DNA of 64,000 nt from Bacillota bacterium (GTDB taxonomy: Bacteria; Bacillota; Sulfobacillia; JAJYWN01; JAJZPE01), in NCBI GenBank assembly GCA_021787335.1, contig JAJYMC010000054.1, forward strand, positions 26,572 through 90,571. The letters are read 5' to 3'. This document shows, in pieces, positions 1 through 64,000 of the stretch. Position 1 is the first letter of the stretch. Each line of letters begins with the position of its first letter. A model generated the notes under the pieces. It worked only from the letters and a program-made list of their open reading frames with translations, was not told the origin of the DNA and did not search any database. The translations under genes and the position numbers were made by a program.

Positions 1-51
1 GGCGATGGCGGCAGCGGCACCGAAAATCGCAACCGCGAAAGCTGCAGTCAA
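1..51 (-). CDS. atpE: F0F1 ATP synthase subunit c (N-terminal fragment; gene runs off the 5' edge of the window)
   Basis: Minus-strand translation from a TTG at 51 gives MTAAFAVAIFGAAAAIA..., typical of the hydrophobic N-terminus of subunit c. GGGGGT lies 7 nt upstream. The gene sits directly downstream of atpB in operon order. Confidence 0.45.
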   Translation of the reverse strand, partial: MTAAFAVAIFGAAAAIA

Positions 52-178
52 ACTACTCGACCCCCTTTCCCACAATTGAAATGAGCTGAGTCCGATCCCC
101 CAAAAAACCCTTCCGGAGCGACCGCTTTCCCCAGACCGCCCGGCCCAAGCCGGGGAGGGAAAACTATGTACCGCAAGC

Positions 179-904
179 TTAGTGGTGAGCCTCCTCCACC
201 GCAGTGCTCAGATAGATGGCGGTGAGGAAGGTGAAGATGAAAGCTTGAATGGCCCCGAAGATGATTTCCAGAGCCATGGGAATGATGGGTAGGAAGTACG
301 GGATGGCCATCAGGAGGGCCAGGACGACCGTTTCGCCACCGAACATGTTGGCCACAAGACGCAGGGAGAGGGCGAAGGGCCTGACGACTTCCTCGATGAG
401 CCCCAGCGGAACCAGGAGGGGAGCAAGGTAGATGGGCTGAAACATGTGGGCGAAATACTTGAAGCCCCGTTCCTTGATGCCGTAGAAAAGGACGAGGACA
501 AAGACGATGCCCGCTAGTCCGGCGGTGACGCCCCAGTTGCTGGTCGGCTGGCGCAGACCGCGGACGTGCCCGGCCCCGGGGAGTAGGCCGCTGTAGTTGG
601 AGAAGAGGATGAACAGAAAGAAGCTGGCCAGAATGGGCAGGAACTGCCTGGCCCGCTTCTTGCCGATGAGCGTCCCCAGGAACGACAGCAGCCCGTCGAC
701 AATGAACTCGACCAAAGCCTGCGAACGGCGGCGAGGGACAATTTGCATTCTTCGCGTCCCGATGATGGCGATGGCGAAGAGGAACAGCATGACCCCCCAC
801 ATGGTGGTGACCGCGCTGGTCACCGGGAGGTTGACGCCGGGAATGACAAAAAGGATGTCGGAGTGCTCAGCCGCGCCTTCGGCGGCCAAAAAGAGCGGGT
901 TCAT
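179..904 (-). CDS. atpB: F0F1 ATP synthase subunit a
   Basis: 241 aa, polytopic. The conserved subunit-a region reads ...RPFALSLRLVANMFGGETVVLALL..., including the essential Arg. Confidence 0.9.
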   Translation of the reverse strand: MNPLFLAAEGAAEHSDILFVIPGVNLPVTSAVTTMWGVMLFLFAIAIIGTRRMQIVPRRRSQALVEFIVDGLLSFLGTLIGKKRARQFLPILASFFLFILFSNYSGLLPGAGHVRGLRQPTSNWGVTAGLAGIVFVLVLFYGIKERGFKYFAHMFQPIYLAPLLVPLGLIEEVVRPFALSLRLVANMFGGETVVLALLMAIPYFLPIIPMALEIIFGAIQAFIFTFLTAIYLSTAVEEAHH

Positions 905-1239
905 CTACGCCGAGCCCTCCCTTCATAGTACAACTGCATGACGGTGACGGTCGGAAAGATCAGCAGGCCAAACAGGGTCCCGAGGATCGCCCATTGGTCT
1001 CGCAGAAAGATGAAGGCCACGAAAAGCGCACCCAGGTTGGCGAACGTCCGGAGAAGCATCCGGCGGGCCAGGCCCGGAACGCCGGCCTGCCGCCCGCTCT
1101 CCCTTGAACCTGTCGGACCGGCGGGGCCGGAGGCCTCCGGGGGCCTCTCGGACGGTCTGGGAAGGCCCGTCCGAAGGAGCCAGTAGTTAAACGCTCCGGC
1201 CGCCAAGCCGATGACGATCCCGATGATAGCGGCTTTCAT
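901..1239 (-). CDS. atpI: ATP synthase protein I (AtpI)
   Basis: 112 aa small membrane protein immediately upstream of atpB, overlapping it by 4 nt. Two TM helices. Confidence 0.6.
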   Translation of the reverse strand: MKAAIIGIVIGLAAGAFNYWLLRTGLPRPSERPPEASGPAGPTGSRESGRQAGVPGLARRMLLRTFANLGALFVAFIFLRDQWAILGTLFGLLIFPTVTVMQLYYEGRARRR

Positions 1240-1592
1240 GAATCCTCTCCATCCGGCTTGTCCCGCTTGCTGACCGGCTTGTCCCGCTTACTGACCGGCT
1301 TGTCCCGCTTACTGAAAAGGTCCGGGACAAGTTCTCTGAGGACCGTCCGAAAACCGGCCGTCACGCCGAGCGCAAGGCCGATCAGAGTCAGCCAAGGGTA
1401 GGTGCCGAGGCGCCGATCGAGCCACTGTCCGCCGTACAGCCCGATGACGAACCCCACCGCCAGAGTACCGGCCGCCGAAAAAGCGGTCGAGAAGTATTCC
1501 CCGACCGTCCGCCGCCGGCCTTGATCGTCATCCGTTCGTTTGATGCCGTTCACCCCGCCAGCCTGTCCCGGTGGTGCTGACACTCGCTGCAC
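1236..1592 (-). CDS. AtpZ/AtpI-family putative F0F1-ATPase accessory membrane protein with C-terminal (KRDKPVS)x3 repeat tail
   Basis: 118 aa with two TM helices (VGFVIGLYGGQWLDRRLGTYPWLTLIGLALGV). Overlaps atpI by 4 nt. C-terminus is encoded by a 21-bp x3 tandem repeat. Confidence 0.5.
   Translation of the reverse strand: MQRVSAPPGQAGGVNGIKRTDDDQGRRRTVGEYFSTAFSAAGTLAVGFVIGLYGGQWLDRRLGTYPWLTLIGLALGVTAGFRTVLRELVPDLFSKRDKPVSKRDKPVSKRDKPDGEDS
1253..1315. repeat. 21-bp x3 perfect or near-perfect tandem repeat (encodes KRDKPVS x3 in the AtpZ-like protein)
   Basis: ccggcttgtcccgctt(g/a)ctga repeated three times head to tail. Confidence 0.8.
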
Positions 1593-1691
1593 TGAGGCCC
1601 AGTCTAGGCAAACCGAGGTGGCCTTGTTAAGACAATCACAACCAGGACAAGTTTATTCCATCAAACTGTTTGGAATCCTGCTCAGACTAGG

Positions 1692-2939
1692 CTAATTTTT
1701 TGCCGTACCGGGCCATTTGATGCTCCGTCCCGGGCCATTTGACAAGGCCGGCGCTCGGTCGGCGATGAGGAAGGGGATAAGGCCGAGAAACATCGTCCCC
1801 GAACCGACGGCCAGGAGCGTCCGAACGGACACCACGGACAAGAGGGAGGTAGCGATGAACGGCGCCACCGCCCCGCGCAGACCCATCAGCGTCAGGTGGA
1901 TTCCGTAGTAGGTCGAGGTCTTGGCCCCCGCCAGTCGCATCACCTCGGCCAGCCAACCAACGTCAAGCCCGGCGTCGGCCAGGCCGATCAGGGCTGAGGC
2001 CAGGAGCAGCGGACCAAGGCCATGGGCCAGGGTGTAAGCCAGCGGAGCCAGCGCGTACCCGAGGACGGCGGCGATGAGGACGATGGACGGGCGAGCCCGG
2101 TCGGCCACAAGCCCCCAGACCCGATAACCCACCAGCCATGCCACCGCCCAGGCCAGTGAAAGCAGGGCCACCTGGGCGTAGCTGAGGTGTAACACACGCA
2201 CCTGAAATACCGCGTACAAGGGGAGAACGAACAGGTTGGCCGCCCCGAAGACCATGAAACCGGCGAGGTACGTGACGAAGAGGCGGTCGGTCCTGAGCAC
2301 GGCCATGAAGCGGGCCGGCCTTTCCTCGGCGGGCTGTTCTGAACCCGGGGCCGCGGCCGGTTCGGTCACCCCCGAGAAGATGAGGATCGAGGTCACACCG
2401 AAAGCCACCCCGATGGGAAAGAGGACGCCATGCCCGAACACGTCGAGGGCCTTTCCGGCGAAGTAACTCACGGCGGCGAAGCTGAAGCCCATGAACACGC
2501 GGATGGCCGCCAACAGGCGGCCCCTGTATGCGGCCGGGTAGATCTTCTCCATGAGCCCGCCGTAAGCGGGTGCAGGCACGGCCACAACAAAATTATAAAG
2601 CAAGATGATTGTCGCGTAAACCCAAGGCGCGTGGGTAAATGCCACCAGAAGTAGGGTCAGGCGGCCAATCAGGTTGGGCCAGACCACGAAAGGCAGTTTG
2701 GCCCGCCCGTGGCTGACCTGCCCCCAATAGAAACTGACAAGGGCCCCGAGATACGGGGCCGCTGCGATGAGGCCGATGGCGGTGTTCGACGCGCCCAGGT
2801 GGATGGCCACGACCTGCACGAACGGATTGATGATGGCCGAAAAGACCCCGATGAACAGGGCCGAAGAAGCGTCGAGGTCGAAGTTACGCCGCGTCTGCCG
2901 GTCGAGCAGCGATGGGGAGAACCCGAGCAGGCGCTCCAC
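1692..2939 (-). CDS. MFS transporter
   Basis: 415 aa with about 12 predicted TM segments in an MFS-like arrangement. Confidence 0.75.
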   Translation of the reverse strand: MERLLGFSPSLLDRQTRRNFDLDASSALFIGVFSAIINPFVQVVAIHLGASNTAIGLIAAAPYLGALVSFYWGQVSHGRAKLPFVVWPNLIGRLTLLLVAFTHAPWVYATIILLYNFVVAVPAPAYGGLMEKIYPAAYRGRLLAAIRVFMGFSFAAVSYFAGKALDVFGHGVLFPIGVAFGVTSILIFSGVTEPAAAPGSEQPAEERPARFMAVLRTDRLFVTYLAGFMVFGAANLFVLPLYAVFQVRVLHLSYAQVALLSLAWAVAWLVGYRVWGLVADRARPSIVLIAAVLGYALAPLAYTLAHGLGPLLLASALIGLADAGLDVGWLAEVMRLAGAKTSTYYGIHLTLMGLRGAVAPFIATSLLSVVSVRTLLAVGSGTMFLGLIPFLIADRAPALSNGPGRSIKWPGTAKN

Positions 2940-2942
2940 CAG

Positions 2943-4205
2943 CTAGTCCTTGACCCGGACGATCTTCGCCCCGAGGCCGCGGAACTTGTCGGCCAGCCGC
3001 TCGTAGCCGCGGTCGACGTGCTCGACCCCGCTGATCTCGGTCTGCCCTTCAGCCATCAGGCCGGCGATGACCAGCGCCGCCCCGGCGCGCAGGTCGGTCG
3101 CCCGGACGGGTGCACCCATCAGGCGCGGGACGCCCTCGACGATGGCCGTGCGCCCCTCGACCCGGATGCTGGTGCCCATCCGCTTCAGCTCGTCGACGTG
3201 CTTGAACCGGCCCTCCCAGATGCTCTCCGTGACGTAGCTCGTCCCTTCGGCGGTCGAAAGGAGAACGGTCATGGGCTGCTGGGCGTCGGTAGGGAAACCC
3301 GGGTACGGCAGCGTCTTGACGTTGACCGCCCGCGGCCGCTGACGGGCCATGGTGACACGGACCGAATCCCCGTTCTGGGTCACCTCGGCCCCCGCCTCGA
3401 CAAGCTTGGCGGTGATCGGGTCAAGGTGCTTGGGGATGACGTTTTCGATGAGCACATCTCCGCCGGTGGCGGCGGCGGCGATCATGAAGGTGGCCGCCTC
3501 GATCTCGTCAGGGATGACCGCGTGGACGCATCCGGTCAGGGACTTGACCCCGCGGATGCGAATGACGTCCGTGCCCGCGCCCTGGATCTTCGCCCCGCAG
3601 GAGTTCAGATAGTCCGCGATATCGACGATGTGTGGCTCTTTGGCCACGTTCTCGATGGTCGTCGTGCCCTCAGCCAGGGTCGCCGCGAGCATGATGTTGA
3701 TGGTCGCCCCGACGCTGACGACGTCGAGGTAGATCTGGGCACCGGTGAGACCGTGGGGCGCCCATACCTTGACCACGCCGTGCTCGATGGCCGCCTCGGC
3801 CCCCAGGGCCCGGAAGCCCTTGAGGTGCTGGTCGATGGGCCGGAGCCCGATGTCGCAGCCGCCGGGCAGAGCCACCTCGGCCCGTCCGTACTTGGCCAGG
3901 AGGACGCCGAGAAGATAGTAGGACGCCCGCAGGCGCTGCACGAGCTCCTGCGGGGGGGCGACGCCGGGACCCAGGCCCGACGGGTCGATGCTCATCGACT
4001 CCCGGTCCTGGCGGACACCGATGCCCATGTGGCGCAGGATTTCGGCGAAGACCGCGACGTCGGCGATGGCTGGAAGGTTCTCGATGTGGCTCGGTCCCTC
4101 GGCCAGCAGGGTCGCCGGGATGAGGGCCACCACCGAGTTCTTCCGGCCCGCCACGCGGACCTGACCGCGCAGCCGCCGGCCGCCGGTGATGATGACTCTG
4201 GCCAA
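2943..4205 (-). CDS. murA: UDP-N-acetylglucosamine 1-carboxyvinyltransferase MurA
   Basis: Full-length MurA homology (ARVIITGGRRLRGQVRVAGRKNSVVALIPATLLAEG...). The track ORF extends to 4382. The true start is probably TTG at 4205, preceded by GGGAGGA 6 nt upstream, giving a 421-aa product. Confidence 0.9.
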   Translation of the reverse strand: MARVIITGGRRLRGQVRVAGRKNSVVALIPATLLAEGPSHIENLPAIADVAVFAEILRHMGIGVRQDRESMSIDPSGLGPGVAPPQELVQRLRASYYLLGVLLAKYGRAEVALPGGCDIGLRPIDQHLKGFRALGAEAAIEHGVVKVWAPHGLTGAQIYLDVVSVGATINIMLAATLAEGTTTIENVAKEPHIVDIADYLNSCGAKIQGAGTDVIRIRGVKSLTGCVHAVIPDEIEAATFMIAAAATGGDVLIENVIPKHLDPITAKLVEAGAEVTQNGDSVRVTMARQRPRAVNVKTLPYPGFPTDAQQPMTVLLSTAEGTSYVTESIWEGRFKHVDELKRMGTSIRVEGRTAIVEGVPRLMGAPVRATDLRAGAALVIAGLMAEGQTEISGVEHVDRGYERLADKFRGLGAKIVRVKD

Positions 4206-4336
4206 GTCTTGTCCTCCCGCCTGCTCGCCGCTCCTGGTGGGCTGACACCGGAACGGCTCCATGGAAACTGGAGCCGTCCACGAAGCGGCTGCTGCGGTCT
4301 TATTCGTCGCTAGGTTAGCTTTTCCTTCAGCGCCAA

Positions 4337-5236
4337 TCACTGATTCCACCTGTTCGGATGGTCGTAGACCCAGGTCAGCCAAGCTTTTTGAAGGTCGTCT
4401 CCGGCCAGACCGACGTGCTGCTTCATGGCGCGGTCGAAACTGGTCCCGGAGGCCAGGTCATCGATGAGAGCGTTGAGACGGTCCGGCCCGAACCGCTCGG
4501 AGACGAAGCTCACGAGGGAGAAGGCTTCCCGGTAGGCCAGCGCCTGGTTGGCCAGGCGGTCGAAGCGGTCGGTCAGGTCGGCCAGAGTGTACAGGTTCTG
4601 GTTGAAGGTGGACTCCGGCTCGATCCATACGAAGCCGGTCAGACGGTGCTCCTCATACTGGGCCAGACCCTCGGTGAACCACCGCGGGTAGTTGCCGGCG
4701 GTCTTGTAATCGAGGACGTAATGGGTGAGTTCGTGGGCGATGGGCCCGTTCTTCCGGAACGACCGCTCCATCCTGACCGGGTCGTCGGTGCCCGTCCAGA
4801 CCCGCGGCGAGAGGACCCGGATGACCCCGGTGTAATAGACACCCATGGCATCCTGGGTCGAGGCCCAGCCGAAGCTGTTGCTCAGTTCCTCACGATCGGG
4901 GTAGAGGATGAGGGTCACCTTACCGTGGGGCGTGTAGCCCAGGTCCCGCGTGACCGGGCCGTAGAAGGACTCGGCCGTGCGGAGGACCATCGGGGCCACG
5001 GCGGCGTCGGGGGCCTCGTACTCGAGCATGTAGTGCTGGCTCTCGAGTTTCATGAAGCCGCGCGTGCGAGCCAGGGCCACGGCCTTGCCGCGGTCACGGA
5101 GCTGGTCATAGGTGAACGCTCGGATGGCCTCGGTATGGGTCGCGACGGCATAGGCCACCACGGCCACGACCAGACCGATGGCCAGGACCAGGGCCACCTG
5201 GCGCAGATGAACGAAGAGGACGGCTTTACCGGTCAA
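4337..5236 (-). CDS. membrane-anchored putative zinc metallopeptidase (HExxH...E, peptidase MA-like)
   Basis: 299 aa with an N-terminal TM helix. HELTHY and downstream EGLAQYEEH form a zincin-like motif. TTG start with AAAGGAGGTG RBS, and a TATAAT -10 at 5302-5307. Confidence 0.5.
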   Translation of the reverse strand: MTGKAVLFVHLRQVALVLAIGLVVAVVAYAVATHTEAIRAFTYDQLRDRGKAVALARTRGFMKLESQHYMLEYEAPDAAVAPMVLRTAESFYGPVTRDLGYTPHGKVTLILYPDREELSNSFGWASTQDAMGVYYTGVIRVLSPRVWTGTDDPVRMERSFRKNGPIAHELTHYVLDYKTAGNYPRWFTEGLAQYEEHRLTGFVWIEPESTFNQNLYTLADLTDRFDRLANQALAYREAFSLVSFVSERFGPDRLNALIDDLASGTSFDRAMKQHVGLAGDDLQKAWLTWVYDHPNRWNQ

Positions 5237-5449
5237 ACTGACCCACCTCCTTTGAGAAAGCGGGCGACGAGCGACGTTTGTTACGGTCGACTACCTCTCC
5301 GATTATAACTGATGACCGCGCCTCGAAGCTGTGGTAATTGTTACTTTAGCGGCTATTCCGTCGCCGCCGCCCGGGTTGCTTGCGCTTGATGAGCGGCTGC
5401 AATATTCTTCATGTATGACCAGTTGACGACAGGACAAGGGCTAATCCGC

Positions 5450-5492
5450 AAAGACATTGACAAGCGGCCGTCCGGTTTGACCGGGCGGCCGC
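5450..5492 (-). terminator. intrinsic terminator downstream of the GH lipoprotein gene
   Basis: 12-bp stem gcggccgtccgg/ccgggcggccgc with loop tttga, T-rich on both sides. Confidence 0.5.
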
Positions 5493-5519
5493 CTCGTTTG
5501 TTCCGCTGACCCAGCCACT

Positions 5520-6659
5520 CTACTTGACGTCGCCGCTCAGGACCGTGAAGTCGACGTCACGCGTGTAGCGGTTGTTGGGGTCCCACAGCATGAACTGGTG
5601 GACGCCGACCTGGGCCAGTGCCCGCAGCTGGGCTTCGACCTCGTTCTTGCCGTAGTGGTGACGCAGGCTGAAGTCCTGGATCCAGGGCCGGACGTGGTCG
5701 GCCGACAGGTCGGGCGTCTTGGCCTCGCCCTTCTCGATGGAGGCCAGGACCGTCTCGTACGGGGCCGCGTCAGGGTCCTTCAGTCCGTAGTTCCCCGCGG
5801 AGTAGTGCGACGGGTAGACCATCGGTGAGATATAGTCCACGGCCCGGGCGATCTCCGCGTAGTCCTGCCCGATCATCATATCGTCCCCGACCGTCGTCGT
5901 CAGGCCGAAGACGTCGGCGGAGACGTAGACGTTGTACGGCTCCAGTTCCTTGACGGCGTAGCCGAGGAAGCCGGTGATGGCGTCGACGCGTTTCTCACGT
6001 GACAGGCCGAGGACCGAGGAGGCCAGTTTGCGTTCGGGGAAACGGACGTAGTCGAACTGGATCTCCTTGAACCCGGCCTTGGCCGCCGCCTTAGCGATGT
6101 CCACGTTGTACTTCCAGACGTCCTGATTGAGTGGATCACCCCAGCCGAGACCGCGCGTGTCATGCCACTTGCCGTTGAGGATGGCGAGGTCGGGCCGCTT
6201 CTTGGCGAGCAGCGGGTCGCAGAAGACGACGATCCGGGCGATGGTGTAGATGCCGTTGTCGGCCAGTTCCTGCATGAGGCCGGCCGGGTCGGCGATCTTG
6301 TCAGAGTTGGCTCCAATCTCGGCGGCCAGCGGGATGTCGGTGCGGAAGGAGATGCGGCCGTCGTCGTCCTTGGCGTCGATGACCATGGCGTTGAGCCCCG
6401 ACCTCTTGGCGAAAGCCAGAAGGTCCTCCATCCTCTGCCGTGACCCGGCGGTGTACCCGGTAAGATAGAGGCCACGGACATGCACGGGCGTCTTCGCCGG
6501 CGGCGGAGGTGGTGACGGCGGAGGAGGTGGCGGCGTGATGACCACTTGCCCGGGACCCCGTGGCCAAGGCCACGAGACCTTGAAGCCACTGCCGTTATAT
6601 GCCGTACACCCGCTGACCACGATGCTGAGAAGAAGTGCGGCGACTAGAACCCGTTTCAT
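5520..6659 (-). CDS. lipoprotein, putative TIM-barrel glycoside hydrolase (DUF4015/GH-like family)
   Basis: 379 aa. Lipoprotein signal (LSIVVSGC) followed by a poly-Pro linker (PPPPPPSPPPPP) and a GH-like domain. Confidence 0.55.
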   Translation of the reverse strand: MKRVLVAALLLSIVVSGCTAYNGSGFKVSWPWPRGPGQVVITPPPPPPSPPPPPAKTPVHVRGLYLTGYTAGSRQRMEDLLAFAKRSGLNAMVIDAKDDDGRISFRTDIPLAAEIGANSDKIADPAGLMQELADNGIYTIARIVVFCDPLLAKKRPDLAILNGKWHDTRGLGWGDPLNQDVWKYNVDIAKAAAKAGFKEIQFDYVRFPERKLASSVLGLSREKRVDAITGFLGYAVKELEPYNVYVSADVFGLTTTVGDDMMIGQDYAEIARAVDYISPMVYPSHYSAGNYGLKDPDAAPYETVLASIEKGEAKTPDLSADHVRPWIQDFSLRHHYGKNEVEAQLRALAQVGVHQFMLWDPNNRYTRDVDFTVLSGDVK

Positions 6660-6788
6660 TTCCGTGGACCCTCGATGTAACTGGTCCGAGGAAGCTCAGC
6701 CCCGGACCGCCAGTGTTGTTCGCTATGCTATTCGCCCAGCTATATGCATCTCCTTCTGATTTCGGACCGTCTTTCGACAAAATGTGGG

Positions 6789-6813
6789 AACAAGAAAAGC
6801 GCCTCACGGCGCT
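6789..6813 (-). terminator. intrinsic terminator downstream of GerMN-CapA gene
   Basis: AGCGCC/GGCGCT stem followed by TTTTCTTGTT on the minus strand. Confidence 0.5.
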
Positions 6814-6872
6814 GGTTTGCGGGATCGGACTCGGATTGTGGTGATCGGACCTCTCGCGGACCGCGCGGCACC

Positions 6873-8849
6873 TCACCGCCGGGCTCGGACCGGCGCGTAG
6901 AAATAGCCCTGGGATGGCGTGGCGTCGCCGATGGCCGCGCCCAGCGGCTTCGAGAGGTCGTCCAGCCGTTTCAACTGCGCCGCGGCGGCGGCTTCGCCGG
7001 CCGGACGCGGCTGAGCGTCGACGATGGTAACCGGGACGACGAGGGGGTCGGTGAGGCCGCCGGGCGTCAGCGTGACCATGAAGATGAGGGTCTCGACCTG
7101 CTTCGGTTGGCGCTGGTCGTAGACGTAGTTGCCGAGACTGTAGAGGATGGGGCGCCCGCGATAGAGTTCGATGCCCTGCAGCACGTGGGGGTGCGTGCCG
7201 GCGACGAGGTCGGCACCGGCATCGATGAAGCCGTGGGCCATCGTCCGTTGTGTCGGCAGTGGGAAGTCACTGCCCTCGACGCCCCAGTGAAGATAGACGA
7301 CCACGGCGTCGCTGACCTTCTTGGCCTCTCTCACATCGGCCTCGACCATCGCCTGCCGCAGCGGCGGGGTGCCCGACTGCGTGGCCGTGGCCTCGAAGCT
7401 TCGCGGGTAGTCCAGGCTGAAGTAGAGCGGAGCGAACTCGTTGTACCCGAGGAGGGCCACGCGAAGGCCCTTGGCCTCGATGAAGGCCGGACGGCGGGCG
7501 CGGCCGAGGTCCTCGCCGGCCCCGAAATGGACCACGCCGTTCTGCTGAAGCACATCGAAGGTCTGCAAGAGGGACTCGGTATCGTAGTCGAGGATGTGGT
7601 TGTTGGCCAGGTTGACGGCGTCGATGCCGGCCCCGGTGAGGGCGGGCCCACTCGACGGACGCCCGCGAAGCCAGATCTCCTTGTTCGGCAGCGGGGCACC
7701 TCGGTCGGACAGCGCCGCCTCGAGGTTGGCCACGGTGATGTCCCCGGACTCCAAGATGGCGGCCGTCGGCTGCAGTGGCCAAGCCACGCCGTGTTCGTGA
7801 ATGAGGGTGTCGACTCGCCGTGCCAAGCTGATGTCGCCGACCACGAGGAGGCTTGCCGCCCGCGCCGTTCCCTGGACCGCGGCCTTTTCCTCCGCGGAGG
7901 CCTTCGCCCCATCCCGCGGGTTGGGCCGGCGGGGGAAGCTCAGGGATGCCGGTGAGCCGGGCCAGATCTGATTCAGCGACCGGCTGCCCCGCGCTTCGAA
8001 GGTCACTGTCTGGACCGCGCCGCCCCCGGCCACGTTGAAGGCGAGGACGTCGAGGACAAGCGCCCGGTTGGCCGCGCCGGTGACGCGAGCCAGGTACTCC
8101 GGGGACAAGGTGACCGTCGCCACGGCCCCGTGCCAGGCGGTAAGCTCCGCCTCTCCAGGCTTCGGCAGCAGTTCGAGGACGCTGGTCTGCGCGGCACCCA
8201 TCCCATCCGCCGCCTCGCGCTGGGTCGCCAGGGCCGCGATGATGGCCTGGCCGCGCCGTAGCGGCGTGTCGCCGCCGACGTCCTCCACCCTCTTCCGGGC
8301 GAGGTATACTCGGCTTCCGCTGCGCACGGGGAGGTAGAGGCGTTGCCCGCCCAGGTCCGCCGGGGCGGCCCCCCACGGCCGACCGTCCCTGGTGATGACG
8401 TAGCGGTTAAGGCCCGGCACGGCATCGCGAAGGGTCTCCCCGAGCTGAGCCACCGCCGGCGCGGTCAGATCTCGCCCTTCCAGATCGATCACACCGAAGT
8501 CGTCGCGAAAAGCGACCTTTTTCAAGCTCCATGAGCGGTCCAGGGACGAGGTCAGCCCGGTCTCCGGGGCTGACCCCAGGAGAGCGGCGATGGCCGCATA
8601 GGCCCGCGCCCGCACTGGGGCGCCCGTCAGGCCGATCGGCACCAGCAGATCCGCGGGTACCGTTCCGCCGAATGCCCCGAGCGGGTGGTGATAGACGGTC
8701 ACATCCCCGGCGGCCGCCTCGGCCGATGGGCGATAGTCCAGCGTCGCCAGTCGGGCCGACCGCCACCAGAAGAAGGCCCCGGTGAGGAGCAGGGCCAGGG
8801 CCAGAGCCCCGGCGGTCATGGTCCGTGTCCGGACATCACTCCGACCCAC
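6873..8849 (-). CDS. GerMN-domain / CapA (PgsA)-family metallophosphoesterase fusion protein
   Basis: 658 aa with an N-terminal TM helix. C-terminal half matches CapA (poly-gamma-glutamate synthesis type): ...ANNHILDYD...VVYLHWGVEG...GTHPHVLQGIE... Confidence 0.7.
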   Translation of the reverse strand: MGRSDVRTRTMTAGALALALLLTGAFFWWRSARLATLDYRPSAEAAAGDVTVYHHPLGAFGGTVPADLLVPIGLTGAPVRARAYAAIAALLGSAPETGLTSSLDRSWSLKKVAFRDDFGVIDLEGRDLTAPAVAQLGETLRDAVPGLNRYVITRDGRPWGAAPADLGGQRLYLPVRSGSRVYLARKRVEDVGGDTPLRRGQAIIAALATQREAADGMGAAQTSVLELLPKPGEAELTAWHGAVATVTLSPEYLARVTGAANRALVLDVLAFNVAGGGAVQTVTFEARGSRSLNQIWPGSPASLSFPRRPNPRDGAKASAEEKAAVQGTARAASLLVVGDISLARRVDTLIHEHGVAWPLQPTAAILESGDITVANLEAALSDRGAPLPNKEIWLRGRPSSGPALTGAGIDAVNLANNHILDYDTESLLQTFDVLQQNGVVHFGAGEDLGRARRPAFIEAKGLRVALLGYNEFAPLYFSLDYPRSFEATATQSGTPPLRQAMVEADVREAKKVSDAVVVYLHWGVEGSDFPLPTQRTMAHGFIDAGADLVAGTHPHVLQGIELYRGRPILYSLGNYVYDQRQPKQVETLIFMVTLTPGGLTDPLVVPVTIVDAQPRPAGEAAAAAQLKRLDDLSKPLGAAIGDATPSQGYFYAPVRARR

Positions 8850-8918
8850 GCCGGCACCCCCCGATGCAAAAAGGCCGGAGCAGTCGCCCCGGCCTTGCTT
8901 TTCGTCCTTGGCCTGAAC

Positions 8919-10388
8919 TCAGTGCGCTGGGTAGTAGTTCAACGGGTTGACCACCTTGCCCTCGACGCGGACCTCGAAGTGCAGGTGCGGCCCGGTGCTG
9001 TTGCCGGTACTCCCGACGTACCCGATGAGCTGTCCCTTCTGAACCGTGCTGCCTTCGCTGAGACCGGCGGCGTAGCCGTTCAGGTGTCCGTAGAGGGTCA
9101 CGAGGTGGCCGCCGCCGTGATCGAGCATGATCGTCTTGCCGTATCGCCCCTTGAGGCCCATGAAGACCACCGTCCCGGAATCGGCCGCGGAGACCTCGGT
9201 GGCGCGCGGGGCGGCCAGGTCGATCCCGGTGTGGTAGTTGAGCCTGCGCCAGCCGAAGCCCGAGGTGAGCTGACCGGAGGGCACCGGCCAGTAGAGGCTT
9301 CCAGTACCGAGGTCAGGGGCCCGCTTGGTGCCGTGGACCTCGATCTGGAGCGTCGGCTCAGACAGGATGTGCTCGCTGACGACGCTCGTGTTCTGCTGGC
9401 GGCTGGAGGTCTGCCGCTCGATGCGGTAGGTGACTTCCTTCTGCCCGCCCACGCCCGGCTGTTTGACCGTGACCTGCCAGGGCCACAGGGTGGGGTCCTC
9501 GATGACCTGGATGGGGAACGGGATCCACTCTTTGACCGTCTTGACCTCGACGCTGACGATGCTGATGTAAGGGGTGGCGGCGATGAGGTTCAGCTTCTGG
9601 CCCGGATTGATGGTCAGGGACTTGGGCAGGTCGGGGTTGGCCTTGACCAGGGTGTCCACGGTCATGCCGTGCTTGTTGGCGATGGTCCACAGGGAGTCGC
9701 CCCTGGAAACGACGTAGGTCTCGATCCTGTCGGTGCCACGGGTCAGGATGCGCTTGGCTTCATCCTTGGTCCGTAGCTTGTCGAGGGGAACGGCGGCTGC
9801 TTCGACGGTCACCTTCTGGACGATCTCCAGGCTGCTCACGGAAGCCCCGCGCTGTTTGATGCGGGCGGCTTCCTCGGCCTTGAGTTCGTCGACGACCGCC
9901 TGGGCCTCGTTCTTATCCAAGAGGCCGACCACGTCCTGCCCCTCGACCCTGATCATGAAGCCATCAACGGCCAGTGGCGACAGGCCGCGGAGGACCTCCC
10001 GCACGGCGGCTTCGTTCTTGAGTTCGGCCAGGGTCGGCTGGCCCTTGGCCGCCGGGTTGGACTGACCGGCGCCGGCCTGAGCCACGCCGGCGGCAGCCGC
10101 GTCTGTATCCGACGTGTAGCGAACCAGGGCGACCTGCCGGCCGAGGCTGACCGGCCGGCCGTACTGCTTGGCCGCCTCATCCTTCAGGGCCGCCAGGGCG
10201 GAGCGGACTACGGCCTTCCCATGGACGACGCCGAGGGCCTGCCCATTGACCTCCAGGACATAGGTGCCCGTGGAGGCCATGACTGAAGAAGCCACCAAGC
10301 CGGCGACGAGCAGGGCCGCCGCGACTGTGCCGATGACCTTGGTCTGTGGTTTCCTGATCAGACTAAGCAGCTTGGTGGTCATGTCCAT
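8919..10388 (-). CDS. LysM-domain M23 family metallopeptidase
   Basis: 489 aa with signal/TM, LysM (YVVSRGDSLWTIANKHGMTVDTLVKANP) and a C-terminal M23 domain (HTGIDLAAP...GSTGNSTGPHLHFEV). Confidence 0.85.
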   Translation of the reverse strand: MDMTTKLLSLIRKPQTKVIGTVAAALLVAGLVASSVMASTGTYVLEVNGQALGVVHGKAVVRSALAALKDEAAKQYGRPVSLGRQVALVRYTSDTDAAAAGVAQAGAGQSNPAAKGQPTLAELKNEAAVREVLRGLSPLAVDGFMIRVEGQDVVGLLDKNEAQAVVDELKAEEAARIKQRGASVSSLEIVQKVTVEAAAVPLDKLRTKDEAKRILTRGTDRIETYVVSRGDSLWTIANKHGMTVDTLVKANPDLPKSLTINPGQKLNLIAATPYISIVSVEVKTVKEWIPFPIQVIEDPTLWPWQVTVKQPGVGGQKEVTYRIERQTSSRQQNTSVVSEHILSEPTLQIEVHGTKRAPDLGTGSLYWPVPSGQLTSGFGWRRLNYHTGIDLAAPRATEVSAADSGTVVFMGLKGRYGKTIMLDHGGGHLVTLYGHLNGYAAGLSEGSTVQKGQLIGYVGSTGNSTGPHLHFEVRVEGKVVNPLNYYPAH

Positions 10389-10712
10389 CCCCCGGACGTC
10401 GATTCTGCCTGCACTTCGATGGTTTCGACCGGCATGGGATTTTTTCCTCCCTCACCAGCATAAACGAAGTCAAGGAAAATTGTGTAGGCCAATGGTATTC
10501 TGTGCCGAAACCGGCCGAAACCATGCAATCCCCCCGAAAAGGCCCTCCGGTGCGGACCTTTTTCCATCATTTACATCAAGGTTTTCCGGCCCCGGGGTCA
10601 AAAGAATGACAGGTCAGGTTGCTAAGTCAGGAAAGCTTGCCCTACTCCGTGGCGGTCATCCGCCCGCCCGGCGCCGCGCCGTCCCGGCCGGCCCCGGGCG
10701 CAAGAGAGAGAG

Positions 10713-11714
10713 GTGCGGCAACTGAAAACACACGGTAGGCGAAGACTCCTCGTCGTGGCCTTGGCCGCGGTCGTCGCCGTCTCCGGTCTCGCCGTCAGTG
10801 GGACGGCTCTGGCCAGGAGGATCGAACGCGTTGAGGCCACCGAGCTGACCGCCGATGCCGTTGTCGGGTCCGCTCCGACGGTCTCTGGTTCCCAGGCTGC
10901 GTCGACCGCGACGGCACAGCCATCGACCAGTCAGCCGACGCTCGTGACCTACACCATCCAGTCCGGAGACACCATCTGGGACCTGGCGGCCAAGTATGGG
11001 ACCACGGTCGGCTCGATCATCGGTTCCAACGGCTTGTCCGCCTCGGGGCGCATCGGCCCCGGCCAGACCATCAAGATTCCGACCGCCCCCGGTCTCGCCG
11101 TCACCGTCCAGTCCGGCCAGACTCTCTGGGGCTTGGCTCAGAAATACGGGATCAAGGCCGACGACATCGCTAAGGCCAACGGCCGCGACCTCGAAACCCC
11201 CTTGACAGTGGGCGGCTTGCTGTTCCTGCCCGGGGCGAAGGCCGTCGCGACGCCCATCACCGTGGCTTCCCGAGGCACCAGCCGGGGCGGCACGACCGTC
11301 TCGTCAAGTTCCAGCAGTGGCTCGTCCAGCAACTCGTTGCCCAGTGCGTCCGGCTTCATCTGGCCGGTGCATGGGCCCATCACCTCGCCTTTCGGCCCGC
11401 GCAATGGCGGTTTCCACTCCGGCCTCGACATCGGCGTCCCGACGGGCACCGCCGTCCACGCCGCCAAGGCAGGCACGGTCATCGAGGCGGGCTGGGTGAG
11501 CGGATATGGCTACACCGTCATGATCGACCATGGCAACGGGGTGACGACCCTCTACGGCCACAACTCGAAGCTTCTCGTGAAAGAGGGCCAAGAGGTCGCC
11601 CAGGGCGATATCATCGCGTACTCCGGGTCGACCGGTCACTCCACGGGTCCGCACGTCCACTTTGAGATCCGCATCAACGGGCAACCGGTCAACCCGCGTC
11701 CCCGTCTGAGCTGA
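10713..11714 (+). CDS. LysM(x3)-domain M23 family metallopeptidase
   Basis: 333 aa with a signal peptide, three LysM repeats and a C-terminal M23 domain (HSGLDIGVPTG...GSTGHSTGPHVHFEIRING). Confidence 0.85.
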   Translation: MRQLKTHGRRRLLVVALAAVVAVSGLAVSGTALARRIERVEATELTADAVVGSAPTVSGSQAASTATAQPSTSQPTLVTYTIQSGDTIWDLAAKYGTTVGSIIGSNGLSASGRIGPGQTIKIPTAPGLAVTVQSGQTLWGLAQKYGIKADDIAKANGRDLETPLTVGGLLFLPGAKAVATPITVASRGTSRGGTTVSSSSSSGSSSNSLPSASGFIWPVHGPITSPFGPRNGGFHSGLDIGVPTGTAVHAAKAGTVIEAGWVSGYGYTVMIDHGNGVTTLYGHNSKLLVKEGQEVAQGDIIAYSGSTGHSTGPHVHFEIRINGQPVNPRPRLS

Positions 11715-11818
11715 ACGGCGAACAGTCGCGAAGGCTCAGGGCCAAAACATCAAGCCGGCTGGCTCTGCGCCAGCCGGCTTTTCGTCTTCTGAAACACCCG
11801 GTGTCGGCGCCCGCGAGG

Positions 11819-13222
11819 TCAACGCGAAGAGCGGGCCGCCTTCCGGTACTGCAGGTACAGGGCGCACTCGAGCCGCTTCTTCTGCAACCGGCACCCGGCG
11901 GCGTATGGCTTGGCGATATCGCCGTTGATGAGATGGGCGTTGGCGTTGCACCCGCCGCCGCAATGGAACCTGGCCCAGCAGTGACGGCACTCTTCCTTGG
12001 TGAAGACGTTGCCGGAAGCGAAGGTCCGCGGGAGATCGGGCCGATCGACGCCGCGCCAGACGTCACCGAGCTTGAACCCCTCGCGCCCGACGAACTGGTG
12101 ACACGGGAAGAGCTCGCCGTCGGGGGTGACGGCCAGGTACTCATGGCCGGCCCCGCAACCCGTGGCTCGCTTCTTGAGGCAGGGCCCGTTCTGATCCTCC
12201 AGCTCGAAGTGGAAGAAGATCAGCGGCCGACCTTCCTCGAGGCGCTGGAGGTAGTAGGCCGTCAGGCGGTCGTACTCGGCCTCGGCCCGGGCGAGGTCAT
12301 TGGGGCCGAGGGAGTAGTCGTCGCCCTCCAGTCCGACGACCGGTTCGAGGGACAGCCGGTCGAAGCCGAGGTCGGCCAGATGCCGGACGTCCTCGGTGAA
12401 GTCAAGGTTGCGATTGGTGTAGGTGCCGCGAAGGTAGTAGTCCTGGCCTCCTCGCGAGGCGACCGCCCGCCGGGCACCGTCCAGAACGGCCTCGTAACTC
12501 CCCCGCCCGTTGCGCATCGGGCGCATCGCGTCGTGGACCGCCGGCCGCCCGTCGAGGCTTAGGACCAGGGCGACCTTATGGGCGTTGAGGAAGGCGATGA
12601 CCTCGTCCGTGAGGGGGGTGGCGTTGGTGGTCAGGGTGAAGCGGAAGGCCTTGCCGCTCTCCGCGGCCCGCCGTTCCGCGTAGGGGACGACGTCGAAGAG
12701 GACGTCGCGATCGAGCAACGGCTCACCGCCGAAGAAGTCGATCTCCAGTTGGCGGCGGTCACCTGAGGCGGCGATGAGGAAGTCGATGGCCCGCCTGGCC
12801 GTGTCGGCCGGCATCAGGCGGCGTTCTCCGCCGAACGGCCCCTGGCCGGCGAAGCAGTATCGACAGGCCAGGTTGCAGTCGTGGGCGAGGTTCAGGCAGA
12901 GGGCGTGGACGATCGGGGCGCCGGGCGGAGTCAGGGTGGCCATCTCCTCGGCGGCCGGGCCGGGAGACCACAGCCTGCCCTCCCGCGCCAATCCTTCGAG
13001 TTCGCCCCAGGCCGCCCGAACGGCCTCGGCCCCGTGACGGCCGGCCAACCGGTCGCCCGCGGCGGCCGCGTCGACCAGGCCCGCCTCGTCGAGGCCGATG
13101 ATGTCCCAGGCGACCTCGTCGGCCACGTGGAGCGCTCCGCTGTTCACATCGAGGACCAGCCGCTCGCCCTGGCACTGGAAGCGGTGGACCTGGTCCCTGT
13201 TCTGGTTATCGTGACGGCTCAT
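11819..13222 (-). CDS. scfB: radical SAM/SPASM thioether-forming SCIFF peptide maturase
   Basis: 467 aa. CxxxCxxC (CNLACRYC) plus a Cys-rich SPASM C-terminus (CHQFVG...CRHCWARFHCGGGCNANA). Lies immediately downstream of the SCIFF precursor. GGAGG RBS. Confidence 0.85.
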   Translation of the reverse strand: MSRHDNQNRDQVHRFQCQGERLVLDVNSGALHVADEVAWDIIGLDEAGLVDAAAAGDRLAGRHGAEAVRAAWGELEGLAREGRLWSPGPAAEEMATLTPPGAPIVHALCLNLAHDCNLACRYCFAGQGPFGGERRLMPADTARRAIDFLIAASGDRRQLEIDFFGGEPLLDRDVLFDVVPYAERRAAESGKAFRFTLTTNATPLTDEVIAFLNAHKVALVLSLDGRPAVHDAMRPMRNGRGSYEAVLDGARRAVASRGGQDYYLRGTYTNRNLDFTEDVRHLADLGFDRLSLEPVVGLEGDDYSLGPNDLARAEAEYDRLTAYYLQRLEEGRPLIFFHFELEDQNGPCLKKRATGCGAGHEYLAVTPDGELFPCHQFVGREGFKLGDVWRGVDRPDLPRTFASGNVFTKEECRHCWARFHCGGGCNANAHLINGDIAKPYAAGCRLQKKRLECALYLQYRKAARSSR

Positions 13223-13268
13223 GACAGGCCTCCGAGGCTCACGCGGCGCGCGCCGAAGAGGCGCCGCC

Positions 13269-13312
13269 GGTGACCGAAATGAAGAAGCCCGTCCCGCGAG
13301 CGGACGGGCCCC
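13269..13312 (-). terminator. intrinsic terminator/attenuator between SCIFF precursor and maturase
   Basis: GCCCGTCC/GGACGGGC 8-bp stem followed by TTCTTCATTTCGG on the minus strand. Confidence 0.5.
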
Positions 13313-13330
13313 GTAAACGGCTTTTCGGGC

Positions 13331-13492
13331 TCAGCGAGGGCAGACCTGGTTGCCGACGGTGCAAGAGGTCTTGCAGGCCGACTGGCAAGAGGTCTGGCAG
13401 GACGAGCAGCGTTCGTCCGGGGTCACCCGCTTGAACGGGTCGACGACGGTCTTGATGTGCTTCCCGGCCTCATGCTTCTTGGGCTCGGACAT
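13331..13492 (-). CDS. scfA: SCIFF (six cysteines in forty-five residues) ranthipeptide precursor, 53 aa
   Basis: Manual translation gives MSEPKKHEAGKHIKTVVDPFKRVTPDERCSSCQTSCQSACKTSCTVGNQVCPR with the SCIFF core signature CQTSCQSACKTSCTVGNQ. GGGAGG RBS and TGA stop. Below the ORF-track size cutoff. Confidence 0.85.
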   Translation of the reverse strand: MSEPKKHEAGKHIKTVVDPFKRVTPDERCSSCQTSCQSACKTSCTVGNQVCPR

Positions 13493-13537
13493 GAGTCTTT
13501 TCCTCCCTCGTCAAGTCCTGGATACGATGCCTTATGC

Positions 13538-13546
13538 ATTATAGCA
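13538..13546 (-). promoter_or_regulatory. extended -10 promoter (TGCTATAAT) for the SCIFF precursor, inside the 3' end of the AOR gene
   Basis: Minus-strand TGCTATAAT lies 45 nt upstream of the scfA ATG. Confidence 0.5.
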
Positions 13547-15473
13547 CAAGGCCCTCCTGAGCGTCCACTCTATGCCTTCGCGGGTGTGCCTTCGCGGGAG
13601 CGAGGCACGACGCCACGTCCGACAGGCCGAGTCTTTCGACCTCGGATGGATCAGGCTGTCCGGACTCGTCCAGCTGCATCAGTGAATAGTATTCGGCGAG
13701 CTGTCGCTCAATGTCTGGGACGAGGCCGGCCGCCGGTCCGTCGGGCAAGGGCTCGCGGAAACGCGCCGGGATACGGTCATCCGCCCGGGTCATCCCGAAG
13801 GCGCCGTTGATGAGCCGCTTGAGGGTCCAGATGCGGCGGCCCGTGGTCAGGAACTCCTCAACGCTGTGGTCGAAGCCGGTCGCGGCGTTGAGGGCGGCGA
13901 CCGCCTCTTCCCCGGTGACGATCGACCCGCCCGCGTAGCATAGGGCCAGAGCGCCACCAAGGGCCTGCCCGGCGTCCTGGGCCCGGGCATGCAGGGCGGC
14001 CTTGCCGTCGCTGGTCTGGGCCGAGTCGGGCGGCTCGACCCCGAGGTCGGGGATGTAGGCCATCCCCAGCTCAGCGTAAAAGGTCAACCCGGAGAGGTGC
14101 GAGGCCCCGCGGTCGGAGGTGGCGTACTGCAGGGCCAGGCCGTGCATGGCACGCGGGTCGTGATAGGGCACCTCGACACCCTTGACGGTCATCAGGAACT
14201 CGTCGGCGCCGGGACCGAGGGTCGCCGCGAAGCGCTGGGAGCCCTCGCCGAGAAGTTTGCCGAACCCTTCCCGCCGGGCGATGCGCTGGGTCAGGGCCAC
14301 CGCGGCGCCGGCGTCACCCCAGTTGAGTTCGAGCCCGTCGGTGTCGGCCGGCCCGATGAGGCCCCTTTCATAGGCCTCGAAGGCGTAGGCCAGGGTGCCT
14401 CCGCAGCTGATGGTGTCGAGCCCCTGGCGGTTGCAGATGTCGTTCATCCGGGCCACGGCCCGCGGATTGTCCACCCTGAGACCGGTCCCGAAGGCGGCCA
14501 CGGTCTCATACTCAGGGCCGGGGCCCTGCTCCACGCGGTAGGGCTGATCGTCCACGCGGACGACCCGCTTGCAGCTGACCGGGCAGCCGAAGCAGGTCCT
14601 GCGCCCGGTCAGGATGGTCGCGTTATAGTTGTTGCCCCCGAGGGCCTGCAGGCCTTCCTCCCAGAGCCCTTCGCGCCAATTCTTGGTCGGCATGTCCCCG
14701 ACCATCAGGCTCAGTTCGATGGAAGAGATCGTCCCGACCTCGCGGTAGGTCTGGAGGGTGAGGCTCTCTTTGCCACGTTCGATGAGCTCGCGGCGGAGGC
14801 GGTCGATGGTCGCGCGGTCGGCCAGGGGCACTTCCTGGCGGCCCCGGACGACGACGGCCTTCAGCCTCTTGCTCCCCATGACGGCGCCAAGGCCGCCGCG
14901 CCCGGCGACGTGAGCTCGGTCATGGACGATCGAGGCGAAGCGGACCAACCGCTCGCCGGCCGGCCCGATGGCCAGCACCCGCCAACCATCGGGACTGAAG
15001 CGGGCATGGACCTCATAGGTGTCGAGCCCCCACAGGTCGGAGGCGTCACGAAGCTCAGCGCGGCCGTCATCGATGGCCAGATAGACTGGGCGCTCGGAGG
15101 CCCCGGTGACGACTATCCCATCGTACCCGGCAAACTTGAGGTGCGGTCCGAAGAACCCGCCGACGCTGGATTCACCCCAGATCCCGCTGAGCGGGGAGCG
15201 GGCGACGACGTTGAAGCGTGACGCTGACGGGAACGGGGTCCCGGCCAGCGGCCCGGTCATGATGATGAGTTCATTGTCCGGCCCGAGCGGGTCCGGCCGC
15301 GCCGGTCCGCCATCGGCCGGTCTGACGGCTTCGGCGAAGTACCTGGCGGCCAGACCGCTGCCACCGATGTACCGCCGGAGCCAGTCTTGATCGAGCGGCA
15401 GGTCCTCGAGGCGACCGGCGCTCAGGTCGACCCGCAGGAGACGGCCCATGTAGCCGGTGGCCACGGCCGTCAC
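13539..15473 (-). CDS. tungsten-containing aldehyde:ferredoxin oxidoreductase (AOR family)
   Basis: 644 aa with full-length AOR homology (N-terminal MGRLLRVDLS...YIGGSGLAARY). Confidence 0.9.
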   Translation of the reverse strand: MTAVATGYMGRLLRVDLSAGRLEDLPLDQDWLRRYIGGSGLAARYFAEAVRPADGGPARPDPLGPDNELIIMTGPLAGTPFPSASRFNVVARSPLSGIWGESSVGGFFGPHLKFAGYDGIVVTGASERPVYLAIDDGRAELRDASDLWGLDTYEVHARFSPDGWRVLAIGPAGERLVRFASIVHDRAHVAGRGGLGAVMGSKRLKAVVVRGRQEVPLADRATIDRLRRELIERGKESLTLQTYREVGTISSIELSLMVGDMPTKNWREGLWEEGLQALGGNNYNATILTGRRTCFGCPVSCKRVVRVDDQPYRVEQGPGPEYETVAAFGTGLRVDNPRAVARMNDICNRQGLDTISCGGTLAYAFEAYERGLIGPADTDGLELNWGDAGAAVALTQRIARREGFGKLLGEGSQRFAATLGPGADEFLMTVKGVEVPYHDPRAMHGLALQYATSDRGASHLSGLTFYAELGMAYIPDLGVEPPDSAQTSDGKAALHARAQDAGQALGGALALCYAGGSIVTGEEAVAALNAATGFDHSVEEFLTTGRRIWTLKRLINGAFGMTRADDRIPARFREPLPDGPAAGLVPDIERQLAEYYSLMQLDESGQPDPSEVERLGLSDVASCLAPAKAHPRRHRVDAQEGLVL

Positions 15474-15476
15474 CCC

Positions 15477-15914
15477 TTACTGGGTGAGATCGGCCCGGCC
15501 GATCTCCTTCAGGTATTGCGGGTACAGTTCAAAGGCCGGCTTGATGACCGGGATGAGCTTGATGATGCTCTGGATGGGACCGACCGCCTTCATCTGCCCC
15601 TTGGCGAGGGCGGCCACCAGGTTCACCTTGCCCAGCCAGAACTGGTGGGCGACGTCGGCCTTCATCGACATCACGACGTCCGGCTTGAAGTTGATGTCGC
15701 CCTCGTAGATGGTGTAAGGCTCCCCTGGGGGCGGGTTCTTGGCGTCGACGGTGATGGCGCTGTCGGGGTCGCTGTAGTTGAAACGGACCGAGATCTTTGA
15801 GTCACTGACCTTCTGCGCCAGGGGCTCGGTCAGGGCCCGCCGGAAGAGACCGCCGATGCACAGGTAGACTTCGGAAGCATCCTTGAAGACCGCCATTCTC
15901 CTGTTACCTCCCAT
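15477..15914 (-). CDS. SCP2 sterol-binding domain protein
   Basis: 145 aa SCP-2-like fold signature, translationally close to AOR. Confidence 0.65.
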   Translation of the reverse strand: MGGNRRMAVFKDASEVYLCIGGLFRRALTEPLAQKVSDSKISVRFNYSDPDSAITVDAKNPPPGEPYTIYEGDINFKPDVVMSMKADVAHQFWLGKVNLVAALAKGQMKAVGPIQSIIKLIPVIKPAFELYPQYLKEIGRADLTQ

Positions 15915-15952
15915 CAGACTGGTTGGACAAGAAGCCCGGGGGCCGGAAGCCC

Positions 15953-17146
15953 TCAGACGACCTTCTTCAACACCTCGAGCAGTTCCTCAGCCGTGGCCGG
16001 GCGTGGGTTGGTGAAGATGGCCCCGTCCATGACCGCGGCTTCGGCCGCTTCGTTGAGACTGCTCTCCGAAACGCCCGCGTCTCTGAGCCGCGCCGGAAGC
16101 CCGCAAGACTTAGCCAGAACCTTGACCGCCTCGATGACCGCCCGAGCTGTCTCTTCTTCGGAGCCCGACGGCCAGACCCCGAACGATGGAGCAAGCTCGG
16201 CGATGCGACCGGCGGCCACGTCGAGGTTGTACTCCAAGCCCGGCGCCAGGAGGATGGCGTTAGCCAGCCCGTGGGGGACGTCGAAGAGCCCGCCCAGGGC
16301 GTGAGCCATGGCGTGGACGCAGCCGACGAGGGAGTTGGAAAAGGCGGCGCCGGCCAGGTTGCTGCCGATGAGCATCCAATAGCGAGCCTCGACGCTGGAG
16401 CCCACAAGGGTGGCCCTGGGTAGCCACTGGTTGATGACCCTGATGGCATAGAGGGCCAGCCCGTCGCTGATTGGATTGGCCGATACCGAGAGATAGGCCT
16501 CGACGGCGTGGGTCAGGGCGTCCATCCCGGTGGAGGCAGTCAGGCCGGGGGGCAGGCCGAGGGTCATCTCCGGATCGAGGACGGCCAGGTCCGGGCCCAA
16601 GTAGGGGCTCGTGAAGCTGTACTTGACCCGAGCGGCGGGATCCTTGATGACGGCCATGTTGGTCACTTCGCTGCCGGTCCCGGCGGTCGTCGGGACGGCC
16701 ACCAGCTTGCCGAGGGGCTCGTTGATGAGCCCGAGGCCCTGGTAGTCCATGAGGTTCCCGCCCTTGGAGAGGACCATGTTCATACCCTTGGCCGTGTCGA
16801 TGACACTCCCGCCGCCGATGGCCACCAGGACGTCACCCCCCGCCTCGCCCGCGGCCGCGGCCGCCCGCTCGACCACGTTGACATCGGAGTTGGGCGGGAC
16901 GTCCAGGAACTCCCCGACGACGGTCACGCCGCCGGCAGTCAGTCCCTGCCTGGCCCGCTCGACCAGACCGAGCTTCTCAAGGGTCCGATCGGAGACGATG
17001 AAGGCCCTTTCCACTCCCAGGCGGGTCACCTGGTCACCCAGTTCCCGGACCAGGCCGGCCGCGCCCATCACCCGGGTCCGCATGGAGAAATCGAGGAACT
17101 CGGGTAGCATGTCAGATTCCCCCTCGGGCGTTCTTGGTGGGTGCAC
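15953..17146 (-). CDS. iron-containing alcohol dehydrogenase
   Basis: 397 aa with Fe-ADH family motifs (GGGSVIDTAK, metal-binding His cluster). Confidence 0.85.
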   Translation of the reverse strand: MHPPRTPEGESDMLPEFLDFSMRTRVMGAAGLVRELGDQVTRLGVERAFIVSDRTLEKLGLVERARQGLTAGGVTVVGEFLDVPPNSDVNVVERAAAAAGEAGGDVLVAIGGGSVIDTAKGMNMVLSKGGNLMDYQGLGLINEPLGKLVAVPTTAGTGSEVTNMAVIKDPAARVKYSFTSPYLGPDLAVLDPEMTLGLPPGLTASTGMDALTHAVEAYLSVSANPISDGLALYAIRVINQWLPRATLVGSSVEARYWMLIGSNLAGAAFSNSLVGCVHAMAHALGGLFDVPHGLANAILLAPGLEYNLDVAAGRIAELAPSFGVWPSGSEEETARAVIEAVKVLAKSCGLPARLRDAGVSESSLNEAAEAAVMDGAIFTNPRPATAEELLEVLKKVV

Positions 17147-17158
17147 ACTGCCGGGTCA

Positions 17159-18406
17159 TCAATCGAAGACGAAGGTGGCCTTGATGAGACCGTTGCCGCC
17201 CTTGTCGAGGGCGGTCTCGAACGCTTGCCGATAATCAGCCAGGGCGAAGCGGTGGGTCAGGAGGCCGACGAAAGGAACGGCTCGCGCGGACATCAGTTGA
17301 AGGGCCTTTTCGAAGCTCGAGACGGCCTGCCCATCGATGTCCTCGAGCCCGCTGGCATAGGTGCCGGCGATGGTCAGCTGGCTCTGCCAGACGCGGCTCC
17401 AGTCCACCCCGCTGGGTATCGAGGCCAGTCCGGCCAGGACGACCCGTCCGCCTGAACCGGCCAACCGTAACGCGTCGCTGATGCTCCGCGAGTTGCCCAC
17501 GCACTCGTAGATCAATCCCGGACCCCCGCGGATGACCGGCGGCCCAAGAATCGGCCGGTGGACGGAGGCTCCGACCAGAGAGGCCACCTTGCGGTCGTAA
17601 TCGCCCCGCGCCCGGACCACTTCGTCGGCCCCCATCCGCGCGGCTGCTTCGCCCTGATGCTCGTGGCGGGCCAGGGCGATGATCCGGTTCTTGTGGCCGA
17701 GGGCGCGCAGGGAGGCGATGACGCCCAAGCCGATGATGCCGGCCCCGACGACCAGGACGACCTCGCCGTCCGCCGGCCGGTGGCGGGCCACCGCGTGCAG
17801 CGAGCACGACAGGGGTTCGACGAGGACGGCTTCCTCGTCGCTCAGATCATCGGGGATGTGGTGCAACTGGGTCTCGTGGGCGACGAAGGACTCGCTCCAA
17901 CCGCCTCCGGTGTCGCGGCAGTTCCCGATGAGCATCCCGCGGGCGAGGTCACCCCGGGTGAAGTTGTCGCAGATGGAGAAGTCTCCCCGCTGGCAGTGCG
18001 GGCAGGGGGGCTCGATCTCCCTGGCCTCGCAGGCCAGCAGGGGGTCTACGGCCACGCGGTCGCCGGGTTGGAAGCCCTTGACCGCCGGACCGACCTCGCC
18101 TACAGTACCGACGTTCTCATGCCCGACGGTGAACGGGAACGAGACGAACGGCGAGAGCGACGGGCTATTGTGCAACCTGATAAGGTTCAGGTCGCTGCCG
18201 CAGATGCCGGCCAGACGCGTGCGGACCCGGACCCAACGCTGGCCGGGCAGGCGCGGCTCGGGCACGTCGCGATAGAGCAGGTTGCCGAGCGAGCTCAGGT
18301 GGATACCCGGATAGACCTGGCCGAGGGCCTTCCCCAGGGCGTAGCGGAACTTGCTGTCGGTGAACTGGAGCGCCTTCAGAGCGCCATCCCCCCATCGCCC
18401 CGGCAT
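17159..18406 (-). CDS. zinc-binding alcohol dehydrogenase (MDR superfamily)
   Basis: 415 aa with GICGSDLN catalytic-zinc motif, structural-zinc Cys cluster and GxGxxG Rossmann motif. Confidence 0.85.
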   Translation of the reverse strand: MPGRWGDGALKALQFTDSKFRYALGKALGQVYPGIHLSSLGNLLYRDVPEPRLPGQRWVRVRTRLAGICGSDLNLIRLHNSPSLSPFVSFPFTVGHENVGTVGEVGPAVKGFQPGDRVAVDPLLACEAREIEPPCPHCQRGDFSICDNFTRGDLARGMLIGNCRDTGGGWSESFVAHETQLHHIPDDLSDEEAVLVEPLSCSLHAVARHRPADGEVVLVVGAGIIGLGVIASLRALGHKNRIIALARHEHQGEAAARMGADEVVRARGDYDRKVASLVGASVHRPILGPPVIRGGPGLIYECVGNSRSISDALRLAGSGGRVVLAGLASIPSGVDWSRVWQSQLTIAGTYASGLEDIDGQAVSSFEKALQLMSARAVPFVGLLTHRFALADYRQAFETALDKGGNGLIKATFVFD

Positions 18407-18570
18407 CGATACTTGCTGTGGGAATTTTTCGATGAACGGTCGCGGTCTCCTACCGATGGGCGGTCCTTGGCTTCAGGGAATTATTCGTTTCGGGCGAATG
18501 GATGCGGCGATACCGTGGGAATCCGCTCATTCCGCGGCCACTGGCGCTGTCGCCCGGGCCCTGCGCCCTG

Positions 18571-19041
18571 TCAACGTGGTAGAAGACCGGCCCGATGCGC
18601 TTCGACCAGGCGACTCAGAATGGGTTTGATGGGCGGGGCGGTGTCCTTGGGCAGGGCCTCAAGCTCAAAGAAACGGACCTCCAGTCCCTCACCGTCCCGC
18701 GGTGAAACTTCGCCGTGGAAGTACCGGGTCAGGTAGGCGACGGTGACGTTCCATACCTCGTCGCCGTTAGGTTAATGGTGGAACAGACCGGGCCCGGAAA
18801 AGACACCGAAGAGAGTCAGGTCCCCGAGCTCCAGGCCGGTCTCCTCGGCAGTCTCGCGGCGAGCGGTGGTCTCGGTGTCCTCACCGGGATCGGTGCCCCC
18901 GCCAGGGACCCCCCAGGCCCCTGAGTCGGTGCGGCGTTGCATCAGCAGTCGGTCCCGCTCATCGAGGACAATTGCGCAAGCACCGGCGAGGACCAGGGGA
19001 CGATGTCCGATCAAGGCCCGCAGTTCTGCGATGTAGCTCAT
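18571..19041 (-). pseudogene. NUDIX hydrolase interrupted by in-frame TAA (at 18772-18774)
   Basis: Nudix box GGGTDPGEDTETTARRETAEETG lies upstream of the stop. The same reading frame continues after TAA (PNGDEVWNVTVAYL...AHRAGLLPR*) to TGA at 18571-18573. Confidence 0.6.
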
Positions 19042-19071
19042 GAGAACCTCCGCGTGATGGGCGTGCTCGAA

Positions 19072-20658
19072 TCAAAAGGTATATTGACCCGGGTCGGGAT
19101 GGGCCGGCGGGAAGAGGACGCCGAAGGCATGCTTGACCGCGCGGGGCAGGTTGAGCTCGGTCAGAAGGTCTTCGCCGGGCCAGGAGCAGCCCAGGGCGAG
19201 GCGGGTCAGCGCCTGCGGCGTCAGGCGGAGGTTCGGGCGCCAATCGACCGGGCGGACCGCGACGCCGTCGTAGTCGTATACCAGCGACACGCTCTGGCCG
19301 CCAAGGTCTATGGCGATGGTCCCGACCCCGTCACCACCCCGGTCGACCCACCGGGACGAGAGGACCGGTTCGAGGGATTTCAGGAAGGCGTACGGCGCCA
19401 CCACCTTGGTGAATCCGGCGTTGGGCCGGACCATGCGGAAGCTGCCGCGGGCCCGCATGCCCGCCCGGGCCAAGCGATTGCCGGGTCCGGCGACGATGGC
19501 GAACTCCTCCGTACCCCGCGCGGTCGCCCGCCGGGCGAGGTCTTGCAGGGCGCGGTCGGCCGCTTCGTCATCGGCCGCGGCGCCGTCCGTTACGACCATC
19601 CGCCCTTCCCTTTCGTCGATGTAGGCATGTGCGGTTGGCGTCCCACCGTGCCGCAGGACGAACAGCCGCGCAGGGTCGGGGAAGGGCCGGTGGACCAGCT
19701 CGGCCCTTTTCACGTTATCGACGGCGATCTCACGGCGCCACCAGTCGAGCGGGCGGACCGGGGCGAGACAACCGCGGGAGGCCTCGCGGCCCCACAGTTC
19801 GGCCAGGCCCGGGGCATCTGCCGCCACGACCGGTTCCATGGTCTCGCCGGGTGGCTCACCGACCTCGCCGCCCTTCCCGGCGGCCCCAAGCACACGGTCG
19901 GGCCGGACGACCACCTCATAGTACGGCAGGCACTTGACGAACCCGGCCCGCAGATAGTAATCGGGCACCCCGTGGAGGAGGACCAGCGTTCCGCCGTGGG
20001 CGACGACTTGTCGTTCGAGCTCCTCGATGAGCCTGACCATGTACCCGCGGCCCCGGTACTCCTTGAGCGTGGCCGCCGGGGACAGCATCCAACTGTCGAT
20101 GACCGCTCCGCCGATGTAGGTCGGGCGGGGGAACATGCCAACCAGACTGACGAGGCGACCGTCAGCCTCGCCGACCACCAGCCACTCTGGTCTGAAGTCC
20201 GGCAAATGGTAGAGGTACTCGAAGAGGTCGCGCTCGTCCGGGTTCTCCCGGACTCCGCCGTAGTAGCCGAAACGAAATGACTCCTCGATGACGTCGAGGA
20301 CCTGGGGGATGTCTTCTGCGCGGCCTGTCCGTATCCTCAGTTCGCTCACTTCATCCCTCCTTTGGCCGGTAGGCGGGTGACCAACCGTACCCTTAGCGGC
20401 CTCTTCGTGTGCCACTCCAGCCCCGGGTCGCACCGGTTCGTCGACCATGTATAGATAGCCGTCGCGCCGCCCATCGTGCCCGATCTGCCCGTCATCGTCG
20501 TACCAGAGACGGCCGGGCTGATGTGAGAAGGCCTCCGCCAGTTCCCGCCATTGGGTGATGGTACTCCCCGGGCGCAGCACTTCGAAGGCCTTGTCCGAAC
20601 CGTTGAACCATGGGCGATACCAGTCCACCCTGTCGGGCTTCATGTCCATGCCCCCCAC
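19072..20658 (-). CDS. Eis-like GNAT N-acetyltransferase with SCP2-like C-terminal domain (N-terminal extension of unknown function)
   Basis: 528 aa with a GNAT core (IRTGRAEDIPQVLDVIEESF...) and Eis-type tandem architecture. Start uncertain. Confidence 0.55.
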   Translation of the reverse strand: MGGMDMKPDRVDWYRPWFNGSDKAFEVLRPGSTITQWRELAEAFSHQPGRLWYDDDGQIGHDGRRDGYLYMVDEPVRPGAGVAHEEAAKGTVGHPPTGQRRDEVSELRIRTGRAEDIPQVLDVIEESFRFGYYGGVRENPDERDLFEYLYHLPDFRPEWLVVGEADGRLVSLVGMFPRPTYIGGAVIDSWMLSPAATLKEYRGRGYMVRLIEELERQVVAHGGTLVLLHGVPDYYLRAGFVKCLPYYEVVVRPDRVLGAAGKGGEVGEPPGETMEPVVAADAPGLAELWGREASRGCLAPVRPLDWWRREIAVDNVKRAELVHRPFPDPARLFVLRHGGTPTAHAYIDEREGRMVVTDGAAADDEAADRALQDLARRATARGTEEFAIVAGPGNRLARAGMRARGSFRMVRPNAGFTKVVAPYAFLKSLEPVLSSRWVDRGGDGVGTIAIDLGGQSVSLVYDYDGVAVRPVDWRPNLRLTPQALTRLALGCSWPGEDLLTELNLPRAVKHAFGVLFPPAHPDPGQYTF

Positions 20659-20663
20659 GGGTC

Positions 20664-21503
20664 TTATCGGCTACGTACGACCCGCCCTCCCAGCTCGCGC
20701 TCGGCCACGAGGCACAGGCTCTCGTACCGGGCCCGGTCGAACGCCGGCAGCCGGGCGAGTTCCGTCTTGACCCCGTTCGGCCGGAAGGGGATGAGCCGGA
20801 GGCGGGTGCGCCCGTCAAGCCCCTTCACCAGCCTGGCGATGGCGGTTATCTCCGCCTCGTCGTCGGTAAAGCCTTCGACGATGACCGTGCGGACCTCGTG
20901 GAGGTGCCCCTCCCGCGAGGTCCGGGCGATGTTCTCGAGGATCACCCGGTTGTCGGCCCCCGTCAGCTGGGTGTGCTTGTCCGCGTCGAGGGCCTTGAGG
21001 TCGAACATGAAGCCGTCGGTCACCGGCAGGAGGGTCTCAAGGGCCTCCTGGCTCATCTGGCCGTTGGTGTCGATGAAGGTGGTCAGGGACGTGTCCGCCT
21101 TGACCCGTCGGAAGAGTTCGGCCACGAACTCGTGCTGCAGGGTGCACTCCCCGCCGGAGACGGTCACGCCGTCGAGGAAGTCTTGGAGCTCCAGCAGCCG
21201 CGCGTGGACCTCGTTGACGTCGACCAGCCGGTACTTGGGCGAAGAGAAGTGCGGGCAGACTTTGAGACAGGTGTCGCAGCTGCGGCAACGCCCCGGGTCA
21301 TGGACGACGCGGCCGTCGACCAGGCTCAGGGCCCCGGCCGGGCAGGTGGCCACGCACTCGCCGCAGTCGACGCACACCCGCTGGGTCTCCGGGTTATGGC
21401 AATAGTTGCAGGCCAGGTTGCAGCCTTGCAGAAAGACCACAAGGCGGTTGCCCGGCCCGTCGATCAGGGAATGCTCGATTATCCTATTGACCGTCGCCTT
21501 CAC
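20664..21503 (-). CDS. yjjW: glycyl-radical enzyme activating protein (YjjW-like, extra 4Fe-4S clusters)
   Basis: GPGNRLVVFLQGCNLACNYCHNPE radical-SAM site plus two ferredoxin-like Cys clusters. The track ORF extends to 21578. The probable start is GTG at 21503, giving a short overlap with the upstream gene. Confidence 0.75.
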   Translation of the reverse strand: MKATVNRIIEHSLIDGPGNRLVVFLQGCNLACNYCHNPETQRVCVDCGECVATCPAGALSLVDGRVVHDPGRCRSCDTCLKVCPHFSSPKYRLVDVNEVHARLLELQDFLDGVTVSGGECTLQHEFVAELFRRVKADTSLTTFIDTNGQMSQEALETLLPVTDGFMFDLKALDADKHTQLTGADNRVILENIARTSREGHLHEVRTVIVEGFTDDEAEITAIARLVKGLDGRTRLRLIPFRPNGVKTELARLPAFDRARYESLCLVAERELGGRVVRSR

Positions 21504-22998
21504 GGACAGCCCTGACCCTTCTCTCCAGGGTCCGGTTGTTCTTGATGCTGTCGGCGCCGAGCTTGACGGTGCCCTCACGGACCGGCTCCCCGCGGAAGTA
21601 ACGGTCGACCTCGCACCGCTTGACGAGGTAGCCGGTGATGCGGATGAGCTCTGAGTCGGAGGTGTTCAGGGCCATGATCCGCATCCCGTTCTTCATCGCC
21701 CCCCGGACGATGCGGAGCACCCCGTCGGGGTTGTCGCGGGCGTTGGCCTCGAAGATGTAGATGTCATTGACTCCCGTATCAAAGTGGCGTTGCAGCGCGC
21801 TCTGCAGCCTGATCTGGTCGTAGAGGGCGGGCTCGTCGCCGATGCGGGAGCGGACGCCGGCCGTGACATCGACGTCGGTGTCGATGCCCGATTGGGCGTG
21901 CACGCCGAGCAGGCCGCCAAAGACCTTGCCGTAAGCCGTCTTGTGCATCTTGACGAGGTCGTGAGCCCGGCCCATGATGGCCAGGGCCATCTCGTCGGCC
22001 CCCTTGTCGTGGCCCATCCGGCGCCCGCCGGAAAAGGCCTGGACCCCTTCATAGAGCCCGAAGAAGCCGGCCATGGCGGTGAACTTGCGCCGGTCGATCA
22101 GGCCCTCCTGGGCCAGGAAGGACGACTCGAAGAAGCCGGCCTCTTCAACAATGAAGCGGATGCGGGCGTTGATCAGCTCGGCCTGAGCGTCGACGACCTC
22201 GGGGAGCACGTCGGCCATGAACTGATCGTAGTCCCGCGCCCCGCGGGCGGCTTCCTTGAGGTTCAGCCGGACCAGGGTGAAGCTGCCGCCCCCGATCTTC
22301 AGGGAGTTGTAGCAGCTGGCGATGCCGTAGTCGTCGCCGCCGAAGACGCGGCGGAGTTCCGCATGGTTGACGAAGTAGGGCTTGGAGGTGTCGAGGGCCG
22401 TGGTCACGGCCAACCGGGCGAATTCAGGCGGCGTCTCTTCGCTGAATTTCAGGGACAGGTTGGGCACGGCCTTTTTCAGTTCGCCCTCCAGTTTGAGGAC
22501 GAGCCGGCCGACGGCGGTCGCCCGGGGGCCGATGTTCATGTGGACGAAGGCGTCCGGCAACGTCCGGTCGATGTTCACCAGGAACATCCGGAGCAACCGC
22601 TCGGCCTCGGCCGGGCTGACCGTGTCGATGAAACCTTCGAGGACGTCGTCGATCTGGCCGAGGTAGACCGGGTAGCCGGTGACTGAGGGGACATTCCGGT
22701 AGAGGATGAGCAGCGCGTTGACCGCCTCGTAGAGGTCGCGGGGGGCGGGCAGGTCCAGGTGCCGGCTGCCCTGGCGGATGAACTTGACGTAATCCGGTAG
22801 GATGTAGCGCGGGCGATAGGGCGCGTGCCCCTCGCCGAGGTCGTGGAGCACCCCACTGTCCATCAGTTCCTGGACGCGCCGGCCGACCTGCAGGTAGGGC
22901 AACGAGTTCTCGGCGGCCGCGGCCAGTTCGTGCCGCTTCTGAGGGTATGTCAGGCGACGGTCTTTGACCAGTTCGATGACCTTGTCCACCCAAGCCAC
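21484..22998 (-). CDS. yjjI: YjjI-family (DUF3029) putative glycyl radical enzyme
   Basis: 504 aa with a C-terminal glycyl-radical-like motif RITGY. Located immediately upstream of its activase. Confidence 0.65.
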   Translation of the reverse strand: MAWVDKVIELVKDRRLTYPQKRHELAAAAENSLPYLQVGRRVQELMDSGVLHDLGEGHAPYRPRYILPDYVKFIRQGSRHLDLPAPRDLYEAVNALLILYRNVPSVTGYPVYLGQIDDVLEGFIDTVSPAEAERLLRMFLVNIDRTLPDAFVHMNIGPRATAVGRLVLKLEGELKKAVPNLSLKFSEETPPEFARLAVTTALDTSKPYFVNHAELRRVFGGDDYGIASCYNSLKIGGGSFTLVRLNLKEAARGARDYDQFMADVLPEVVDAQAELINARIRFIVEEAGFFESSFLAQEGLIDRRKFTAMAGFFGLYEGVQAFSGGRRMGHDKGADEMALAIMGRAHDLVKMHKTAYGKVFGGLLGVHAQSGIDTDVDVTAGVRSRIGDEPALYDQIRLQSALQRHFDTGVNDIYIFEANARDNPDGVLRIVRGAMKNGMRIMALNTSDSELIRITGYLVKRCEVDRYFRGEPVREGTVKLGADSIKNNRTLERRVRAVREGDGQ

Positions 22999-23078
22999 CT
23001 CCGATTCGATTATAGCAGACGGGGCGGCGGTGGGGTTTCCCCTCGGCTTGGTTTTCCTGCCGTCGAGCTAAATAGCCC

Positions 23079-23120
23079 TTGCCAAAGCCACGGCCTGGCT
23101 GTATATTTTGTTCTATACAG
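23079..23120 (+). promoter_or_regulatory. marR promoter (TTGCCA-17-TATATT) with overlapping 7-bp inverted repeat CTGTATA-N8-TATACAG (candidate MarR operator)
   Basis: -35 at 23079-23084, -10 at 23102-23107. The palindrome spans 23099-23120, overlapping the -10 and start region. Confidence 0.55.
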
Positions 23121-23150
23121 AACGTTTCCTGGTGAACGAGGTGAGCGTCG

Positions 23151-23606
23151 ATGCCCAGAGCGCCCAACGAGATCGGCGACTTGTGGTGGGCCATCAACCG
23201 CCGCTTGCATGACCGTTTTCGCGAGGCCTTCCGTGGGTCCGAACTGCCCCCCATGGCCCTGGTCTTCCTCCGGCAGGTCGACCACTCCCCTGGGGTGACC
23301 ATCGGCGAGTTGGCGCGGCGGTCGGGCACGGTCAAGAGCCATGTCTCGAAGATGGTCGAGCATCTGGTCCGCCAGGGCTACCTGGAGAAACGGGCCGACC
23401 CGGCCGACCAGCGCCTGGTCCGGGTATACGCCTCCAAACTGGCGGCTGAGACCAAGTCGGCGATGGAGGCGCGGGTCCGCGAGGCCTGGCTGGGAGTGAC
23501 CGGCGAGATCCCGGAGGGACAACTCGAGAGCGTCGTCGGGTCACTGCGGACCCTCCTCGAGGCCCTCGAGAGGTCCAACGCCAAAGATTGTTTGGACCGG
23601 AGTTGA
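23151..23606 (+). CDS. MarR family transcriptional regulator
   Basis: 151 aa winged-HTH MarR fold. GAGGTGA RBS. Divergent from yjjI. Confidence 0.85.
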   Translation: MPRAPNEIGDLWWAINRRLHDRFREAFRGSELPPMALVFLRQVDHSPGVTIGELARRSGTVKSHVSKMVEHLVRQGYLEKRADPADQRLVRVYASKLAAETKSAMEARVREAWLGVTGEIPEGQLESVVGSLRTLLEALERSNAKDCLDRS

Positions 23607-23621
23607 CAAAACCGGGCCCAT

Positions 23622-25379
23622 ATGGGCTCGGTCGATGGGAGATGGAGCTTCGTGATCAAGTTGTCCCGTTTTTTGAAGCCATATCGGGCCGCCGTGGCCG
23701 CCGTACTGGGCTTCGTCTTTCTGCAGACCATAGCGGAGTTGAGCCTGCCGACCCTGATGGCGGACATCATCAACACCGGGGTGATGAAGGGCGACACCAA
23801 CTATATCTGGCACGTCGGCGGACGGATGCTGCTCGTCGCCGGCGGCAGCGCCATCGCCGCCGTCCTGGTGAGCTACCTATCGGCCCGAGTCGCGTCCGGC
23901 TTCGGCCGGGACCTCCGCGGCCGGGTCTTCTCCCGCGTGGAGAGCTTCTCCCTGCACGAGTTCGATAAGATCGGCACGGCCACCCTCATCACCCGGACGA
24001 CCAACGACATCACACAGGTCCAGATGGTCACGGTGATGATCCTGCGGATGATGGTCATGGCCCCGATCATGGCCATCGGCGGCACGATCTTGGCCGTGTC
24101 CAGGGACGGCTCTCTATCGCTGATTCTCGTGGTCTCCGTTCCGCTGCTGGCCGGGGTCATCGCCCTCCTGGCCTCGCGGGCCATTCCCCTCTTCACCCTG
24201 ATGCAGACCAAGCTCGACAAGCTCAACCGGGTCCTGCGGGAAGGCCTCACTGGCATCCGCGTAATCCGCGCCTTCGACCGCGTTGACTATGAGCGCCGCC
24301 GCTTCGAGGAGGCCAATCGCGACCTGACGGCCACGGCCATCCGGGTCAACCGGATCCTGGCCATCCTCTTCCCCGTCCTGATGCTGACGATGAACTTCAC
24401 TTCCATCGCCATCGTCTGGTTCGGCGGGATCCGCATCGACAATGGGCATCTGGCCATCGGCGACATGATGGCCTTCATCCAATACGCCATGCAGATCATG
24501 TTCTCACTGGTGATGGTGTCGATGATGTTCGTCATGATCCCGCGGGCCGAGGCCTCGGCTGTCCGCGTCAATCAAATCCTCGAGACCGCCCCCGAGATCA
24601 ACGACCCAAGCCGGCCGGCATCGGCCACCGGGCAGCGCGGCCGGGTCGAGTTCAAGGACGTCACCTTCGGTTACGCCGGGGCTGAGCAGCCGGCCCTGAG
24701 CCATATCTCGTTCCGGGCGGAACCCGGTCAAGTGACGGCGGTCATCGGCGGTACCGGCTCAGGGAAGACCTCCTTGATAAGCCTGATCCCGCGATTCTAC
24801 GACGTTGACAGCGGCCAAGTCCTGGTCGACGGGGTCGATGTCCGCGAGATGACCCAGGAAGAGTTGCGGGCGAAGATCGGCTTCGTGCCGCAGAAGGCGG
24901 TCCTTTTCACCGGGACCATCGCCGATAACATCCGCTACGGTAAGGAAACGGCCACTGATGAGGAGGTCCGGCGGGCGGCCGAGGTCGCTCAGGCGACTGA
25001 GTTCATCTCCGGCATGAAGGACGGCTACGACTCGGAGATCGCGCAGGGCGGGACGAACGTCTCGGGCGGCCAGAAACAGCGCCTGTCCATCGCCCGCGCC
25101 CTGGTCAGGAAGCCTGAAGTCTACGTCTTCGATGACAGCTTCTCGGCCCTCGACTTCAAGACTGACTCGCGGCTCAGGCACGCCCTCCGGAAGGAGACGG
25201 CCGACGCCACCGTCCTCATCGTCACCCAGCGAGTCAGCACGGTCATGGACGCCGACCAGATCATCGTCCTCGACGAGGGCAAGATCGCCGGCATCGGCCG
25301 GCACAAGGAGTTGCTGACGACCTGCCCCGTTTACCGGGAAATCGTCTCGTCGCAGCTGTCCGAGGAGGAAATGGCATGA
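23622..25379 (+). CDS. ABC exporter, fused permease/ATPase (heterodimer subunit A)
   Basis: 585 aa with six TM helices, Walker A GGTGSGKTS, LSGGQKQRLSIARAL and Walker B VYVFDDSFSALD. Confidence 0.9.
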   Translation: MGSVDGRWSFVIKLSRFLKPYRAAVAAVLGFVFLQTIAELSLPTLMADIINTGVMKGDTNYIWHVGGRMLLVAGGSAIAAVLVSYLSARVASGFGRDLRGRVFSRVESFSLHEFDKIGTATLITRTTNDITQVQMVTVMILRMMVMAPIMAIGGTILAVSRDGSLSLILVVSVPLLAGVIALLASRAIPLFTLMQTKLDKLNRVLREGLTGIRVIRAFDRVDYERRRFEEANRDLTATAIRVNRILAILFPVLMLTMNFTSIAIVWFGGIRIDNGHLAIGDMMAFIQYAMQIMFSLVMVSMMFVMIPRAEASAVRVNQILETAPEINDPSRPASATGQRGRVEFKDVTFGYAGAEQPALSHISFRAEPGQVTAVIGGTGSGKTSLISLIPRFYDVDSGQVLVDGVDVREMTQEELRAKIGFVPQKAVLFTGTIADNIRYGKETATDEEVRRAAEVAQATEFISGMKDGYDSEIAQGGTNVSGGQKQRLSIARALVRKPEVYVFDDSFSALDFKTDSRLRHALRKETADATVLIVTQRVSTVMDADQIIVLDEGKIAGIGRHKELLTTCPVYREIVSSQLSEEEMA

Positions 25380-27334
25380 GCACAGAACAGCGAGGACAGC
25401 AGAATGGCGGCGCGGGCGCCGGCCCGCGGCCGGGGGCAGGCCCTGGAGCCGGCCCCGGCTTCGGCCCCGGGCGGGATCCCGGGCGCGGAGGCCCCATGGG
25501 TGGCGGACCCCACGCCGGGATGATGATGCCAGGCGAGAAGGCCAAGGACACCCGCGGCACGCTCCGCCGCCTGGTGGTCTACCTCCAGCCCCGCCGCCCC
25601 CAACTGTCCGTCATCATCGGTATGGCCGTCCTCAGCACCATCTTCAGCATCGTCGGGCCGAAGATCCTCGGCAAGGCGACGACCAAGCTGTTCGAGGGGA
25701 TCGTCGCCAAGATGATGCGGGTGCCGGGGGCCCACGTCGATTACACCTACATCGGCCGGATCATCCTGCTCCTGGCCGGCCTGTATCTCCTGAGCGCCCT
25801 GTTCTCCTATATCCAGCAGTACATCATGGCCGGCGTGGCCCAGAACACGGTCTTTGACATGCGCCGCGACGTCGAGGCTAAGCTGGCGCGGCTTCCCCTG
25901 AAGTACTTCGACTCCCGGACGCACGGCGAGATCCTCAGCCGGGTGACCAACGACATCGACATGGTCAGCAGTACCCTTCAGCAGGGCGTGACCCAGCTAA
26001 TCACATCCGCGGTCACCATCGTCGGCGTGCTCATCATGATGCTGACCATCAGCCCGCTCCTGACCCTCATCGCCGTCGTCACGCTCCCGCTGTCGTTCGT
26101 GGCCACGATGGCCATCGCCAAGCGGTCGCAAAGGTACTTCGGCACCCAGCAGAAGACCATCGGCGAGTTGAATGGCCATGTCGAGGAGATGTACACAGGG
26201 CACGCCATCGTCAAGGCCTTCGGGCGTGAGAAGCGGTCGGTCGCCGAGTTCGGGGCAATCAACGACCGGCTCTACGACGCGGCCTGGCGGGCCCAGTTCG
26301 TCTCGGGGATCCTCTTCCCGCTGATGAACTTCATCAACAACATCGGCTATGTCTTCGTCTCGGTGGTCGGCGGGATCATGGTCACCAAGCGGACCATCGA
26401 GATCGGCGACGTCCAGGCCTTCATCCAGTACTCGCGGCAGTTCAGCCAGCCCATCGTGCAGACGGCCAACATCGTCAACATCATCCAGTCGACCATCGCC
26501 GCCGCCGAGCGCGTCTTCGAGGTCCTCGACGAGGCCGAGCAGATCCCGGACCCGGTGCCGGCCAAGGTCGTCAAGGAACCGAAGGGCGACGTCCGGTTCG
26601 ACCACGTCGATTTCAGCTATAAGCCTGACGTCCCGCTCATCGAGGACATGAACCTGGAGGTCAAGCCAGGCGAGAGCATCGCCATCGTCGGCCCGACCGG
26701 GGCCGGGAAGACGACCCTCGTGAACCTGTTGATGCGCTTCTACGAGGTCCGTGACGGCCGCATCACCGTGGACGGCGTCGACATCCGGAACATGAAACGC
26801 GGCGACCTGCGGCGGATGACCGGCATGGTCCTTCAGGACACCTGGCTCTTCAACGGGACCATCCGGGACAACATCGCCTATGGGCGCGAGGGGGCCACCG
26901 AGGAGGAGATCGTCCAGGCGGCCAAAGCGGCCCGCGCCGACCGCTTCATCCGGAGCCTGCCGGAGGGCTACGATACCGTCCTGAACGAGGAAGCCTCGAA
27001 CATCTCCCAGGGCCAGAAGCAGCTCCTGACCATCGCCCGGGCCATCCTGGCCGACCCGGCCATCCTCATCCTCGACGAAGCCACCAGCAACGTCGACACC
27101 CGGACCGAGGTCCTCATCCAGCGCGGCATGCGGGAACTGATGAAGGGGCGGACCAACTTCGTCATCGCCCACCGCCTCTCGACCATCCGCGACGCCGGCC
27201 TCATCCTGGTGATGAACAACGGCCGGGTGATCGAGCAGGGCACGCACCACGAGCTGTTGGCCAAGAATGGGTTCTACGCCGATCTCTATAACAGCCAGTT
27301 CGCGAAGGCCGGGACGGTCGAGGCGGTGGGGTAA
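25376..27334 (+). CDS. ABC exporter, fused permease/ATPase (heterodimer subunit B) with Gly/Pro-rich N-terminal extension
   Basis: 652 aa. ATGA start/stop overlap with the upstream gene. Walker A GPTGAGKTT, LSQGQKQLLTIARAI and ILILDEATSNVD. Confidence 0.9.
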   Translation: MSTEQRGQQNGGAGAGPRPGAGPGAGPGFGPGRDPGRGGPMGGGPHAGMMMPGEKAKDTRGTLRRLVVYLQPRRPQLSVIIGMAVLSTIFSIVGPKILGKATTKLFEGIVAKMMRVPGAHVDYTYIGRIILLLAGLYLLSALFSYIQQYIMAGVAQNTVFDMRRDVEAKLARLPLKYFDSRTHGEILSRVTNDIDMVSSTLQQGVTQLITSAVTIVGVLIMMLTISPLLTLIAVVTLPLSFVATMAIAKRSQRYFGTQQKTIGELNGHVEEMYTGHAIVKAFGREKRSVAEFGAINDRLYDAAWRAQFVSGILFPLMNFINNIGYVFVSVVGGIMVTKRTIEIGDVQAFIQYSRQFSQPIVQTANIVNIIQSTIAAAERVFEVLDEAEQIPDPVPAKVVKEPKGDVRFDHVDFSYKPDVPLIEDMNLEVKPGESIAIVGPTGAGKTTLVNLLMRFYEVRDGRITVDGVDIRNMKRGDLRRMTGMVLQDTWLFNGTIRDNIAYGREGATEEEIVQAAKAARADRFIRSLPEGYDTVLNEEASNISQGQKQLLTIARAILADPAILILDEATSNVDTRTEVLIQRGMRELMKGRTNFVIAHRLSTIRDAGLILVMNNGRVIEQGTHHELLAKNGFYADLYNSQFAKAGTVEAVG

Positions 27335-27344
27335 GCACCGAAAT

Positions 27345-27385
27345 GAAGAAGGGGGGCCTGATGGCCTCCCCTCTTCTGCTTTTCT
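27345..27385 (+). terminator. intrinsic terminator of marR-ABC exporter operon
   Basis: About 14-bp imperfect stem followed by TGCTTTTCT. Confidence 0.55.
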
Positions 27386-27436
27386 GGACCGGTTCCTCGG
27401 CGGACCGTGGCCTTCCCCGCGCCGTGCGCGGGCGCG

Positions 27437-27478
27437 ACCACAAAAGAAGGAGGCCGCCAACTTGGCGACCTCCTCTTC
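27437..27478 (-). terminator. intrinsic terminator downstream of tRNA-Thr
   Basis: GAAGGAGGCCGCC...GGCGACCTCCTCTTC stem followed by TTTTGTGG on the minus strand. Confidence 0.45.
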
Positions 27479-27488
27479 GATTTCTCTG

Positions 27489-27560
27489 AGCCGGCGATGG
27501 GACTTGAACCCGCAACCTGCTGATTACGATTCAGCTGCTCTACCATTGAGCTACGCCGGC
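27489..27560 (-). tRNA. tRNA-Thr (anticodon CGT)
   Basis: Manual cloverleaf: GCCGGCG acceptor stem, GCTGA/TCAGC anticodon stem with loop ATCGTAA, TTCAAGT T-loop. CCA is not encoded. Confidence 0.8.
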
Positions 27561-27592
27561 TTATATCAGTGCGGCAATCAGCCGCGCTGTCT

Positions 27593-27621
27593 ATCATAGC
27601 ACATTTCGAAGGTTACGGCAA
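27593..27621 (-). promoter_or_regulatory. tRNA-Thr promoter (TTGCCG-17-TATGAT)
   Basis: Minus-strand hexamers lie 30-60 nt upstream of the tRNA 5' end. Confidence 0.45.
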
Positions 27622-27627
27622 CCTGCC

Positions 27628-28134
27628 TCAGCGACCGCGACCCGTGCGCCGCACGGCTTTGACCGGCTTGGCCGCCCGGCCCGGCTTGGTGACCTTGGCC
27701 CTGGGTTTGGCCGCCGCCGGGGTTATCGGCTGAGCCAGCTTGCGCTGCCTCCAGGCCATGTGCCGCCTGACCAGTTCCTCGATCTGGCCCATGTATCGTG
27801 GGTTCTTGCGCTCCTCGCGGAGCTGGCCGATCCAGGGCTCGACGGCCATCCAGACGCCGATATGCTCGCCGGTGGTCGAGAAGAAGAGCTCTTCGTTGAG
27901 CACGCCCTGCAGGACGAGGGCCGCGACCATGTCCCAGTAGCTCGTCACCTGACGGAAGAAGGCGTTGGCGTCGGAACCCGGGGGGCACTGAGCCTTGAAC
28001 TCGTTGACGGTCTTCGCTTTGAGCTCAGAGGAGAACCACTTGCGCGCTTTGCGTAGGAGTTCTTCGCGCCTCATGTCATAGAGGCGCAGGATCAGGTCGG
28101 CATCCTGATAGGTGGGTTTAGCCAAGTCCATCAC
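27628..28134 (-). CDS. hypothetical protein with Lys/Ala/Pro-rich basic C-terminal tail
   Basis: 168 aa with no family I can name. C-terminus AAKPRAKVTKPGRAAKPVKAVRR is histone-H1-like. Flanked by two tRNA genes. GGAGGG RBS. Confidence 0.5.
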   Translation of the reverse strand: MMDLAKPTYQDADLILRLYDMRREELLRKARKWFSSELKAKTVNEFKAQCPPGSDANAFFRQVTSYWDMVAALVLQGVLNEELFFSTTGEHIGVWMAVEPWIGQLREERKNPRYMGQIEELVRRHMAWRQRKLAQPITPAAAKPRAKVTKPGRAAKPVKAVRRTGRGR

Positions 28135-28207
28135 CCTCCGCGCGATTGATGTTTCGTACAGCTAAATGTTAGCACAGCTTGTCTGCGGAGGCAACGACTG
28201 GCAGCCG

Positions 28208-28244
28208 ATAGAAAACGAATCGCCGACCGGTTGACCGGTCGGCG
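28208..28244 (-). terminator. intrinsic terminator downstream of tRNA-Gly
   Basis: Perfect CGCCGACCGG/CCGGTCGGCG stem with loop TTGA, followed by ATTCGTTTTCTAT on the minus strand. Confidence 0.55.
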
Positions 28245-28247
28245 CTG

Positions 28248-28319
28248 AGCGGGAGACGGGATTCGAACCCGCGGCCTTCGGCTTGGGAAGCCAACGTTCT
28301 ACCACTAAACTACTCCCGC
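28248..28319 (-). tRNA. tRNA-Gly (anticodon CCC)
   Basis: GCGGGAG acceptor stem, anticodon loop TTCCCAA, GGTTCGAATCC T-arm. A downstream hairpin plus T-tract lies at 28208-28244. Confidence 0.8.
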
Positions 28320-28336
28320 GATGTCTGCAAGGCTTA

Positions 28337-29512
28337 TTATAACCGATACGTTTGGGCGATGCAAGTTCCGCCCATCGCCGCCAAATGCCCATCTTGGGCT
28401 TCAATGCGCCCTTTCTTTGACCGCTCAGCCCTGTTTTGCAGGTCAAGCAGCTTTAGCAGCGGCCGCGCGCCCGAGCCCGGCCGGACGGCTGAGAACTGAT
28501 GGTTGCGCCGTTCGGCCGAGGTCCAGCGGTATTTGTAGTCTTCGGCCCCACGGAGGAAGTCGAAGAGCCGGAGACCCTCCGCGATGGCCCGCTGGATGGA
28601 GTGGGCGACCACGAGGCTGCCCACCCCGGCCCAGGACCAGGCCGGATCGAAGCCGCCGGAGTAGTAGAAGGTCCCGGCCGAGGTCCGGAAGCTGTACTGG
28701 CTGGCCACGCATTCGCCGTTGGCATAGGCCAGGTAGAGGCGCAGGCGGCCCTCGTCGAGGAACCGGCGGGCGACGTCGAGGTGGAACCGCCGCACGGATG
28801 GCAAGGCGAAACTGCCGGGCATCCCCCGCCGCTGCCACCGCCGCTGGTGAAGGCGGAACATCTCAGCCATTGCCGCAGGCAGGGCGGCCGGATCCTCGAC
28901 CAGCCGGATCTCGAACTGGCTCTCCTTCTCGATCCGGCGGCGGTAGTAATCGAGGTGCTTGCGGGTCTTCTTGCCGAGCGTCGCACGCAGTTCCTCCCAG
29001 GTCCCGGGGAGCTCGAGGTACGGGCAGACCTCCTGCGGCAATAGAACCGACGGCCAACCGGCGGCCGCGGCCGCGCTCCGGAAGGCGGCCAGGGCCGGAG
29101 AGTCGCCGGGCACTTCTTCGAGGGTCAGGAGTTGCCAGGCGCGCCCGTGGGCGGCCAGAAAGGCGACGAGAGCCTTGGCCAAGTCCTCTTCCTTCCCCCG
29201 GGTGAGGATCAGGTCGAGGTAATCGCTGTTGCCGGCGCCCATCAGGCGGAGCCGCCGGACCGGCACCCCGGGGACGAGCCACTCACGATAGAACGGGGCC
29301 AGACCGGTTAGCCGGCCTTCCCCGTCCCGTAGAGTCACGATGAACAGCCGTTTGCCCGCGCGGTGGTGGTCCCACCAGCACGAGGCCCAGGTCCAGGTGG
29401 AAAAAGGGCGGTTCTCCGAGCTGCGCTCGAGGAGCTCGTCCCATTCATGGCGTAACGCCTTCAGGTCCGCCTCGTCGGCCGCCACGGAGACCGTATACTC
29501 AGCGTCTGACAC
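28337..29512 (-). CDS. BioF2-like / FemAB-superfamily GNAT acetyltransferase (CelD-like)
   Basis: 391 aa with the characteristic C-terminal GNAT/Fem-like fold (YLAYANGECVASQYSFRTSAGTFYYSGGFDPAW). Confidence 0.55.
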   Translation of the reverse strand: MSDAEYTVSVAADEADLKALRHEWDELLERSSENRPFSTWTWASCWWDHHRAGKRLFIVTLRDGEGRLTGLAPFYREWLVPGVPVRRLRLMGAGNSDYLDLILTRGKEEDLAKALVAFLAAHGRAWQLLTLEEVPGDSPALAAFRSAAAAAGWPSVLLPQEVCPYLELPGTWEELRATLGKKTRKHLDYYRRRIEKESQFEIRLVEDPAALPAAMAEMFRLHQRRWQRRGMPGSFALPSVRRFHLDVARRFLDEGRLRLYLAYANGECVASQYSFRTSAGTFYYSGGFDPAWSWAGVGSLVVAHSIQRAIAEGLRLFDFLRGAEDYKYRWTSAERRNHQFSAVRPGSGARPLLKLLDLQNRAERSKKGRIEAQDGHLAAMGGTCIAQTYRL

Positions 29513-30116
29513 GGCGGATAGTCCACCACCAAGCGCCCCCGATGACGACGACGGCCAGGGTGATGACCCAGGCCAGGTGGGGCTTGATCAGATTGATGAC
29601 GACTTCATAGTGCCCGCTGAAGGCATAAAACAGCCAGAGCCAACCGGCCGTCCAGGTCGCCTCGGCGATGAGCTGGTAGAGGACGTAGGCGTCGAGCCGC
29701 ATCTTGCCAAGCCCGGCGGCGATGATGGCCGGCGTCCGGATGATGCCGAACCAGCGGGCGGCGACCATGGTGGCCCCGCCATAGCGAGCAAAGTAGCCTT
29801 GGACTTTGGTCAGTTCCTTGTCGGTGACGCCGAGCCGCCGGCCATAACGGTCGACGACGGCGCGCCCCCCGCGGTACCCCACCCAATAGCCGCCGAGGTT
29901 GCCCAGAGTCTCGCCGATCGTGGCGATGACCCAGACCACGGGGAAGCTCATCTTCCCTTGGACCATCAGAAGCCCGGCCACGATAAAGTGGATCTCGATG
30001 GGAATCGGGAGACCCGTGCCCTCAAGGACAGTGGCGGCGAAGATACCGCCGTAGCCGTATTTGACGGCCCAGCCGTAGAAGATGCCGGCCCATCCGCCCA
30101 GGGCTCCAATGTCCAT
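29499..30116 (-). CDS. DedA family membrane protein
   Basis: 205 aa with the DedA/SNARE-associated signature (FIVAGLL...GNLGGYWVGYRGGR). Confidence 0.8.
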   Translation of the reverse strand: MDIGALGGWAGIFYGWAVKYGYGGIFAATVLEGTGLPIPIEIHFIVAGLLMVQGKMSFPVVWVIATIGETLGNLGGYWVGYRGGRAVVDRYGRRLGVTDKELTKVQGYFARYGGATMVAARWFGIIRTPAIIAAGLGKMRLDAYVLYQLIAEATWTAGWLWLFYAFSGHYEVVINLIKPHLAWVITLAVVVIGGAWWWTIRRVRR

Positions 30117-30168
30117 TTGGTCTCCTCGCAGCCGTGGTGCCCTTGTCCATCAGGCGCCGGCGTCCTGG

Positions 30169-31452
30169 TCAGAAAGCCTCGGTCAGGGCCAGGGTCTGGG
30201 TCCGCTCGCGGCCGACTGAGACGAGGCCGATCTTCGTCTTGGTGAGGTCCTCGACAAGTGACAGATAAGCCCGGGCCGCCTGCGGGAGTTGGTCAAAGGA
30301 GGTGAGGCGGTCGAGGTCGGCCGGCCAGCCCTCGAGTTCCTCGTAGACCGGCTGGCACTGGGCCAGGTCGTCAAGGGAGGCCGGGAATTCGGCCACCTTC
30401 TGGTCTCCCTTTCGGTAGTGGGTGCAGACCTTGACCTTGTCGATCCCGCCGAGGGTGTCCAGGCGAGTGACGGCGAGCAGCCCGATGCCGCTGGTCCGGA
30501 CGGCGTAGCGGACGATGACCAGGTCGAGCCAGCCGCACCGGCGCGGCCGCCCGGTGGTGGTCCCGTATTCAGCGCCTCGTTGGCGGATCCACTCCCCGGT
30601 CTCGTCGAGGAGTTCGGTCGGGAAGGGCCCATCGCCGACGCGCGTCGTGTAGGACTTCATGACCCCGACGACACGGCCGATCCTGGTCGGCCCGATACCG
30701 GCCCCGATGCAGGCTCCCCCGGCGATTGGGTGAGATGACGTCACGTAAGGGTATGTGCCCAGGTCGATGTCGAGAAGCGTGCCCTGGGCGCCTTCGAAGA
30801 GCACCTTCCGGCCTTCGTCGATGGCCTGGTTGATGACCAGCGACGTGTCGGCCACGAAGGGCCGGATCCGCTCGTAGACCCGCTCGACCTCGCCGATGAT
30901 CTCGTCGACGGTGAACCCCGGCTGGCCGTAGACGCGCTCCAATAGCCGGTTCTTCTCATCCAGGGCCATGGCCAGCTTGGCCCGGAAGGACGCCCGGTCG
31001 GCCAGGTCGCAGACGCGGAGCCCGATGCGCGCGGTCTTGTCGGCGTAGGCGGGGCCGATGCCGCGGCGGGTGGTGCCGATGCGGTTCTTCCCTTTGCGCT
31101 CTTCGTCGACCTCGTCGAGACGGCGGTGATACGGCAACAACAGGTGGGCGCGGTCGCTGATCTTGAGGTTGAAGCTCCTGACGCCTTGCTCCTTCAGGTA
31201 GTTCAACTCGTGGTCGAGGACCTCGAGGTCGAGGACGACTCCGTTGCCGATGACGCAGACCTTCTCGGGATAGAAGATGCCCGAGGGGATGAGATGAAGC
31301 TTGTACTCACGCCCCTTGACCACGACGGTGTGCCCCGCGTTGTTGCCTCCCTGGTAGCGGACCACCATATCGACCTTCTCGGCCAGATAGTCGGTGATCT
31401 TTCCCTTGCCTTCGTCGCCCCACTGGGCGCCAACGATGACGGTCGCCGGCAA
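30169..31452 (-). CDS. purA: adenylosuccinate synthetase
   Basis: 427 aa with [10 protein letters not shown]-loop and GGNNAGHTV. Full-length PurA. Confidence 0.95.
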
Positions 31453-31455
31453 CGG

Positions 31456-32865
31456 TCATTCCTCCCCGGTGATGCCTTCTCGTCTGAGGATTTCCTGGGC
31501 CACATGGACGCCGGAGGCTGAAGCCTGGACCAACCCGCGGGTGACCCCGGCCCCGTCCCCGGCGGCGAAGAGATTGTGGATCTTCGTCTCGAGGGCGTTG
31601 GACAGCTCCAGCCGTTGCGAATAGAACTTGACCTCCACCCCGTACAGGAGGGTGTGGCGGGAGTATACACCGGGGAGGATCTTGTCCATCGCCTGGAGCA
31701 TCTCGAGGATGCTGGTCAGGTGGCGATATGGCAGGACCAGGCTGAGGTCCCCCGGGGTGGCATCCTTGAGGGTTGGCTCGACCATGCCTCGTTGCAGGCG
31801 CTTCTGGGTCGAGCGCCGGCCGGCCAGGAGGTCCCCGAGGCGCTGGACGAGGACGCCGCCGCCGAGCATATTGGCCAGGGTGGCGATGTCCTTGCCGTAG
31901 GCCAGGGGCTCTTTGAACGGCTCGGTGAACGTCTTGCTGACCAGGAGGGCGAAGTTCGTGTTGTCGGTGCGCTTGTCGAGATAGCTGTGGCCGTTGACGG
32001 TGAGCAGGCCGCCGCTGTTCTCGATGACCACTTCACCGTACGGGTTGACGCAGAAGGTCCGCACCTGGTCGTCGAAGGACTTGGAGTAGTAGATGAGCTT
32101 GGCCTCGTATAGCTCGCGGGTGAAGGCTTCGAGGACGACGGCCGGAAGCTCGACGCGGACGCCGATGTCGACCGGGTTGTTGGCCAGGGGCAGGTTCAGT
32201 TTCTTGGCCTGGCCGGCGAACCACTCGGCGCCCTCCCGCCCGGGGACGACGACGACATAGTGGCTCTTGACCTCCTGCCCGCGGGTGAGCCGGACGCCCG
32301 TGACCCGGTCATCCCGGCTGATGAGTTCCTCCGCCTGCACGTGGGTCCGAACCTCGACGCGGGACTCCAGGTGCCCGCGCATGGCGGTGAGGACCTCAAG
32401 GCATCGGTCGGTGCCGAGATGGCGGACGTGGGTCGAGACCAGAGACAGGTCGGCCGTGGCCGCCTGGCGCTGGAGTTCGCGGAAGATTTCGTTGTTGGTG
32501 CCGTAGACCGTCTCAGGAGCGCCGTACTTCAGGTAGACCTGGTCGACGTAGCTGATCAGCTTGACCAGAGCCGAGCGGCCGATGTACTGCTCGAGCCAGC
32601 CGCCGACGGCCGGGGTCAGGGTCAACTTCCCGTCGCTGTAAGCGCCGGCGCCTCCCCACCCCGAAAGGATGAGGCACGGCTTGCACCGCGTGCACCCGGT
32701 GGTCTTGACCTGCATCGGGCAGTGACGCTTGGCGATGTCCGGCCCTTTCTCGACGATGAGGACTTTCAGCTGGGGGGCCTTGTCGGCCAGTTCGAGAGCG
32801 GTGAAGATGCCGGCGGGCCCGGCACCGACGATGACGACGTCGTATGTCTCTTTGCCTTCGGGCAT
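31456..32865 (-). CDS. FAD-dependent dehydrogenase (COG2509-like NAD(FAD)-utilising family)
   Basis: 469 aa with VVIVGAGPAGIFTALEL dinucleotide-binding motif. AGGAGG RBS. 3-nt gap to purA. Confidence 0.75.
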   Translation of the reverse strand: MPEGKETYDVVIVGAGPAGIFTALELADKAPQLKVLIVEKGPDIAKRHCPMQVKTTGCTRCKPCLILSGWGGAGAYSDGKLTLTPAVGGWLEQYIGRSALVKLISYVDQVYLKYGAPETVYGTNNEIFRELQRQAATADLSLVSTHVRHLGTDRCLEVLTAMRGHLESRVEVRTHVQAEELISRDDRVTGVRLTRGQEVKSHYVVVVPGREGAEWFAGQAKKLNLPLANNPVDIGVRVELPAVVLEAFTRELYEAKLIYYSKSFDDQVRTFCVNPYGEVVIENSGGLLTVNGHSYLDKRTDNTNFALLVSKTFTEPFKEPLAYGKDIATLANMLGGGVLVQRLGDLLAGRRSTQKRLQRGMVEPTLKDATPGDLSLVLPYRHLTSILEMLQAMDKILPGVYSRHTLLYGVEVKFYSQRLELSNALETKIHNLFAAGDGAGVTRGLVQASASGVHVAQEILRREGITGEE

Positions 32866-32901
32866 CTGCCTGCCTCCTGTCTGGACTAGTCTTGCACTTT
32901 G

Positions 32902-32945
32902 GCGCAGAAAAACAACCGGCCGTCTGGGGCCCCCCGGTCGGCCGG
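32902..32945 (-). terminator. leader intrinsic terminator (candidate attenuator) upstream of FAD-dehydrogenase/purA
   Basis: GC-rich hairpin CCGGCCG...CGGCCGG followed by TTGTTTTTCTGCGCC on the minus strand. Located between the promoter and the AGGAGG RBS. Confidence 0.5.
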
Positions 32946-32978
32946 CAATGTTCTGTTCTCAGTGGAGGCCCGCCTCTT

Positions 32979-33026
32979 ATCATACCAGGGGTTGGTCGAT
33001 TGGTCAACGTCTAACCGAACGTTCTA
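32979..33026 (-). promoter_or_regulatory. promoter (TTGACC-17-TATGAT) with adjacent PurBox-like CCGAAC/GAACGTTC palindrome, for the FAD-dehydrogenase-purA operon
   Basis: Minus-strand -35 at 33002-33007 and -10 at 32979-32984. The palindrome GAACGTTC, containing CCGAAC, lies at 33014-33025. Confidence 0.45.
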
Positions 33027-33140
33027 CGGCGTCGGCTCTTTAATGTTCGTCCATCGGGACTGCGGCTGTGGCAGCCGGGTCTTCTCCTCCGTATGATGTG
33101 AGGCGGGTATGCCCGTCAATCATGGGAGGGAAGTGCCCCA

Positions 33141-34256
33141 ATGAGTCAGTCCGCATCACTGTCGTCCAGCCCCGAATTGCAGGCCGCGTTGCGGCGGGCT
33201 GGTCCGGGTCAGGTTATCGGACTCGACGGCCTGGACACGAACGCTGGTCGGCGGTTGAACCTGGTGGTCAACGACGGCGGCCAATCCCTGCTCTTCTCGA
33301 ACGACCCCGAGAGCATCACTCAACCCAACCGCGTCCTTGCCCGGGAGCCGAGCTTGCCCCAGGGGGAGAACCGCGTCTTCTTCCATCATCAGAACGGGAC
33401 CCACCGCCCGCAACGGGTGGCCCTGGTGGCCCGCGGCGGTCCCGGCGGTTCCTGGGTGGCGGTGCGTCGAAGTGGTGTGGGCGGCCCGTGGAGCGACCCG
33501 CTCGTCGTCGGTCGGCGGGCCTTCTATCGTTGGTTGTCCGACAACCAGTACTATCCGGCCGTGCGTCTGGCTGAGGGCGAGGTCACGATACTAGATCCGT
33601 CCCTGGCCACGCTGACGGTCGACCAGGGGCAGACCATCGGGGGCATCATCGACATCGGCGTCTTCCCGGGAACCCCGGTCGAAGTGGCCGTCGTGGCCTG
33701 TGACCCGGAGGTGCCTATGGAGAAGGCTTACCCGTCGCTCTTGGCCCACCCGCGCAGCGGCAACGAGTTCGTCCGGGGAACCGCGAAGGCCTGTGACCGC
33801 CTGCTCGATATGGCCAATGACGGCATTCATGACGCGGCCTACGACACGTCCTGGGGGGTGGCCTACTATCGGGCCGGCGACGGCGTCGTCGACCCATTCT
33901 TGGCGGTGGCCGACAGGCTGACGCCTTCCGGAGACCCACAGCCGTTGGCCGGCAACTTCGGACTGCTCTATCGTTTCCATCTCTGGCTGACCGGGAGCGA
34001 CGGCCAGGCCGTGGCCTTGCTCGTCAACCCGTGCGGGACCGACTATGGTGGCGCCATCAAGGTGGCCCCCGGCCTTGACGGGGGCGGCGACGTCTACCTG
34101 CCCTGGTCCCCCGACTCGATCCGCGACCCATTCCAGGCCGTGCTGGCCGGGCGGTATCTGCCGCGAGCCGGCGTGAGCCTGTGGTTCCAGTTCATGATTC
34201 CGGGCGGCTCAAACGCCCCCATCAATCTGGTCTTGGTCCCGTACCACCCGGCCTGA
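33141..34256 (+). CDS. hypothetical protein (orphan, no recognisable domain)
   Basis: 371 aa with no signal peptide or TM helices. GGGAGGG RBS. The only plus-strand gene for about 20 kb. Confidence 0.5.
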   Translation: MSQSASLSSSPELQAALRRAGPGQVIGLDGLDTNAGRRLNLVVNDGGQSLLFSNDPESITQPNRVLAREPSLPQGENRVFFHHQNGTHRPQRVALVARGGPGGSWVAVRRSGVGGPWSDPLVVGRRAFYRWLSDNQYYPAVRLAEGEVTILDPSLATLTVDQGQTIGGIIDIGVFPGTPVEVAVVACDPEVPMEKAYPSLLAHPRSGNEFVRGTAKACDRLLDMANDGIHDAAYDTSWGVAYYRAGDGVVDPFLAVADRLTPSGDPQPLAGNFGLLYRFHLWLTGSDGQAVALLVNPCGTDYGGAIKVAPGLDGGGDVYLPWSPDSIRDPFQAVLAGRYLPRAGVSLWFQFMIPGGSNAPINLVLVPYHPA

Positions 34257-34273
34257 GCCGGGCTTCTTTTCTG

Positions 34274-34960
34274 TCATCCGGCCTTTCCGTCACCGACCGC
34301 TTCGGCCCACGGTTCCCGGACCAGAGCTGCCGGCCGAGGGCCTCTGCCGGCCAGAAAGCGCCCGAGGGCCGCGGCTTGCTCCAGGGCACCGGCTTTCAGC
34401 CTTATCTCCCCGCGGCTGTCCACGCCGGGGAAGTACAACCCGCCGGCGTACTTGAAGTCGTTGGTCCGGAAGAAGGCCCGTGCCTCGGCCACGACCCCGC
34501 GGAAGATCTCGGGGTTCCGGAGCCCGGACACGGCGATGGTCACCCCGAACCGACTCGGCGCGCCGGCGTCTGGCCGGTCCCGGCGGGTCGCGCCTCCATC
34601 GGGCGGGGTCTTGAGGCGGTATTTGCGGACCCAGACCGCCTGGCAGCGGTCGAACATCGCCTTGGTCTGGGAGGTGACCCCGCCGAAGAAAACCGGGGAA
34701 GCGACAACCACGCGGTCGGCCTCACGGAGCTTTGGGTAAAGCTCTTGCATGGCGTCGGCGACGATACACCGCCCGGTCCGGTCGCAGCCGCCGCACTCGC
34801 GGCACCCCTCGAAGGCGAGCCGCGCGAGGACGACCTTGTCGACCTCGGCTCCGCCGGCGGCCGCCGCCTCGAGGGCGGCGTCGAGTAGGAGCTCGGTGTT
34901 GCCGTGGCGGCGCGGGCTTCCTGAGAAGGCCAGTAGGCGCAGGGGGCGTCCGGCCGTCAA
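34274..34960 (-). CDS. iron-sulfur flavoprotein / NAD(P)H-dependent FMN reductase family
   Basis: 228 aa flavodoxin-like (LLAFSGSPRRHGNTELL) with a compact Cys cluster CRECGGCDRTGRC. Confidence 0.75.
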   Translation of the reverse strand: MTAGRPLRLLAFSGSPRRHGNTELLLDAALEAAAAGGAEVDKVVLARLAFEGCRECGGCDRTGRCIVADAMQELYPKLREADRVVVASPVFFGGVTSQTKAMFDRCQAVWVRKYRLKTPPDGGATRRDRPDAGAPSRFGVTIAVSGLRNPEIFRGVVAEARAFFRTNDFKYAGGLYFPGVDSRGEIRLKAGALEQAAALGRFLAGRGPRPAALVREPWAEAVGDGKAG

Positions 34961-35742
34961 GAAGCCTCACCCGCCTGGCTCTGACCGGCTTTGGCAGCCA
35001 CGAAGTAGATGCGGGCCGTCTCGTCCTCGGGAGGGTCAAAGCTGTAGGCACTGTAAGCACCGAGGAGTCGAAGCCTCGCTCGGGCGATGGCCGCGGTGAT
35101 CTCCTCGAGTGTGTAGGCCCTTTCCTTGTGGACCTCCTTGAACTGCCGGTACAGTTCTCCTTCAGAGCGGACGAAACCGGTCAGCTTGATCTGCCAGATT
35201 CGGTCCCTCTGATGGAACTGGTTCTCCCAGACCAGTGAGAAGCCGTCATCCTCGACGAACATGGTCGTGTCGGGAATATTGGATAAGCGGTAGGCTGAGT
35301 TGACGTCGAAGATGAACAGGCCGCCCGGACTGAGGGCCCCCTCCACATGCCGGCAGACCTCGACCAGTTCGTCAAGGTCCAGGACGTAGTTGACGCTGTC
35401 GTACAGGCATGTGACCAGGTCCACGGGACTCGCCACCGTGAAGTGGCGCATGTCGGCCTGGGTGAACGGAATGGACAAGCCGGCCTGCTCCGTCTTGCGT
35501 CGGGCAATGGCCAGCATCTCGGGTGACCGGTCGACCCCGGCCACGGCGTAGCCCCGCTGGGCGAAGGGTAGGGTCGTGTTGCCTGTGCCACAGGCGAGGT
35601 CGAGGACGGTCCGCGGTTTGGCCCCAAAGCGAGCGAGGAGTTGTTCTATGTAGTCGACCCAGAGGTCATAGCCGACGTCCTGCATCACGCGGTCATAAAG
35701 CCTGGCGAAGTAGGTGTAGGGTTCAGCGAATCTCATCTCCAC
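34957..35742 (-). CDS. class I SAM-dependent methyltransferase
   Basis: 261 aa with VLDLACGTGNTT motif I. 4-nt overlap with the downstream flavoprotein gene. Confidence 0.8.
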   Translation of the reverse strand: MEMRFAEPYTYFARLYDRVMQDVGYDLWVDYIEQLLARFGAKPRTVLDLACGTGNTTLPFAQRGYAVAGVDRSPEMLAIARRKTEQAGLSIPFTQADMRHFTVASPVDLVTCLYDSVNYVLDLDELVEVCRHVEGALSPGGLFIFDVNSAYRLSNIPDTTMFVEDDGFSLVWENQFHQRDRIWQIKLTGFVRSEGELYRQFKEVHKERAYTLEEITAAIARARLRLLGAYSAYSFDPPEDETARIYFVAAKAGQSQAGEAS

Positions 35743-35781
35743 GGCCGTGCCTCCCGTGTCCCCGGATGGCTCATACCAAGG

Positions 35782-37137
35782 TCAGGCCAATCGCCGCTCG
35801 TAGCGGAGCAGTCGCTGCTCGATTTCGAAGCCCAAGGCGGCTGCGCGGCTCAGGGCGTCGTGTCCACCGTCCGAGACCCTGGCCTGCAGCTCGCCGGTGT
35901 GCCGCCGGCCAGCCTCGCTGATGAGCAGGGCGAGCATGGCCTCGTATATCTCGCCGCCCATCTCTTCGGGGACGACCTCCGCGAGCCCGTGCCCCGCAGC
36001 CGACAGCCACCACAAGCCGACGGGGCTGTCTCCCCGAAGGACCAAGCTGAGTCGGGCGGTCCAGCCGCGGAAGAGTGGCGTGTCGTCGGCCCGGACGATG
36101 TCCATCGCCGTCAACCAGCCGTCGGCCGGTGTTCGAGCCAGTCGGCGGCCGAGGGCCGCGAGAAGATCGGCGTCTTCCAGGCCGGCGTAGGGGCGGACCT
36201 CGTAGCCCGGCGGCAGCGCGACCTCGCCCTGCCTCCCGAGTGGATGGACCATCTGCCAGTAGGGCCCCGCCGGTACGAAGCCGTGCTCGCTGAGGAAAGC
36301 CCCCTGGCTGACATTCTCCTCCGGCAGCGAAGTCTCGAGCCAGAGGGCCCCGCGGTCGCGGGCCATCGCGATGAGCGAATCCAAGAGCCGCCCGCCGACG
36401 CCCTGGCCGCGATAGCCCGGACGGACGAACGGTCCATAGACGGCAAGATGACCTGGCCGGTGCACCGAGCCGTCCGACACCAGGGCGCCGAAGCCGATGG
36501 GTTCTCCGGACCACTCAGCGATCAGCCCGTCGTCGAGGGGGCCGGCCCACCCCTCCGGAGTGAACTCGCGCAGTCGCAGGCGATCCTCCGGCCGCGGGCG
36601 CCGGAAGTCGACGTCCGCCATTGCCAGGTACAGGAGGACGGGGAGCTCCTCGGCCGAATCCCGTAGGTGAACAACCAGTTCGATGGCTTCGATGTCCTCC
36701 TGGCCGGCCCGGCGGCCTCGGCGGATGAGCTCCTCGGCGACGAGCCGGCTGATCGGTCGCCAGTAGTCTTTCCGGGAAAGGACGGTGTTCTCGGCCCCGC
36801 CCTCGAGACTCATGGCCAGTTCGGCGTGGACGACCGTGGCCGGCACCGCGCGTTGAGTGGCGACCTCCTCGAGCCGCCCGAGCATCCCCTGGATCTCCTT
36901 CAGAGTGTGCCCCCGTTCCTTGAGGAGGGCGATGAGGAAGAGTGTCTGGAGGACGTCTCGCGGGTAGAAGCCGCTGCGCCCGCCGGACGGCAGGTTCCTG
37001 ACCACGGCGTGTGGCAACAGGCCCTGTGAGGCATAGAGCCTCAGGGTCCGGTGGTTGATGTCGATGCCCTGCTGCCGGGCCATCTTGATGAACTGTTCGG
37101 TCGGAACCAACTGGGTGACCGGGTCGGAAGCGGCCAC
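35782..37137 (-). CDS. MerR-family HTH / GNAT acetyltransferase fusion protein
   Basis: MerR HTH (FIKMARQQGIDINHRTLRLYASQGLL) plus a C-terminal GNAT domain (RPGYRGQGVGGRLL). The track ORF starts at 37191, inside the -10 hexamer. The likely start is GTG at 37137, preceded by GGGGGT. Confidence 0.65.
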   Translation of the reverse strand: MAASDPVTQLVPTEQFIKMARQQGIDINHRTLRLYASQGLLPHAVVRNLPSGGRSGFYPRDVLQTLFLIALLKERGHTLKEIQGMLGRLEEVATQRAVPATVVHAELAMSLEGGAENTVLSRKDYWRPISRLVAEELIRRGRRAGQEDIEAIELVVHLRDSAEELPVLLYLAMADVDFRRPRPEDRLRLREFTPEGWAGPLDDGLIAEWSGEPIGFGALVSDGSVHRPGHLAVYGPFVRPGYRGQGVGGRLLDSLIAMARDRGALWLETSLPEENVSQGAFLSEHGFVPAGPYWQMVHPLGRQGEVALPPGYEVRPYAGLEDADLLAALGRRLARTPADGWLTAMDIVRADDTPLFRGWTARLSLVLRGDSPVGLWWLSAAGHGLAEVVPEEMGGEIYEAMLALLISEAGRRHTGELQARVSDGGHDALSRAAALGFEIEQRLLRYERRLA

Positions 37138-37189
37138 ACGACAGACCCCCAATGTGGAAGGGCAGGGAGATCCTGCCTGAATCAAGACC

Positions 37190-37219
37190 ATCGTACACCG
37201 GACAGTTGTCCGGTGTCAA
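37190..37219 (-). promoter_or_regulatory. MerR-type promoter TTGACA-18-TACGAT with 9-bp perfect inverted repeat CACCGGACA-ac-TGTCCGGTG in the spacer
   Basis: Minus-strand -35 at 37214-37219, -10 at 37190-37195, dyad at 37196-37215. Classic MerR operator placement. Confidence 0.6.
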
Positions 37220-37228
37220 ATGTATTGG

Positions 37229-37276
37229 GGCTGGGCGAGATACAAGAGGCCCCCGGCGCGCACGATGCGTGCTCCC
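37229..37276 (-). terminator. hairpin terminator downstream of dnaB
   Basis: GGCCCCCGG...CCGGGGGCC long GC stem with a short T-rich tail. Confidence 0.4.
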
Positions 37277-37329
37277 GGGGGCCCCGATAATCCCTATAAT
37301 ATGGTTCGGACAGGTGGACGCTAGATACC

Positions 37330-38667
37330 TCAGGCCGGCTTGCGGAACTTCTCGGGGTCGGCGAAACGCCCGATTTCCTTCATGAAGACCAGTTCGACCG
37401 AACCGGTCGGGCCGTTCCGCTGCTTGGCGACGATGATCTCGGCGACGTTCTTCTTCTCCGTATCGGGCTTGTAGTACTCCTCGCGGAAGATGAAGGCCAC
37501 CAGGTCGGCGTCCTGCTCGATGGCGCCGGACTCACGGAGGTCGGAGAGCATCGGCTTCTTGTCATCACGTTGCTCGACGGCCCGGCTGAGCTGCGAGCCG
37601 ATGATCACCGGGACCTTCAGTTCACGGGCCAGCGCTTTCAGCGACCGGGAGATCTCCGAGATCTCCTGTTGGCGGTTCTCCACCCGTCCCCGCGTCCGCA
37701 TGAGCTGGATGTAGTCGACGACGATGAGCCCGAGGTCATGCTCGGCCTTGATCCGGCGCGCTTTGGCCCTGAGCTCCATGACCGAGATCGAAGGGGTGTC
37801 GTCGATGAAGACCGGGGCGTCGCTCAGCCGACCCAGGGCGTGCGACAACCGAGGCCAGTCGGCATCCATCAGGTGGCCGGTACGCAGCCGCTGGCCGTCA
37901 ACGCCGGCTTCGGCGCAAAGAAGGCGCTGGGCCAGTTGTTCTTTGGACATCTCCAGGCTGAAAATGGCGACCGGGACCGACTTGGACAGCGCGGCGTTCC
38001 GAGCCATGTTCAGGAGCAGGGTGGTCTTGCCCATCGACGGGCGGGCGGCGATGACGATGAGGTCCGACGGCTGGAGACCCGAGGTCAGGGCGTCCAGACC
38101 CTTGAACCCCGTGGGCACGCCGGTGACCCCTTCCTTGTTGCTGTACAGGAACTCGATCCGTTCGAAGGCGTCCAGGAGGACGCCCCTGATGGCCGCGTAG
38201 CCTTCGGTCGACCGCCGCTGAGCGATCTCGAAGATGCGCCGCTCGGAGTCGTCGATCAATACGGCGACTTCCTCAGCGCCCTGATAACCCTTGGCGACGA
38301 TGTCCGTCGCCACCGTGATGAGCTCGCGAAGAAGGGCCTTCTCCTCGACGATGCGCGCATAGTACTCGGCGTTGGCCGCCGTGGGGACGGCGTTGGCGAG
38401 GGCCGTCAGATAGGCCACGCCGCCGATGTTCTCCAGGAGCCCCCGCTTCCTCAGCTCGTCGGTAACGGTGACGAGGTCGACGGCCTCCCCATGTTCGTGA
38501 AGGTTGACCACCGCCTGGAAGACCTCGCGGTTGGCCTCGCGGTAGAAGTCCTCCTGGTGGAGGATGTCGGCCGCCTTGATGAGCGCCTCGCGCTCGATGA
38601 GCATCGAACCGAGGACCGCCTGCTCGGCTTCGAGGTTCTGCGGCGGGACCCTCTCGAGGATGCTCAT
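37330..38667 (-). CDS. dnaB: replicative DNA helicase
   Basis: 445 aa. N-terminal PPQNLEAEQAVLGSML, Walker A GARPSMGKTT, RecA-like C-terminus. Confidence 0.95.
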   Translation of the reverse strand: MSILERVPPQNLEAEQAVLGSMLIEREALIKAADILHQEDFYREANREVFQAVVNLHEHGEAVDLVTVTDELRKRGLLENIGGVAYLTALANAVPTAANAEYYARIVEEKALLRELITVATDIVAKGYQGAEEVAVLIDDSERRIFEIAQRRSTEGYAAIRGVLLDAFERIEFLYSNKEGVTGVPTGFKGLDALTSGLQPSDLIVIAARPSMGKTTLLLNMARNAALSKSVPVAIFSLEMSKEQLAQRLLCAEAGVDGQRLRTGHLMDADWPRLSHALGRLSDAPVFIDDTPSISVMELRAKARRIKAEHDLGLIVVDYIQLMRTRGRVENRQQEISEISRSLKALARELKVPVIIGSQLSRAVEQRDDKKPMLSDLRESGAIEQDADLVAFIFREEYYKPDTEKKNVAEIIVAKQRNGPTGSVELVFMKEIGRFADPEKFRKPA

Positions 38668-38684
38668 GAGACTCCCCCCCTTGC

Positions 38685-40703
38685 CTACGAAGCGGACTTG
38701 CCGGTCGTGGTCGCGTTCCCGGCCAGCGCTAGCTGAAGGGCTTCTTCGGCGGTCTCGACCGCGATGACCTCGATGCCCTTGATGTCCACCGGGATGTCTT
38801 TGACGTTCTCCCTGGGAAGGATGATGCTCTTCATCCCGGCCTGCTTGGCGCCGTAGATCTTCTCGAACACGCCGCCGATGGCCCGGATGCGCCCCTGGAT
38901 GGAGAGTTCCCCGGTGATGGCCACATCCTGGCGGATGGGCACGCCCTCCATGGAGCTGTAGATGGCCAGGAAGATGGCCAGCCCGGCCGAGGGACCGTCG
39001 ATGTTGCCCCCGCCGATGGCGTTGACATGGAGGTCGAAGTCGGCCACTTCTTTGCCGGTCAGGCGCCTGATGACGGAGGCCGCGTTGAACACGGAATCCT
39101 TGGCCATCGACCCGGCGGTCTCGTTGAACCGGAAGGTCCCCTTGCCGGGGTCCCGCGCCGGGTAGACCATGGCCTCGACTTCGATGACCGAACCGAGGTA
39201 GCCATAGACGCCGAGTCCGAAGGCCTTCCCGATTTCCGGCCGGTCGCTGGCCTTCTGAGGGCTGTTCGGGAGCATCCGGCCGACCTGGATGACCTGCAGG
39301 ATGTGGTCGCGGGAGAGCCGGACGCGACTCGCACCGCGTTGCGGCTGGCCGTGGGGCGCCACTTCACGGCCCTCGGCCGTCGCGGCCACCTCGCGGCTGG
39401 CGTGGTGGGCGTTCTGGTAGAGCGCCAGCCCGTAGGCGTCGGCCAGGATGCCGATGGCCTTACGGCCTTCGATGGTGTACTCGCTGATGATATCGGGGAT
39501 GGCCCGGTCCAACCGGACCTTCAGTTTGCCCGCGGCGTTCTTGACGATGAGCTTGATGTCGCCCGGCCCGAGGGGATCGAAGAAGACTTCGGCGCAGCGG
39601 GAACGGATGGCCGGGCTGATGTCGGACGGGTCCCGGGTCGTCGCCCCGATGAGGACGAAGTCGGCCGGAGCGCCCTCTTCGAAGAGTTTCCTGACGTACT
39701 TGGGGACGTTCGGGTCATCGGGGTCGTAGTAGGACGAATCGAAACTGACCCGCTTGTCCTCGAGGACCTTCAGGAGCTTGGCCAGGAGCATCGGCTCGAG
39801 TTCACCGATCTCGTCGATGAAGAGGATGCCCCCGTGGGCCTCGGTGACCAGACCCAGCTTGGGCTCGGGGACACCGCCCTCGGCCAGCTCCCGTCGGGCC
39901 CCCTGGTAGATGGGATCGTGAACGGACCCGAGGAGGGGGTTGGTGACCTCCCTGGGATCCCAGCGCAGAGTGGTCCCATCGACTTCGATGAATGGCGCGT
40001 CCTTGGCGAAGGGGGAATGCTTGAGTCGCTTGGCCTCCTCCAGACAGAGGCGGGCGACGGTGGTCTTGCCGACGCCGGGCGGTCCGTAGAGGATGACATG
40101 CTGCGGGTAGGGCGAGGAGATCTTGGCCAAGAGGGCCTTGATCGCCCGGTCCTGCCCGACCACCTCGCCGAGGGTGGCCGGACGGATGACGTCGATGGCC
40201 GAGCGGGACAGCTGCTTATGCTCCAGCTTCTCGAGGATGGCGTACTTCTTGAGGGTCTGCGCGTTCTCAGGACCGCCGTCTTCCTTGGCGATCTGCATCT
40301 TGATGTCCCGGATGTACTCCTCGTGACGTTGCTGCATGCGCTCGGCGATCTTCCGCTCGACCTTGTCCTCGACGGTCTTCCGGGCGATGATGTCGGCGAT
40401 CTCGTCCTCGATGCCGTCGAGCACCGATGACACGTCGCTCAGATTGGGCGGCCCTTCTATGGTCGGGTCTTCATACACTACCTTCTGGAGCGCCAGGACC
40501 TGCTGCCCGAGGTCGTCCGAGCGCATGCCTTCCAACGCTTCGAGCTTGCCCGCCCGAAGGACCAGCTTGTCCGCCCCGTAGATGTCTGACAGCAGCCCGA
40601 AAAGGGCGCTGACCTGACGGCGCAGCATGTCCTCCTCGCTGAGCTTGCCTTCCACGCCGGCCCGGGGATTGCTCCGGACCAACCTGTCAAGAAACGGCTT
40701 CAA
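38685..40703 (-). CDS. Lon-like ATP-dependent protease, sporulation LonC/LonB type (AAA+ plus S16 domain)
   Basis: 672 aa. Walker A GPPGVGKTT. S16 catalytic region DGPSAG...EKIYGAK. Confidence 0.85.
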   Translation of the reverse strand: MKPFLDRLVRSNPRAGVEGKLSEEDMLRRQVSALFGLLSDIYGADKLVLRAGKLEALEGMRSDDLGQQVLALQKVVYEDPTIEGPPNLSDVSSVLDGIEDEIADIIARKTVEDKVERKIAERMQQRHEEYIRDIKMQIAKEDGGPENAQTLKKYAILEKLEHKQLSRSAIDVIRPATLGEVVGQDRAIKALLAKISSPYPQHVILYGPPGVGKTTVARLCLEEAKRLKHSPFAKDAPFIEVDGTTLRWDPREVTNPLLGSVHDPIYQGARRELAEGGVPEPKLGLVTEAHGGILFIDEIGELEPMLLAKLLKVLEDKRVSFDSSYYDPDDPNVPKYVRKLFEEGAPADFVLIGATTRDPSDISPAIRSRCAEVFFDPLGPGDIKLIVKNAAGKLKVRLDRAIPDIISEYTIEGRKAIGILADAYGLALYQNAHHASREVAATAEGREVAPHGQPQRGASRVRLSRDHILQVIQVGRMLPNSPQKASDRPEIGKAFGLGVYGYLGSVIEVEAMVYPARDPGKGTFRFNETAGSMAKDSVFNAASVIRRLTGKEVADFDLHVNAIGGGNIDGPSAGLAIFLAIYSSMEGVPIRQDVAITGELSIQGRIRAIGGVFEKIYGAKQAGMKSIILPRENVKDIPVDIKGIEVIAVETAEEALQLALAGNATTTGKSAS

Positions 40704-40778
40704 GCGATACCCTCCCCGGCGCTCCCCCTCGGAGCGCCACCCCTGACCGCTTGGCGCGGTCCAGCCGATTCGGGTCCC

Positions 40779-41237
40779 TCAAACGGCCCGGTCTTCCGGT
40801 TCGACGACGATCTTGATCACCGCGCCGACCTTTGGATGTAGCTTTATCTGCACTTCATGAGCGCCAAGGGTCTTGATGGCGTCCTCGAGGACCACCTTGC
40901 GCCGGTCGACCTCGACGTGGGCCGCCTTCTGCACCCTTTCGGCGATGTCCTTGCTGGTGATGGAGCCGAACAGCCGCCCGCCTTCCCCGGCCTTGGCCCG
41001 GATGATCACGGTCAGGCCCTTGAGCTTGGCGGCAGCCTCCTCGGCGGCGGCCAACTCATGGTCGGCGCGGGTCTCGATGCGCTTCTTCTCGTTCTCGAAG
41101 TGGCGGACGGCGCCGCCCGCGGCCTCCACGGCCAGTCCCCTGGGCAACAGGTAGTTGCGGGCGTAACCTTCCGCGACGTTGACGGTTTCACCCTTTCGGC
41201 CCAATGTCTTCACGTCTTTGGTCAGGATGACCTGCAC
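40779..41237 (-). CDS. rplI: 50S ribosomal protein L9
   Basis: 152 aa, beginning MQVILTKDVKTLGRKGETVNVAEGYARNYLLPRGLA. Confidence 0.95.
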   Translation of the reverse strand: MQVILTKDVKTLGRKGETVNVAEGYARNYLLPRGLAVEAAGGAVRHFENEKKRIETRADHELAAAEEAAAKLKGLTVIIRAKAGEGGRLFGSITSKDIAERVQKAAHVEVDRRKVVLEDAIKTLGAHEVQIKLHPKVGAVIKIVVEPEDRAV

Positions 41238-41270
41238 GGCGGATTCCTCCAGTCGCTTTCCCGGTCCGGC

Positions 41271-42191
41271 TCAGTTGGCGGGCTTGGCCCGCAGTCGCCG
41301 GTAGTCGAAAAGGTAGTCGAAGATCCCGAACCACATGGCCAGTCTCGCCGTGACCATGTTGATCATGAGGAGCAGCACAAGAACGACCCTGAGCACCGGC
41401 GGCACCTTGACCGCGGTCAGGAAGAAGTAAGCGACGGCCAACCCCTCGATGATGAAGGCGATGGTGCACAAGGAGTACAGGTTGCTGGCGACCGGCACGA
41501 ACCGAGCGAGTTGCGGGAACCGGCCGGCCCCGCTGAGGACGATCAGGCCGACCGCCCACACCAGCAGGATCGGCATGAGCGGCAACTGCCACCGGGCGAA
41601 CGGCGGGAATCGGGGAACCGTGATGCCGACCCGCGGCAGCACCCAGCCGGCGGCCAGGTAGACGATGAGGGCCATGAACAGGGCCGAGCCGATAAGCATG
41701 GCCAGAACGTACTTGTGGGCCCAGTCGGTGGCCACGGAGGTCTGTCGCTGGAGCAGGTCGATCTGGTCCGGGGTGAGCCGGGCGCCGTTGACTCGAATGA
41801 ACTCCTTGATGGCCTCGGTCAAGGACGCCCCCGCTTGGGCCACACTATCCTCACCCATGATGAGCAGTGTTCCGGCCCAGGTGGCGACCGCACCCACGGT
41901 GGTGGCAGCCGCCGTGATGGCGTAGGACGCCAGGGCCCCCAGCTTGCGGCGGACCGCGAAGCCATAGCTCAAGGCCATCAGCCACAGGCCACCACCGATG
42001 AGAAGCCCGTTGGCGAGCCCCATGAAGGCGATGGTCAGAAGGGCCGTGGCGACCACCGCCACGAGGGTGATCCGCAGGCCGTGCCTGACCTGCAGGATGA
42101 TGAGGGGAATGGGGACGAAGAACAAGGTCACCAGGCCGATGATCGGGGCGTAGACACTGAAAAGGGTGATGGCGACGGTAAGCGCTGCCAT
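41271..42191 (-). CDS. YybS-like (DUF2232) polytopic membrane protein
   Basis: Polytopic membrane protein in the conserved yybS-rplI-dnaB neighbourhood. The track ORF extends to 42506 with a non-membrane low-complexity N-terminus. The likely start is ATG at 42191. Confidence 0.5.
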   Translation of the reverse strand: MAALTVAITLFSVYAPIIGLVTLFFVPIPLIILQVRHGLRITLVAVVATALLTIAFMGLANGLLIGGGLWLMALSYGFAVRRKLGALASYAITAAATTVGAVATWAGTLLIMGEDSVAQAGASLTEAIKEFIRVNGARLTPDQIDLLQRQTSVATDWAHKYVLAMLIGSALFMALIVYLAAGWVLPRVGITVPRFPPFARWQLPLMPILLVWAVGLIVLSGAGRFPQLARFVPVASNLYSLCTIAFIIEGLAVAYFFLTAVKVPPVLRVVLVLLLMINMVTARLAMWFGIFDYLFDYRRLRAKPAN

Positions 42192-42436
42192 CAACGCGCC
42201 TTCGATGAGGGGCCTGGTCCTAGAGTCACTGGCCAACTGGTTTCGGTCTCCTTGCTGGACGCGCTTAAAATGGCCCTTAAGCAGGCCTTGGGGTCGCGCA
42301 TACCGGGGATAGCATACCCGGAAGGGGTCAAAAAACGGCTCGGGAGGCCCTTTTGAGCATGCCACCGGCCGTGTCTGATATGAATTCGCCGCCCCCGCTG
42401 GTTCTCCTTTTGTCGAAGACTGTTCCAGCGGCTCGT

Positions 42437-42475
42437 AAAAACAGGAAAAGGCGAGACGGACTGTCCCGTCTCGCC
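42437..42475 (-). terminator. intrinsic terminator downstream of motB
   Basis: Perfect 10-bp stem GGCGAGACGG/CCGTCTCGCC followed by TTTTCCTGTTTTT on the minus strand. Confidence 0.65.
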
Positions 42476-42531
42476 GCGTTCGTCGTGGCCGTCCGGCGGC
42501 CCTCATAAGCCGGCCGCCGAGTCCATCTATC

Positions 42532-43293
42532 CTACTTTCCGGTGTCGATCAGGCGCCCCTGGTCGTTGACCGGGGCCGCCTTGAGGATGACGATGTCCAC
42601 GCGCCGGTTCATGGCCCTGTTTCGCTCGGTGTTGTTCGGCGCAACCGGCCGGTATTCACCGTAGCCGACGACGAAGAAGCGCGAAGCCGGTATCTTCGAG
42701 GAGTCGACCAGGTAGTGGATGACGTTGGTCGCCCGCCTCGCGGATAGCTCCCAGTTGGAGGGGAAATCGTGGGTGCTGATAGGCAGGTTGTCGGTGTACC
42801 CTTCGACACTTACGTAATTCGGCACCTTGGCGATGGTCGGTGAGACCTTGTCCAGGATGGCCTTGGCTTCGCTCAAGAGGTCGGCCTCGCCAGGCCGGAA
42901 GAGGACGGCCCCGAGGCTGATGGTCAGGCCGCGGTCGCCGTAGTAGATGGACACCGAACCCTGCGAGGACAGGCTCTCCGTCTCCGCGGCCAGCTCGTAG
43001 CCGAGGTCCTCGAGGACGTCGCCCCCGCCTCCCTCGGCTCCGCCCGCACCGCCCGGCATGAACCCGGTGCCCGAGGAGCCCCCGGAGGAGCCGCTGAAGA
43101 AGGACGACCGGAGCGACCCGGCCAGGGCCTTGAACTTCTCGGCGTCCACCCGCGACATCGAGTACAGGACGGTGAAGAAGACCATCAGTAGGGTGATCAG
43201 GTCGGAGTAGGTCAGGAGCCAGCGCATCCCGCCGGCGCCGTCGTGCCCTCCTCCGTCGTGTCCCGCGCCATTACCGCCCTTGCCCCTAATCAC
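42532..43293 (-). CDS. motB: MotB/OmpA-family stator protein
   Basis: 253 aa with an N-terminal TM helix (RWLLTYSDLITLLMVFF) and a C-terminal OmpA-like peptidoglycan-binding domain. Confidence 0.8.
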   Translation of the reverse strand: MIRGKGGNGAGHDGGGHDGAGGMRWLLTYSDLITLLMVFFTVLYSMSRVDAEKFKALAGSLRSSFFSGSSGGSSGTGFMPGGAGGAEGGGGDVLEDLGYELAAETESLSSQGSVSIYYGDRGLTISLGAVLFRPGEADLLSEAKAILDKVSPTIAKVPNYVSVEGYTDNLPISTHDFPSNWELSARRATNVIHYLVDSSKIPASRFFVVGYGEYRPVAPNNTERNRAMNRRVDIVILKAAPVNDQGRLIDTGK

Positions 43294-44086
43294 TGGGTCC
43301 TCCGCCCTTCCCCTTCTCCTCGGTCTTCGCGGCGGCCTGTAACTTGGGCGGGAGGAAGACCTCGAGTTTCTCGCGGACGATGCGGGGGTTCTCGCCGGCC
43401 TGGATGGACAGGATGCCTTCCAGGATCATCTCCTTGATCAGCAGTTCGGCCTTGCTTTTATGCTTCAGTTTGTTGGCCAGGGGCAGCCAGATGAGGTTGG
43501 CCGTGCTGATGCCGTAGAAGGTGGCGAGGAAGGCCACGGAGATGGCCGGACCGAGCTCGGACGCATTCTCCAGGTTGGCGAGCACCTTGATGAGTCCGAC
43601 GACGGTCCCGATGATGCCCAAGGTCGGAGCGAAACCGCCGGCGGTCTCCAACATGCTGGCGCCGATGCTGTGCCGTTTCTCGAGGAAGACGATCTCGGTC
43701 TCGAGGATGTTCCGGACCAGTTCGGGGTCGGCTCCGTCGATGACCAGGTTCATCCCGCGGACCAGGAACTTGTCATCGGTGTCCTTGATGAACTCCTGGA
43801 GGATGAGAAGGCCTTCGCGGCGGGCCTTCTCGGCGTATCCGACCAGCAATTCGATGAACTTGAGGGGCTCGGTCTCCTGCTTCCTGAAGGCCAGACCAAG
43901 GATCTTCGGCAGGGCGGCGGCGTCCTCGATGGAATAGGACATGACGGTGGCCCCGAAGGTGCCGCCGAAGACGAGGATGAAGGCCGAGATATTCAGGAGA
44001 GAGGCCAGGTTGGTGCCTTCGATGACGGCCGCCCCGAGAACAGCGACCCAGGCCCCGGCCAGTCCGATAATGGTTGCGAGGTCCAC
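43286..44086 (-). CDS. motA: MotA/TolQ/ExbB proton-channel protein
   Basis: 266 aa with four TM helices in MotA/PomA-like arrangement. 8-nt overlap with motB. Confidence 0.8.
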   Translation of the reverse strand: MDLATIIGLAGAWVAVLGAAVIEGTNLASLLNISAFILVFGGTFGATVMSYSIEDAAALPKILGLAFRKQETEPLKFIELLVGYAEKARREGLLILQEFIKDTDDKFLVRGMNLVIDGADPELVRNILETEIVFLEKRHSIGASMLETAGGFAPTLGIIGTVVGLIKVLANLENASELGPAISVAFLATFYGISTANLIWLPLANKLKHKSKAELLIKEMILEGILSIQAGENPRIVREKLEVFLPPKLQAAAKTEEKGKGGGPSD

Positions 44087-44100
44087 GGTCTAACCCCCTG

Positions 44101-44141
44101 CAGAATGAAGAAGCCCTTCGCTTATATAGTCGAAAGGCTTC
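44101..44141 (-). terminator. intrinsic terminator downstream of rpsR
   Basis: GAAGCCCTTCG/CGAAAGGCTTC stem followed by TTCATTCTG. Confidence 0.45.
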
Positions 44142-44185
44142 AAGCATTTCTTTAGGGTTTTATGTAACCTAGCCTCGCGAGCCGG

Positions 44186-44599
44186 CTATTCCTGCGTGAA
44201 CGGCAGGAGGGCGATGCTACGGGCCCGCTTGATGGCCACGGTCAGCTGGCGCTGATGCTTGGCGCAGTTGCCGGAGATCCGTCGCGGAAGGATCTTGCCC
44301 CGCTCGGTCAGATACCGGCGCAGCCTGACGACATCCTTGTAGTCGATGTCCTTGACCTTGTCCACGCAGAAGCTGCAGACACGCCTCCTGGGACGACGGC
44401 CCTTCTCGCGGCGAGGCCTGGACTCGCGCCGCGGGCCACCAGGACCACGGTCGCCGGGACCACGGTCACCGGGACCACGGTCGCCGGGGCCACGGTCGCC
44501 GCCCGGGATCCGCGGACCCATCGGAGCAGGGCCTGAAGGACCGATCGGCCCCTGGCTGGAGGCCGGGGAGGTGGGAACGGCTCCCTCGATTCTTTCCAT
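44186..44599 (-). CDS. rpsR: 30S ribosomal protein S18 with about 60-aa N-terminal (PGDRG)x4 repeat extension
   Basis: C-terminal 75 aa are canonical S18 ([60 protein letters not shown]). ATG at 44599 has GAGGTG 6 nt upstream. Confidence 0.85.
44443..44502. repeat. 15-bp x4 tandem repeat (encodes PGDRG x4 in the S18 N-terminal extension)
   Basis: gaccacggtcgccgg-like unit repeated four times. Confidence 0.8.
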
Positions 44600-44609
44600 C
44601 TATTTCACC

Positions 44610-45029
44610 TCAGAATGGTATGTCATCTTCGGATACCTTGACGTCGTCGCCGCCGCCTTCGGCCGCCGGTCCGGGGCCGCTGGGGCCGCTGGAACCGCCG
44701 GATTCCTTCGGTCGGTCGAGGAATTGGACGTTGTCGGCGACCACTTCGGCCTTCTGCCTCTTCTGGCCATCCTGCGTCTCGTAAGAGCGGATCTGGAGGC
44801 GCCCTTCGACGCCCACCAGCCGGCCCTTCCCGAGGTGCTGGGCGCAGTTCTCGGCCAGCTTACGCCAGGTCACGATATCAATGAAGTCCGTCTCTCGCTG
44901 CCCGGTCTGGCTGTTCGTGAAGGTCCTGTCGACCGCCAGACGAAAGGTCGCCACCGGGATTCCGTTTGGCGTGTAGCGAAGTTCGGGCTCTTTGACCAGG
45001 CGCCCGATGAGGATGATTCGGTTCAACAC
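44610..45029 (-). CDS. ssb: single-stranded DNA-binding protein
   Basis: 139 aa with an OB-fold N-terminus and a Gly/Pro-rich tail ending DDIPF. Confidence 0.9.
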   Translation of the reverse strand: MLNRIILIGRLVKEPELRYTPNGIPVATFRLAVDRTFTNSQTGQRETDFIDIVTWRKLAENCAQHLGKGRLVGVEGRLQIRSYETQDGQKRQKAEVVADNVQFLDRPKESGGSSGPSGPGPAAEGGGDDVKVSEDDIPF

Positions 45030-45050
45030 GGCTCAGCACCACCCGAGGGC

Positions 45051-45338
45051 TCAGCTTTCCTGGCGAATAACCAGGTCCCGGATTACTTCGTCGGTGATCT
45101 TCATAACCCTTTCGAGTTCGGCTGCGGCGCCGGCCTCGCTTTCGAATTGGACCACCACGTACTGACCCTCGAGGTAGTCTTTTAGCTCGTAAGCCAACCG
45201 GCGCTTTCCCCACTTCTCGGTCTTAGTGACGGTCGCGCCCTGGTTGGTCAGCAAGTTCTGGAATTTCTCTATGACTGCGGTCGTCTGCTCTTCGTCCAGG
45301 TCTGGACGAATGATGTACATGACTTCATACTTCCTCAT
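45051..45338 (-). CDS. rpsF: 30S ribosomal protein S6
   Basis: 95 aa, beginning MRKYEVMYIIRPDLDEEQ. Confidence 0.95.
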   Translation of the reverse strand: MRKYEVMYIIRPDLDEEQTTAVIEKFQNLLTNQGATVTKTEKWGKRRLAYELKDYLEGQYVVVQFESEAGAAAELERVMKITDEVIRDLVIRQES

Positions 45339-45413
45339 GGCTCTTCACCTCCTCCCCTTGGACTGAACGGCTTCATACGCTCTGGTATGAAGCGGGGCAG
45401 CCATGCGGCCACA

Positions 45414-45443
45414 ATTATACCATCTGCGCAGGGTTGAAAGCAA
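45414..45443 (-). promoter_or_regulatory. rpsF-ssb-rpsR promoter (TTGCTT-18-TGgTATAAT, extended -10) with leader hairpin
   Basis: Minus-strand -35 at 45438-45443 and -10 at 45414-45419. Leader contains a GCTTCATAC/GTATGAAGC hairpin. Confidence 0.6.
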
Positions 45444-45566
45444 GGCGACCCTCATGCTGGCCTCATTCGCGGCTCGGCTGGCCGTTCCGATGGTAATGCG
45501 AAGCCGCTCGGCGACGAGGCCGAGCGGCTTTCCACGCGGTCTGAAAACGGCATCGGGGGTGACCGG

Positions 45567-48500
45567 TCAGGCCCTGGAGAGCGGCGCTCGACTGGCTTTT
45601 TCCTGTTTGAGGCGGTACATGCGCTCATCCGCTCGGGCCACCAACTCGGCCGGTCGAGTGCCGTCCTCAGGATAGACGGCGATACCGACGGTGACCCCGG
45701 GCAGGTTGAACTGATGCCCTTGCACCGTGATGCTGCGGCTGGAGATGCCGGCGGACAGCCGGTCGGCCGCCTGTCGTGCTTCTGCCGTCCCGGCGGCGGG
45801 CATGATGATCCCGAATTCGTCGCCACCGTAACGGGCGATGGTGTCAGTCGGGCGATAGTTTCGAGTGACGACGGCCGCCAGTTCGACCAGGGCCCGGTCA
45901 CCGGCCAGGTGCCCGTAAACGTCGTTGACCAGCTTCAGGCTGTCCACATCGAGAAGGACGACCGCCAGTAAGGCTGATTCGCGGCGGGCCCGTTCGAGTT
46001 CCTCTTCCAGGCGGCGGTAGAAATGCGAATGGTTGTAGGTGCCGGTGAGTCCGTCGTGCGTCGCGGCGTGGGCGACCTGTTCGTGGTACCTGGCCACCTC
46101 GATGGCGATAGAGATCTGGCCGGCGACCGCGCTCAGGAGATACAGGTCATCCCTGGAGAAGGCGTTCAGCTGGTCGGATTCGATGTCCAGGACACCGATG
46201 GTGCGACCTTCGACGACGAGTGGGACGGCCAGGGCGGAACGGGCACGGATGTTCGGTCCCCAGTGATATCGGGCATCGGTCCTGACATCCCCGACGACCT
46301 GGGGCAGCCCGTGCTCGGCCACCCAGCCGGTGATGCCGACGCCCTTCTGGACCCGGAGTTCCGGCCCCTCGAGCGGAAGGCCCACGCAGGCCTTGACGAT
46401 GAGGTCCCCGGTGTCCGGTTCGGTCAGCAGGAGGGTGTAGACGTTGGGTCCCATGGCGTCGTAGAGGATGGTAAGGATCCGGTGCATGAGGTGGGACAGG
46501 TTAAGGAGAGAGCGGGTCTCGAGGGAGATCTGATAGAGGATCCCGAGTTCCTTCCCGTGGACGGGGAGGATGCGGCCGATGGCCGCCCCGGCGTGGTCCT
46601 CGGTCAGGTCCGGGGCCTCTTCGTGGGTCCTCTTCGCGAGGGCGATGTATGCCGGATCCCGGGCTTCTTTCAGCCTGCGGAGGTGGGCCGAGAAGGCCTC
46701 GACGACGACCGGGTCGAATTGCGTGCCGCTGCCGGCCAGGAGGCGGTTGAGGGCTTCTTCAGGGGTCAGCCCCAGACGATAGGGCCGGTCCGTGGTCATG
46801 GCATCGAAGGCATCGGCGACGGCCAACACCCTGGCCCCCAACGGGATGGCCGGACCGCTCAGGCCGTCGGGATACCCCCCGCCGGCGAACCATTCGTGGT
46901 GGTGCTTGACCAGGGGGACGATTTCCCGGAAGGCGGCGACCTGCTGCAGGATGTTGGCGCCCTTGGTCGGGTGCTCCATCATCTGGGCCCTCTCGAGCGG
47001 ATCGAGGATGCCCTTCTTCCTGAGGATGCCGTCGTCAAGGCCGATCTTCCCGATGTCGTGGAGGAGTCCGGCGTATTCGATGGTCGCCAGATCCTCGGCC
47101 GGAAGGTCTATCTGATGGGCGATCATCAGGGCGTATCGAGCCACCCGGGTGGAGTGGGCCCTGGTGTGATGGTCGCGGGCGTCGACGGCTTCGGCCAGCG
47201 TCTTCACGGCCGATAGGTAGAGTTCACGTTCGCGTCGGAAGACGTTGGCGTTGTGAATGGCGATGGCCAGTTGGCGGGCCAGGATGTCGATGGCCGTGAC
47301 CTCGTCAGGTGTGAAGACGCCGGGCTTCGTCGAATTCAGGTCGAGCACGCCCAGGACTTCTTGGCCGACGACCAGCGGAAGGCACATGCGTGCCTTCGCC
47401 GGGAGCTTCTGCCCGGCGACCTCGGCCTGGCCGGTCGCCCCCTCGGAGACCAGCGGTTTGGCGTTACGGACGGCCCATCCGGTGAGACCAAGGTTGACGC
47501 TCTGCCGATAGCCGTCGGGAACGAGGTCGGCCAGGTTCCCGGCCTTGGCTTCCAGGTGGATCTCCTCGGCCTCTTTGTCGAAGAGGAACAGCCCGGCATA
47601 GTCGTAACCCAGCTCGTTAGCCAGAAAAGCGACGACCTCCTGAAGGAGGACCGGGAGGTCAAGGATGGCTGTGAGATGGTGGCTGGCCCGGCTGATCGCC
47701 GTCAGTTGGCTGACCTTGCGTTCGAGCTTGCCCCGCAGCTTGGCTTCCTGGATCGCCGTGGCGATCTGGCCGGCCAACCCCTTGATTATCTGCTCATGCT
47801 TGGCGGTCAGGCGGGTCCCCGACTGGCACGAGATGATCAGGACTCCAAGGTTCTCCCCACCGCTCTTGAGGGGACTGACGGCCACGAGGCCAGGACCCAG
47901 CGGGGCGAGGAGGTCTTTGAACCTATGCTGGCCGGGGTCTGGGATGATGGTTAGGTCGGCCGAGTTTATCAGGTTGAGTACATCGCCGTCGATGGGTAGC
48001 CGATCCATCGCTGTCGGTCCGGCAGGCAGGCCGGGCCTCTCCCTGAAGGCCAGGCTGGAGAAGCGTCCGTCCGGCTCGGGCAAGTGAATCTGGAAGTCCT
48101 GGTGCTCCAGCACCCGGGCAAGGCAGGTGGCGGCCACGGAGTAAACTTCCTGGAGGTCGGCCCGCCGGGCGACCGCCCTGGCCACTTCAAGCAGGGCCGT
48201 TGAGGTGTCGGCCTCCTCGCGCACCTTCTCATACAGCCGGGAGTTCTCGATGGACCCGGCCAACTGCGCGGCTACCCGACCGATGAAGTCCGTTTCCTCG
48301 AAGCTGAACTCGGGCCCCGGCATCCGGGAAAGGTTCAGAGTGCCTAGAGCGCGGCCGTTGAACTCGATGTCGGCGGTAGTCCGGGTGGCCTTGACGGCGC
48401 CCCAAGGACCGCCGAAGGCGGCTTCGACGGCCTGGTCTTCGGAGTCCGGGTGGCTGGGAATGCGGAGCCGTCGGAGTTCCCAGTCACCATTACCGCCGGT

Positions 48501-50081
48501 GGCGAGACCGGCGGCAATGACTTCAAAGGGGCCCCCGTCAGACTTGAGGGCCAGGCTGAGATAATCCAGGGAGAGTACTTCGGACATGGCCGCAGCCAAT
48601 TGCGGCACCAAGGCCTCCAGGGCGGGGGCCGTGGTCACCGCCCGGATGATCCAGTTCAGGGCGGCGTTCTGCTCGGCCCGGCGCTTGACCTGTTCATGCA
48701 TCACTGAGTTATTGACGGCCACGGCGAGGTTGTCGACGATAGGGCCCAACACCTGCAGGGTGAGATCGTCATAGGCCTCCGGCCGGACGCTGGCAATGTT
48801 GAGTGCGCCGAGGCAGTTCTCGCCGAACACGAGCGGCAGACAGAGAGTGCACCTTAACCCGTTGGCCCGGAGATGTTCGTCTTCCGTGAACTGCAGGTCG
48901 GCATCGAGGTCGCGGGTCAGGAGGGGAGCCTTCGTTTCCATCACCCGGCCGATGCGGCTGCCGTCCAGTGGCTGCCACTCCTGGTCGTTGAAGACCACGT
49001 TGCGCCGGCCCTGGACGGCCACGGGCCGAAACAGCCGGCCCTCCGCGTCGACGACGGCCAAGGATAGCCGGTCGTAGGGGACGATCTCGCCGATGGCCCG
49101 GCCCAGGGCTCGCAGGACCGTGCCCAGGTCCAGGCTGGAACTGAGGGCCAGGGCGGCTTCGGTGGCCGCCTTCAGGTGGGCCTGCGCTCGGCGTTCGTTG
49201 GAAATGTCCCTGATGGTCGTCAGCCGGCCCGCCGCTGTGCCTTTGGCGTCGTACACCGGGGTGCTGAACAGGCTGTAGGTCGTCTCGGGTGGGTGCCCGA
49301 GGTCGATTTCCTCTTTGATGGTCTTGGTAGCAGTGGCGAAGGCGCCGACCAGCAGCCGCTCGAGCTTCTTGGGGCTGGCCGCCCGCTCGCCCAGCCGCTC
49401 CACGAGGGCGGCTGGGCCCTTCCGGCCGCGAAGCCAGGCAGGGTCGACCCCCAGGAGTTCGCCGGATTTCAGGTTGGCCACCTGGATGCGATGGTTGTTA
49501 TCCGTCATCAGGATGCCGGCGTCCGAGGCGTTCAGGAGGGCCTCCAGACGCTGGCTCCAGTCTCTGGCGTTCTGATAGAGCGTGGCGTGCTCGACGGCCA
49601 GCGCGGCTTCGTCAGCGAAGGCCCTCAATCCGGGAAGCATGTCGGCGGTGAAGGCGTTCAGCCGCGGGCTCTGCAGATCAAGGACGCCCAGCAGCTTGGA
49701 ATCGCGGATCATCGGCAGGCACAGCTCGGACCGGGTCATCACGGAGAAGTCTCGGATGAAGTAGGGGTTCTTGCTGACGTCATTGGCCAATTGGATCTTC
49801 CGGGTCAATGCGGCCTGGCCGATCATTCCCTGGCCGACCTTGAGGCGGTAGCCAGCAACGGGGGTGTCTCGGCTGGCCCGCCGCCCGACGGCCACGGTAA
49901 GCTCCCCGCTCTCTCCGTCAAAGAGCAGAACGGACGCGTCGCTCAAACCAAAAGTGGAGACGACCTCTTCCATCATCTGGCCGAGGACCTGTTTGAGGTC
50001 GATCTTGGCCAGGATGCGGCGGGTCGCCTCGGAGACGGATGGCCGGGTAGCCGGTTCCTTGTTGGATTCGCTCCGCGCCAT
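45567..50081 (-). CDS. multi-GAF/PAS sensor protein with HD-GYP phosphodiesterase and GGDEF diguanylate cyclase domains
   Basis: 1504 aa with at least five GAF-like repeats. HD-GYP domain (HHTRAHS...LLHDIGK...GGGYPDGL). C-terminal GGDEF domain (RYGGDEF) with an RxxD I-site (RPTD) 5 aa upstream. Confidence 0.85.
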   Translation of the reverse strand: MARSESNKEPATRPSVSEATRRILAKIDLKQVLGQMMEEVVSTFGLSDASVLLFDGESGELTVAVGRRASRDTPVAGYRLKVGQGMIGQAALTRKIQLANDVSKNPYFIRDFSVMTRSELCLPMIRDSKLLGVLDLQSPRLNAFTADMLPGLRAFADEAALAVEHATLYQNARDWSQRLEALLNASDAGILMTDNNHRIQVANLKSGELLGVDPAWLRGRKGPAALVERLGERAASPKKLERLLVGAFATATKTIKEEIDLGHPPETTYSLFSTPVYDAKGTAAGRLTTIRDISNERRAQAHLKAATEAALALSSSLDLGTVLRALGRAIGEIVPYDRLSLAVVDAEGRLFRPVAVQGRRNVVFNDQEWQPLDGSRIGRVMETKAPLLTRDLDADLQFTEDEHLRANGLRCTLCLPLVFGENCLGALNIASVRPEAYDDLTLQVLGPIVDNLAVAVNNSVMHEQVKRRAEQNAALNWIIRAVTTAPALEALVPQLAAAMSEVLSLDYLSLALKSDGGPFEVIAAGLATGGNGDWELRRLRIPSHPDSEDQAVEAAFGGPWGAVKATRTTADIEFNGRALGTLNLSRMPGPEFSFEETDFIGRVAAQLAGSIENSRLYEKVREEADTSTALLEVARAVARRADLQEVYSVAATCLARVLEHQDFQIHLPEPDGRFSSLAFRERPGLPAGPTAMDRLPIDGDVLNLINSADLTIIPDPGQHRFKDLLAPLGPGLVAVSPLKSGGENLGVLIISCQSGTRLTAKHEQIIKGLAGQIATAIQEAKLRGKLERKVSQLTAISRASHHLTAILDLPVLLQEVVAFLANELGYDYAGLFLFDKEAEEIHLEAKAGNLADLVPDGYRQSVNLGLTGWAVRNAKPLVSEGATGQAEVAGQKLPAKARMCLPLVVGQEVLGVLDLNSTKPGVFTPDEVTAIDILARQLAIAIHNANVFRRERELYLSAVKTLAEAVDARDHHTRAHSTRVARYALMIAHQIDLPAEDLATIEYAGLLHDIGKIGLDDGILRKKGILDPLERAQMMEHPTKGANILQQVAAFREIVPLVKHHHEWFAGGGYPDGLSGPAIPLGARVLAVADAFDAMTTDRPYRLGLTPEEALNRLLAGSGTQFDPVVVEAFSAHLRRLKEARDPAYIALAKRTHEEAPDLTEDHAGAAIGRILPVHGKELGILYQISLETRSLLNLSHLMHRILTILYDAMGPNVYTLLLTEPDTGDLIVKACVGLPLEGPELRVQKGVGITGWVAEHGLPQVVGDVRTDARYHWGPNIRARSALAVPLVVEGRTIGVLDIESDQLNAFSRDDLYLLSAVAGQISIAIEVARYHEQVAHAATHDGLTGTYNHSHFYRRLEEELERARRESALLAVVLLDVDSLKLVNDVYGHLAGDRALVELAAVVTRNYRPTDTIARYGGDEFGIIMPAAGTAEARQAADRLSAGISSRSITVQGHQFNLPGVTVGIAVYPEDGTRPAELVARADERMYRLKQEKASRAPLSRA

Positions 50082-50137
50082 TGTTGCTCCCCCGTGAAGA
50101 TGTAATGCTCGGCTTCCAAGTTATCGGATTTTTGGCT

Positions 50138-50176
50138 CTAAGAATTAAGACCCCCGGGGACAGTGTCCCCAGGGTC
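50138..50176 (-). terminator. intrinsic terminator downstream of DUF951 gene
   Basis: GACCCCCGGGGACA/TGTCCCCAGGGTC stem followed by TTAATTCTTAG on the minus strand. Confidence 0.5.
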
Positions 50177-50187
50177 CTAATCTGCGT

Positions 50188-50604
50188 TCACGGTTGCTTC
50201 GGAGGTTTGGACGGGCGGCTCGGTCTGGGGCCGGTCGGCCGATCGGCTCGTGGGCCGCTCGGGCGCCCCCGGCTGGAATGCGGCGGCTGACCCTGCGCTG
50301 CTGGTGGGCGGCCCCTGCCGCCGGGCGAGGGACGTCCGCGCCCGGGCCCGACCGGTCGGCCTTGGTCGCGGCGTGGCGGCGGTAACGGCGGTAACGGCAC
50401 GCCCAACGGGAAGAGGTCCTTCACCCCGTGCTCGAACTTGGCCCGTGGGAGCATCACCCGGCGTCCGCAGCCATGGCACTTCAAGCCGAAATCAATGCCT
50501 GTGCGAGTGATCTCCCACAGGTCACTGCCGCACGGGTGGGCCTTCTTCATTCTGACGGTATCACCGACCTGATACCGGACGAACGGCTTATTCATGTGGG
50601 TCAC
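50188..50604 (-). CDS. DUF951 family protein with Pro/Gly/Arg-rich C-terminal extension
   Basis: N-terminal 70 aa match DUF951 (GDTVRMKKAHPCGSDLWEITRTGIDFGLKCHGCGRRVMLPRAKFE). The C-terminal tail is low complexity. Confidence 0.55.
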   Translation of the reverse strand: MTHMNKPFVRYQVGDTVRMKKAHPCGSDLWEITRTGIDFGLKCHGCGRRVMLPRAKFEHGVKDLFPLGVPLPPLPPPRRDQGRPVGPGRGRPSPGGRGRPPAAQGQPPHSSRGRPSGPRADRPTGPRPSRPSKPPKQP

Positions 50605-51488
50605 CCCTTGTGCGACGGCTTGCGGCCGGAATCGGCCTGGGCGTCGCCGATGGGACTCTGCCCTAACTCAATGCCGTGTCCGGCGAAGGTCTTTCTGACC
50701 GCCGCCCGGATGGCCCTCTCCACGCGCCACTGGCTGTTGGCGTTTGTCTCTGCCTGGATCAGATAGGTCGCCCCGGTGGGTCCGAAGGCGCTGATGCCAA
50801 GGACGCGAGGGCCGTCCTTGACGTCGGGGTCGGCCTGCCGGACTTCATCCGCGGCCTCGTTCAACGCCCGGATGACGTCCTCGGTGCTCACGCGATAGGC
50901 CACGGGAATCTCCACCAGGGCCCGCATGTCACTCCGGCTGAGGTTCGTCACCTTGTCGATCATCCCGTTGGGGATGGTGTGAATCTGTCCACCGAAGTCC
51001 TTGATGCGGGTGGTGCGAAGGCCGATGTCCAGAACCGTCCCGGTGAGGCCGGTGGTCTCGATCACTTCGCCCACGGTGTACTCGTCCTCGAAAAGGATGA
51101 AGAACCCGGCGATGATGTCCTTCACGAGGTTCTGGGCGCCGAAGCCGACGGCCAGGCCGATGAACCCAGAAAGGGCCAAGACGGAGGCCACCGGTACGTT
51201 GAAGAGGCCGAGGATGGTCAGGAGGGCGACAAAGTCGACGAGATACCGGAAGACGCTTCGGAGCAGCGAGGCCAGGGTCATCGCCCGCCTCTCGTCGAGG
51301 TAGGCGGGGTGACCGTGGCGGCGGTCGAGGAGGCGGCCGATCGAGCCATTGCCCAGCTTGATCAGCGCCCACGCGGCCAGTAAGACGAGCATGAGCTGAA
51401 GCGCCCGGCTGATGGTCAGCCTGAGCCAGGGGTCGGCGGTCACCAAGAAGCTGCTCAACGAGGTCCACTCCCTAAGCCATGCGGGCAT
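50601..51488 (-). CDS. small-conductance mechanosensitive channel (MscS family)
   Basis: 295 aa with three TM helices plus the MscS beta-domain. Confidence 0.85.
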   Translation of the reverse strand: MPAWLREWTSLSSFLVTADPWLRLTISRALQLMLVLLAAWALIKLGNGSIGRLLDRRHGHPAYLDERRAMTLASLLRSVFRYLVDFVALLTILGLFNVPVASVLALSGFIGLAVGFGAQNLVKDIIAGFFILFEDEYTVGEVIETTGLTGTVLDIGLRTTRIKDFGGQIHTIPNGMIDKVTNLSRSDMRALVEIPVAYRVSTEDVIRALNEAADEVRQADPDVKDGPRVLGISAFGPTGATYLIQAETNANSQWRVERAIRAAVRKTFAGHGIELGQSPIGDAQADSGRKPSHKG

Positions 51489-51534
51489 AGCCGATGGACT
51501 GCGGCACGACCGGTTCAGGGGCCGGACCGCGGGC

Positions 51535-52257
51535 TCATTTGGGGAGTACGCGGCCCACGGTCCACGGCCCGAAGACGGTGAAGGCCCTCAGGAACATGGG
51601 GGCCAGACGAGACGAGGATACTGCCTGGACCCACGGCCGGTGGTTGGTCATGGCCAGGAACGGGGTGGCCAGCCCCAGGCCCAAGGTGACCAGAAGCCCG
51701 GCCAGGATGAGCCCGATGAGGGCGCCGCCGGCGCGGTTCAGGCCTTCCCCGGCGGCGAGATCGAAGCCCTTGCTGGCGAGTGGGGCGAGCAGCCTGAACG
51801 CGAGCGAGACGGCAGCCATGAGGATGGCGAAGGCCAGGCCATCCATGACCGCCCCGGCCAGAGCCCGGGCCAAGACCTGGTTCAATCCCCCGCCGTTGCC
51901 GCCCGCGGCGGCTACGGCTGAAAGCTTGGCGATGTAGGCGGAGACCGAGGAGGCATACGGCTCAGGAAGCTTGAGCGCGGCGGTGAGCTGTTCAGCGAAT
52001 CGTGGCGACAAGACCGTCTGCGCGCCCCCGGTGAGGCCGGTGAGGGCCAATCTCGGGGCGAGGAAGGAGGACAGACGGCTGCTCAGATGCCAGGCACCCT
52101 CGAGGTAACGAGCCAGTCGGTCGTGGAAGATGACCGACACGGCCAGCGAGGCGACCAGTCCGATAGCCTCGAAGACCAATCGGGCCAAGCCTTTGATGAA
52201 CCCGAAGACAAGGCCGGCTGCCAGCACTATGAGGATGCCCGCGTCAATGGCATTCAT
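51535..52257 (-). CDS. CvpA-family membrane protein
   Basis: 240 aa with an N-terminus resembling CvpA (MNAIDAGILIVLAAGLVFGFIKG). Confidence 0.55.
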   Translation of the reverse strand: MNAIDAGILIVLAAGLVFGFIKGLARLVFEAIGLVASLAVSVIFHDRLARYLEGAWHLSSRLSSFLAPRLALTGLTGGAQTVLSPRFAEQLTAALKLPEPYASSVSAYIAKLSAVAAAGGNGGGLNQVLARALAGAVMDGLAFAILMAAVSLAFRLLAPLASKGFDLAAGEGLNRAGGALIGLILAGLLVTLGLGLATPFLAMTNHRPWVQAVSSSRLAPMFLRAFTVFGPWTVGRVLPK

Positions 52258-52613
52258 TCCCTTGCCCCCCTAGGTTTACGTGGGACGAAGGCCATGAAGG
52301 CATAGGCGCCGATGGCCGGAAGGGCCAGCCCGACCTCGGTCCCCGTCCACAGCCTGCCGGCGGTGATGGCGCCGGCTGCCACGAGTCCAAGGAACACGAA
52401 GACCAGGAGTTCTCGAAGGAAGTCCTCGTAGAAGATGAGACCGGAGAAGCCTCTGGCGAGGGCCTCCATGATGTCTCCAGCCGTCTTGGTGAGGGCGAAG
52501 ACGATGACCGCACGGGCCACCAGATGGAGATGGGTCCGGCCCAGCAGGGCGGCTATGGCATAGGAGCAAGTCCCGGCGACGAAAGCGGCCAGAACTCGCT
52601 GGCGGGTAGTCAC
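52254..52613 (-). CDS. hypothetical membrane protein
   Basis: 119 aa with 3-4 TM helices. 4-nt overlap with the CvpA-like gene. Confidence 0.4.
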   Translation of the reverse strand: MTTRQRVLAAFVAGTCSYAIAALLGRTHLHLVARAVIVFALTKTAGDIMEALARGFSGLIFYEDFLRELLVFVFLGLVAAGAITAGRLWTGTEVGLALPAIGAYAFMAFVPRKPRGARE

Positions 52614-52634
52614 AACCGGGTCACCTCTCTCCCC

Positions 52635-53804
52635 TTACGGGCCGGTCTTGCCTGCCGAGGGCAAGGGGTAACCGGCCAACTTGGAAGCGGTGAGGACGAC
52701 GACTTGGCCACCAGCCGCGGGCACGACGACCTGCTTTGGAGCATCCGTCAGGGCCAGGGTCCAACGCCCCCGCCCCCCCGCGTCAAGGGCGTACAGGCGG
52801 TCCTCGACGAGGACCAGCAGGCCGCCCGAAGGGATCTCCACGAGGTCCACCGGGGCACCGGCCAGTTGCCGCTGCCAGTTTGTCTGGCCGTCGCGGCCGA
52901 TTGAAAGCACGAGACCTTTCTCCGTGGCCACATGGACTTCCCCACTGAGAGCGAAGCCACCGGCCAACGGGCCTTCCACGGCGATCGACCGCGTGGACCC
53001 CGATTTGGTTTCGATGAGCCAGGCCTGGGTGGCATCGAGAGCCAGGATGGCGTCTTCGTGGGAGTCCAGGTACATCCGAAAGACCGGGTCGGGGCCGAGG
53101 TCGAATCGCCCCTTGAAGGCTCCGTCCGGCGTCAGGAAGGCAACCGAGGCGTGGGGCTGGGCGCCCGGAATGAACGTGGCCACGGCGAACCCTCCCTGGC
53201 TGCCGGCGTCGACGGCCGTGACCACGCCCTCCGTCACGTCGACCTCCCATCGCTTGCGTCCGTCCGGGGTCAGGCACAGGAGATTCCCGGCCGGACTTGT
53301 CCCGCCTGGCGGACCAGCCAACACCAGGAGGGTCTCTCGGCGCCCGAAGGCCGAGATCGCCGTGGCCGGAGTCGCGCCCACATCGATGGGGATCCAGGTC
53401 ACCCCACCGGCCTGGAGGCGGCCGATGGCCGGGGGGTCGGTGCGGAGCAAAACCGGGCGGGCTCCTGTCCCGACGACGAGGGCGGCACCTTGGGCCGCGC
53501 CCTGTTGCCTGAGGGTGCCGTCCGGAGCCAGGCGGACGATGCTGGCGTCGCCGGCGTTCGTGGTCAGGAGGGCTATCCCGTCACCGTCGGCGGTCACGAG
53601 CGAGCGCGGACCGACGGCGCGGGTCCAGACCGGTGTCGCCGGTGCCGGTGTCGGGAGAAGGCCCCGCCAGCCTGAACCGGACCACGGCCTTTGGGCGATG
53701 GCGACGAAGGCGAAGACGGCCAGGAAGAAGAGCCCCAACCACGGTCCGCCGGTCGGTCGCGGTGGTCTTGCGTGGTTTCGACCGGCGCCGGCCGCGACGG
53801 GCAC
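52635..53804 (-). CDS. PQQ-like beta-propeller repeat protein (secreted/membrane anchored)
   Basis: 389 aa with an N-terminal TM/signal sequence and repeated Gly/Ala-rich beta-propeller-like blades. Confidence 0.5.
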   Translation of the reverse strand: MPVAAGAGRNHARPPRPTGGPWLGLFFLAVFAFVAIAQRPWSGSGWRGLLPTPAPATPVWTRAVGPRSLVTADGDGIALLTTNAGDASIVRLAPDGTLRQQGAAQGAALVVGTGARPVLLRTDPPAIGRLQAGGVTWIPIDVGATPATAISAFGRRETLLVLAGPPGGTSPAGNLLCLTPDGRKRWEVDVTEGVVTAVDAGSQGGFAVATFIPGAQPHASVAFLTPDGAFKGRFDLGPDPVFRMYLDSHEDAILALDATQAWLIETKSGSTRSIAVEGPLAGGFALSGEVHVATEKGLVLSIGRDGQTNWQRQLAGAPVDLVEIPSGGLLVLVEDRLYALDAGGRGRWTLALTDAPKQVVVPAAGGQVVVLTASKLAGYPLPSAGKTGP

Positions 53805-53843
53805 GTGGCTCCCTCCCTACCGTTATCGTTTCGTTTAACACTA

Positions 53844-54968
53844 CTAGCTTGCTGGCCATCTTCCTGCCTTGAAGCGACGAATGACCGCAACTATGATGAC
53901 TGCTAGGCCGCCCGCGCCGGCCATCGGGTAGAGGATGGCGATCGCCCGAGCGAAGCCAAGCTTCGTGACGGGTAGGCAGATTACCACCGCGGCGACCGCC
54001 CACCGGTTGATGGGTCCACGGAGCAGCTTGGCGAGGCGAGTGCCGAGTCCGTAGGCGTTGGCCGTGCCCGACATGACCATGGCCAGCCAGAGGGCGACTG
54101 AGACCAATCCCTGCCGGCCGGGCCAGCGCTGAGCCACGGCATAGGCGGTCGGAATGTCGACGCCGGCCACGGTCGGCCAGAGCGCCAGGCTCAGGGCCGT
54201 GGTCGCCAGGGCGCAGAACCCGAGGACGAGTCCGCCGGCCAGGGCCGCGAAGGCCGCCTCGCCCGGCGACTTCGCCCGTCTGGTGGCCGGGGGCAGAATG
54301 GACAAACCGACGACCAGGTTGTAGCCGGCATAGAGGAGGGCCATCAGCCACCAGGGCAGCCCCGCCGCCGCGGGACTGATGTTCACGAGCCGCGCCAGGG
54401 GGATCGGTGAGGCCCGCAGGGTAGCGATGGCCACCGCCAGTTGCCCGCTGAGGAGGAGCGGCACGAGGACGCCATTGACCCAAAGGAGGCCGCGCAGGTC
54501 TGAGACCAGGATGAGGACGATGACTGAGGAGGTGGCCGCGGTGCCCGCGGTATAGTCCCAGCCGAGTTGCTGGTGCGCCAGGGCTCCCCCTCCGGCGAGC
54601 ATGATAGCCAGGGCACTGGCGAGGGTGAGGGTCATCAGGACGCTGAAGCCCTCGCCGAGCCTCGGGCCGCTGACATGGACGACCAAGTCCCGGTAGTCGT
54701 GGCGGCCGCTCAGCCGGGAGAGATAGGCAGCCGCCGCTCCCAGCCCCGCGAAGGCTAGGGTGGCCAGGGCCGCCCCGGCCAGCCCTCGCCCGCCGTGGAC
54801 GGCGAAGAACTGGACGACCTCGCGGCCTGAGACGAAGCCGGCGCCGATGACGGCGCCTGCATAGGCCACGCTGATGAGAAACACGCGCCAGAGTCGACTG
54901 CTCACGCGACGGCCCTTCCTCCGGGCGCTCGGACCGCCCTGGCTAATGGTTATGAGCGTCGCGCGCAT
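53844..54968 (-). CDS. YkvI-like transporter-family membrane protein
   Basis: Polytopic. Motif AGAVIGAGFVSGREVVQFF resembles YkvI (GTVVGAGFASGQEILQFF). Start probably internal. Confidence 0.5.
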   Translation of the reverse strand: MRATLITISQGGPSARRKGRRVSSRLWRVFLISVAYAGAVIGAGFVSGREVVQFFAVHGGRGLAGAALATLAFAGLGAAAAYLSRLSGRHDYRDLVVHVSGPRLGEGFSVLMTLTLASALAIMLAGGGALAHQQLGWDYTAGTAATSSVIVLILVSDLRGLLWVNGVLVPLLLSGQLAVAIATLRASPIPLARLVNISPAAAGLPWWLMALLYAGYNLVVGLSILPPATRRAKSPGEAAFAALAGGLVLGFCALATTALSLALWPTVAGVDIPTAYAVAQRWPGRQGLVSVALWLAMVMSGTANAYGLGTRLAKLLRGPINRWAVAAVVICLPVTKLGFARAIAILYPMAGAGGLAVIIVAVIRRFKAGRWPAS

Positions 54969-55025
54969 ATCTTTCCGGGCCTTCCCATATACTTCTTACC
55001 AGCACTCAAGCTGGGGGGAAAGGCT

Positions 55026-55628
55026 TTGCTCGACCTTCGCTATCGCGATCGTCCCCGCGCTGGTGGCCCTGAACACCGCGTCGACGTCACCGACCCACTG
55101 GCCTCTGAGCGCGTGGCCTTCTTCCTTCGCGGTCTCCTGGCTGAGTGCTTTCCAGTCGCGGAGCAGTTCATCGTCCTTTGCATCGGGACTGACCGGTCGA
55201 CCGGCGACTGCCTGGGTCCGCTGATCGGGAGCGAACTCGAGGGGACCGGGATGCCCAACGTGACCGTTCTCGGGACCCTCGACCACCCGGTCCACGCCAG
55301 CAACCTGAGTGAGACCCTTCGTCAGGTCCGGCAGACCGGGCATGGCCGGCCTCTGGTGGCCATCGACGCGTGCCTGGGCAACCTGGACAGTGTTGGGACC
55401 ATCACTCTGGGGCTCGGGCCGCTTCGGCCCGGAGCCGGGGTGAATAAGGCGCTGCCGGAGGTCGGCGATCTGTCGATCACCGGCGTCGTCAACGTCGGCG
55501 GGTTCATGGAGTACTTCGTGCTCCAGAACACGCGGTTGAACCTGGTCTTCCGGATGGCGAAGACCATCGCCGGCGGGCTCGCGGCCGGCCTTTCCCGGTC
55601 TCTGATGGCCCAGTCGTCGCCGCTCTGA
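55026..55628 (+). CDS. yyaC: spore protease YyaC (DUF1256)
   Basis: 200 aa with the conserved VLCIGTDRSTGDCLGPLIGS block. Confidence 0.8.
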   Translation: MLDLRYRDRPRAGGPEHRVDVTDPLASERVAFFLRGLLAECFPVAEQFIVLCIGTDRSTGDCLGPLIGSELEGTGMPNVTVLGTLDHPVHASNLSETLRQVRQTGHGRPLVAIDACLGNLDSVGTITLGLGPLRPGAGVNKALPEVGDLSITGVVNVGGFMEYFVLQNTRLNLVFRMAKTIAGGLAAGLSRSLMAQSSPL

Positions 55629-55706
55629 GGCGCATGCCCCGGTCTCTTCGTGGAAATGGAAAATGGCCAGGTCGCTCGAGCGGCCTGGCCCTCTGTTTCT
55701 TGGCGC

Positions 55707-55961
55707 TCACTCTTCGATGGAGAGCTTCTCCTTGACCGAACGGAGGACATCCTCCGGCGTCTGCCCGTCGGCGTTGATGACGGGAACCTCAGCCACCATG
55801 TCTTGGCGGCCCATCAGGTTGTCATCGGAACCGCTGACGACGATGACATTGGCGCCGCTGAGGTCGTCTTCGATGTCAATCACCTGGTACCCCTGGCGCC
55901 GTAGGATGTCGGCAATCGGTCTCAAGGTGCCCTCGACGGCGATCGTGCCTTTCAAGCCCAT
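55707..55961 (-). CDS. UPF0180 (YkuS-like) family protein
   Basis: 84 aa small acidic protein resembling YkuS. Confidence 0.55.
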   Translation of the reverse strand: MGLKGTIAVEGTLRPIADILRRQGYQVIDIEDDLSGANVIVVSGSDDNLMGRQDMVAEVPVINADGQTPEDVLRSVKEKLSIEE

Positions 55962-55973
55962 ACCCCCCGAATC

Positions 55974-56648
55974 TCAAGTCCTGAGTTCGGGGTTAGCGTG
56001 TCCGACCGCCGAGACGCCTATGCCGTCCTCAAGCAGGTCGATGACCTCTTCGTCGGTGGTCTGGGCGAACTGCCGGTAGAACTGACCGACGGCGTAGAAA
56101 GGGTCCGGCGAGGAGACGACGACCACCCGGTCGGCCTCCTCTCGCAGCTTTATCAGGGTGTCTGGGGCGGCGACCGGTACCGCCAGGATGAGCTGCCGGG
56201 GCTCTTGCCGGCGCAGATAACGCATGGCGGCGAGGACCGTGTAGCCCGTGGCCACGCCATCGTCGACGAGGATGACCGTGCGGTCCTTGACCTCACGAGC
56301 TGGTCGGCCATGGCGGTAGAGCGCAGTCCGCCGCTTTATCTCCTCGATCTGATGGGCCGCCTCGCGGCGGAGATAGTCTTCAGTCACCCCGAGGTAGGCC
56401 ACCAAGGTCTCATCCACGTATAGCGTCCCGTCTTCGGCGACGGCGCCAATGGCGAGTTCCTCGTTGTGAGGGGAAGTGAGCTTGCGCGGGACGACCACGT
56501 CGAGCGGCGCACCGAGGCGACCGGCGACCGGCGCGGCGACGATCACTCCGCCGCGGGGGATGCCGAAAACTAGGGGCTGCTGCCCAAGATAGCCAGCCAA
56601 CCTGGTCGCGAGTAGTTCACCGGCTTCTCGGCGGTCGGCGAAAAGCAT
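55974..56648 (-). CDS. phosphoribosyltransferase-domain protein (COG1926-like)
   Basis: PRTase motif VILVDDGVATGYT. The track ORF starts at 56759. The likely start is ATG at 56648, preceded by GAGGTG. Confidence 0.7.
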   Translation of the reverse strand: MLFADRREAGELLATRLAGYLGQQPLVFGIPRGGVIVAAPVAGRLGAPLDVVVPRKLTSPHNEELAIGAVAEDGTLYVDETLVAYLGVTEDYLRREAAHQIEEIKRRTALYRHGRPAREVKDRTVILVDDGVATGYTVLAAMRYLRRQEPRQLILAVPVAAPDTLIKLREEADRVVVVSSPDPFYAVGQFYRQFAQTTDEEVIDLLEDGIGVSAVGHANPELRT

Positions 56649-56673
56649 ACCGATCACCTCTTTGACGCTGACC

Positions 56674-57561
56674 TTATGCCGAAGGGAGCGGGGCTCCAGC
56701 CACGGCCAGGGCCCCGGGGATGAGTTCGAAAGTGACCGGCGTCTGCCCAATGATCTCACCGTCGGCCTGGACCAGGAGCGGGACAGGTGACTCGATGCTG
56801 ACCTTGACCGCCCGGTATGTCTTGACTTTTGGGTGGGTGATGTGGGTGCCGGTGAAGACCCTCGGCAAGACGGCGAGGGTCTCCGCTTTCCCGAAGTCGC
56901 CGCCCACGATGACGTCGAGCAACCCGTCGTCCGGAACGGCTTCGGGACAGATCTTCAGCCCGCCCCCGTAGTAGCGGCCGTTCCCCGCCGAGACCAGCAG
57001 GCAGGGCTGTTCGAGGACCCGGCCGTCGAGATTGATCCTTAGCGTGATGGGGCTGTATCTCGGTAGGACGCGGAAGATGCTGACCAGGTAGCCGGCGGCG
57101 CCTTTGATGTATTTGGGGATGCGATTGGCTTCCCCGGCTACCTCGGCGTCGAAGCCCACGCCGGCCACGTTCATGTAGTAGCGGTCATTGGCCCGGGCCA
57201 GGTCAATGCGGCGAACCCGCCCGCTGTCGATGGCGGCCAGAGCCTGGCTCGGGTCTTTGGGCAAGGCGAGGGTCTTGGCGAAGTCGTTGCCGGTGCCGGC
57301 CGGGATGACTCCCAGGACGACGGGCGATTGGGCGAGGCCATTGACCGTCTCGTGGACGGTCCCATCCCCACCCACGGCGATGATCCGCTGGAAGCCGCGG
57401 CTGACGGCGTCTCTGGCGAGCTCCGTGGCATGGCCCGGGCGCAGCGTCTCGAGCCATTCGTATTCAGAACCGCGCGCGAGCAGTACGGGACGAATCTGCT
57501 CCCAGATGCGGGCAGCCCTTCCATGTCCGGCCGCCCTGTTGACAATGACCAGCGTGCTCAC
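56674..57561 (-). CDS. dagK: diacylglycerol kinase-family lipid kinase (DagK/YegS-like)
   Basis: 295 aa with a DAGK catalytic domain (IAVGGDGTVHETVNGL, GTGNDFAKTL). Confidence 0.85.
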   Translation of the reverse strand: MSTLVIVNRAAGHGRAARIWEQIRPVLLARGSEYEWLETLRPGHATELARDAVSRGFQRIIAVGGDGTVHETVNGLAQSPVVLGVIPAGTGNDFAKTLALPKDPSQALAAIDSGRVRRIDLARANDRYYMNVAGVGFDAEVAGEANRIPKYIKGAAGYLVSIFRVLPRYSPITLRINLDGRVLEQPCLLVSAGNGRYYGGGLKICPEAVPDDGLLDVIVGGDFGKAETLAVLPRVFTGTHITHPKVKTYRAVKVSIESPVPLLVQADGEIIGQTPVTFELIPGALAVAGAPLPSA

Positions 57562-57590
57562 GGCTTGTCAGTCCTTCCTAGTCTCTTCAG

Positions 57591-57629
57591 GCCCCAATAA
57601 AATTAACCCAATCACCAGGCGATTGGGTT
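57591..57629 (-). terminator. intrinsic terminator downstream of bactofilin gene
   Basis: AACCCAATC/GATTGGGTT stem followed by AATTTTATTGGGG on the minus strand. Confidence 0.55.
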
Positions 57630-57649
57630 AGTGCAAGGTCTGTTGCGGC

Positions 57650-58048
57650 TTAGGCCGGTGAAGGCTTGGGTTTGAGGGTCGATTTCTCGTCGCCTGTCTT
57701 CATTTCGCTATTCCCCCGGAAGACCGCGCCCTCGCCGATGATCAGCCCAGCGACCTTGATGTCCCCGTAAAGCCTGCCCGTCGTCACCAGTTCCAGCTTG
57801 CCCTCGGCTTCGACGTTGCCCTTGACCTGGCCGGCGATGCTGATGTGCCGGGCCTGGATGATGGTGGCCACGATGACCCCGGTCTCCCCGACCACAAGGT
57901 CTCCGCGGTGGTGGATCTCCCCTTCGACCTTGCCATCGATCCGGAGTACCCCGGAGGAGTTGAGGACGCCTTTGAACTCGGTCTCCTTGCCGACGATGGT
58001 GTCGATCTTCTCCAAACTGATGTCCCGCCCATCCTTTTTCCCTAACAT
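57650..58048 (-). CDS. bactofilin
   Basis: 132 aa with the DUF583 beta-helix repeat pattern. Confidence 0.85.
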   Translation of the reverse strand: MLGKKDGRDISLEKIDTIVGKETEFKGVLNSSGVLRIDGKVEGEIHHRGDLVVGETGVIVATIIQARHISIAGQVKGNVEAEGKLELVTTGRLYGDIKVAGLIIGEGAVFRGNSEMKTGDEKSTLKPKPSPA

Positions 58049-58094
58049 GTCAGCCTCCTGGTTTCATGCCCGTCCTTGGGCCGGGCGGAGTGAC

Positions 58095-59090
58095 TTACTG
58101 GGTGATGTAGGGACGTGGGTTGACCGGTTTGCCGTTGATCCAGACCTCATAATGCAGGTGGGGACCGGTGCTGCGGCCGGAACTCCCCACGTAGCCGATG
58201 GTCTGACCCTTCTTGACCCGGTCACCCACGTTGACGATGATCTTCTGGGTGTGCCCGTAAAGGCTGCTGAAGCCATACCCGTGGTCGATGATGGCGGCCC
58301 GGCCAAGGCCCCCGCGCCAGCCGACAAAGACGACCTGGCCGTCACCGGTGGCGATGATGGGGGTTCCATAGGCGGCAGCGATGTCGAGCCCGGAGTGGTA
58401 CTCTGTACCAAAGCGGAGGGGCGAGGGCCGGAAGCCGAAGCCTGAGGTGATGACCCCGTTGGTCGGGAAGACCGATGGCTTGGCCGCCTGGTAGAGCTGA
58501 TTCTCGGTGAGTTCCTTGCGCAGGTCCTCGAAACTGACGACCCGGTTGCTCATGTCCTTCTGGACGGCGTTGAGGTCGCTTTGCAGCTGGGCCGCGCGGG
58601 CCAGGATGTCCGGGCTGACCGAACTCCCGCGGTCATCGCCGGGGAGGATGGAGGCTGTAGTGTATTTGCTCTGGTCGCTGACCGTCTCTGGGGTCGGCCC
58701 GGTGGCGAAAGTGCTGGGCTGGTAGGAGGTAGAAAGCTGGACGCGAGAGAAGTCTCGACTGGTCTTGATGATCTCGCGGATCTGCCTGTCCAACTCAGAG
58801 AGTTGCTGCATGCTCTCTTTAAGATCATTCGTTTCACTCATCAGTTTTTCGAGTTCTTGGCGCTGCTCACGATTAACTAGGCGCAGCTCCTTGAGCTCGG
58901 TCATGTTGGCCTTCATGTCCTGATAGACGTTGGCGAAGATCAGGAGGGACAAGCTGATCGCGATTAAGAGGAAACTTGCCACCTGGACCGTGGTGAGGTG
59001 AATGCTAAAGCTATAGACCGACCTCTCCGAGTGGGGAATAATCATCACGGTAAAAAGTTTTCTGCCGCGACGAGCGGTCAAGCTTTTCAC
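58095..59090 (-). CDS. coiled-coil M23 family metallopeptidase (EnvC-like)
   Basis: 331 aa with an N-terminal TM helix, a long coiled coil and a C-terminal M23 domain (HSGLDIAAAYGTPI...GSSGRSTGPHLHYEV). Confidence 0.8.
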   Translation of the reverse strand: MKSLTARRGRKLFTVMIIPHSERSVYSFSIHLTTVQVASFLLIAISLSLLIFANVYQDMKANMTELKELRLVNREQRQELEKLMSETNDLKESMQQLSELDRQIREIIKTSRDFSRVQLSTSYQPSTFATGPTPETVSDQSKYTTASILPGDDRGSSVSPDILARAAQLQSDLNAVQKDMSNRVVSFEDLRKELTENQLYQAAKPSVFPTNGVITSGFGFRPSPLRFGTEYHSGLDIAAAYGTPIIATGDGQVVFVGWRGGLGRAAIIDHGYGFSSLYGHTQKIIVNVGDRVKKGQTIGYVGSSGRSTGPHLHYEVWINGKPVNPRPYITQ

Positions 59091-59204
59091 CTCCCACAGT
59101 AGTTGAAGTGTCGGTCTGGCCTAAGGTAACTTTGTGTATTCGTCGCCGCCCTGCCAAATCCTGCTTGCATTGGGCGGTTTTCCGGTCAGCCCGGCGAGGC
59201 TTGA

Positions 59205-59762
59205 TCAGCTGCCGGCTGGGTTCTGCGCTGGGGTTCTACCCGCTACGGCGGCCTTCTTGGACCAGTCGATCGCGGCCAGGTAGATCGCTTCTTTCTCCTC
59301 GGCCGTCAACTGGTAGGTCGACTGGCCGCCCCGCAGCGGCTTGGCGTAGACCCGGGATTCATCCCGCCCGAAGAGGCTGGAGAGGACGACCCCGTCCTTG
59401 TGGCCATCCAGCAAGGCGATGGAAAAGCTCAGGTCGCTGCCGACGCCTTCGAAGGCGTTGAACCGAACCATTCCGAGCCCCTGATAACAGTACTCGAGGT
59501 GCTCGGTGAGACTCTGCCGGGCCGTCTTGAGTTCGGCCAAGCCCTCGTCGGTCTGGCGCAGCCGGGCGTCGACGGCCCTGAACAGCGTTTCCAGATCCGT
59601 CCCGTCTGCGCCCTGATACAAACTCCGGTACAGGCGGTCCGCTGAGAGCAGGCGGCGATAGGTGATGACGAAAATGACCAGCACGAAGAGGAGAAGGAAG
59701 AGGGTTATCACCAAGACGGTCTCGAGCGGAAGGACGCCGAAGAAGGTGCTGGGGTCGGTCAT
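59205..59762 (-). CDS. DUF4446-like membrane-anchored protein
   Basis: 185 aa with an N-terminal TM helix. Family assignment tentative. Confidence 0.45.
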   Translation of the reverse strand: MTDPSTFFGVLPLETVLVITLFLLLFVLVIFVITYRRLLSADRLYRSLYQGADGTDLETLFRAVDARLRQTDEGLAELKTARQSLTEHLEYCYQGLGMVRFNAFEGVGSDLSFSIALLDGHKDGVVLSSLFGRDESRVYAKPLRGGQSTYQLTAEEKEAIYLAAIDWSKKAAVAGRTPAQNPAGS

Positions 59763-60015
59763 GGCAGGGACGACCTCCTAGTCTGTTGAGGGCGCCGCCT
59801 TGCGGAGCCCGCGGAAAGCTGCCCAGTTTATTCAACAGACTGAGGCGTTATCCTGCCGTTACGAACCCCCCCGGTCCGGCTACTACCCATGTTTATCGAA
59901 GGCCGGCGGCTTGTCCTTGAGGGTCTTGGTTTGACAGGTGAGCTTGCTTATACTACGATGCGGGTAGCCGGGGCCGCGGCGCCCGGCATTTTTTGACGAG
60001 GGACGGTGCGGGGGC

Positions 60016-60786
60016 TTGGATGAGAGGAACCTACGGAAGCTTCTGGAGCGGCTGAAGGCTGGGGCCGTCGGGGTCGATGAAGCCTTCACCGCCCTCAAGA
60101 CTCTGCCCTATGAGGAATTGCAGTTCGCCAAGGTGGACCACCACCGCGGGCTCCGTACCGGCTATCCCGAGGTCGTCTTCTGCCAGGGCAAGACGACGGC
60201 CCAGATCGTCGCCATCCTTGGCCGCCTGGCCGCCCACAATGACCGGGTCATGGCCACCCGGGCCTCGGCCGAGGTCTTCGAGGCCGTCCGCGCCGAGATT
60301 CCCGGGGCAAGCTACCACGAGGTGGCAAGGATCGTCGTGGTTGAACGGCCCGGCCTGCCGCAGATCGAGGGCATTGGCCGGGTGGCGGTGGCGACTGGCG
60401 GGACGGCCGACGTGCCGGTAGCTGAGGAGGCCGCCGTCACCGCGGAGGTCATGGGCGCCTCAGTCGAGCGCATCTACGATGTCGGAGTGGCCGGCCTGCA
60501 TCGTCTCCTTGACCGCCAGCAGGCTCTGTCGGATGCCCGCGTGGTCGTTGCCGTCGCCGGCATGGAGGGGGCCCTCCCCGGTGTCATCGCGGGCCTCGTG
60601 GACAAGCCGGTCGTTGCCGTACCTACCAGTGTTGGCTACGGTGCTAACTTCGGGGGGCTCTCCGCCCTCCTGACCATGCTGAACAGCTGCGCGGCCGGCA
60701 TCGGCGTGGTCAACATAGACAACGGCTTCGGGGCCGGCTACCTGGCGGCTCAGATCAACCGGTTGGGAGGAGGTCAGTCCAGTTGA
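60016..60786 (+). CDS. larB: nickel-pincer cofactor biosynthesis protein LarB (PurE-like carboxylase/hydrolase)
   Basis: 256 aa with a PurE-like C-terminal domain (VAVATGGTADVPVAEEA, GMEGALPGVIAG). Confidence 0.85.
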   Translation: MDERNLRKLLERLKAGAVGVDEAFTALKTLPYEELQFAKVDHHRGLRTGYPEVVFCQGKTTAQIVAILGRLAAHNDRVMATRASAEVFEAVRAEIPGASYHEVARIVVVERPGLPQIEGIGRVAVATGGTADVPVAEEAAVTAEVMGASVERIYDVGVAGLHRLLDRQQALSDARVVVAVAGMEGALPGVIAGLVDKPVVAVPTSVGYGANFGGLSALLTMLNSCAAGIGVVNIDNGFGAGYLAAQINRLGGGQSS

Positions 60787-62000
60787 AGGTCGCGTTCTTC
60801 GACTGCTTCCACGGGGCGGCCGGGGACATGATGGTCGGCGCCCTGCTCGATGCCGGGCTTTCCTTCGGGACTTGGCGCCAGGCCCTGGCCGGGCTTGGTG
60901 TTTCAGGCTATTCGCTGGCGGCGGAGAAGGTCACGCGGGGCGGGTTGACCGGCACATGGTTTTCGGTGAAGGTCAATGACCCCACGCCTCCCCATCGCCA
61001 CCTGGGAACGATCATTGACATCATTGATCGTGCTTCCCTGCCGGGCCGGGTCAAGGAGCAGGCCCAGTCGGTCTTTACCAGGCTCGGGCAAGTGGAGGCC
61101 GCGGTCCATGGGATTCCCGTGGAGAAGGTCCATTTTCACGAGGTCGGGGCCATCGACTCGCTGGTCGACATCGTTGGCACCCTACTCGGTCTCGAGATGC
61201 TGGGCGTCCAGCGGGTCTACACATCGGTCCTGACCCTTGGGGCAGGGACCGTTCAGACGGCTCACGGCCTGCTTCCCGTCCCGGCGCCGGCCACAGCTCG
61301 CCTGGTTGAGGGCTTTCCGGTGCGCCCGGGCCCGGCGGAAGGAGAGCTTTTGACGCCTACCGCCGCCGCCCTGCTGACGTCCCTATCGGCCGGCGTGGGG
61401 GACATGCCGAGCATGCGCGTCGAGCAAGTCGGTTATGGCGCCGGGACTCGCCAGACCGCTGTCGCCAACCTGCTTCGCGTGTTCATCGGCGAAGCTACGC
61501 CCGACGTTGAGGTCACGCGCACCGGGGGCAAGGCGATATCCGCTGAGCTGTCGCGGGATGAAGTCATCGTCCTCGAGGCGAACATCGATAACGCGACCCC
61601 CGAGATGTTGGGGTATGCAAACGAACGCCTGTTCGCCGGGGGGGCGCTCGACGTTTACACCGTTCCCATCGGGATGAAGAAGTCGCGCCCGGGCGTGCTC
61701 CTTGGGGTTATCGCGCCGACAGGTCTGGGGGAGGAGTTGGCCCAGGTCGTCCTGCAGGAGACTCCGACCCTCGGCGTTCGGGCCCACGCCTGCCAGCGCT
61801 GGGTTTGCCCGCGTGAGGTCATCTCAGTTGACACGGCCTGGGGGCCGGTGCGGGTCAAGGTCAGCTGGGTGGGAGATACGCGGCAGGTGGCCCCGGAGTT
61901 TGAGGACTGCCGGGAGCTCGCGCTGTCGTCCGGCGTGCCGTTCAAGACGATCAGCGACGCAGCCCGCGCGTCGGCCTGGACAAAGGTGCTGGGGCGGTAG
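60783..62000 (+). CDS. larC: nickel insertion protein LarC (DUF111)
   Basis: 405 aa, beginning MKVAFFDCFHGAAGDM. 4-nt overlap with larB. Terminator hairpin at 62084-62116. Confidence 0.85.
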   Translation: MKVAFFDCFHGAAGDMMVGALLDAGLSFGTWRQALAGLGVSGYSLAAEKVTRGGLTGTWFSVKVNDPTPPHRHLGTIIDIIDRASLPGRVKEQAQSVFTRLGQVEAAVHGIPVEKVHFHEVGAIDSLVDIVGTLLGLEMLGVQRVYTSVLTLGAGTVQTAHGLLPVPAPATARLVEGFPVRPGPAEGELLTPTAAALLTSLSAGVGDMPSMRVEQVGYGAGTRQTAVANLLRVFIGEATPDVEVTRTGGKAISAELSRDEVIVLEANIDNATPEMLGYANERLFAGGALDVYTVPIGMKKSRPGVLLGVIAPTGLGEELAQVVLQETPTLGVRAHACQRWVCPREVISVDTAWGPVRVKVSWVGDTRQVAPEFEDCRELALSSGVPFKTISDAARASAWTKVLGR

Positions 62001-62083
62001 CCAGCTCCGCCTGAACCAGGGATTTTTGGAGAAGGCGGTACGGTTTCAGCGTGGCCAGGAGATTCAAGGTTCCGAGAAAACCA

Positions 62084-62116
62084 GGGAGCCGGTCATCGAC
62101 CGGCTCCCTCAATTTG
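62084..62116 (+). terminator. intrinsic terminator of larBC
   Basis: Perfect 11-bp stem GGGAGCCGGTC/GACCGGCTCCC with 3-nt loop, followed by TCAATTTG. Confidence 0.6.
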
Positions 62117-62187
62117 CTGGGCGAGGATATCGGCCCGTGGGTGGTGGCAAGGGTGTCTTGGACTTGCCCTGGACTTGCCCCGATCAT

Positions 62188-63396
62188 TCAGTCGCTTCGC
62201 CCGGAGGCGGCGACCGGCCAGCGATCTGTCACCCGGTCCCCCTCGATGACGGCGAGGGCCCTCGCCAGGTTGGCGACAACGCAGGCGTGATTGGGGATGA
62301 TCTCGACCGTATCGCCGAGCCGCGGGAGGGGGCTGCCGGCGGTGTCCGGGGCCGTGATGGCCACCCCATGCTCTTCCGACAACCGTTCCAGACGGAGACC
62401 CGGCCAGCCAAGGATCCGTCCGAATCCCTGAACGACTGATGTGCCATGGGCGCCGCGGTCGAGACCCAGAGTCTTGCTGCCGGCGTCGAGGACCACGCGG
62501 TCTGCCGCCGGTCGAGAGATGACGGTGGCCAGGACCCTGAGGGAACAGCGTGCCTCGGGCACAACCCCGAGTCCGACCTGGATGGCATCGTGGAAGACGT
62601 AGTTGCCGGGTCGGATCTCTGTCACGCCGGTCACCGCCCCCGCGGTCTTGGCCGTTGGGGTCGAACCCACGCTGACCTCGTCTACCGGCAGTCCTTCCGA
62701 CCTCAGGATTTCAGCTATGCTGACCATCAGCGTGCCCTCATGGCGGCCGATCTCCGCCACCTCGCTCGGCGAGGATGCGCCATAGACTTGACCAGCGTGG
62801 GTGAAGATCCCCCTGAGCTCCAAGTGGGCGAAGGTGGCCACAAGCCTGGCGAGTTCGAGAGCGGCACCGGCATCCGGGACCCCGCAGCGGTGCAGGCCGG
62901 CATCGACCTCGATGAGGACCCCAAGCTTCGTCCCTGTGGCCCGCGCGGACCGATCGAGGAGGGGCAGGTTGGCCGCGTTGTCGACGGCCACCGCCAGGCG
63001 GGTCTTTGGAGAGAGGGCCAGGAGCCGGTCGACTTTTGTCGGAGTGACGATCTCATTGGCGACGAAGATGTCACGGACCCCGGCAGCGGCCATCACCTCA
63101 GCTTCGCCGATCTTTGCCACGGTGATGCCGACTGCACCGGCGTCTATTTGCCGCCTGGCGATGTCCGGTGACTTGTGAGCCTTCACATGGGGGCGTAGCT
63201 TGAGGTGATGGTCGGCGGCAAACCGCGCCATTTCAGCGATATTCGTGTCGAGGACATGTCGGTCGATGACGACCGCTGGGGTGTCAAGGTCGTCCTTCCT
63301 GGTGGCAGGTCGCACTGTTCGGTCCTTCCTTTCGAGGTGGAGAGGGTGTTCAACGTTTTGGACGGCAAATGTCTTCGGACGGATGGCCATAGACAA
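62188..63396 (-). CDS. DSD1-family PLP-dependent enzyme (alanine-racemase-like fold; D-serine dehydratase / D-threonine aldolase type)
   Basis: PLP-lysine context RPHVKAHKSP. Start probably internal to the 402-aa track ORF. Confidence 0.65.
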   Translation of the reverse strand: MSMAIRPKTFAVQNVEHPLHLERKDRTVRPATRKDDLDTPAVVIDRHVLDTNIAEMARFAADHHLKLRPHVKAHKSPDIARRQIDAGAVGITVAKIGEAEVMAAAGVRDIFVANEIVTPTKVDRLLALSPKTRLAVAVDNAANLPLLDRSARATGTKLGVLIEVDAGLHRCGVPDAGAALELARLVATFAHLELRGIFTHAGQVYGASSPSEVAEIGRHEGTLMVSIAEILRSEGLPVDEVSVGSTPTAKTAGAVTGVTEIRPGNYVFHDAIQVGLGVVPEARCSLRVLATVISRPAADRVVLDAGSKTLGLDRGAHGTSVVQGFGRILGWPGLRLERLSEEHGVAITAPDTAGSPLPRLGDTVEIIPNHACVVANLARALAVIEGDRVTDRWPVAASGRSD

Positions 63397-63469
63397 GAGT
63401 AGCCGCCAGGGTCTGGTGGCGGCTGCTCGTATTATTCCCCTCTAATCGGCAGTGTCTTGTGTCTTGTGC

Positions 63470-64000
63470 TCAGGTCGGGAAGTCTTTGGCCGCTGCCGCC
63501 CGGTTGTCAGGTATAACTCGACGCCCGAGGACCAGGTCGAGAATCCGTTCTAAGTCTTCCCGGCTGTAATACTCGACCTCGATTCGGCCCTTGACCTTCC
63601 CTCTGTTCTGTCTGACGTGCACCTGAGTGCCAAAAGCGCGCCTGAGGTTCTCCTCGACTTCCTTGAGGGCGGGTTCCAGGGTGGTCGCCGAGTGCCCTTT
63701 GGGGGGCTTCAGTTTCGTGAGCTCCTTGGCCAGCTGCTCGGCTTGCCTTACCGACAGGTGCCTGGCTTTGATCGCCTCAGCGAGCCGGTCCCTAAGCTCG
63801 TCCCGGTCGAGCGAGAGGATGGCCCGTGCGTGTCCCGCCGAGATTGTTCCACGTGAAACATCCTCGCGAATCCCTTCCGGAAGGCTCAGCAGGCGTAGCG
63901 AGTTGGCCACCGCCGGTCGGCTCCTCCCCACCCTCTTTGCCACATCTTCCTGGGTGAGGTTGAACTCCTCCATCAGCCGTCTAAAGGCGTCCGCCTCTTC
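63470..64000 (-). CDS. parB: chromosome partitioning protein ParB/Spo0J (C-terminal part; N-terminus beyond window end)
   Basis: HTH region NLTQEDVAKRVGRSRPAVANSLRLLSLP and a C-terminal dimerisation domain. Confidence 0.85.
   Translation of the reverse strand, partial: EEADAFRRLMEEFNLTQEDVAKRVGRSRPAVANSLRLLSLPEGIREDVSRGTISAGHARAILSLDRDELRDRLAEAIKARHLSVRQAEQLAKELTKLKPPKGHSATTLEPALKEVEENLRRAFGTQVHVRQNRGKVKGRIEVEYYSREDLERILDLVLGRRVIPDNRAAAAKDFPT

What the first reader, a model, noticed from the sequence alone, without database searches (positions are those of the whole stretch)
35782..37219. MerR-HTH/GNAT fusion with a textbook MerR operator in its own promoter spacer
The minus-strand promoter TTGACA-18-TACGAT has a perfect 9-bp inverted repeat (CACCGGACA ac TGTCCGGTG) in the spacer. 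MerR-family activators bind exactly here and remodel over-long spacers. The regulated gene encodes a MerR N-terminal HTH fused to a GNAT acetyltransferase domain, so the ligand sensor and an acetylating enzyme are one polypeptide. It probably heads an operon with a SAM methyltransferase and an iron-sulfur flavoprotein. The ATG annotated by the ORF track (37191) lies inside the -10 hexamer, so the real start must be downstream. A GTG at 37137 with GGGGGT is proposed.
Basis: seen in the sequence. Interest (0 to 1): 0.55.

Follow-up and report, generated by a model that had tools for sequence, protein, structure and literature searches.

The report
Self-regulating MerR-type regulator fused to acetyltransferase
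A rare, uncharacterised bacterial protein joins a MerR-type DNA-binding head to a double acetyltransferase body, and a conserved symmetric DNA site sits inside its own promoter, so it very probably controls its own small operon, but the promoter spacing is not the over-long kind that textbook MerR activators remodel.

Summary
On the minus strand, TTGACA (37219-37214), an 18-bp spacer and TACGAT (37195-37190) enclose a perfect 10-2-10 inverted repeat (37195-37216). It is unique in the window.

These comprise a MerR-type winged helix-turn-helix, a family-specific helical linker and a tandem GNAT fold, not a single GNAT.

Orthologues occur in only five distinct metagenomic Bacillota loci. All five keep TTGACA-18-TAC(G/C)AT and a 22-bp dyad, ACACNNGNCA-N2-TGNCNNGTGT. 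Two distant family members (about 30% identity, heading ABC-2 exporter operons) have the same layout of TTGACA, an 18-bp spacer and an ACA(C)...GTGT dyad.

Autoregulation from a spacer operator is therefore well supported comparatively.

- An 18-bp spacer lies within the normal 17±1 range. It is not the 19-20 bp that defines classical MerR activation.
- No long dimerisation helix is evident in the model.
- The iron-sulfur flavoprotein gene is absent in the closest relative.

I read this as a new variant of a known kind: a MerR-like one-component switch whose effector module is an acetyl-CoA-dependent enzyme fold. Ligand, sign of regulation and catalysis are untested.

The parts
37214..37219 (-). 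-35 hexamer TTGACA (perfect consensus)
   Evidence: Invariant in all 7 family promoters compared.
37195..37216 (.). 22-bp dyad operator, ACACCGGACA-AC-TGTCCGGTGT on the minus strand. It runs from base 4 of the -35 to base 1 of the -10, with its centre at about -22.5.
   Evidence: Perfect 10-nt arms. Unique in the window. The motif ACACNNGNCANNTGNCNNGTGT occurs once per orthologous locus, always upstream of the gene. Dyad symmetry is kept across 7 promoters: 87% of cells complementary, against 24-41% in shifted registers.
37190..37195 (-). -10 hexamer TACGAT. The 18-bp spacer is 37196-37213.
   Evidence: TAC(G/C)AT and the 18-bp spacing are invariant in the 5 orthologous loci. Distant members have TATAGT and TAGACT, also at 18 bp.
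37138..37183 (-). Inferred 5' UTR of about 46 nt. The transcription start near 37183 is inferred from the -10 position and was not measured. The region contains the Shine-Dalgarno-like GGGGGT at 37150-37145.
   Evidence: Sequence. Indels in orthologues (a 22-nt insertion in L003, a 1-nt deletion in L001) break the frame of the ATG-37191 ORF. No Rfam match. The RNA fold is no better than shuffles, z = -0.1.
35782..37137 (-). Coding sequence of the MerR-HTH/tandem-GNAT protein, 451 aa, GTG start, stop codon included
   Evidence: Homologues P0001, P0003 and P0004 start at the aligned position. GTG is invariant and a GGAGG-like site precedes it in all five loci.
36916..37101 (-). MerR-type winged helix-turn-helix (residues 13-74 of the 451-aa protein)
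36625..36903 (-). Family-specific linker: helices 79-96, 100-115 and 123-139, and a beta hairpin at 151-171
   Evidence: AlphaFold models. A conserved Pro interrupts the helix after residue 96. No Pfam match.
36241..36609 (-). GNAT domain 1 (residues 177-299). It carries the acetyl-CoA loop RGQGVG.
   Evidence: Pfam Acetyltransf_1, E = 8.8e-14. V238 and P240 are invariant and G246 nearly so across the family. Fold match to tandem GNATs.
35791..36204 (-). GNAT domain 2 (residues 312-449). It has the GNAT fold but a degenerate acetyl-CoA loop (PEEMGGEIY).
   Evidence: AlphaFold model. Foldseek matches span both halves of VipF, 3tt2, MAB_4324 and MshD, E = 1e-14 to 1e-11. No Pfam hit for this half. 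The loop was read from the sequence.
34957..35742 (-). Class I SAM-dependent methyltransferase, 39 nt downstream of the regulator gene; probable second gene of the operon
   Evidence: Pfam Methyltransf_25, E = 5.7e-21. No NCBIfam family reaches its cut-off. It follows the regulator in all five orthologous loci, overlapping it by 11 nt in L004.
34274..34960 (-). Flavoprotein of the FMN_red family with a CxxCxxCx5C motif (iron-sulfur-flavoprotein-like). It overlaps the end of the methyltransferase gene by 4 nt.
   Evidence: Pfam FMN_red, E = 2.8e-21. The Cys motif was read from the translation. Present in L001-L005 but absent in L006.
37248..37283 (-). GC-rich hairpin GGCCCCCGG-N18-CCGGGGGCC after dnaB; a likely dnaB terminator that separates the transcription units
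   Evidence: The stem is conserved in 4 of the 5 orthologous intergenic regions. The terminator scan did not call it because the T-tract is weak.

Best explanation
The gene encodes a one-component regulator. A MerR-type winged-helix head is joined, through a family-specific helical linker, to a tandem-GNAT (acetyl-CoA-dependent acyltransferase) body.

I propose that two heads of a dimer bind the 22-bp dyad that fills the -35/-10 spacer of the gene's own promoter. The protein would thereby autoregulate a small operon: itself, a SAM methyltransferase and, in most relatives, an iron-sulfur flavoprotein.

The promoter has a consensus -35 and an 18-bp spacer, so it should be intrinsically active. 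The unliganded protein would then mainly hold it down. Binding of a small molecule (substrate and/or acetyl-CoA) in the GNAT module would change head spacing or occupancy, giving derepression, possibly with a mild MerR-style under-twisting towards 17-bp geometry.

If the inducer is also the acetylation substrate, catalysis would clear the signal and reset the switch.

Shown: the promoter and dyad, their conservation, the domain folds and the gene order.
Inferred: DNA binding by this protein, dimerisation, the sign of regulation, the ligand and catalysis.
For: - Promoter and perfect dyad.
- The five distinct orthologous loci keep TTGACA, the 18-bp spacing, TAC(G/C)AT and the dyad core, while the rest of the intergenic region diverges.
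- The dyad motif occurs once per locus, only upstream of this gene.
- Two distant family members, P0006 and P0007 (25% and 28% overall identity), sit in unrelated contexts and have TTGACA-18-TAGACT and TTGACA-18-TATAGT. L014 carries the ACAC...GTGT dyad with 9 of 11 arm positions complementary; L013 carries a weaker ACAG...GTGT version with 6 of 10.
- Symmetry is maintained through changes on both arms: 87% of cells complementary against 24-41% in shifted registers, and a covariation score above all 500 shuffles.
- The MerR-type head is supported by sequence and fold.
- The tandem GNAT has its acetyl-CoA loop conserved in domain 1.
- Operon-like packing is conserved.
- Literature: MerR regulators bind dyads in the spacer and both repress and activate from that one site (PMC9909328, PMC8113463).
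- Literature: 18-bp Pmer derivatives are strong constitutive promoters (PMC11049809).
Against: - There are no experimental data of any kind: no transcription start, no binding assay.
- The spacer is 18 bp, not 19-20 bp, so the defining geometry of MerR activation is absent.
- The long antiparallel dimerisation helix is not evident in the monomer models, where the helix breaks at a conserved Pro after residue 96.
- Five other family loci show no comparable promoter or dyad: L009, L011, L012, L015 and L017. L016 has a different palindrome.
- Part of the conserved GTG just before the -10 could reflect a sigma contact at -13G rather than regulator contact (PMC11049809).
- The tyrosine in the conserved FYxxxGF stretch near the end of the GNAT fold, which often serves as general acid, is Leu in GNAT1. 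This is my own reading.
- The comparison rests on few, related, metagenome-derived sequences.
Confidence: 0.55

Rival explanations
1. Classical MerR activator. The promoter is weak on its own, and the liganded protein activates it by kinking and under-twisting the spacer, exactly as MerR, CueR, BmrR and EcmrR do.
For: The dyad has the same placement and length as CueR/BmrR-type operators. That comparison is from my own knowledge; the general rule is in PMC9909328. The 18-bp spacing is fixed in 7 of 7 promoters, one base longer than the optimum. The head is of MerR type.
Against: 18 bp is within the 17±1 optimum. Shortening Pmer to 18 bp gives strong constitutive activity that is almost insensitive to MerR (PMC11049809, PMC9909328). 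No long coiled-coil helix is evident.
Confidence: 0.15
2. The GNAT module is a sensor only. It reads acetyl-CoA/CoA or an acyl-CoA and reports metabolic state, or it auto-acetylates the head, without detoxifying any small molecule. The operon partners are incidental.
For: Gene neighbours differ widely among family members: methyltransferases, ABC-2 exporters, a radical-SAM/peptide cluster, groESL. The GNAT architecture stays constant. GNAT2 has lost the acetyl-CoA loop, and GNAT1 has Leu at the usual catalytic Tyr position.
Against: The acetyl-CoA pyrophosphate loop and the beta4 residues of GNAT1 are conserved as in active enzymes. Many GNATs work without that Tyr (own knowledge). Heading exporter operons fits a xenobiotic response.
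Confidence: 0.15
3. The dyad is the site of a different regulator, or the MerR-like head binds protein rather than DNA, as CbpM and DafA do. The fusion protein would then not be the operator's ligand.
Confidence: 0.1
4. The palindrome is an RNA or DNA hairpin (a terminator or attenuator for dnaB read-through), or a chance repeat with no function.
For: Eleven perfect short-gap repeats occur in the window, more than a simple simulation gives. Most are probably terminators.
Against: It lies between the -35 and -10, upstream of the inferred start. It has a 2-nt loop and no T-tract. A separate GC-rich hairpin already follows dnaB. In three of the orthologues the arms have two non-complementary positions, which a hairpin would not tolerate as easily as a protein site. 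There is no Rfam match.
Confidence: 0.03

Closest known systems
Multidrug-type MerR regulators with large C-terminal ligand domains (BmrR, EcmrR, TipAL, AlbA)
   Same: They share the MerR winged-helix head and a large C-terminal effector module. The dyad operator fills the -35/-10 spacer of the regulated promoter (PMC9909328, PMC8113463). TipAL and AlbA regulate their own gene, and their ligand domain itself neutralises the drug (AlbA: bioRxiv 10.64898/2026.09.21.753095, abstract; TipAL from my own knowledge).
   Different: The effector module here is a tandem GNAT enzyme fold, not a GyrI-like or TipAS-like binding domain. The spacer is 18 bp, not 19-20 bp. No long coiled-coil helix is evident. 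There is no conserved internal start for a short isoform (read).
TnrA / GlnR (minimal MerR-family regulators of Bacillota)
   Different: TnrA and GlnR are about 80-130 aa and are controlled by glutamine synthetase. Their sites (TGTNA-N7-TNACA) are not confined to the promoter spacer (own knowledge). The protein here carries about 370 further residues.
Tandem-GNAT enzymes (mycothiol synthase MshD, Legionella VipF, M. abscessus MAB_4324, the clavulanate-pathway tandem GNAT, Sphaerobacter 3tt2)
   Same: Two GNAT folds in one chain. Foldseek E = 8.5e-15 to 1.6e-11 over about 300 aligned columns.
   Different: Sequence identity is 16-20%. The MshD equivalog model scores 21.7 bits against a cut-off of 163.1. 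Here the N-terminal GNAT keeps the acetyl-CoA loop and the C-terminal one is degenerate, whereas in MshD the C-terminal domain is the catalytic one (own knowledge). None of these enzymes has a DNA-binding head.
BltR-blt-bltD of Bacillus subtilis, and the MarR-GNAT proteins annotated 'bifunctional HTH regulator/GNAT' (both from my own knowledge, not tested here)
   Same: BltR is a MerR regulator that controls an operon containing a GNAT acetyltransferase. In the MarR-GNAT proteins a DNA-binding domain is fused to a GNAT.
   Different: In blt the regulator and the GNAT are separate proteins. MarR-GNAT fusions use a different DNA-binding family. No characterised MerR-GNAT fusion turned up in the paper searches.

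Membership tests
MerR family of transcriptional regulators | N-terminal winged helix-turn-helix of the MerR type | tested here: met
   [not shown]
MerR family of transcriptional regulators | Central long dimerisation helix forming an antiparallel coiled coil (PMC9909328) | tested here: inconclusive
   [not shown]
MerR family of transcriptional regulators | C-terminal ligand-binding domain | not testable with these tools
   A large C-terminal module exists, the tandem GNAT. Whether it receives the signal cannot be computed.
MerR family of transcriptional regulators | [quoted passage not shown] | tested here: met
   The 22-bp dyad runs from base 4 of the -35 to base 1 of the -10. It is conserved in 5 orthologous and 2 distant loci. 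Binding by this protein is inferred.
MerR family of transcriptional regulators | Abnormally long 19-20 bp spacer, required for activation by distortion (PMC9909328, PMC8113463) | tested here: not met
   The spacer is 18 bp in the window and in all six other family promoters found.
MerR family of transcriptional regulators | Repressor-to-activator switch by DNA under-twisting on ligand binding | not testable with these tools
   This needs in vitro transcription, footprinting or structures.
GNAT superfamily (tandem-GNAT architecture) | GNAT fold, present twice in one chain | tested here: met
   AlphaFold model with mean pLDDT 83.6. Foldseek matches to VipF, 3tt2, MAB_4324, MshD and others at E down to 8.5e-15. 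Pfam Acetyltransf_1 for the first half.
GNAT superfamily (tandem-GNAT architecture) | Acetyl-CoA pyrophosphate-binding loop R/Q-x-x-G-x-G/A | tested here: met
   GNAT1 has RGQGVG, with V238 and P240 invariant and G246 nearly invariant in the family. GNAT2 has a degenerate loop, EEMGGE.
GNAT superfamily (tandem-GNAT architecture) | Acyl-transfer activity on a defined acceptor | not testable with these tools
   No substrate can be inferred. Neighbouring genes differ among family members.
Mycothiol synthase MshD (TIGR03448) | Score above the equivalog cut-off | tested here: not met
   21.7 bits against a cut-off of 163.1.
TipAL/AlbA-type self-regulated, drug-neutralising MerR proteins | TipAS-like ligand-binding domain and a short isoform made from an internal start | tested here: not met
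   There is no TipAS-type Pfam hit. The only internal Met near the domain border is not conserved in the orthologues. The resemblance is functional only.

The most novel reading that the evidence does not exclude
A 'catalytic' MerR switch. The tandem-GNAT body would be both the ligand sensor and the enzyme that acetylates that ligand, so substrate binding turns the operon on and turnover turns it off. The design is built for an 18-bp rather than a 19-20-bp spacer and dimerises without the classical coiled coil. That would make it a distinct mechanistic branch of the MerR family, one that in other members drives ABC-2 exporters and a radical-SAM peptide cluster.
Probability: 0.2. Interest if true: 0.7.

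Novelty: new variant of a known kind. Interest (0 to 1): 0.45.

Why it matters
MerR regulators are the model for transcription control by DNA distortion. Their known effector modules are metal loops, redox clusters and drug-binding pockets (PMC9909328).

A MerR head wired to an acetyl-CoA-dependent enzyme fold would add an enzyme-coupled variant. Its fixed 18-bp spacer operator would also test how much of the mechanism depends on the 19-20 bp geometry and on the coiled coil.

In practical terms it offers a compact promoter, operator and regulator cassette whose inducer could be found by screening. It also corrects database records that call these proteins simply 'GNAT family N-acetyltransferase'.

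The family is tiny and known only from metagenomes, so its wider biological impact is probably modest.

Tried and rejected
- **N-terminal extension from ATG 37191:** rejected. Homologues start at the GTG, and indels upstream break the frame. The longer P0002 call uses a different frame, made possible by a 1-nt deletion.
- **Riboswitch or leader RNA in the 5' UTR:** no Rfam match, and the fold is no better than shuffles.
- **Palindrome as the dnaB terminator:** rejected. A separate hairpin exists upstream, and the palindrome has no T-tract.
- **Further copies of the operator in the window:** none, even with 2-3 mismatches. No wider regulon is visible here.
- **Curated family assignment:** nothing in NCBIfam reaches its cut-off.
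- **Plasmid collection (tblastn):** only GNAT-domain fragments.
- **Species-representative genomes and JGI metagenome contigs:** one further locus each, both duplicates of known variants.
- **Second word-indexed protein search, with the family profile:** one further protein, P0154.
- **AlphaFold-database fold search:** unavailable.
- **Literature:** searches for a MerR-GNAT fusion or an 18-bp MerR spacer found nothing relevant.
- **Strict compensatory covariation in the dyad among the five close orthologues:** positions 6 and 8 of the half-site vary without always matching. The perfect repeat in the window is therefore a special case of an 8-10/10 dyad.
- **Other family promoters:** L009, L011, L012, L015 and L017 show no comparable dyad.
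Full report
**Observation.** Read on the minus strand, the window has TTGACA at 37219-37214, the 18-nt spacer CCGGACAACTGTCCGGTG, and TACGAT at 37195-37190. The consensus scan reports this as the only sigma-70-like site in 34000-38000, with 10 of 12 matches and 0.2 expected from shuffles.

The inverted repeat has 10-nt arms, ACACCGGACA and TGTCCGGTGT, at 37195-37204 and 37207-37216. They are fully complementary with 2 nt between them. The 22-bp dyad therefore runs from the fourth base of the -35 to the first base of the -10. Its centre lies near -22.5 if transcription starts about 7 nt after the -10, which is an inference.

The dyad is unique in the window even with three mismatches, with none in 100 shuffles. 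Perfect short-gap repeats are not rare here: 11 distinct ones have arms of at least 9 nt, more than a first-order simulation gives. The argument therefore rests on position and conservation, not on the repeat alone.

**Gene start.** The ATG at 37191 is formed by the last two bases of the -10 plus G. Three of the four database homologues start at the position aligned with GTG 37137. In the DNA alignment of five orthologous intergenic regions that GTG is invariant and is preceded by GGAGG-like sites. The stretch between the -10 and the GTG carries a 22-nt insertion in L003 and a 1-nt deletion in L001, which break the longer frame.

**The protein.**
- Pfam gives MerR_1 and Acetyltransf_1 above their cut-offs.
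- A family alignment produced a confident AlphaFold model, with mean pLDDT 83.6 and pTM 0.74.
- The model shows a winged helix-turn-helix at 13-74; helices at 79-96, 100-115 and 123-139; a beta hairpin at 151-171; and two GNAT folds at 177-299 and 312-449.
- Foldseek against solved structures finds tandem-GNAT enzymes: VipF, Sphaerobacter 3tt2, MAB_4324, the clavulanate-pathway protein and MshD, at E = 8.5e-15 to 1.6e-11.
- A profile of the N-terminal region finds Bacillus MerR at E = 1.8e-9 in PDB sequences.
- GNAT1 carries the acetyl-CoA loop RGQGVG, with family-wide invariant Val and Pro and a nearly invariant Gly. GNAT2 has a degenerate loop.
- The helix that follows the head is interrupted by a conserved proline. 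No Pfam MerR-DNA-bind hit is found. The classical long dimerisation helix is therefore not evident, though a monomer model cannot settle this.
- No NCBIfam model reaches its cut-off; MshD scores 21.7 bits against 163.1.

**Distribution.** A search of 5.8 billion proteins found four relatives, at 90, 80, 68 and 60% identity. The exhaustive search of 1.84 billion cluster representatives found 14 proteins at E ≤ 1e-10. About a dozen of these, 430-530 aa long, share the whole architecture. All come from metagenomes or metagenome-assembled genomes of Bacillota. The names given by sources are 'GNAT family N-acetyltransferase' and, once in IMG, 'GNAT superfamily N-acetyltransferase/DNA-binding transcriptional MerR regulator'. 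I found no paper on such a fusion.

**Operator conservation among orthologues.** The orthologous loci share the gene order L9, LonC-type protease, DnaB, this gene, methyltransferase, flavoprotein, a convergent unknown gene, an FAD protein and purA. Their intergenic regions diverge, with 51% mean column identity. They still keep ATTTGACAC...GGTGTAC(G/C)ATG with an 18-bp spacer in all five distinct variants.

| Locus | Left arm | Centre | Right arm |
|---|---|---|---|
| window | ACACCGGACA | AC | TGTCCGGTGT |
| L006 | ACACCGGACA | AA | TGGCTGGTGT |
| L001/L007 | ACACCAGACA | GG | TGGCGGGTGT |
| L003/L008 | ACACCAGCCA | TA | TGGCTGGTGT |
| L004/L005 | ACACATGACA | GT | TGTCGGGTGT |

L003/L008 is again a perfect repeat, but with a different sequence. 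The motif ACACNNGNCANNTGNCNNGTGT occurs exactly once in each orthologous locus, always before this gene. It occurs nowhere else in the window, even with two mismatches.

**Operator conservation in distant members.** Two distant members head operons for an ABC ATPase and two ABC-2 permeases, in unrelated surroundings. Their promoters have the same design.
- L014: TTGACA-CATTCCAATTGGGAAGTG-TATAGT, with 11 of 12 consensus matches, an 18-bp spacer and the dyad ACACATTCCAA/TTGGGAAGTGT.
- L013: TTGACA-GTAACATACTGGCTAGTG-TAGACT, also with an 18-bp spacer. Its dyad is weaker: the left arm begins ACAG, and 6 of 10 arm positions are complementary.

Across the seven promoters, 87% of arm cells are complementary, against 24-41% when the register is shifted. 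Four arm positions change on both sides, and the covariation score exceeds all 500 shuffles. Three caveats apply: there are only seven related sequences, G-T counts as a pair in that tool, and the outer ACA is also part of the -35.

Five other family loci show nothing comparable, and L016 has a different palindrome, TGTCACGTGACA.

**Operon.** The methyltransferase starts 39 nt after the regulator's stop. The flavoprotein overlaps the methyltransferase by 4 nt. No other promoter-like site lies between them. In L004 the first two genes overlap by 11 nt.

The flavoprotein carries CxxCxxCx5C. I recognise this from my own knowledge as the compact motif of iron-sulfur flavoproteins; Pfam only says FMN_red. 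This gene is absent in L006, the closest relative, so the constant pair is regulator plus methyltransferase.

P0005 is also followed by a methyltransferase, but of a different Pfam family. P0011 has a related methyltransferase next to purA that is separated from the regulator. Part of this linkage may therefore be inherited synteny rather than function.

**Mechanism.** The MerR literature states three relevant points.
- Family members have a DNA-binding domain, a central dimerisation helix and a C-terminal ligand domain.
- They bind dyads in promoters with abnormally long 19-20 bp spacers, the optimum being 17±1.
- Shortening the spacer abolishes activation (PMC9909328, PMC8113463).

For Pmer, 18- and 17-bp derivatives are strong constitutive promoters almost unaffected by MerR, and -13G contributes to their activity (PMC11049809).

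The promoter here has a consensus -35, an 18-bp spacer and G at -13. I therefore expect it to be active on its own. I expect the unliganded regulator mainly to repress it. Ligand binding in the GNAT module would relieve repression, possibly with a one-base-equivalent under-twist.

The fixed 18-bp length in three separate clades suggests that the length matters, but this cannot be tested here. The 'over-long spacer' part does not.

**Comparison with known systems and novelty.** In working principle the closest systems are the multidrug MerR regulators with large ligand domains. TipAL and AlbA in particular regulate their own gene, and their ligand domain itself neutralises the drug. The head is closest in structure to TnrA and GlnR, and the body to the tandem GNATs.

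As to membership, the protein meets the MerR criteria for head and operator position. It fails the spacer-length criterion and is inconclusive for the dimerisation helix.

I class it as a new variant of a known kind. It is not categorically new, because MerR heads with varied C-terminal modules and HTH-GNAT fusions in other families are familiar (the latter from my own knowledge).

Interest is moderate. The comparative evidence makes a clear, cheap set of experiments possible. However, the family is very small, function and ligand are unknown, and nothing here overturns current understanding.

Noticed in passing
window 33141-34256 (+): A 371-aa ORF convergent with the operon has no Pfam or NCBIfam match. 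A gene of 371-381 aa with no Pfam hit sits at the same place in L001, L002, L004, L005 and L006, but not in L003. It is a conserved protein of unknown function.
   Followed up: partly
L006 1803-2720: In the closest relative (90% identical regulator) the flavoprotein gene is missing. The methyltransferase ORF runs on to 305 aa and overlaps the convergent gene. This looks like a recent deletion.
   Followed up: partly
L013 5021-7115 and L014 4976-7778: The distant family members P0006 and P0007 are followed, with 4-nt overlaps, by an ABC ATPase and two ABC2_membrane_6 permeases. In these clades the regulator heads an exporter operon.
   Followed up: partly
L015 181-5468: Family member P0008, from a low-GC organism, sits among small ORFs (51, 92 and 36 aa), a radical-SAM enzyme and an ABC transporter. 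This resembles a modified-peptide cluster. Its promoter is TTGACA-16-TATAAT with no dyad.
   Followed up: no
[not shown]
   Followed up: no
L016 3434-3445: A perfect 12-bp palindrome, TGTCACGTGACA, lies about 60 nt upstream of family member P0010 with no recognisable -35/-10 around it.
   Followed up: no
window 38685-40703 (-): The gene upstream of dnaB matches the sporulation-type LonC protease equivalog at 982.6 bits against a cut-off of 678.8. With the L9-LonC-DnaB...purA order and 65.5% G+C, this points to a high-GC, probably spore-forming Bacillota lineage.
   Followed up: partly
window 28221-28244; 11752-11780; 45501-45530; 62083-62109: Other perfect inverted repeats with 11-12-nt arms and short loops. 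One example is CGCCGACCGGT-TG-ACCGGTCGGCG. They are probably terminators or other protein sites.
   Followed up: no
window 37171-37177 and 37161-37166 (-): A small hairpin, GGCAGG-N5-CCTGCC, lies in the inferred 5' UTR. It is partly conserved in L006 and L001 and is not statistically unusual.
   Followed up: partly
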